Positions 1-6,748 of a stretch of 6,748 bases of DNA are shown in pieces. This stretch comes from Opitutales bacterium (GTDB lineage: Bacteria > Verrucomicrobiota > Verrucomicrobiia > Opitutales > UBA9783). The notes beneath the pieces were generated by a model. That model searched no databases. It worked only from the letters and a program-made list of their open reading frames with translations, and was not told where the DNA came from. Location of the stretch: assembly GCA_024407725.1 (NCBI GenBank), contig JAKSVZ010000024.1:1-6748 (forward strand), written 5' to 3'. The translations under genes and the position numbers were made by a program. Each line of letters begins with the position of its first letter. Positions within the stretch are counted from its first letter, which is position 1.

Positions 1-540
<540 letters not shown>

Positions 541-669
541 AAATTATTAACTAATTTCTCAAGAGATATCCTTTTGCTCTTTTACTAATGTTTTACTTCA
601 TTGCTGAAGTTATCGTATTTTACTACGTTAAAGTTTTTATTCGGTTTCCCGAACCTATGCACAAAATAA

Positions 670-682
670 ATTTCAAAGAACA
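670..682 (-). promoter_or_regulatory. Candidate boxA-like antitermination motif in the rRNA leader
   Basis: The minus strand reads TGTTCTTTGAAAT. This resembles rRNA-leader boxA (E. coli type TGCTCTTTAACAA; a TGTTCTTTGAAA-type variant is what I recall from Firmicutes). It lies between the candidate promoter and the 16S 5' end. It sits almost at the predicted start site, so either the motif or the promoter call may be wrong. Confidence 0.3.
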
Positions 683-688
683 CTCTCA

Positions 689-716
689 CAATTACCTATA
701 AACAAATAACCGTCAA
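689..716 (-). promoter_or_regulatory. Candidate sigma70-type promoter for the rRNA operon
   Basis: The minus strand reads TTGACG (716..711), then 16 nt, then TAATTG (694..689). A long A/T tract (about 717..760) lies upstream and could act as an UP element. The -10 is weak (G at position 6). Motif inspection only. Confidence 0.25.
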
Positions 717-777
717 GTGTTTTTTGAAAAATTTTTTGAAAAAATAAAAATTTTATCCCAAACGGAACTAAACCTGC

Positions 778-1896
778 TTAGTTTTGAGCTTCAGCAGCGA
801 CCAATTCATCAAAAGTATCGCGATGAGGATACGCATCCTGAATCTTAAATGCCCGCAGGTTTTCGACACAACGCGCTTCGTACGCATCATAATTTTCTTT
901 GGTCAACCGATGCTTATCGTGCTCAATACACCACGCCATATAACGGTTGATATCATGATGATAGTGCGCCGGGTCAAAATAATTAGCTAAATTATTAACA
1001 AAAGCGCAATCATACCAACCGTAGATTTTTACATTTGGAAGATCAGCGCAAGTAGTTACCAAATGGCGCCAAAAGGTAAAACTGGCTTGTAAAAAATACG
1101 GATGGTGAATTCCCTGAAAAAATCGGCACCATACCCAAGAAACTGGTGTTATAGGTAAAAAGAATTGAACATTCGGATAGCGACGAATCAAACGCAATAA
1201 ACAATCGATATCGCAAAACAAATGGTTATTGGCCAATGAAAATTTAGAAAAATCGGGCAATAAGCGCCGCTGCTTTAATAAATTATCATTCCTTATCCAA
1301 TTTTTACAGGCCTTACTCCTATCGGGAACTATAGTTTTTACCGTAAAATCGTAATCTGAAAAGCAAGCAGTTTTTGTGCATAGTTTTAGGCGATGCATAA
1401 TAACATGGGAAGTCGTCAACCAAACCGCGCTATCAAAGCTGCTAATCAACGGATGTTTTAAACGCTCCCGCATTTCAGGAGATACTGGCGGATTTTTAAA
1501 GAAAGCAAAAGCATCAATCCCCCATAACACGTACTTTATTTTTCCCGACGCCAACGCTTGCTCTGCCCAAAACGCCAACGGCTGCGATTGACCAAGTCCT
1601 AAACAAAGCATCACAGAAGCTTGAGCGCCCATAGCCACATCCACATCTTCAATAGCAAAGCCTGCTGTATGCGAAGAACCTACAATTATTCCATTGTGTT
1701 CGTTAGATTGCACGATATTCCGACGTACTGCGCCAATATAATAAATGTTGCCATTATCAAAAGGGTGCAAATTCGTATTCCACCGCGTTTCGTGAAACAA
1801 ATGATAAGGATCTATCATCCATACCACCAATGGACTAATACCCCCAAAAAGTACTATCAAAAGCAAGAAACATAGGACGTTTCGTCGCGAGCACAT
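778..1896 (-). CDS. Paralog A of an uncharacterised N-terminally membrane-anchored protein family (putative DltD/SGNH-like esterase or acyltransferase)
   Basis: Long minus-strand ORF. The track ORF (778..1926) starts at a TTG. The ATG at 1896 (MCSRRNVL...) aligns with the MNARRN(V/I)L start of paralogs B and C and is preferred. It has a hydrophobic helix right after the start, an IDPYHLFHETRWN block, GSSH, and a C-terminal ~100 aa more than 85-90% identical to B and C (…HLVTTCADLPNVKIYGW…DPAHYHHDINRYMAWCIEHDKHRLT…). No recognisable named family from sequence alone. Confidence 0.8.
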   Translation of the reverse strand: MCSRRNVLCFLLLIVLFGGISPLVVWMIDPYHLFHETRWNTNLHPFDNGNIYYIGAVRRNIVQSNEHNGIIVGSSHTAGFAIEDVDVAMGAQASVMLCLGLGQSQPLAFWAEQALASGKIKYVLWGIDAFAFFKNPPVSPEMRERLKHPLISSFDSAVWLTTSHVIMHRLKLCTKTACFSDYDFTVKTIVPDRSKACKNWIRNDNLLKQRRLLPDFSKFSLANNHLFCDIDCLLRLIRRYPNVQFFLPITPVSWVWCRFFQGIHHPYFLQASFTFWRHLVTTCADLPNVKIYGWYDCAFVNNLANYFDPAHYHHDINRYMAWCIEHDKHRLTKENYDAYEARCVENLRAFKIQDAYPHRDTFDELVAAEAQN

Positions 1897-1967
1897 ATTT
1901 AGACTTAAAAAATAACGAAATTTCAATGATAGATGCTGTCAAACCATATTACATGGCAGATCGCACA
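1897..1967 (-). repeat. Degenerate relic copy of the ftsQ 3' end (duplication footprint) in the B-A spacer
   Basis: aaatttcaatgatagatgctgtcaaaccatattacatggcagatcgcacatcattgctc aligns with 3151..3212 and with the authentic ftsQ 3' end at 4379..4440. It is more diverged than the copy at 3126..3203. Confidence 0.55.
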
Positions 1968-3125
1968 TCATTGCTCCGCCGCGACCAATTCGTCAAACGT
2001 ATCGCGATGTGGATAGGCATTCTGAATCTTAAATGCCCGCAGGTTTTCAACACAGCGCGCTTCGTACGCATCGTAATTTTCGACGGTTAACCGATGCTTA
2101 TCGTGCTCGATGCACCACGCCATATAACGGTTGATATCTGGATGATAATGGTCTACATCGCAAGAATTCGCTAAATTATTAACAAAATCACAGTCATGCC
2201 AACCGTAGATTTTGACATTTGGAAGATCAGCGCAAGTAGTTACCAAGTGACGAGTCCCAAAGAAAAACGCATCATAAATTTGCGTTGGAGATAAAGTGCG
2301 TTGGAGCAACTTAAATATATACCGATATACCGTCCAACAATTGGGCGCTATTACTAAGTGAAATTGAACGGAAGGATAGGTACGTATAATATGCAATAAA
2401 GGTTCCATCCTATTCTTCACGAGTGAGCTCGTCACCGAAGACTCTGTAATACAATAATGCTCAAAATTATGTGCAGCCTTCTGGGTTTCAGCTAATGTTT
2501 TAGGTTGAATCCAGGGAGTGAAGTACTTTTCTCTCTGCGAAAACCAATTATGGATATCATCTACCTGATCCCACGCATGAAATCTTTCATTTTTAGTTAT
2601 CTCCCAATGTCTCGGAATAATATAAAATCCTGGCAAACTACGTAGACACTTTAAATTCCATAAACATAGCCAAGGATGCGCCACATAAGGTTTTACCGCT
2701 TCCAATGCTTCATCCTTTTTACTAAGCGATAACCAACACCAAGGATCCATGAGGATAAAAGCATGTTTCAGATGCCCACTAGCGATGCTACGATTTAACC
2801 ATTCCTGACACATTTCCATGCTTTGATTAGCATTACATAATTTTAACGTTCCTTTAGCGCCTACTGCCTTGGCTAAATCGCTACCTTTAAAATTCATCGA
2901 ATGGGAAGATCCTAATAGAACGCTATCGTAATCGCCTGACTTAAGGTAGGTCTCAATTTGACCTAAATTGAGCAGACTTTGGCTCCCAAACCATAAATTC
3001 TTATTCCACCGCGTTTCGTGAAAGATATGGTAGGGATCGATTGACCATATTATGAGTGCCTCTGCTAACCAAGGAAAAATCAACGCAAACAATAAGAACC
3101 ATAAAACGTTTCGGCGCGCATTCAT
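1968..3125 (-). CDS. Paralog B of the uncharacterised membrane-anchored family (intact, 385 aa)
   Basis: ATG at 3125, TGA at 1968..1970. It has an N-terminal TM helix (VLWFLLFALIFPWLAEALIIW), IDPYHIFHETRWN, GSSH (2901..2912), DVDH (2148..2159) and the conserved C-terminal block. By eye about 60% identical to paralog C over the first ~160 aa and almost identical over the last ~100 aa. Confidence 0.85.
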   Translation of the reverse strand: MNARRNVLWFLLFALIFPWLAEALIIWSIDPYHIFHETRWNKNLWFGSQSLLNLGQIETYLKSGDYDSVLLGSSHSMNFKGSDLAKAVGAKGTLKLCNANQSMEMCQEWLNRSIASGHLKHAFILMDPWCWLSLSKKDEALEAVKPYVAHPWLCLWNLKCLRSLPGFYIIPRHWEITKNERFHAWDQVDDIHNWFSQREKYFTPWIQPKTLAETQKAAHNFEHYCITESSVTSSLVKNRMEPLLHIIRTYPSVQFHLVIAPNCWTVYRYIFKLLQRTLSPTQIYDAFFFGTRHLVTTCADLPNVKIYGWHDCDFVNNLANSCDVDHYHPDINRYMAWCIEHDKHRLTVENYDAYEARCVENLRAFKIQNAYPHRDTFDELVAAEQ

Positions 3126-3203
3126 ACTTACTTAGGCTTTACGAATGATGAAAATTCAATGGTAGGTGCTGTCAAACTCATATTAACGCGACAAGGCTGT
3201 ACG
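3126..3203 (-). repeat. Relic copy of the last ~75 nt of ftsQ (duplication footprint) in the C-B spacer
   Basis: 3108..3163 is identical to 4336..4391 (56 nt, spanning the paralog start codon and the ftsQ stop/C-terminal codons). Similarity continues with substitutions to ~3203 (= ~4431). The reverse translation still reads ...RVNMSLTAPTIEFSSFVKPK*, like the true FtsQ C-terminus, but it has no upstream gene body. Confidence 0.8.
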
Positions 3204-3632
3204 TTATTGCTCAGCAGCAACCAACTCATCGAAGGTATCGCGATGAGGATACGCATCTAGGATCTTAAACGCACGTAGGTTTTCAACACAGCGCGCTTCG
3301 TATGCATCGTAATTTTCTTTGGTTAACCGATGCTTATCGTGCTCAATACACCATACCATATAACGGTTGATATCTGGATGATAATGGTCTACATCGCAAG
3401 AATTCGCTAAATTATTAACAAAATCACAGTCATGCCAACCGTAGATTTTGACATTTGGAAGATCAGCGCAAGTAGTTACCAAGTGACGCCACAAGGTAAA
3501 TAAGTCATCACAATACTGAACTAACGATATTCCCTTTCCACAATCCATTGTGCACACCCTACTATAGGTCGTCCATGCATTAGGCGTTAATAAGATATAA
3601 AACTTGACAGATGGATTTTTCTCGGATGACAC
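3204..3632 (-). CDS. Paralog C, C-terminal fragment (conserved block; probably not an independent gene)
   Basis: The track ORF starts at a GTG (3630..3632) with no evident ribosome-binding context. The frame is open further upstream to 3698. The protein is near-identical to the C-termini of A and B (WRHLVTTCADLPNVKIYGWHDCDFVNNLANSCDVDHYHPDINRYM…DELVAAEQ). Confidence 0.5.
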   Translation of the reverse strand: MSSEKNPSVKFYILLTPNAWTTYSRVCTMDCGKGISLVQYCDDLFTLWRHLVTTCADLPNVKIYGWHDCDFVNNLANSCDVDHYHPDINRYMVWCIEHDKHRLTKENYDAYEARCVENLRAFKILDAYPHRDTFDELVAAEQ

Positions 3633-4353
3633 ACGACATAGTGTCGTTGACTCGTTGACTCGTTGACTCGTTGACTCGTTGAGTCGTTGAATAAGTATTC
3701 AACTTATAAACACTTTGTAAATATTGACAGTGTTTTGCAAAATACCCAAAACTTTGAGAGCAATAAGGAAACCAACTATGAACCTCATTTAAATTATTCC
3801 ATGTCCAAAAATGGCTATTATGTTGGGATACGAACCTATGAGTAATGCAGTAAAATGCAGCCAACGAACATATGGTTTTTAGATTAAATAAACACAAGTA
3901 AGGATGGTTAATATAAGGCTTTGCTGCTTCTAATGAAGAGTCTATACCTGAATCATATAAAAACCGAAGTGCGTCTATCTCGATAAAACAATGTTTTGTT
4001 TTTCCTGTTGCCAAACTTTTTTGCAACCACATCAACTTCATTTGTAGACTTTGTCCCCCATTGCACAACTTCAGCACGCCTTTAGCCCCAACCGCTTTAG
4101 CTAAATCTCTACCTTGAAAGTTCATGCTATACGAAGAACCTACAAGAATACTATCGTAATTATTACTTCTTTTGAGGTAGGTTTCGATTTGACCTATGTT
4201 GATTAAGGGTTGACTACCAAACCACAAATTCTTGTTCCACCGCGTTTCGTGAAAAATATGATACGGGTCAACAATGTAAACCATCAACGGACCAATCGTC
4301 CAAAATAGGAACGTGAAGATAAGAAAATACAGAATGTTTCGGCGCGCATTCAT
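3580..4353 (-). CDS. Paralog C, N-terminal fragment as currently translatable (257 aa; the last ~20 aa are out-of-frame tail)
   Basis: The ATG at 4353 is 2 nt after the ftsQ stop. MNARRNILYFLIFTFLFWTIGPLMVYIVDPYHIFHETRWN and GSSY blocks match paralog B. After the repeat tract the translation (DTMSCVIREKSICQVLYLINA*) has no counterpart in A or B. Confidence 0.7.
   Translation of the reverse strand: MNARRNILYFLIFTFLFWTIGPLMVYIVDPYHIFHETRWNKNLWFGSQPLINIGQIETYLKRSNNYDSILVGSSYSMNFQGRDLAKAVGAKGVLKLCNGGQSLQMKLMWLQKSLATGKTKHCFIEIDALRFLYDSGIDSSLEAAKPYINHPYLCLFNLKTICSLAAFYCITHRFVSQHNSHFWTWNNLNEVHSWFPYCSQSFGYFAKHCQYLQSVYKLNTYSTTQRVNESTSQRVNDTMSCVIREKSICQVLYLINA
3644..3690. repeat. Octanucleotide tandem repeat (TCGTTGAC)n; coding-sense unit GTCAACGA; ~5.9 copies
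   Basis: Read directly from the sequence: TCGTTGAC at 3644-3651, 3652-3659, 3660-3667 and 3668-3675; TCGTTGAG at 3676-3683; TCGTTGA at 3684-3690. The unit length of 8 is not a multiple of 3. Confidence 0.95.
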
Positions 4354-4355
4354 AC

Positions 4356-5165
4356 TTACTTAGGCTTTACGAATGATGAAAATTCAATGGTTGGCGCCGT
4401 CAAACTCATATTAACGCGGCGGACCGTACGCCATTGCTCTGGAGAAAGCGATTTTAACAACATCTGAGTCTTGTTCAATGCTTCCTCTGGGTGATCAATC
4501 GGGAACACCAAAATCCAATTGCCTGCCATGCGCAACTCAATTGTTTGCCATCGTCGCGCCAAATAAGGATCGAAATGCTTTAAAGAAATGGATTTTACCG
4601 ATAAGAAAAGCTCGGGCGCTTGCTGCAAACAACGGATTACCTGGACAATACCTGAAAATCCTACGATGCGCTGCTGTTTAAGGATTGTTTTGGGGATATC
4701 TACCAACAGAACACATTGTTTCAAGGCCTCTGGACCTTGTTGAATGGGCAAGAAAATAGAGCCATCTTCGGCAACGCAACCCCAAGCACGTTTTTTCTTT
4801 TGAATCACGACCATCCTGGCAAAGGGCTTCCGTTCGTTAATACTAACGCGTAAGGTATTCGGAAATTCGCGCACCAACGTAACTGATTCTATCTGGGAAT
4901 ACTGCAAAATCTGCTGTTGCAAATCCGACAAATCAATCGACAGCAAGTTTTGGCCTACTGGCAGTTTAACGTGCGTGCAAAACCAATGCTTATTAATTAC
5001 GCCGTTCGTAGCGTATACTATTTGCCTAAAGGGTTGAATGGCTTTTCGTTGTCCACTCCAAGTAATAATCCCGATAAGGCAGGCAATGATTCCTAAAAGC
5101 GCCCAATAAAGCCGTATGCGCTTACGCTGGTTACCATCAAAAGTCGTATCGTTGTCTGCATTCAT
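4356..5165 (-). CDS. ftsQ: Cell division protein FtsQ (POTRA-domain, single-pass membrane protein)
   Basis: 269 aa. It has a basic N-terminus and one TM helix (LYWALLGIIACLIGIITW), followed by a POTRA-like segment (LLSIDLSDLQQQILQYSQIESVTLVREFPNTLRVSINERKPFA). It sits immediately downstream of ddl, as in dcw clusters, with its start 4 nt after the ddl stop. Confidence 0.8.
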   Translation of the reverse strand: MNADNDTTFDGNQRKRIRLYWALLGIIACLIGIITWSGQRKAIQPFRQIVYATNGVINKHWFCTHVKLPVGQNLLSIDLSDLQQQILQYSQIESVTLVREFPNTLRVSINERKPFARMVVIQKKKRAWGCVAEDGSIFLPIQQGPEALKQCVLLVDIPKTILKQQRIVGFSGIVQVIRCLQQAPELFLSVKSISLKHFDPYLARRWQTIELRMAGNWILVFPIDHPEEALNKTQMLLKSLSPEQWRTVRRVNMSLTAPTIEFSSFVKPK

Positions 5166-5169
5166 GTTT

Positions 5170-6090
5170 TTACGCTTTCAATTGAGCAATTGCTGGCTCT
5201 ACGATGCGCTGAATCAAGGCATCAAACGACATCCCAACTGCAGCTGCGCTTTTGGGAACCAAACTTTGGTCCGTCATTCCAGGAATCGTATTCATTTCCA
5301 AAAACCAAGGCTGATTATTGGCATCTAAAACAAAATCTGCGCGGCCAAAATCTCGGCAATGTGCCACCTTAAAAAACTCAACGCCTATAGCTTGAACGAT
5401 CTGCGCCACTTTATCGCTCAAATCTGCAGGAAAATGATACACACAAGCACCGGCAGTATATTTATTGTGAAAATCGTAAAAGCCTTGTTGTGGGCAAATT
5501 TCACCAACCGCCAACGCTTGTCCTTGCAAAATTCCAACTGTTATTTCGCGTCCATGAACGTAAGGTTCTATCATCCACAATCCTTGTCTAACCGATGACC
5601 AAGCGCTTTGTAATGCGTCGAAATTCGGGCAAATTTGAACCCCCAAGCTGCTTCCTTTGTTTTCGGGTTTTAACACAAATGCGGTTGAGTTTAAGGTTTT
5701 TTCTAACTCAGAATGCGATAATTTCTTCCCTGGAGTGACTGCCACTCCCAATAGCACCGGAAGCCCCTTCTGACGCGCCAACTGCTTACTTTGTAGCTTG
5801 TGCATACAAAGTGAACTGGCTGCCGAATCGCTACCTACATAAACAAACCCTTGCTGTTCCAACAAGGCTTGCAATTGGCCATCCTCACCGAAATCTCCAT
5901 GCATAACAGGGAAAATTACATCGGTGCTTGGATTCAAGCCTGAGGGCAATTGATTCTCCTCCAAACAGATAGCCTGAGTAGGATAATATCGTTTTAGAAC
6001 ATCAATAACCGGTCCTGCCGAATGGATTGAAACTTCTCGCTCTCCACTCTGCCCTCCATAAAGTACTACTATTTTTTTAAAGCAGCTCAT
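5170..6090 (-). CDS. ddl: D-alanine--D-alanine ligase
   Basis: 306 aa with typical Ddl/ATP-grasp motifs: KIVVLYGGQSGEREVS, FPVMHGDFGEDGQLQALLE, VLKPENKGSSLGV, FLEMNTIPGMT. ATG at 6088..6090 overlaps the end of murB by 14 nt. Confidence 0.95.
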   Translation of the reverse strand: MSCFKKIVVLYGGQSGEREVSIHSAGPVIDVLKRYYPTQAICLEENQLPSGLNPSTDVIFPVMHGDFGEDGQLQALLEQQGFVYVGSDSAASSLCMHKLQSKQLARQKGLPVLLGVAVTPGKKLSHSELEKTLNSTAFVLKPENKGSSLGVQICPNFDALQSAWSSVRQGLWMIEPYVHGREITVGILQGQALAVGEICPQQGFYDFHNKYTAGACVYHFPADLSDKVAQIVQAIGVEFFKVAHCRDFGRADFVLDANNQPWFLEMNTIPGMTDQSLVPKSAAAVGMSFDALIQRIVEPAIAQLKA

Positions 6091-6748
6091 GCCATTCTTT
6101 CCCCAACAACTGTACTTCTGGCTCCAACCACACCTGTTTTTGATTATAGACCTGCGATCGAACCGTACGTACTAATTGTACCACATCCATAAAACGCCCT
6201 TCGCCCCCATTGACAACAAAATTAGCATGTTTCGGGGATACGTATAGTGACCCAATCTGCAAACCTTTCAAACCACAGGCATCGATCAATTGACCCGCAG
6301 GAGCAAGTGTTGGATTTTTAAAAAAACAACCCAAGGTATAACCGTTTGGTTGATGCTCCGAACGGCGCTCACGCAACAACAACCGTTGTTGATGAATCCT
6401 GTCGGTTGAATCCACAGAACCGGTTAAAATTGCCGATACCGCCACCCCATTGCGCAGGGTTTCGCATGAACGATAAGCATAGGTTAATTCCGAATGCTGG
6501 GTTGTATGCAATTGTCCGCTGCTATCCACCCAATCGATTTGCTCAACGCGATCCAAAATTCCAATACCCTGTGTCCCCGCATTCATCCTTAAAGCACCAC
6601 CGATGGTACCTGGGATTCCGTCTAAAAACTCGAAGCCACCAACCCCTTCCCGTTCCGCTTCTTCCAAAAACATGGGCAAGGAGCAACCCACGCCCACGCG
6701 ATACCGCCGAATACCTTTAGGCGCTGCATCATCGATCAAGGCACATTG
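6077..6748 (-). CDS. murB: UDP-N-acetylenolpyruvoylglucosamine reductase (MurB), C-terminal ~220 aa; 5' end outside window
   Basis: MurB-type motifs are present: GIPGTIGGALRMNAG, YAYRSC, GCFFKNP, ACGLKGLQIGSLYVSPKHANFVVN. The frame remains open to the window edge, so the Met at 6739 in the ORF track is internal. The FAD-binding N-terminal domain is missing from the window. Confidence 0.9.
   Translation of the reverse strand, partial: QCALIDDAAPKGIRRYRVGVGCSLPMFLEEAEREGVGGFEFLDGIPGTIGGALRMNAGTQGIGILDRVEQIDWVDSSGQLHTTQHSELTYAYRSCETLRNGVAVSAILTGSVDSTDRIHQQRLLLRERRSEHQPNGYTLGCFFKNPTLAPAGQLIDACGLKGLQIGSLYVSPKHANFVVNGGEGRFMDVVQLVRTVRSQVYNQKQVWLEPEVQLLGKEWHELL

Follow-up and report, generated by a model that had tools for sequence, protein, structure and literature searches.

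PatA/PatB, AlgI/AlgJ/AlgX, WssH/WssI, and PatA1/PatB1 are systems in which the gene for an MBOAT is paired with that for an extracytoplasmic SGNH-like transferase, beside genes for peptidoglycan or polysaccharide synthesis. PatA/PatB mediates the O-acetylation of peptidoglycan in Gram-negatives. In AlgJ/AlgX-type proteins, the Asp-His pair precedes the Ser in the sequence. No PatA/PatB-type system is known to form a multigene family of one MBOAT and many partners, or to contain intragenic octamer repeats. MBOATs of this type carry an acyl-Tyr shuttle motif, F-x-Y-x-x-F, at the C-terminus (PMC12148441). In the Dlt pathway of teichoic acids (DltABCDX), the same motif is carried by the microprotein DltX (PMC12148441). 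DltD itself, the SGNH-like D-alanyl transferase of this pathway, is a protein of about 390 aa whose extracytoplasmic domain is held by one N-terminal membrane anchor, and its gene lies next to that of an MBOAT. The proteins encoded behind ftsQ in an Opitutales bacterium resemble both kinds of system. It is likely that they are type-II membrane-anchored, extracytoplasmic DltD-like SGNH proteins that serve as dedicated partners of AlgI/PatA-type MBOATs, a reading that spans an acyl-transfer partnership, amplification in this lineage and probable switching.

The whole stretch of DNA that was analysed, referred to as the window, is 6,748 nt long and contains the following features:

1..540, minus strand: 5' part of a 16S rRNA gene (Rfam SSU_rRNA_bacteria, 480 bits, model positions 1-536)
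778..1896, minus strand: copy A, intact, 372 aa from the ATG at 1896
1897..1944, minus strand: ftsQ 3'-end remnant, more diverged, preceding copy A (repeat family D6, junction alignment)
1968..3125, minus strand: copy B, intact, 385 aa
2904-2906, 2157-2159 and 2148-2150, minus strand: Ser74, Asp323 and His326, the candidate triad of copy B
3033-3038, minus strand: Asp30-Pro31 of copy B
3126..3190, minus strand: duplicate of the ftsQ 3' end with stop codon and 2-nt spacer, abutting copy B on its upstream side (repeats D3 and D6, junction alignment)
3204..4353, minus strand: copy C, interrupted, with an N-terminal ORF at 3580-4353 (257 aa) and a C-terminal ORF at 3204-3632 (142 aa)
3616..3620, minus strand: A5 run in GAGAAAAATCC, the point where the homology-supported frame of copy C breaks
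3644..3690, minus strand: octanucleotide tandem repeat (CAACGAGT)n on the coding strand, 5.9 units (repeat family D4)
4356..5165, minus strand: ftsQ, 269 aa (POTRA_1 match, E 1.7e-9)
5170-6090: ddl, upstream of ftsQ
upstream of ddl: partial murB, in the gene cluster that precedes the paralogs

An earlier note on this DNA had described three co-oriented paralogs packed tightly behind ftsQ, and the layout bears this out. All three lie on the minus strand, the ATG of copy C follows the ftsQ stop codon by the 2 nt that the note had given, and the identical junction is found in two other metagenomes. No terminator-like site was found within 500-4600, and the copies are probably co-transcribed with murB-ddl-ftsQ. 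The 16S rRNA gene directly downstream of copy A forms the edge of both array and contig. Every shared sequence block quoted in the note is present in the copies; its size estimate of about 372-385 aa per copy is right for A and B, but copy C is split into two ORFs.

In each copy, an RR motif leads into a hydrophobic segment some 20 residues long (Kyte-Doolittle 19-residue maxima of 2.2-2.8), and AlphaFold places an N-terminal helix at residues 2-29. Hydropathy and modelled helix agree with the single N-terminal transmembrane helix previously assigned to each copy, and fit a predicted N-in/C-out topology. Structure prediction and a fold search, which the note had proposed as a check, point to DltD. 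The AlphaFold model of copy B (pLDDT 88, pTM 0.89) shows five parallel strands alternating with helices, and its top nine Foldseek matches in the PDB are all DltD (3bma, 6o93, 6pfx; best E 1.5e-3, probability 0.99), at low global TM-scores (about 0.35) and with E-values that are modest even at best. SGNH esterases come next in the ranking, and an earlier, weaker model retrieved the same families together with PatB. Sequence-profile searches give no support, and this fold assignment rests on the predicted structure and Foldseek: a search of the PDB with the family returned no match that backs it and no DltD chain at E <= 10, and the DltD models of Pfam and NCBIfam had no match at E <= 1 among the window proteins and 39 diverse family members. 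In this respect the family differs from DltD. It likewise stands apart from AlgX, AlgJ, and PatB, as the AlgX SGNH-like Pfam model (ALGX, PF16822) matched only 1 of the 39 members, weakly (E 0.0084), and none of the window proteins. Asp30, Pro31, and His326 are invariant in the 39 members, Gly72, Ser74, and Asp323 are kept in at least 90% of them, and copies A, B, and C retain all of these residues. The Ser thus comes first, unlike in AlgJ/AlgX, and the order is that of DltD, with Ser near the N-terminus and Asp-x-x-His near the C-terminus. The SGNH fold houses esterases too, and the direction of the reaction is one that we infer.

Neither Pfam nor NCBIfam has a model of the family, and database annotations of the family read "hypothetical" everywhere. 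The earlier view that the shared blocks belong to no named family is thus upheld, as is that of a tandem triplication of a membrane-anchored, envelope-facing family that lacks a database name. A profile search yielded 2,962 (~3,000) cluster representatives; the family is widespread and not confined to the ftsQ locus.

The gene typically associated with the family is that of an MBOAT, directly downstream of which the family gene lies in Puniceicoccales, Opitutales, Isosphaeraceae, and Lachnospiraceae. A Pfam MBOAT gene is found directly upstream on the same strand in loci L001, L037, L038/L039, and L161, and tblastn locates one in the same position in L008-L036 (Verrucomicrobiota, an Isosphaeraceae MAG, Lachnospiraceae). 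All but one of the partner MBOATs end in FLYWQF, FLYWNF, FLYFNF, FLYVNF, FLYINF, or FIYFNF, followed by the stop codon; the L014 MBOAT was left out of this tally, as its read-out passed the motif into the next gene. The shuttle motif therefore resides on the partner MBOAT, as in PatA/PatB-type systems, and not on a microprotein as in the Dlt pathway (PMC12148441). The pairs lie among rhamnose-synthesis, UDP-glucose dehydrogenase, GT4, and Bac_transf genes. Neither an AMP-ligase gene nor a carrier-protein gene flanks the pairs in L001, L037, and L038, and the pairs examined have no dltA, dltC, or dltX beside them, a further difference from DltD, as is the occurrence of the family in Gram-negative Verrucomicrobiota. 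Verrucomicrobiota are not known to make teichoic acids. The co-oriented adjacent MBOAT that typifies the family is not a feature of the window, as tblastn found no MBOAT beside its three copies or beside the UBA3869 copies. The same MAG does encode an MBOAT, MCQ2956267.1, which clusters with the L001 and L161 MBOATs at 90% identity and whose contig is reported as 11,433 nt, as is that of paralog P0012. Across the MAG, at least six paralogs accompany the one MBOAT detected.

The MBOAT partnership, the predicted DltD/SGNH-like fold, and the conserved Ser...Asp-x-x-His assign the family to the MBOAT-SGNH glycan O-acylation systems, a class already known (PMC12148441). On the model of PatA/PatB and DltB/DltX/DltD (PMC12148441), it probably acts with the MBOAT to acylate cell-surface sugars. 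In the cytoplasm, the MBOAT would pick up an acyl group (probably acetyl, supplied by acyl-CoA), and at the outer face of the membrane it would load this group onto the Tyr in the F-L-Y-x-x-F peptide at its own C-terminus. The partner would then accept the acyl group on Ser74, using the putative Ser74/Asp323/His326 triad, and hand it on to a hydroxyl group on a glycan of the cell envelope. The anchor, the DPYH motif, and the C-terminal ~100 residues may serve MBOAT docking and chemistry, whereas residues ~100-285 may form a helical cap that chooses the acceptor. Several partners would share one distant MBOAT, as we assume for the window copies. The suggestion of an undescribed envelope-modification system consequently gives way to a conserved downstream partner of MBOATs. 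What is unusual about the locus is specific to its lineage, namely the three copies behind ftsQ, the at least six paralogs and the octamer repeat; the kind of system is already known.

A duplicate of the last 50-65 nt of ftsQ (its last ~20 codons) stands before copy B, and another before copy A. FtsQ residues 250-269 match 3131-3190 at 100% identity (tblastn), and in repeat family D6 the junction copies of B and C are 79% and 73% identical, respectively, to the reference copy at 1893-1944. The duplicated unit was the ftsQ tail plus the downstream gene. The ftsQ-tail duplicates had been overlooked in the earlier note. Related genomes carry a single copy behind ftsQ, compared with three here; a GT2 gene and glmM come after the ftsQ-linked copy, which adds to the glycan context of the family. 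The placement in a division operon is ancestral for the single copy, and only the triplication is particular to this lineage of gut Opitutales.

The paralogs follow a constant-variable-constant profile, in which the ends are conserved and the centres hypervariable. All copies share the membrane anchor, the DPYH motif, and the C-terminal ~100 residues, whereas residues ~100-285 differ almost completely, with 13-44% amino-acid identity between the centres of the window copies. Synonymous differences are near saturation across most of the gene length (pS 0.6-0.8); for B versus C, pS falls to 0.11 within part of the C-terminal region. Copy C and paralog P0013 are 87% identical over 420 nt and then 100% identical over 250 nt, the latter stretch directly preceding the P0013 octamer repeat.

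The octamer repeat of copy C (TRF score 87, 97% matches) has no stop codon in any of the three frames. The reading frame breaks just downstream of it, at the A5 run, where the near-identical P0013 has A4 and homologs read ..IVRESPSVNFY.. through the position. Deletion of one A restores a 382-aa ORF, as does the gain of one octamer unit or the loss of two; the loss of one unit does not. Copy C thus carries an intragenic 8-nt unit, not a multiple of three, in which a change in unit number restores the frame, and unit number varies among closely related sequences: about 6 in C, 5 in P0013, 4 in L161, and 3 in L007. These properties recall the contingency loci of Haemophilus, Neisseria, and Campylobacter, in which a non-triplet repeat lies within the gene for an envelope-modifying enzyme. 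The classic contingency loci known have homopolymers or tetra-, penta-, or heptanucleotide units. Here the unit is an octamer, and each of the four repeat-bearing copies found, all in assembled sequences, is out of frame. That copy C is out of frame and bears an unstable octamer repeat suggests that slipped-strand changes probably turn some copies on and off, and phase variation of this kind is plausible from the sequence. The possibly switchable set that had been proposed thus has the anatomy of a switchable gene in at least one copy, but only out-of-frame states occur among the four sequences. Switching, if true, would make the acylation of the surface variable.

The same fold would also suit extracytoplasmic esterases that remove O-acyl groups, like the peptidoglycan O-acetylesterase Ape or sialate O-acetylesterases, with the paralogs trimming different acylated glycans. 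The fold matches include SGNH esterases (PAF acetylhydrolase-like 2hsj, sialate O-acetylesterases, GDSL lipases), and the window copies have no adjacent MBOAT. Across phyla, however, the family lies almost always directly downstream of a shuttle-motif MBOAT, which is the arrangement of a transferase pair, the best fold matches are to the transferase DltD, and the N-terminal anchor holds the protein beside the MBOAT; we therefore consider esterases unlikely. A new, division-tied envelope-modification system unrelated to known families is the least probable reading. The empty Pfam, NCBIfam, and PDB sequence searches, the uniformly "hypothetical" names and a position behind ftsQ conserved in three assemblies (the window and two others) are in keeping with it, but it is contradicted by the MBOAT partnership, the predicted fold and the Ser...Asp-x-x-His residues, and by the location of most family members away from division genes.

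Whether the array itself could be artificial, a chimeric join or repeat expansion in a fragmented MAG, arises because the contig is so short and stops within a 16S gene, because related MAGs often have family genes at the ends of contigs, and because related lineages have one copy at the site. The synonymous and central amino-acid divergence of the copies shows that they do not derive from collapse or expansion of one sequence, every internal junction has its own diverged ftsQ-tail copy, and both types of outer junction occur independently, ftsQ-to-copy in two other samples and copy-to-16S in another genome, making an artefact very improbable. A much stronger contender, though somewhat short of an even chance, is that the duplicates are redundant and decaying, with C, P0012, P0013, and the UBA3869 copy of L007 being pseudogenes and the octamer an unselected repeat with no regulated switching. 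In its favour, none of the four repeat-bearing cassettes (C, P0013, L161, L007) is in frame, no multi-unit version in frame was found, the frame is broken twice in L007, and 3 of the 6 paralogs in the MAG are disrupted by truncation. Homology furthermore puts the break of C at the A5 run rather than the octamer, and runs so short are poor switches. Yet random unit numbers would leave two thirds of copies out of frame anyway, and the MBOAT-adjacent copy of L161 is broken solely through its unit number. The repeat is nearly perfect as well as open in three frames, and both halves of C are otherwise stop-free and keep all catalytic motifs, including G-S-S(Y) and DVDHYH. The perfect 250-nt identity between C and P0013 indicates recent exchange, not neglect.

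Copy A is the most divergent of the three and represents a subtype common to P0009, P0010, and P0019. Its start at 1896 is backed by the homologous N-terminus MCSRRNVL.., whereas NCBI annotates a start that yields 360 aa.

The three homologous genes behind ftsQ (A, B and C, with C nearest ftsQ and A nearest the 16S rRNA gene) are real and co-oriented, all lying on the minus strand, and each of the sequence blocks listed for them in the earlier note was found again. The window is one complete contig of 6,748 nt; it carries the locus tags MJ218_03930 to MJ218_03945 of the "Opitutales bacterium" MAG, and its features are ordered as follows.

Features of the window, from the upstream end of the gene series
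Upstream end of the series, minus strand: murB (partial), gene of murB-ddl-ftsQ
5170-6090, minus strand: ddl
4356-5165, minus strand: ftsQ, with a POTRA_1 domain
3204-4353, minus strand: copy C, an interrupted homolog
1968-3125, minus strand: copy B, a homolog
778-1896, minus strand: copy A, a homolog
1-540, minus strand: 16S rRNA gene, first 536 model positions

The ATG of C follows the ftsQ stop codon at a distance of 2 nt, as had been noted, and no terminator-like hairpins occur in 500-4600 (3.2 expected by chance). At the start of each of the A, B and C proteins, an RR motif precedes a hydrophobic helix of ~20 residues. Their description as envelope-facing, unnamed and tightly packed behind ftsQ is supported. 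The triplication stands, but C is broken: it is split into a 257-aa ORF (3580-4353) and a 142-aa ORF (3204-3632) and is likewise in pieces in the NCBI annotation. Upstream of B lies a copy of the last 20 ftsQ codons (100% protein identity) with stop codon and 2-nt spacer, and a more diverged ftsQ-tail copy precedes A. What was duplicated is therefore the ftsQ tail together with the gene, which fixes both the mechanism (tandem duplication at the ftsQ site) and the direction of the array. Synonymous differences between the copies are near saturation (pS 0.6-0.8 across the first ~300 codons), with central regions of 13-44% amino-acid identity, and the copies are old. This divergence is too great for three copies produced by assembly collapse or expansion, which is therefore ruled out. 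Two independent metagenomes carry murC/murB-ddl-ftsQ followed by one copy, at the same 2-nt gap, and then by GT2-accA-glmM; the ftsQ linkage is thus conserved, as a single gene, and the triplication is particular to the window's lineage. At this site, ftsA and ftsZ are absent after ftsQ (window 4356-6748; 6175-9998 of L160, a comparison locus). Upstream of ddl, relatives encode a 700-aa product, possibly a murC-murB fusion, that combines a faint Mur-ligase match with MurB domains; the window shows the MurB part only.

No credible family emerged when the window proteins and 39 diverse relatives were scanned against Pfam and NCBIfam, and PDB sequence-profile searches with two alignments gave chance matches only, such as NaMN adenylyltransferase and IL-10. 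All database names of family members are "hypothetical", including that of WP_031392435, the RefSeq protein of cultured Kineothrix alysoides. A word-indexed search returned just 22 relatives, all from Opitutales or Puniceicoccales MAGs; an exhaustive profile search raised this to 2,962 cluster representatives at E <= 1e-3, or 722 with the threshold at E <= 1e-30. The family, though unnamed, is widespread.

The AlphaFold model built with a 39-sequence alignment (pLDDT 88, pTM 0.89) shows a helix at the N-terminus and five parallel strands that alternate with helices, residues ~130-250 forming a helical insertion. In Foldseek searches against the PDB the best nine matches were all DltD (best E 1.5e-3, probability 0.99), followed by PAF-acetylhydrolase-like proteins, GDSL lipases and sialate O-acetylesterases. 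This model replaced one from a shallow alignment (pLDDT 69), whose matches were weaker and mixed, PatB among them. The predicted likeness to DltD and SGNH proteins assigns a fold class and no family membership, with modest scores and low global TM-scores: DltD is the closest in predicted structure, and the sequence-model tests for DltD and for the AlgX/PatB-type family both failed. Across the 39 sequences (copy B numbering), Asp30, Pro31 and His326 are invariant, and Gly72, Ser74 and Asp323 are conserved at 90% or more. The resulting pattern, G-x-S ... D-x-x-H, has the canonical SGNH order, as in DltD, and its residues are kept in A, B and C alike.

It is the genomic context that is decisive for the identity of the family. 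In the related locus L001, the homolog P0003 (51% identical to B) begins 27 nt past a gene for a 483-aa MBOAT, a membrane acyltransferase. Using this MBOAT in tblastn, an MBOAT was found directly upstream and co-oriented in loci L008-L036, from Puniceicoccales, Opitutales, one Isosphaeraceae MAG and many Lachnospiraceae, and L037, L038/L039 and L161 have the same arrangement. The partner MBOATs end in F-L-Y-x-x-F and a stop codon in all but one case (L014, where the read-out overran the motif). This ending is the acyl-shuttle hexapeptide. In PatA its Tyr is auto-acetylated and then donates the acetyl to PatB, the SGNH partner, and in the Dlt pathway the shuttle motif is located on the microprotein DltX (PMC12148441). 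Against the DltB model the partner MBOATs score 178 bits, under the cut-off of 375, marking them as generic MBOATs; they belong to the AlgI/PatA type and carry the shuttle motif themselves. Membership of the true Dlt pathway is rejected, as dltA, dltC and dltX are lacking beside the pairs in L001, L037 and L038 and it is the MBOAT that bears the shuttle motif. A 47-aa ORF immediately upstream of the MBOAT in L001 (8071-8214) occupies the position of DltX in dlt operons; it is probably irrelevant because it has no family match and the MBOAT bears its own shuttle motif. Copies A, B and C have no adjacent MBOAT. The window's MAG encodes an MBOAT, MCQ2956267.1, which clusters at 90% identity with the MBOATs of L001 and L161. 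It and the paralog P0012 are each reported on an 11,433-nt contig, from which we infer that the two are adjacent.

By analogy, the family probably works like the extracytoplasmic SGNH partners of MBOAT-SGNH pairs. The suggestion of an unrecognised kind of envelope-modification system is not upheld: the partner family itself is new and unannotated, and the mechanism class is already known, so it is filed as a new partner family inside that class. A literature search for DltD-like proteins in combination with MBOAT found nothing. Current understanding is not overturned; rather, a known mechanism is extended, and what is unusual is its lineage-specific elaboration, in which one detected MBOAT has many partners, the division cluster holds a tandem amplification and an octamer repeat lies inside a gene. 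Of these MBOAT-partner pairs, the MBOAT half alone is recognised at present. Some 3,000 "hypothetical" clusters, many of which come from gut Lachnospiraceae and Verrucomicrobiota, could be given the name of SGNH-like MBOAT partners, and a Pfam or NCBIfam model from alignment A2 would supply that annotation.

On the model of PatA/PatB and DltB/X/D, the MBOAT would transfer an acyl group, probably acetyl from acyl-CoA, to its own C-terminal Tyr on the outer side of the membrane; the membrane-anchored partner would accept it on Ser74 and pass it to a glycan hydroxyl. Neighbours of the MBOAT-partner pairs include genes for rhamnose synthesis, UDP-glucose dehydrogenase, GT4 and Bac_transf proteins, a context that points to envelope glycans as the likely acceptor class. 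The ftsQ-linked copy has peptidoglycan genes on one flank and, on the opposite one, glmM and a GT2 gene. This makes peptidoglycan a reasonable, if unproven, acceptor for the copies linked to ftsQ. A function specific to division is rejected, since the majority of family members lie away from division genes. In Lachnospiraceae, a DUF6077 protein and a ~270-aa membrane protein precede the pair (L038 1939-3887, L022 7414-8235), and a second anchored GDSL/SGNH-looking protein follows it on the opposite strand (L022 11030-12016). These may be further conserved components there.

In the window's MAG the paralogs number at least six (A, B, C, P0009, P0012 and P0013), and the related lineage UBA3869 has at least five family loci. 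Conservation among close relatives is 75-98% at residues 31-90 and 286-385 and 27-50% at residues 100-285. We infer that the constant ends would dock on the shared MBOAT and catalyse, the variable helical centre choosing the acceptor. Synonymous divergence between B and C falls to 0.11 in part of the C-terminal region, and C and P0013 are 87% identical over 420 nt, then 100% over 250 nt; both observations indicate gene conversion.

The octanucleotide repeat of copy C, (CAACGAGT)n, occupies 3644-3690 with 5.9 units, and each of its three frames is open. It recurs in other copies, as listed here.

Approximate number of repeat units
C (window): ~6
P0013 (window's MAG, another contig): ~5
L161 (MBOAT-adjacent copy): ~4
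L007 (UBA3869): ~3
P0002 and P0003 (intact homologs): ~1

All four repeat-bearing copies are out of frame. In P0013 and the L161 copy the frame is lost through unit number alone. In C, one added or two removed units would restore a 382-aa protein; by homology, its frame stays correct across the repeat (..VIRE..) and is lost at the A5 run of 3616-3620, where P0013 has A4, and deleting one A gives the best-matching protein. P0012 (MJ218_03760) is truncated in the conserved ..LPNVKIYGW.. block, reading ..LPNVKKSTVG.., apparently through an indel in the AAAA stretch of GTCAAAATC; homopolymer indels would thus disrupt two paralogs of the window's MAG, either as real mutations or as sequencing errors. 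No in-frame multi-unit allele turned up when the repaired C protein was used as query, and an octamer-pattern scan of metagenome contigs, the pattern being too unspecific, gave 120 unrelated loci and zero family members. The four out-of-frame sequences are compatible with phase variation and with decay and do not separate the two; functional switching of the repeat-bearing copies is plausible, if somewhat less likely than not.

A broader and rather unlikely scheme would join one MBOAT donor to at least six interchangeable periplasmic transferases, their centres shuffled by gene conversion and each switched on or off by the octamer repeat, giving combinatorial, heritable yet reversible acylation of peptidoglycan or surface polysaccharide in gut Opitutales, with some copies wired into the division/peptidoglycan operon. 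If true, such a pattern could serve escape from phages, lysozyme or host antibodies. Taken by themselves, the single MBOAT with many partners, the constant ends and hypervariable centres, gene conversion and the unstable repeat suggest a route to diverse surface-glycan acylation in gut Verrucomicrobiota, which would matter for interactions with phages and the host; the expanded partner set would be useful for studying acceptor choice by SGNH transferases.

The paralogs also bracket an rRNA operon whose location varies by lineage (window 1-540, minus strand; L002 1-1204; L007 9274-9706; L163 9077-13570). The window has ftsQ-C-B-A-16S and L002 has 23S-5S-P0010-GT2-accA-glmM, P0010 being a homolog; single-copy lineages have ftsQ-copy-GT2 and, separately, gyrB-gyrA-...-P0008-rRNA operon, P0008 being another. 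These orders suggest that recombination between paralogs may have carried the rRNA operon into the ftsQ locus, making the paralogs apparent recombination sites that shift an rRNA operon between loci. Between A and 16S, an AT-rich spacer of 237 nt holds a perfect, self-complementary 12-nt tandem, two copies of TTTTTTGAAAAA (720-743), close to a promoter-like hexamer TTGACG; it may be part of the rRNA promoter region. In three related genomes (L161 2883-6120; L004 5397-15116; L001 16332-21191), a phage-like or GTA-like block (large terminase, portal-sized ORFs, a faint Phage_cement_2 match) directly adjoins either family copies or the pair of MBOAT and partner. Near the family locus in the gut Opitutales genomes of L001 (2872-3333) and L005 (4984-5445) lies a gene for a CesT-type (type III secretion) chaperone, which one would not expect in Verrucomicrobiota and which may point to life in association with a host.

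Follow-up and report, generated by a model that had tools for sequence, protein, structure and literature searches.

A candidate octanucleotide frame switch in a probable acyltransferase family of Opitutales, and an A-run lesion in the split paralog that carries it

A gene that is split into two reading frames and has a tandem array of 8-nt units close to the split raises the question of whether the array turns the gene on and off by slipped-strand mispairing. Such a gene is found in a contig of an Opitutales metagenome-assembled genome (MAG; locus tags MJ218_*). The complete contig, 6748 bp long, was analyzed and is referred to here as the window; the minus strand carries all of its genes. 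In the order of transcription these are murB (6077 to beyond 6748, partial, running off the contig end), ddl (5170..6090) and ftsQ (4356..5165, POTRA_1 domain), all recognized by Pfam, followed by three paralogs of an unannotated protein family, C, B and A, and by the 5' end of a 16S rRNA gene. Paralog C (3204..4353), which ftsQ directly precedes, is the split gene. Paralogs B (MJ218_03935, 1968..3125, 385 aa) and A (MJ218_03930, 778..1926) are intact and have no array at the homologous site; the start of A homologous to those of the other copies is probably the ATG at 1896. A preliminary description of this DNA had located the frameshift of paralog C at the repeat and proposed a phase-variation switch.

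The spacers preceding paralogs B (3126..3190) and A (1897..1967) share homology with the 3'-terminal ~65 nt of ftsQ (4354..4418): positions 3075..3190 are 84% identical to 4303..4418, and the spacer of A contains the common motif ttcaatgRtaGRtgctgtcaaac. This relationship indicates that the three-gene array arose by tandem duplication of a unit starting inside ftsQ. The order murB-ddl-ftsQ-family gene is also present at a related locus, L050, where a single family copy follows ftsQ at the syntenic position. Upstream of ddl, L050 encodes a 700-aa protein (4175..6277) with a faint Mur_ligase_M domain and the MurB domains, suggestive of a murC-murB fusion. At the other end of the window, the first 540 nt of the 16S rRNA gene (1..540; Rfam RF00177, 480 bits) reach the contig end, in the same direction as paralog A and directly downstream of it. 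The intervening spacer (541..777) is AT-rich and includes a 12-nt tandem repeat, TTTTTTGAAAAA x2, at 720..743.

The repeat of paralog C was characterized with Tandem Repeats Finder (TRF), a shuffle control and three-frame translation. TRF reported it as one strong array at 3644..3690, with a period of 8, 5.9 copies, 97% matches and a score of 87; a three-unit pattern matched 4 times, against 0.00 expected from 200 shuffles. Read in the gene sense, the array consists of six units, namely TCAACGAC, four copies of TCAACGAG and again TCAACGAC, the unit of the family being TCAACGAN. All three frames are open across it, and in the N-terminal frame it encodes STTQRVNESTSQRVN. Paralog C thus carries, inside its ORF, a perfect tandem repeat with a unit length not divisible by 3, as contingency loci do. 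These results bear out the preliminary description as to the coordinates and unit length of the tract, its open frames, the stop of the N-terminal frame at 3580..3582 and the TGA at 3699..3701 that closes the C-terminal frame upstream. The effect it had assigned to changes in unit number was reproduced as well: a gain of 8 nt yields an ORF of 1158 nt (385 aa), and a loss of 16 nt one of 377 aa. On its gene-downstream side the tract is abutted by a short inverted repeat, GACAC-N8-GTGTC (3626..3643, noted by eye), of which another paralog of the same MAG, L001, has a 4-bp version.

The two halves of paralog C were then compared with their homologs. The N-terminal ORF (MJ218_03945, 3580..4353) encodes 257 aa comprising a transmembrane anchor and the GSS(Y) nucleophile block; this product lacks the Asn and Asp-x-x-His blocks (N303, D323 and H326). 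The C-terminal frame is open over 3204..3698, with an ORF from the GTG at 3632, and encodes the conserved last 100 aa with NVKIYGW and DVDHYHPDINRYM. With six units in place, the N-terminal frame reads QRVNESTSQRVNDTMSCVIRE where the relatives have NDTILRIIRENPSVKF (L005, and L002 or L007 in the restored frame), NNTILRVIRENPLVKF (L001, restored) or NESILRIVRESPSVNF (L048 and L049). Homology continues past the tract, where paralog C has NDTMSCVIRE and the relatives have NDTILRIIRE, NNTILRVIRE or NESILRIVRE. It is lost only at a run of five A residues (T5 on the plus strand) at 3616..3620, separated from the tract by 23 nt (3621..3643) and located by alignment and by scores against hidden Markov models (HMMs). 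There, the N-terminal frame drops the family homology and the C-terminal frame picks it up, reading NPSVKFYILLTPNAW past the extra A. The run lies within GAGAAAAATCC, which differs by one additional A from GAGAAAATCC in L001, L005 and L007; the DNA alignment of C and L001 has a 1-nt gap at this run, and the relatives compared at the site (L005, L007, L048 and L049) have A4 or AAAG. The persistence of homology in NDTMSCVIRE, together with the extra A, places the homology-defined break at the A5 run and the six units in register. Judged by these alignments, the frame of paralog C is broken by the extra A and not by the repeat number. The preliminary description had N-terminal homology ending right after the tract, which does not hold; its sole interval for the frame change does include the tract, but this interval is wider (3583..3698) and holds the A5 run as well. 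Nor does the length argument, by which C is 8 nt shorter than B, provide an independent check. The flanking anchors are indeed offset by 1228 and 1236 nt, but several indels separate B from C (a third offset is 1231 nt, and the protein alignment is gapped).

Possible repairs were ranked with two family HMMs, A2 and A3, neither of which contains paralog C. Model A2 gave 546.7 bits for A4 with six units, 539.7 for A5 with seven units and 533.1 for A5 with four units; the corresponding scores with A3 were 351.5, 343.6 and 337.4. Changing A5 to A4 gives a clean protein of 382 aa. Gaining one unit or losing two also produces a full ORF, but one in which NDTMSCVIRE becomes the out-of-frame TTLCRVSSEK (~10 aa). 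By this comparison, a change in unit number would compensate for the lesion in paralog C rather than restore the gene, leaving a patch in a conserved helix. Just after the tract, C also has three clustered substitutions relative to L001 that are non-synonymous in either frame and are therefore not decisive. Both halves of the gene are stop-free, with dN/dS values of 0.21 (N-terminal half against L001) and 0.12 (C-terminal part against B), which bears the mark of past purifying selection on both. Paralog C is either decaying, or in use as a compensating variant with one more or two fewer units, or affected by an error at the A5 run.

The case for a switch is better made at the level of the family. 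In a 5.8-billion-protein index, 22 homologs were found, all from Opitutales or Puniceicoccales, and several carry the tract-encoded peptide at the same position. At the DNA level, other members have the octanucleotide at the corresponding codon, with unit numbers of 3, 3.6, 4, 5 and 6. Paralog C has 6 x TCAACGAN. L001 (MJ218_02140), from the same MAG, has five units with TCAACGAA in the interior; L002 and L003, from independent assemblies, have four units and 3.6 x TTCAACGA, respectively. All three are out of frame. L007 (UBA3869) has three units and is likewise out of frame, with another frameshift near gene nt 270-288. C, L002, L003 and L007 have their N-terminal homology in one frame and their C-terminal homology in another. 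In L001, L002 and L003, two open half-genes are separated by the unit number alone: in silico, adding one unit or removing two yields an uninterrupted ORF with no other defect. Some intact members carry altered arrays. L005 (UBA3869) has five copies of a 9-nt unit, GCTCAACGA, and is in frame; the units of L048 and L049, from independent assemblies, are degenerate.

The arrays themselves show signs of turnover. C and L001 match at every position of the 264 nt that immediately precede the tract (100% identity, against ~87% further upstream), and yet their tracts are one unit apart and differ in the interior units as well, indicating that the arrays turned over after the two copies had separated. 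Interior units are homogenized within each array, with G in C, A in L001 and the 9-nt unit in L005. Within 104 kb of DNA from the clade, tandem repeats of at least 3 copies with a TRF score above 40 were found at the family tract site only. Family copies free of the tract include A, B, L004, L050, L051 and L065; the N-terminal half of L065 resembles that of C, which suggests that the tract is confined to some sub-lineages. A scan of metagenome contigs returned only distant relatives, none with the tract, and a scan of viral contigs for the tract returned 13 unrelated repeats, none of them encoding the family. Elsewhere in the gene, the B lineage has a conserved two-copy direct repeat of 8 nt, ATATACCG x2 on the plus strand (2317..2332 in the window, 4791..4806 in L004, 8794..8809 in L050), in frame and in an intact gene each time, which may be due to chance or represent an incipient repeat.

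Altogether, this comparative pattern has the signature of a slipped-strand contingency locus. The comparison of related loci that the preliminary description had called for did reveal different unit numbers among close copies, and its switch is supported for the family, by L001, L002 and L003, though not for paralog C, which is broken at the A5 run. We consider it somewhat better than an even bet (a probability of roughly 55%) that the tract is a slipped-strand frame switch in a sub-lineage of a probable acyltransferase family, with paralog C turned off through its A5 run. The slippage mechanism, its reversibility, selection for switching and the glycan acceptor discussed below are what we infer from these comparisons.

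Family copies also share sequence with each other in a patchwork manner. The genome carries at least six paralogs. Positions 3356..3488 of paralog C are identical to 2120..2252 of B (133 nt, by eye, offset 1236 nt), within a 288-nt direct-repeat family (D1) in which 3201..3488 is 91% identical to 1965..2252 at the same spacing of 1236. The 264-nt block common to C and L001 spans gene nt 408..671 in both, as aligned. These 133-nt and 264-nt blocks are embedded in genes that are otherwise 45-90% identical, and identical blocks inside divergent genes point to gene conversion among paralogs; the 3356..3488 block would be consistent with conversion among conserved 3' ends. L002 is likewise a mosaic: across the gene it resembles L005 (94% identity), but from the C-terminal region onwards its identity to L004 is 98%. 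In L002 (3914..5260) and L004 (6416..7762) the family gene adjoins a phage-like block with ORFs for a terminase large subunit and a portal-like protein, which the two assemblies share at 98% identity. Upstream of the family gene, L002 has an MBOAT gene and L004 has dnaA together with an ORF of 155 aa. Yet another member of the MJ218 MAG, P0012 (MJ218_03760, on an 11.4-kb contig), ends in ADLPNVKKSTVGMIVLLLVI where the family has ADLPNVKIYGWHDC. Its protein sequence, on which this comparison is based, is what a frameshift within the GTCAAAATC A run would produce; this would be the second A-run frameshift in the MAG, due either to real decay or to homopolymer error.

The most serious competitor of the switch is plain decay, in which redundant tract-bearing paralogs are turning into pseudogenes and the tract is a mutational hot spot with no selected role. 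We regard this as unlikely, although several observations fit it. Paralog C has a lesion outside its tract and three clustered non-synonymous changes right behind it, L007 has two frame breaks and P0012 is frameshifted at an A run; with at least six paralogs in the genome, losses would be affordable. Moreover, none of the copies bearing three or more perfect 8-nt units is found in the ON state; all of them are at present out of frame or broken. This last point is less telling than it seems: if states are random thirds, finding four of four copies OFF is only mildly improbable (about 0.2). Decay also sits poorly with L001, L002 and L003, defective in nothing but their unit number, and with the two stop-free halves of C at dN/dS 0.12-0.21. 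Furthermore, the tract has been kept at one site in several lineages and re-homogenized there, including a 9-nt derivative that is in frame. Such retention and re-homogenization are hard to square with a purely deleterious feature.

An assembly or sequencing artefact would make paralog C an intact gene whose true sequence has A4 or another number of units. The contig is metagenome-assembled, the 264 nt common to C and L001 lie beside the tract and could have led to a consensus of mixed reads, and A-run frameshifts occur in two paralogs of this MAG. Nevertheless, we find this explanation improbable. The intact state of paralogs A and B, ftsQ, ddl and murB speaks against indel errors throughout the window; both a sequencing read and the assembly k-mers inferred from the k115/k141 contig names of related loci are longer than the 47-nt tract; and frame-breaking unit numbers recur in independent assemblies. 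Five A residues also make a short run for short-read sequencing to miscount systematically. A chimeric join of C and L001 over the 264-nt identical block was considered separately and leaves the frame analysis unchanged, the upstream parts of the two genes sharing a frame. Finally, the split might be bridged during expression, at the A run, by programmed ribosomal frameshifting or by transcriptional slippage. We reject this as highly improbable in spite of the homopolymer lying exactly at the frame junction, since a +1 shift would be needed and GAA AAA UCC gives the P-site tRNA no re-pairing, transcriptional slippage requires some 7 or more residues in a run, longer than A5, and the relatives encode the junction in a single frame with A4.

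What would be switched was addressed by profile searches and structure prediction. Single-protein and profile searches of Pfam, NCBIfam and PDB returned no sequence match that names the family, apart from a marginal match of one member to ALGX (E 0.008). The family is large, amounting to 2966 clusters at E<=1e-3 in an exhaustive profile search. Across 69 divergent members, no change occurs at D30, P31 or H326, and conservation at G72, S74, N303 and D323 reaches 90% or more; this combination of Ser, Asn and Asp-x-x-His amounts, at the level of sequence, to an SGNH-type pattern. An AlphaFold2 (AF2) model of paralog B based on the 69-sequence alignment (pLDDT 91.7, pTM 0.91) replaced a first model from 18 sequences, which had a pLDDT of 68.5 and weak Foldseek matches. 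In a Foldseek search of the PDB with the later model, ranks 1 to 10 were all DltD (6o93 at E 2.8e-4, 3bma, 7dxm, 6pfx), with E values from 2.8e-4 to 2.8e-2 and probabilities of 0.80-1.00; the TM-scores are low (0.33-0.37) and denote a distant relationship. GDSL/SGNH esterases come next, with target TM-scores of 0.5-0.6. A profile search of PDB sequences returned no DltD and the Pfam DltD model was unmatched; we therefore describe the family as DltD-like, and not as DltD.

In the model, S74 follows strand 68-72, and D323 and H326 follow strand 304-308. The tract encodes the last part of a loop of 12 residues (218-229) together with the first half of helix 230-249, while the residues past the tract form the second half of this helix, leading into core strand 254-259. 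A position at the end of a loop and start of a helix makes length steps of three units (8 aa) plausible; the out-of-frame patch of a compensated paralog C, on the other hand, would be predicted to hit a conserved element.

The genomic neighborhood provides a further clue to function. A gene for an MBOAT protein (PF03062) lies immediately upstream of the family gene at seven of seven loci tested, from Lachnospiraceae, Puniceicoccales, Isosphaeraceae and Opitutales and including L002 of the close clade; the same is true of L049. No MBOAT gene is present in the window, where the three copies follow ftsQ. Glycosyltransferase genes (GT2 and GT4) are frequent neighbors as well. Adjacency to MBOAT and the DltD-like SGNH features argue for an extracytoplasmic acyltransferase that would receive its acyl group from the MBOAT protein. 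The family is thus probably one of membrane-anchored, DltD-like extracytoplasmic glycan acyltransferases.

Several known systems invite comparison. DltD is the partner of the MBOAT protein DltB in the D-alanylation of teichoic acids. The family shares with it an N-terminal membrane anchor, an SGNH-like alpha/beta core, the conserved Ser and Asp-x-x-His, the position of the gene directly 3' of an MBOAT gene (in relatives) and the best structural matches in the PDB. It differs in having no sequence match to Pfam DltD or PDB chains and a TM-score of about 0.35, in occurring in hosts of the Gram-negative type, which have no teichoic acids, and in having no dltA or dltC beside the loci tested; the neighboring MBOAT protein also departs from DltB, scoring 178 bits against TIGR04091, below the 375-bit cut-off. 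In AlgI/AlgJ/AlgX and PatA/PatB, an MBOAT protein and an SGNH O-acetyltransferase act on alginate or peptidoglycan. An MBOAT paired with an SGNH protein encoded by its own gene is the known arrangement in the AlgI/AlgX, PatA/PatB and DltB systems (PMC9558356). Relatives of the window copies have the same two-gene layout, an MBOAT gene followed by one for an extracytoplasmic SGNH-type transferase, and the ftsQ/ddl/murB neighborhood of the window and of L050 is compatible with a wall target. In contrast to AlgI/AlgJ/AlgX and PatA/PatB, to which it has no significant sequence similarity, the family has many paralogs per genome, with near-identical ends and a divergent middle.

Simple sequence repeat (SSR) contingency loci, in turn, mediate phase variation by intragenic slipped-strand mispairing in surface-modification genes of Haemophilus, Neisseria and Campylobacter, and repeat-driven phase variation is so far known mainly from a few pathogen genera. 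The tract resembles these loci in its perfect intragenic units, open in all frames and not divisible by 3, in unit numbers that vary among close copies of the family and toggle the frame, in its target, a probable envelope-glycan modifying enzyme, and in the degenerate or in-frame tracts of stably expressed relatives. It departs from the typical case by its 8-nt unit, a rare length of which a literature search turned up just two mentions in connection with phase variation, by the additional homopolymer lesion in paralog C and a switching deduced from genome comparison, and by a target that belongs to an MBOAT-partner family without a name. A literature search found no description of SSR phase variation in Opitutales or Verrucomicrobiota.

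According to the mechanism we propose, slipped-strand mispairing would change the number of units in the tract. A single 8-nt unit gained or lost would displace the frame by 2 nt, so that one unit number in three would give a full protein with the Asn and Asp-x-x-His blocks, and the others a stump of ~250 aa deprived of the catalytic His and Asp. The full protein would most likely move an acyl group to a glycan of the cell envelope outside the cytoplasm. In paralog C, the change from A4 to A5, 23 nt downstream of an in-register six-unit tract, would have split the gene; it could reopen through a return to A4 (382 aa) or through one unit more (385 aa) or two fewer (377 aa). With at least six paralogs in the MJ218 genome, such switching would make envelope acylation variable. 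A broader interpretation, which we offer tentatively and hold to be less probable than the switch itself, is that host-associated Opitutales possess a cassette-like, recombining multigene family whose octanucleotide-switched members bring about a heritable yet reversible, combinatorial variation in the acylation of envelope glycans with one shared MBOAT protein. Near-identical 5' and 3' ends would recombine while the divergent middle would face the substrate, and the 9-nt array of L005 and the degenerate arrays of L048 and L049 would be 'locked-on' derivatives. If so, no SSR contingency system would have been described before from Verrucomicrobiota, nor one that acts on an MBOAT-partner family.

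Paralog C shows that the obvious repeat need not be the lesion: automated calls of a frameshift at an SSR need a comparison with homologs before phase variability is assigned to a gene. The analysis also gives a first functional handle on an unannotated family that comprises some 3000 clusters (50% identity). Real switching would add an uncultured verrucomicrobial lineage to those with repeat-driven phase variation, and would suggest that these bacteria diversify the acylation of their surface under pressure from phages or the host.
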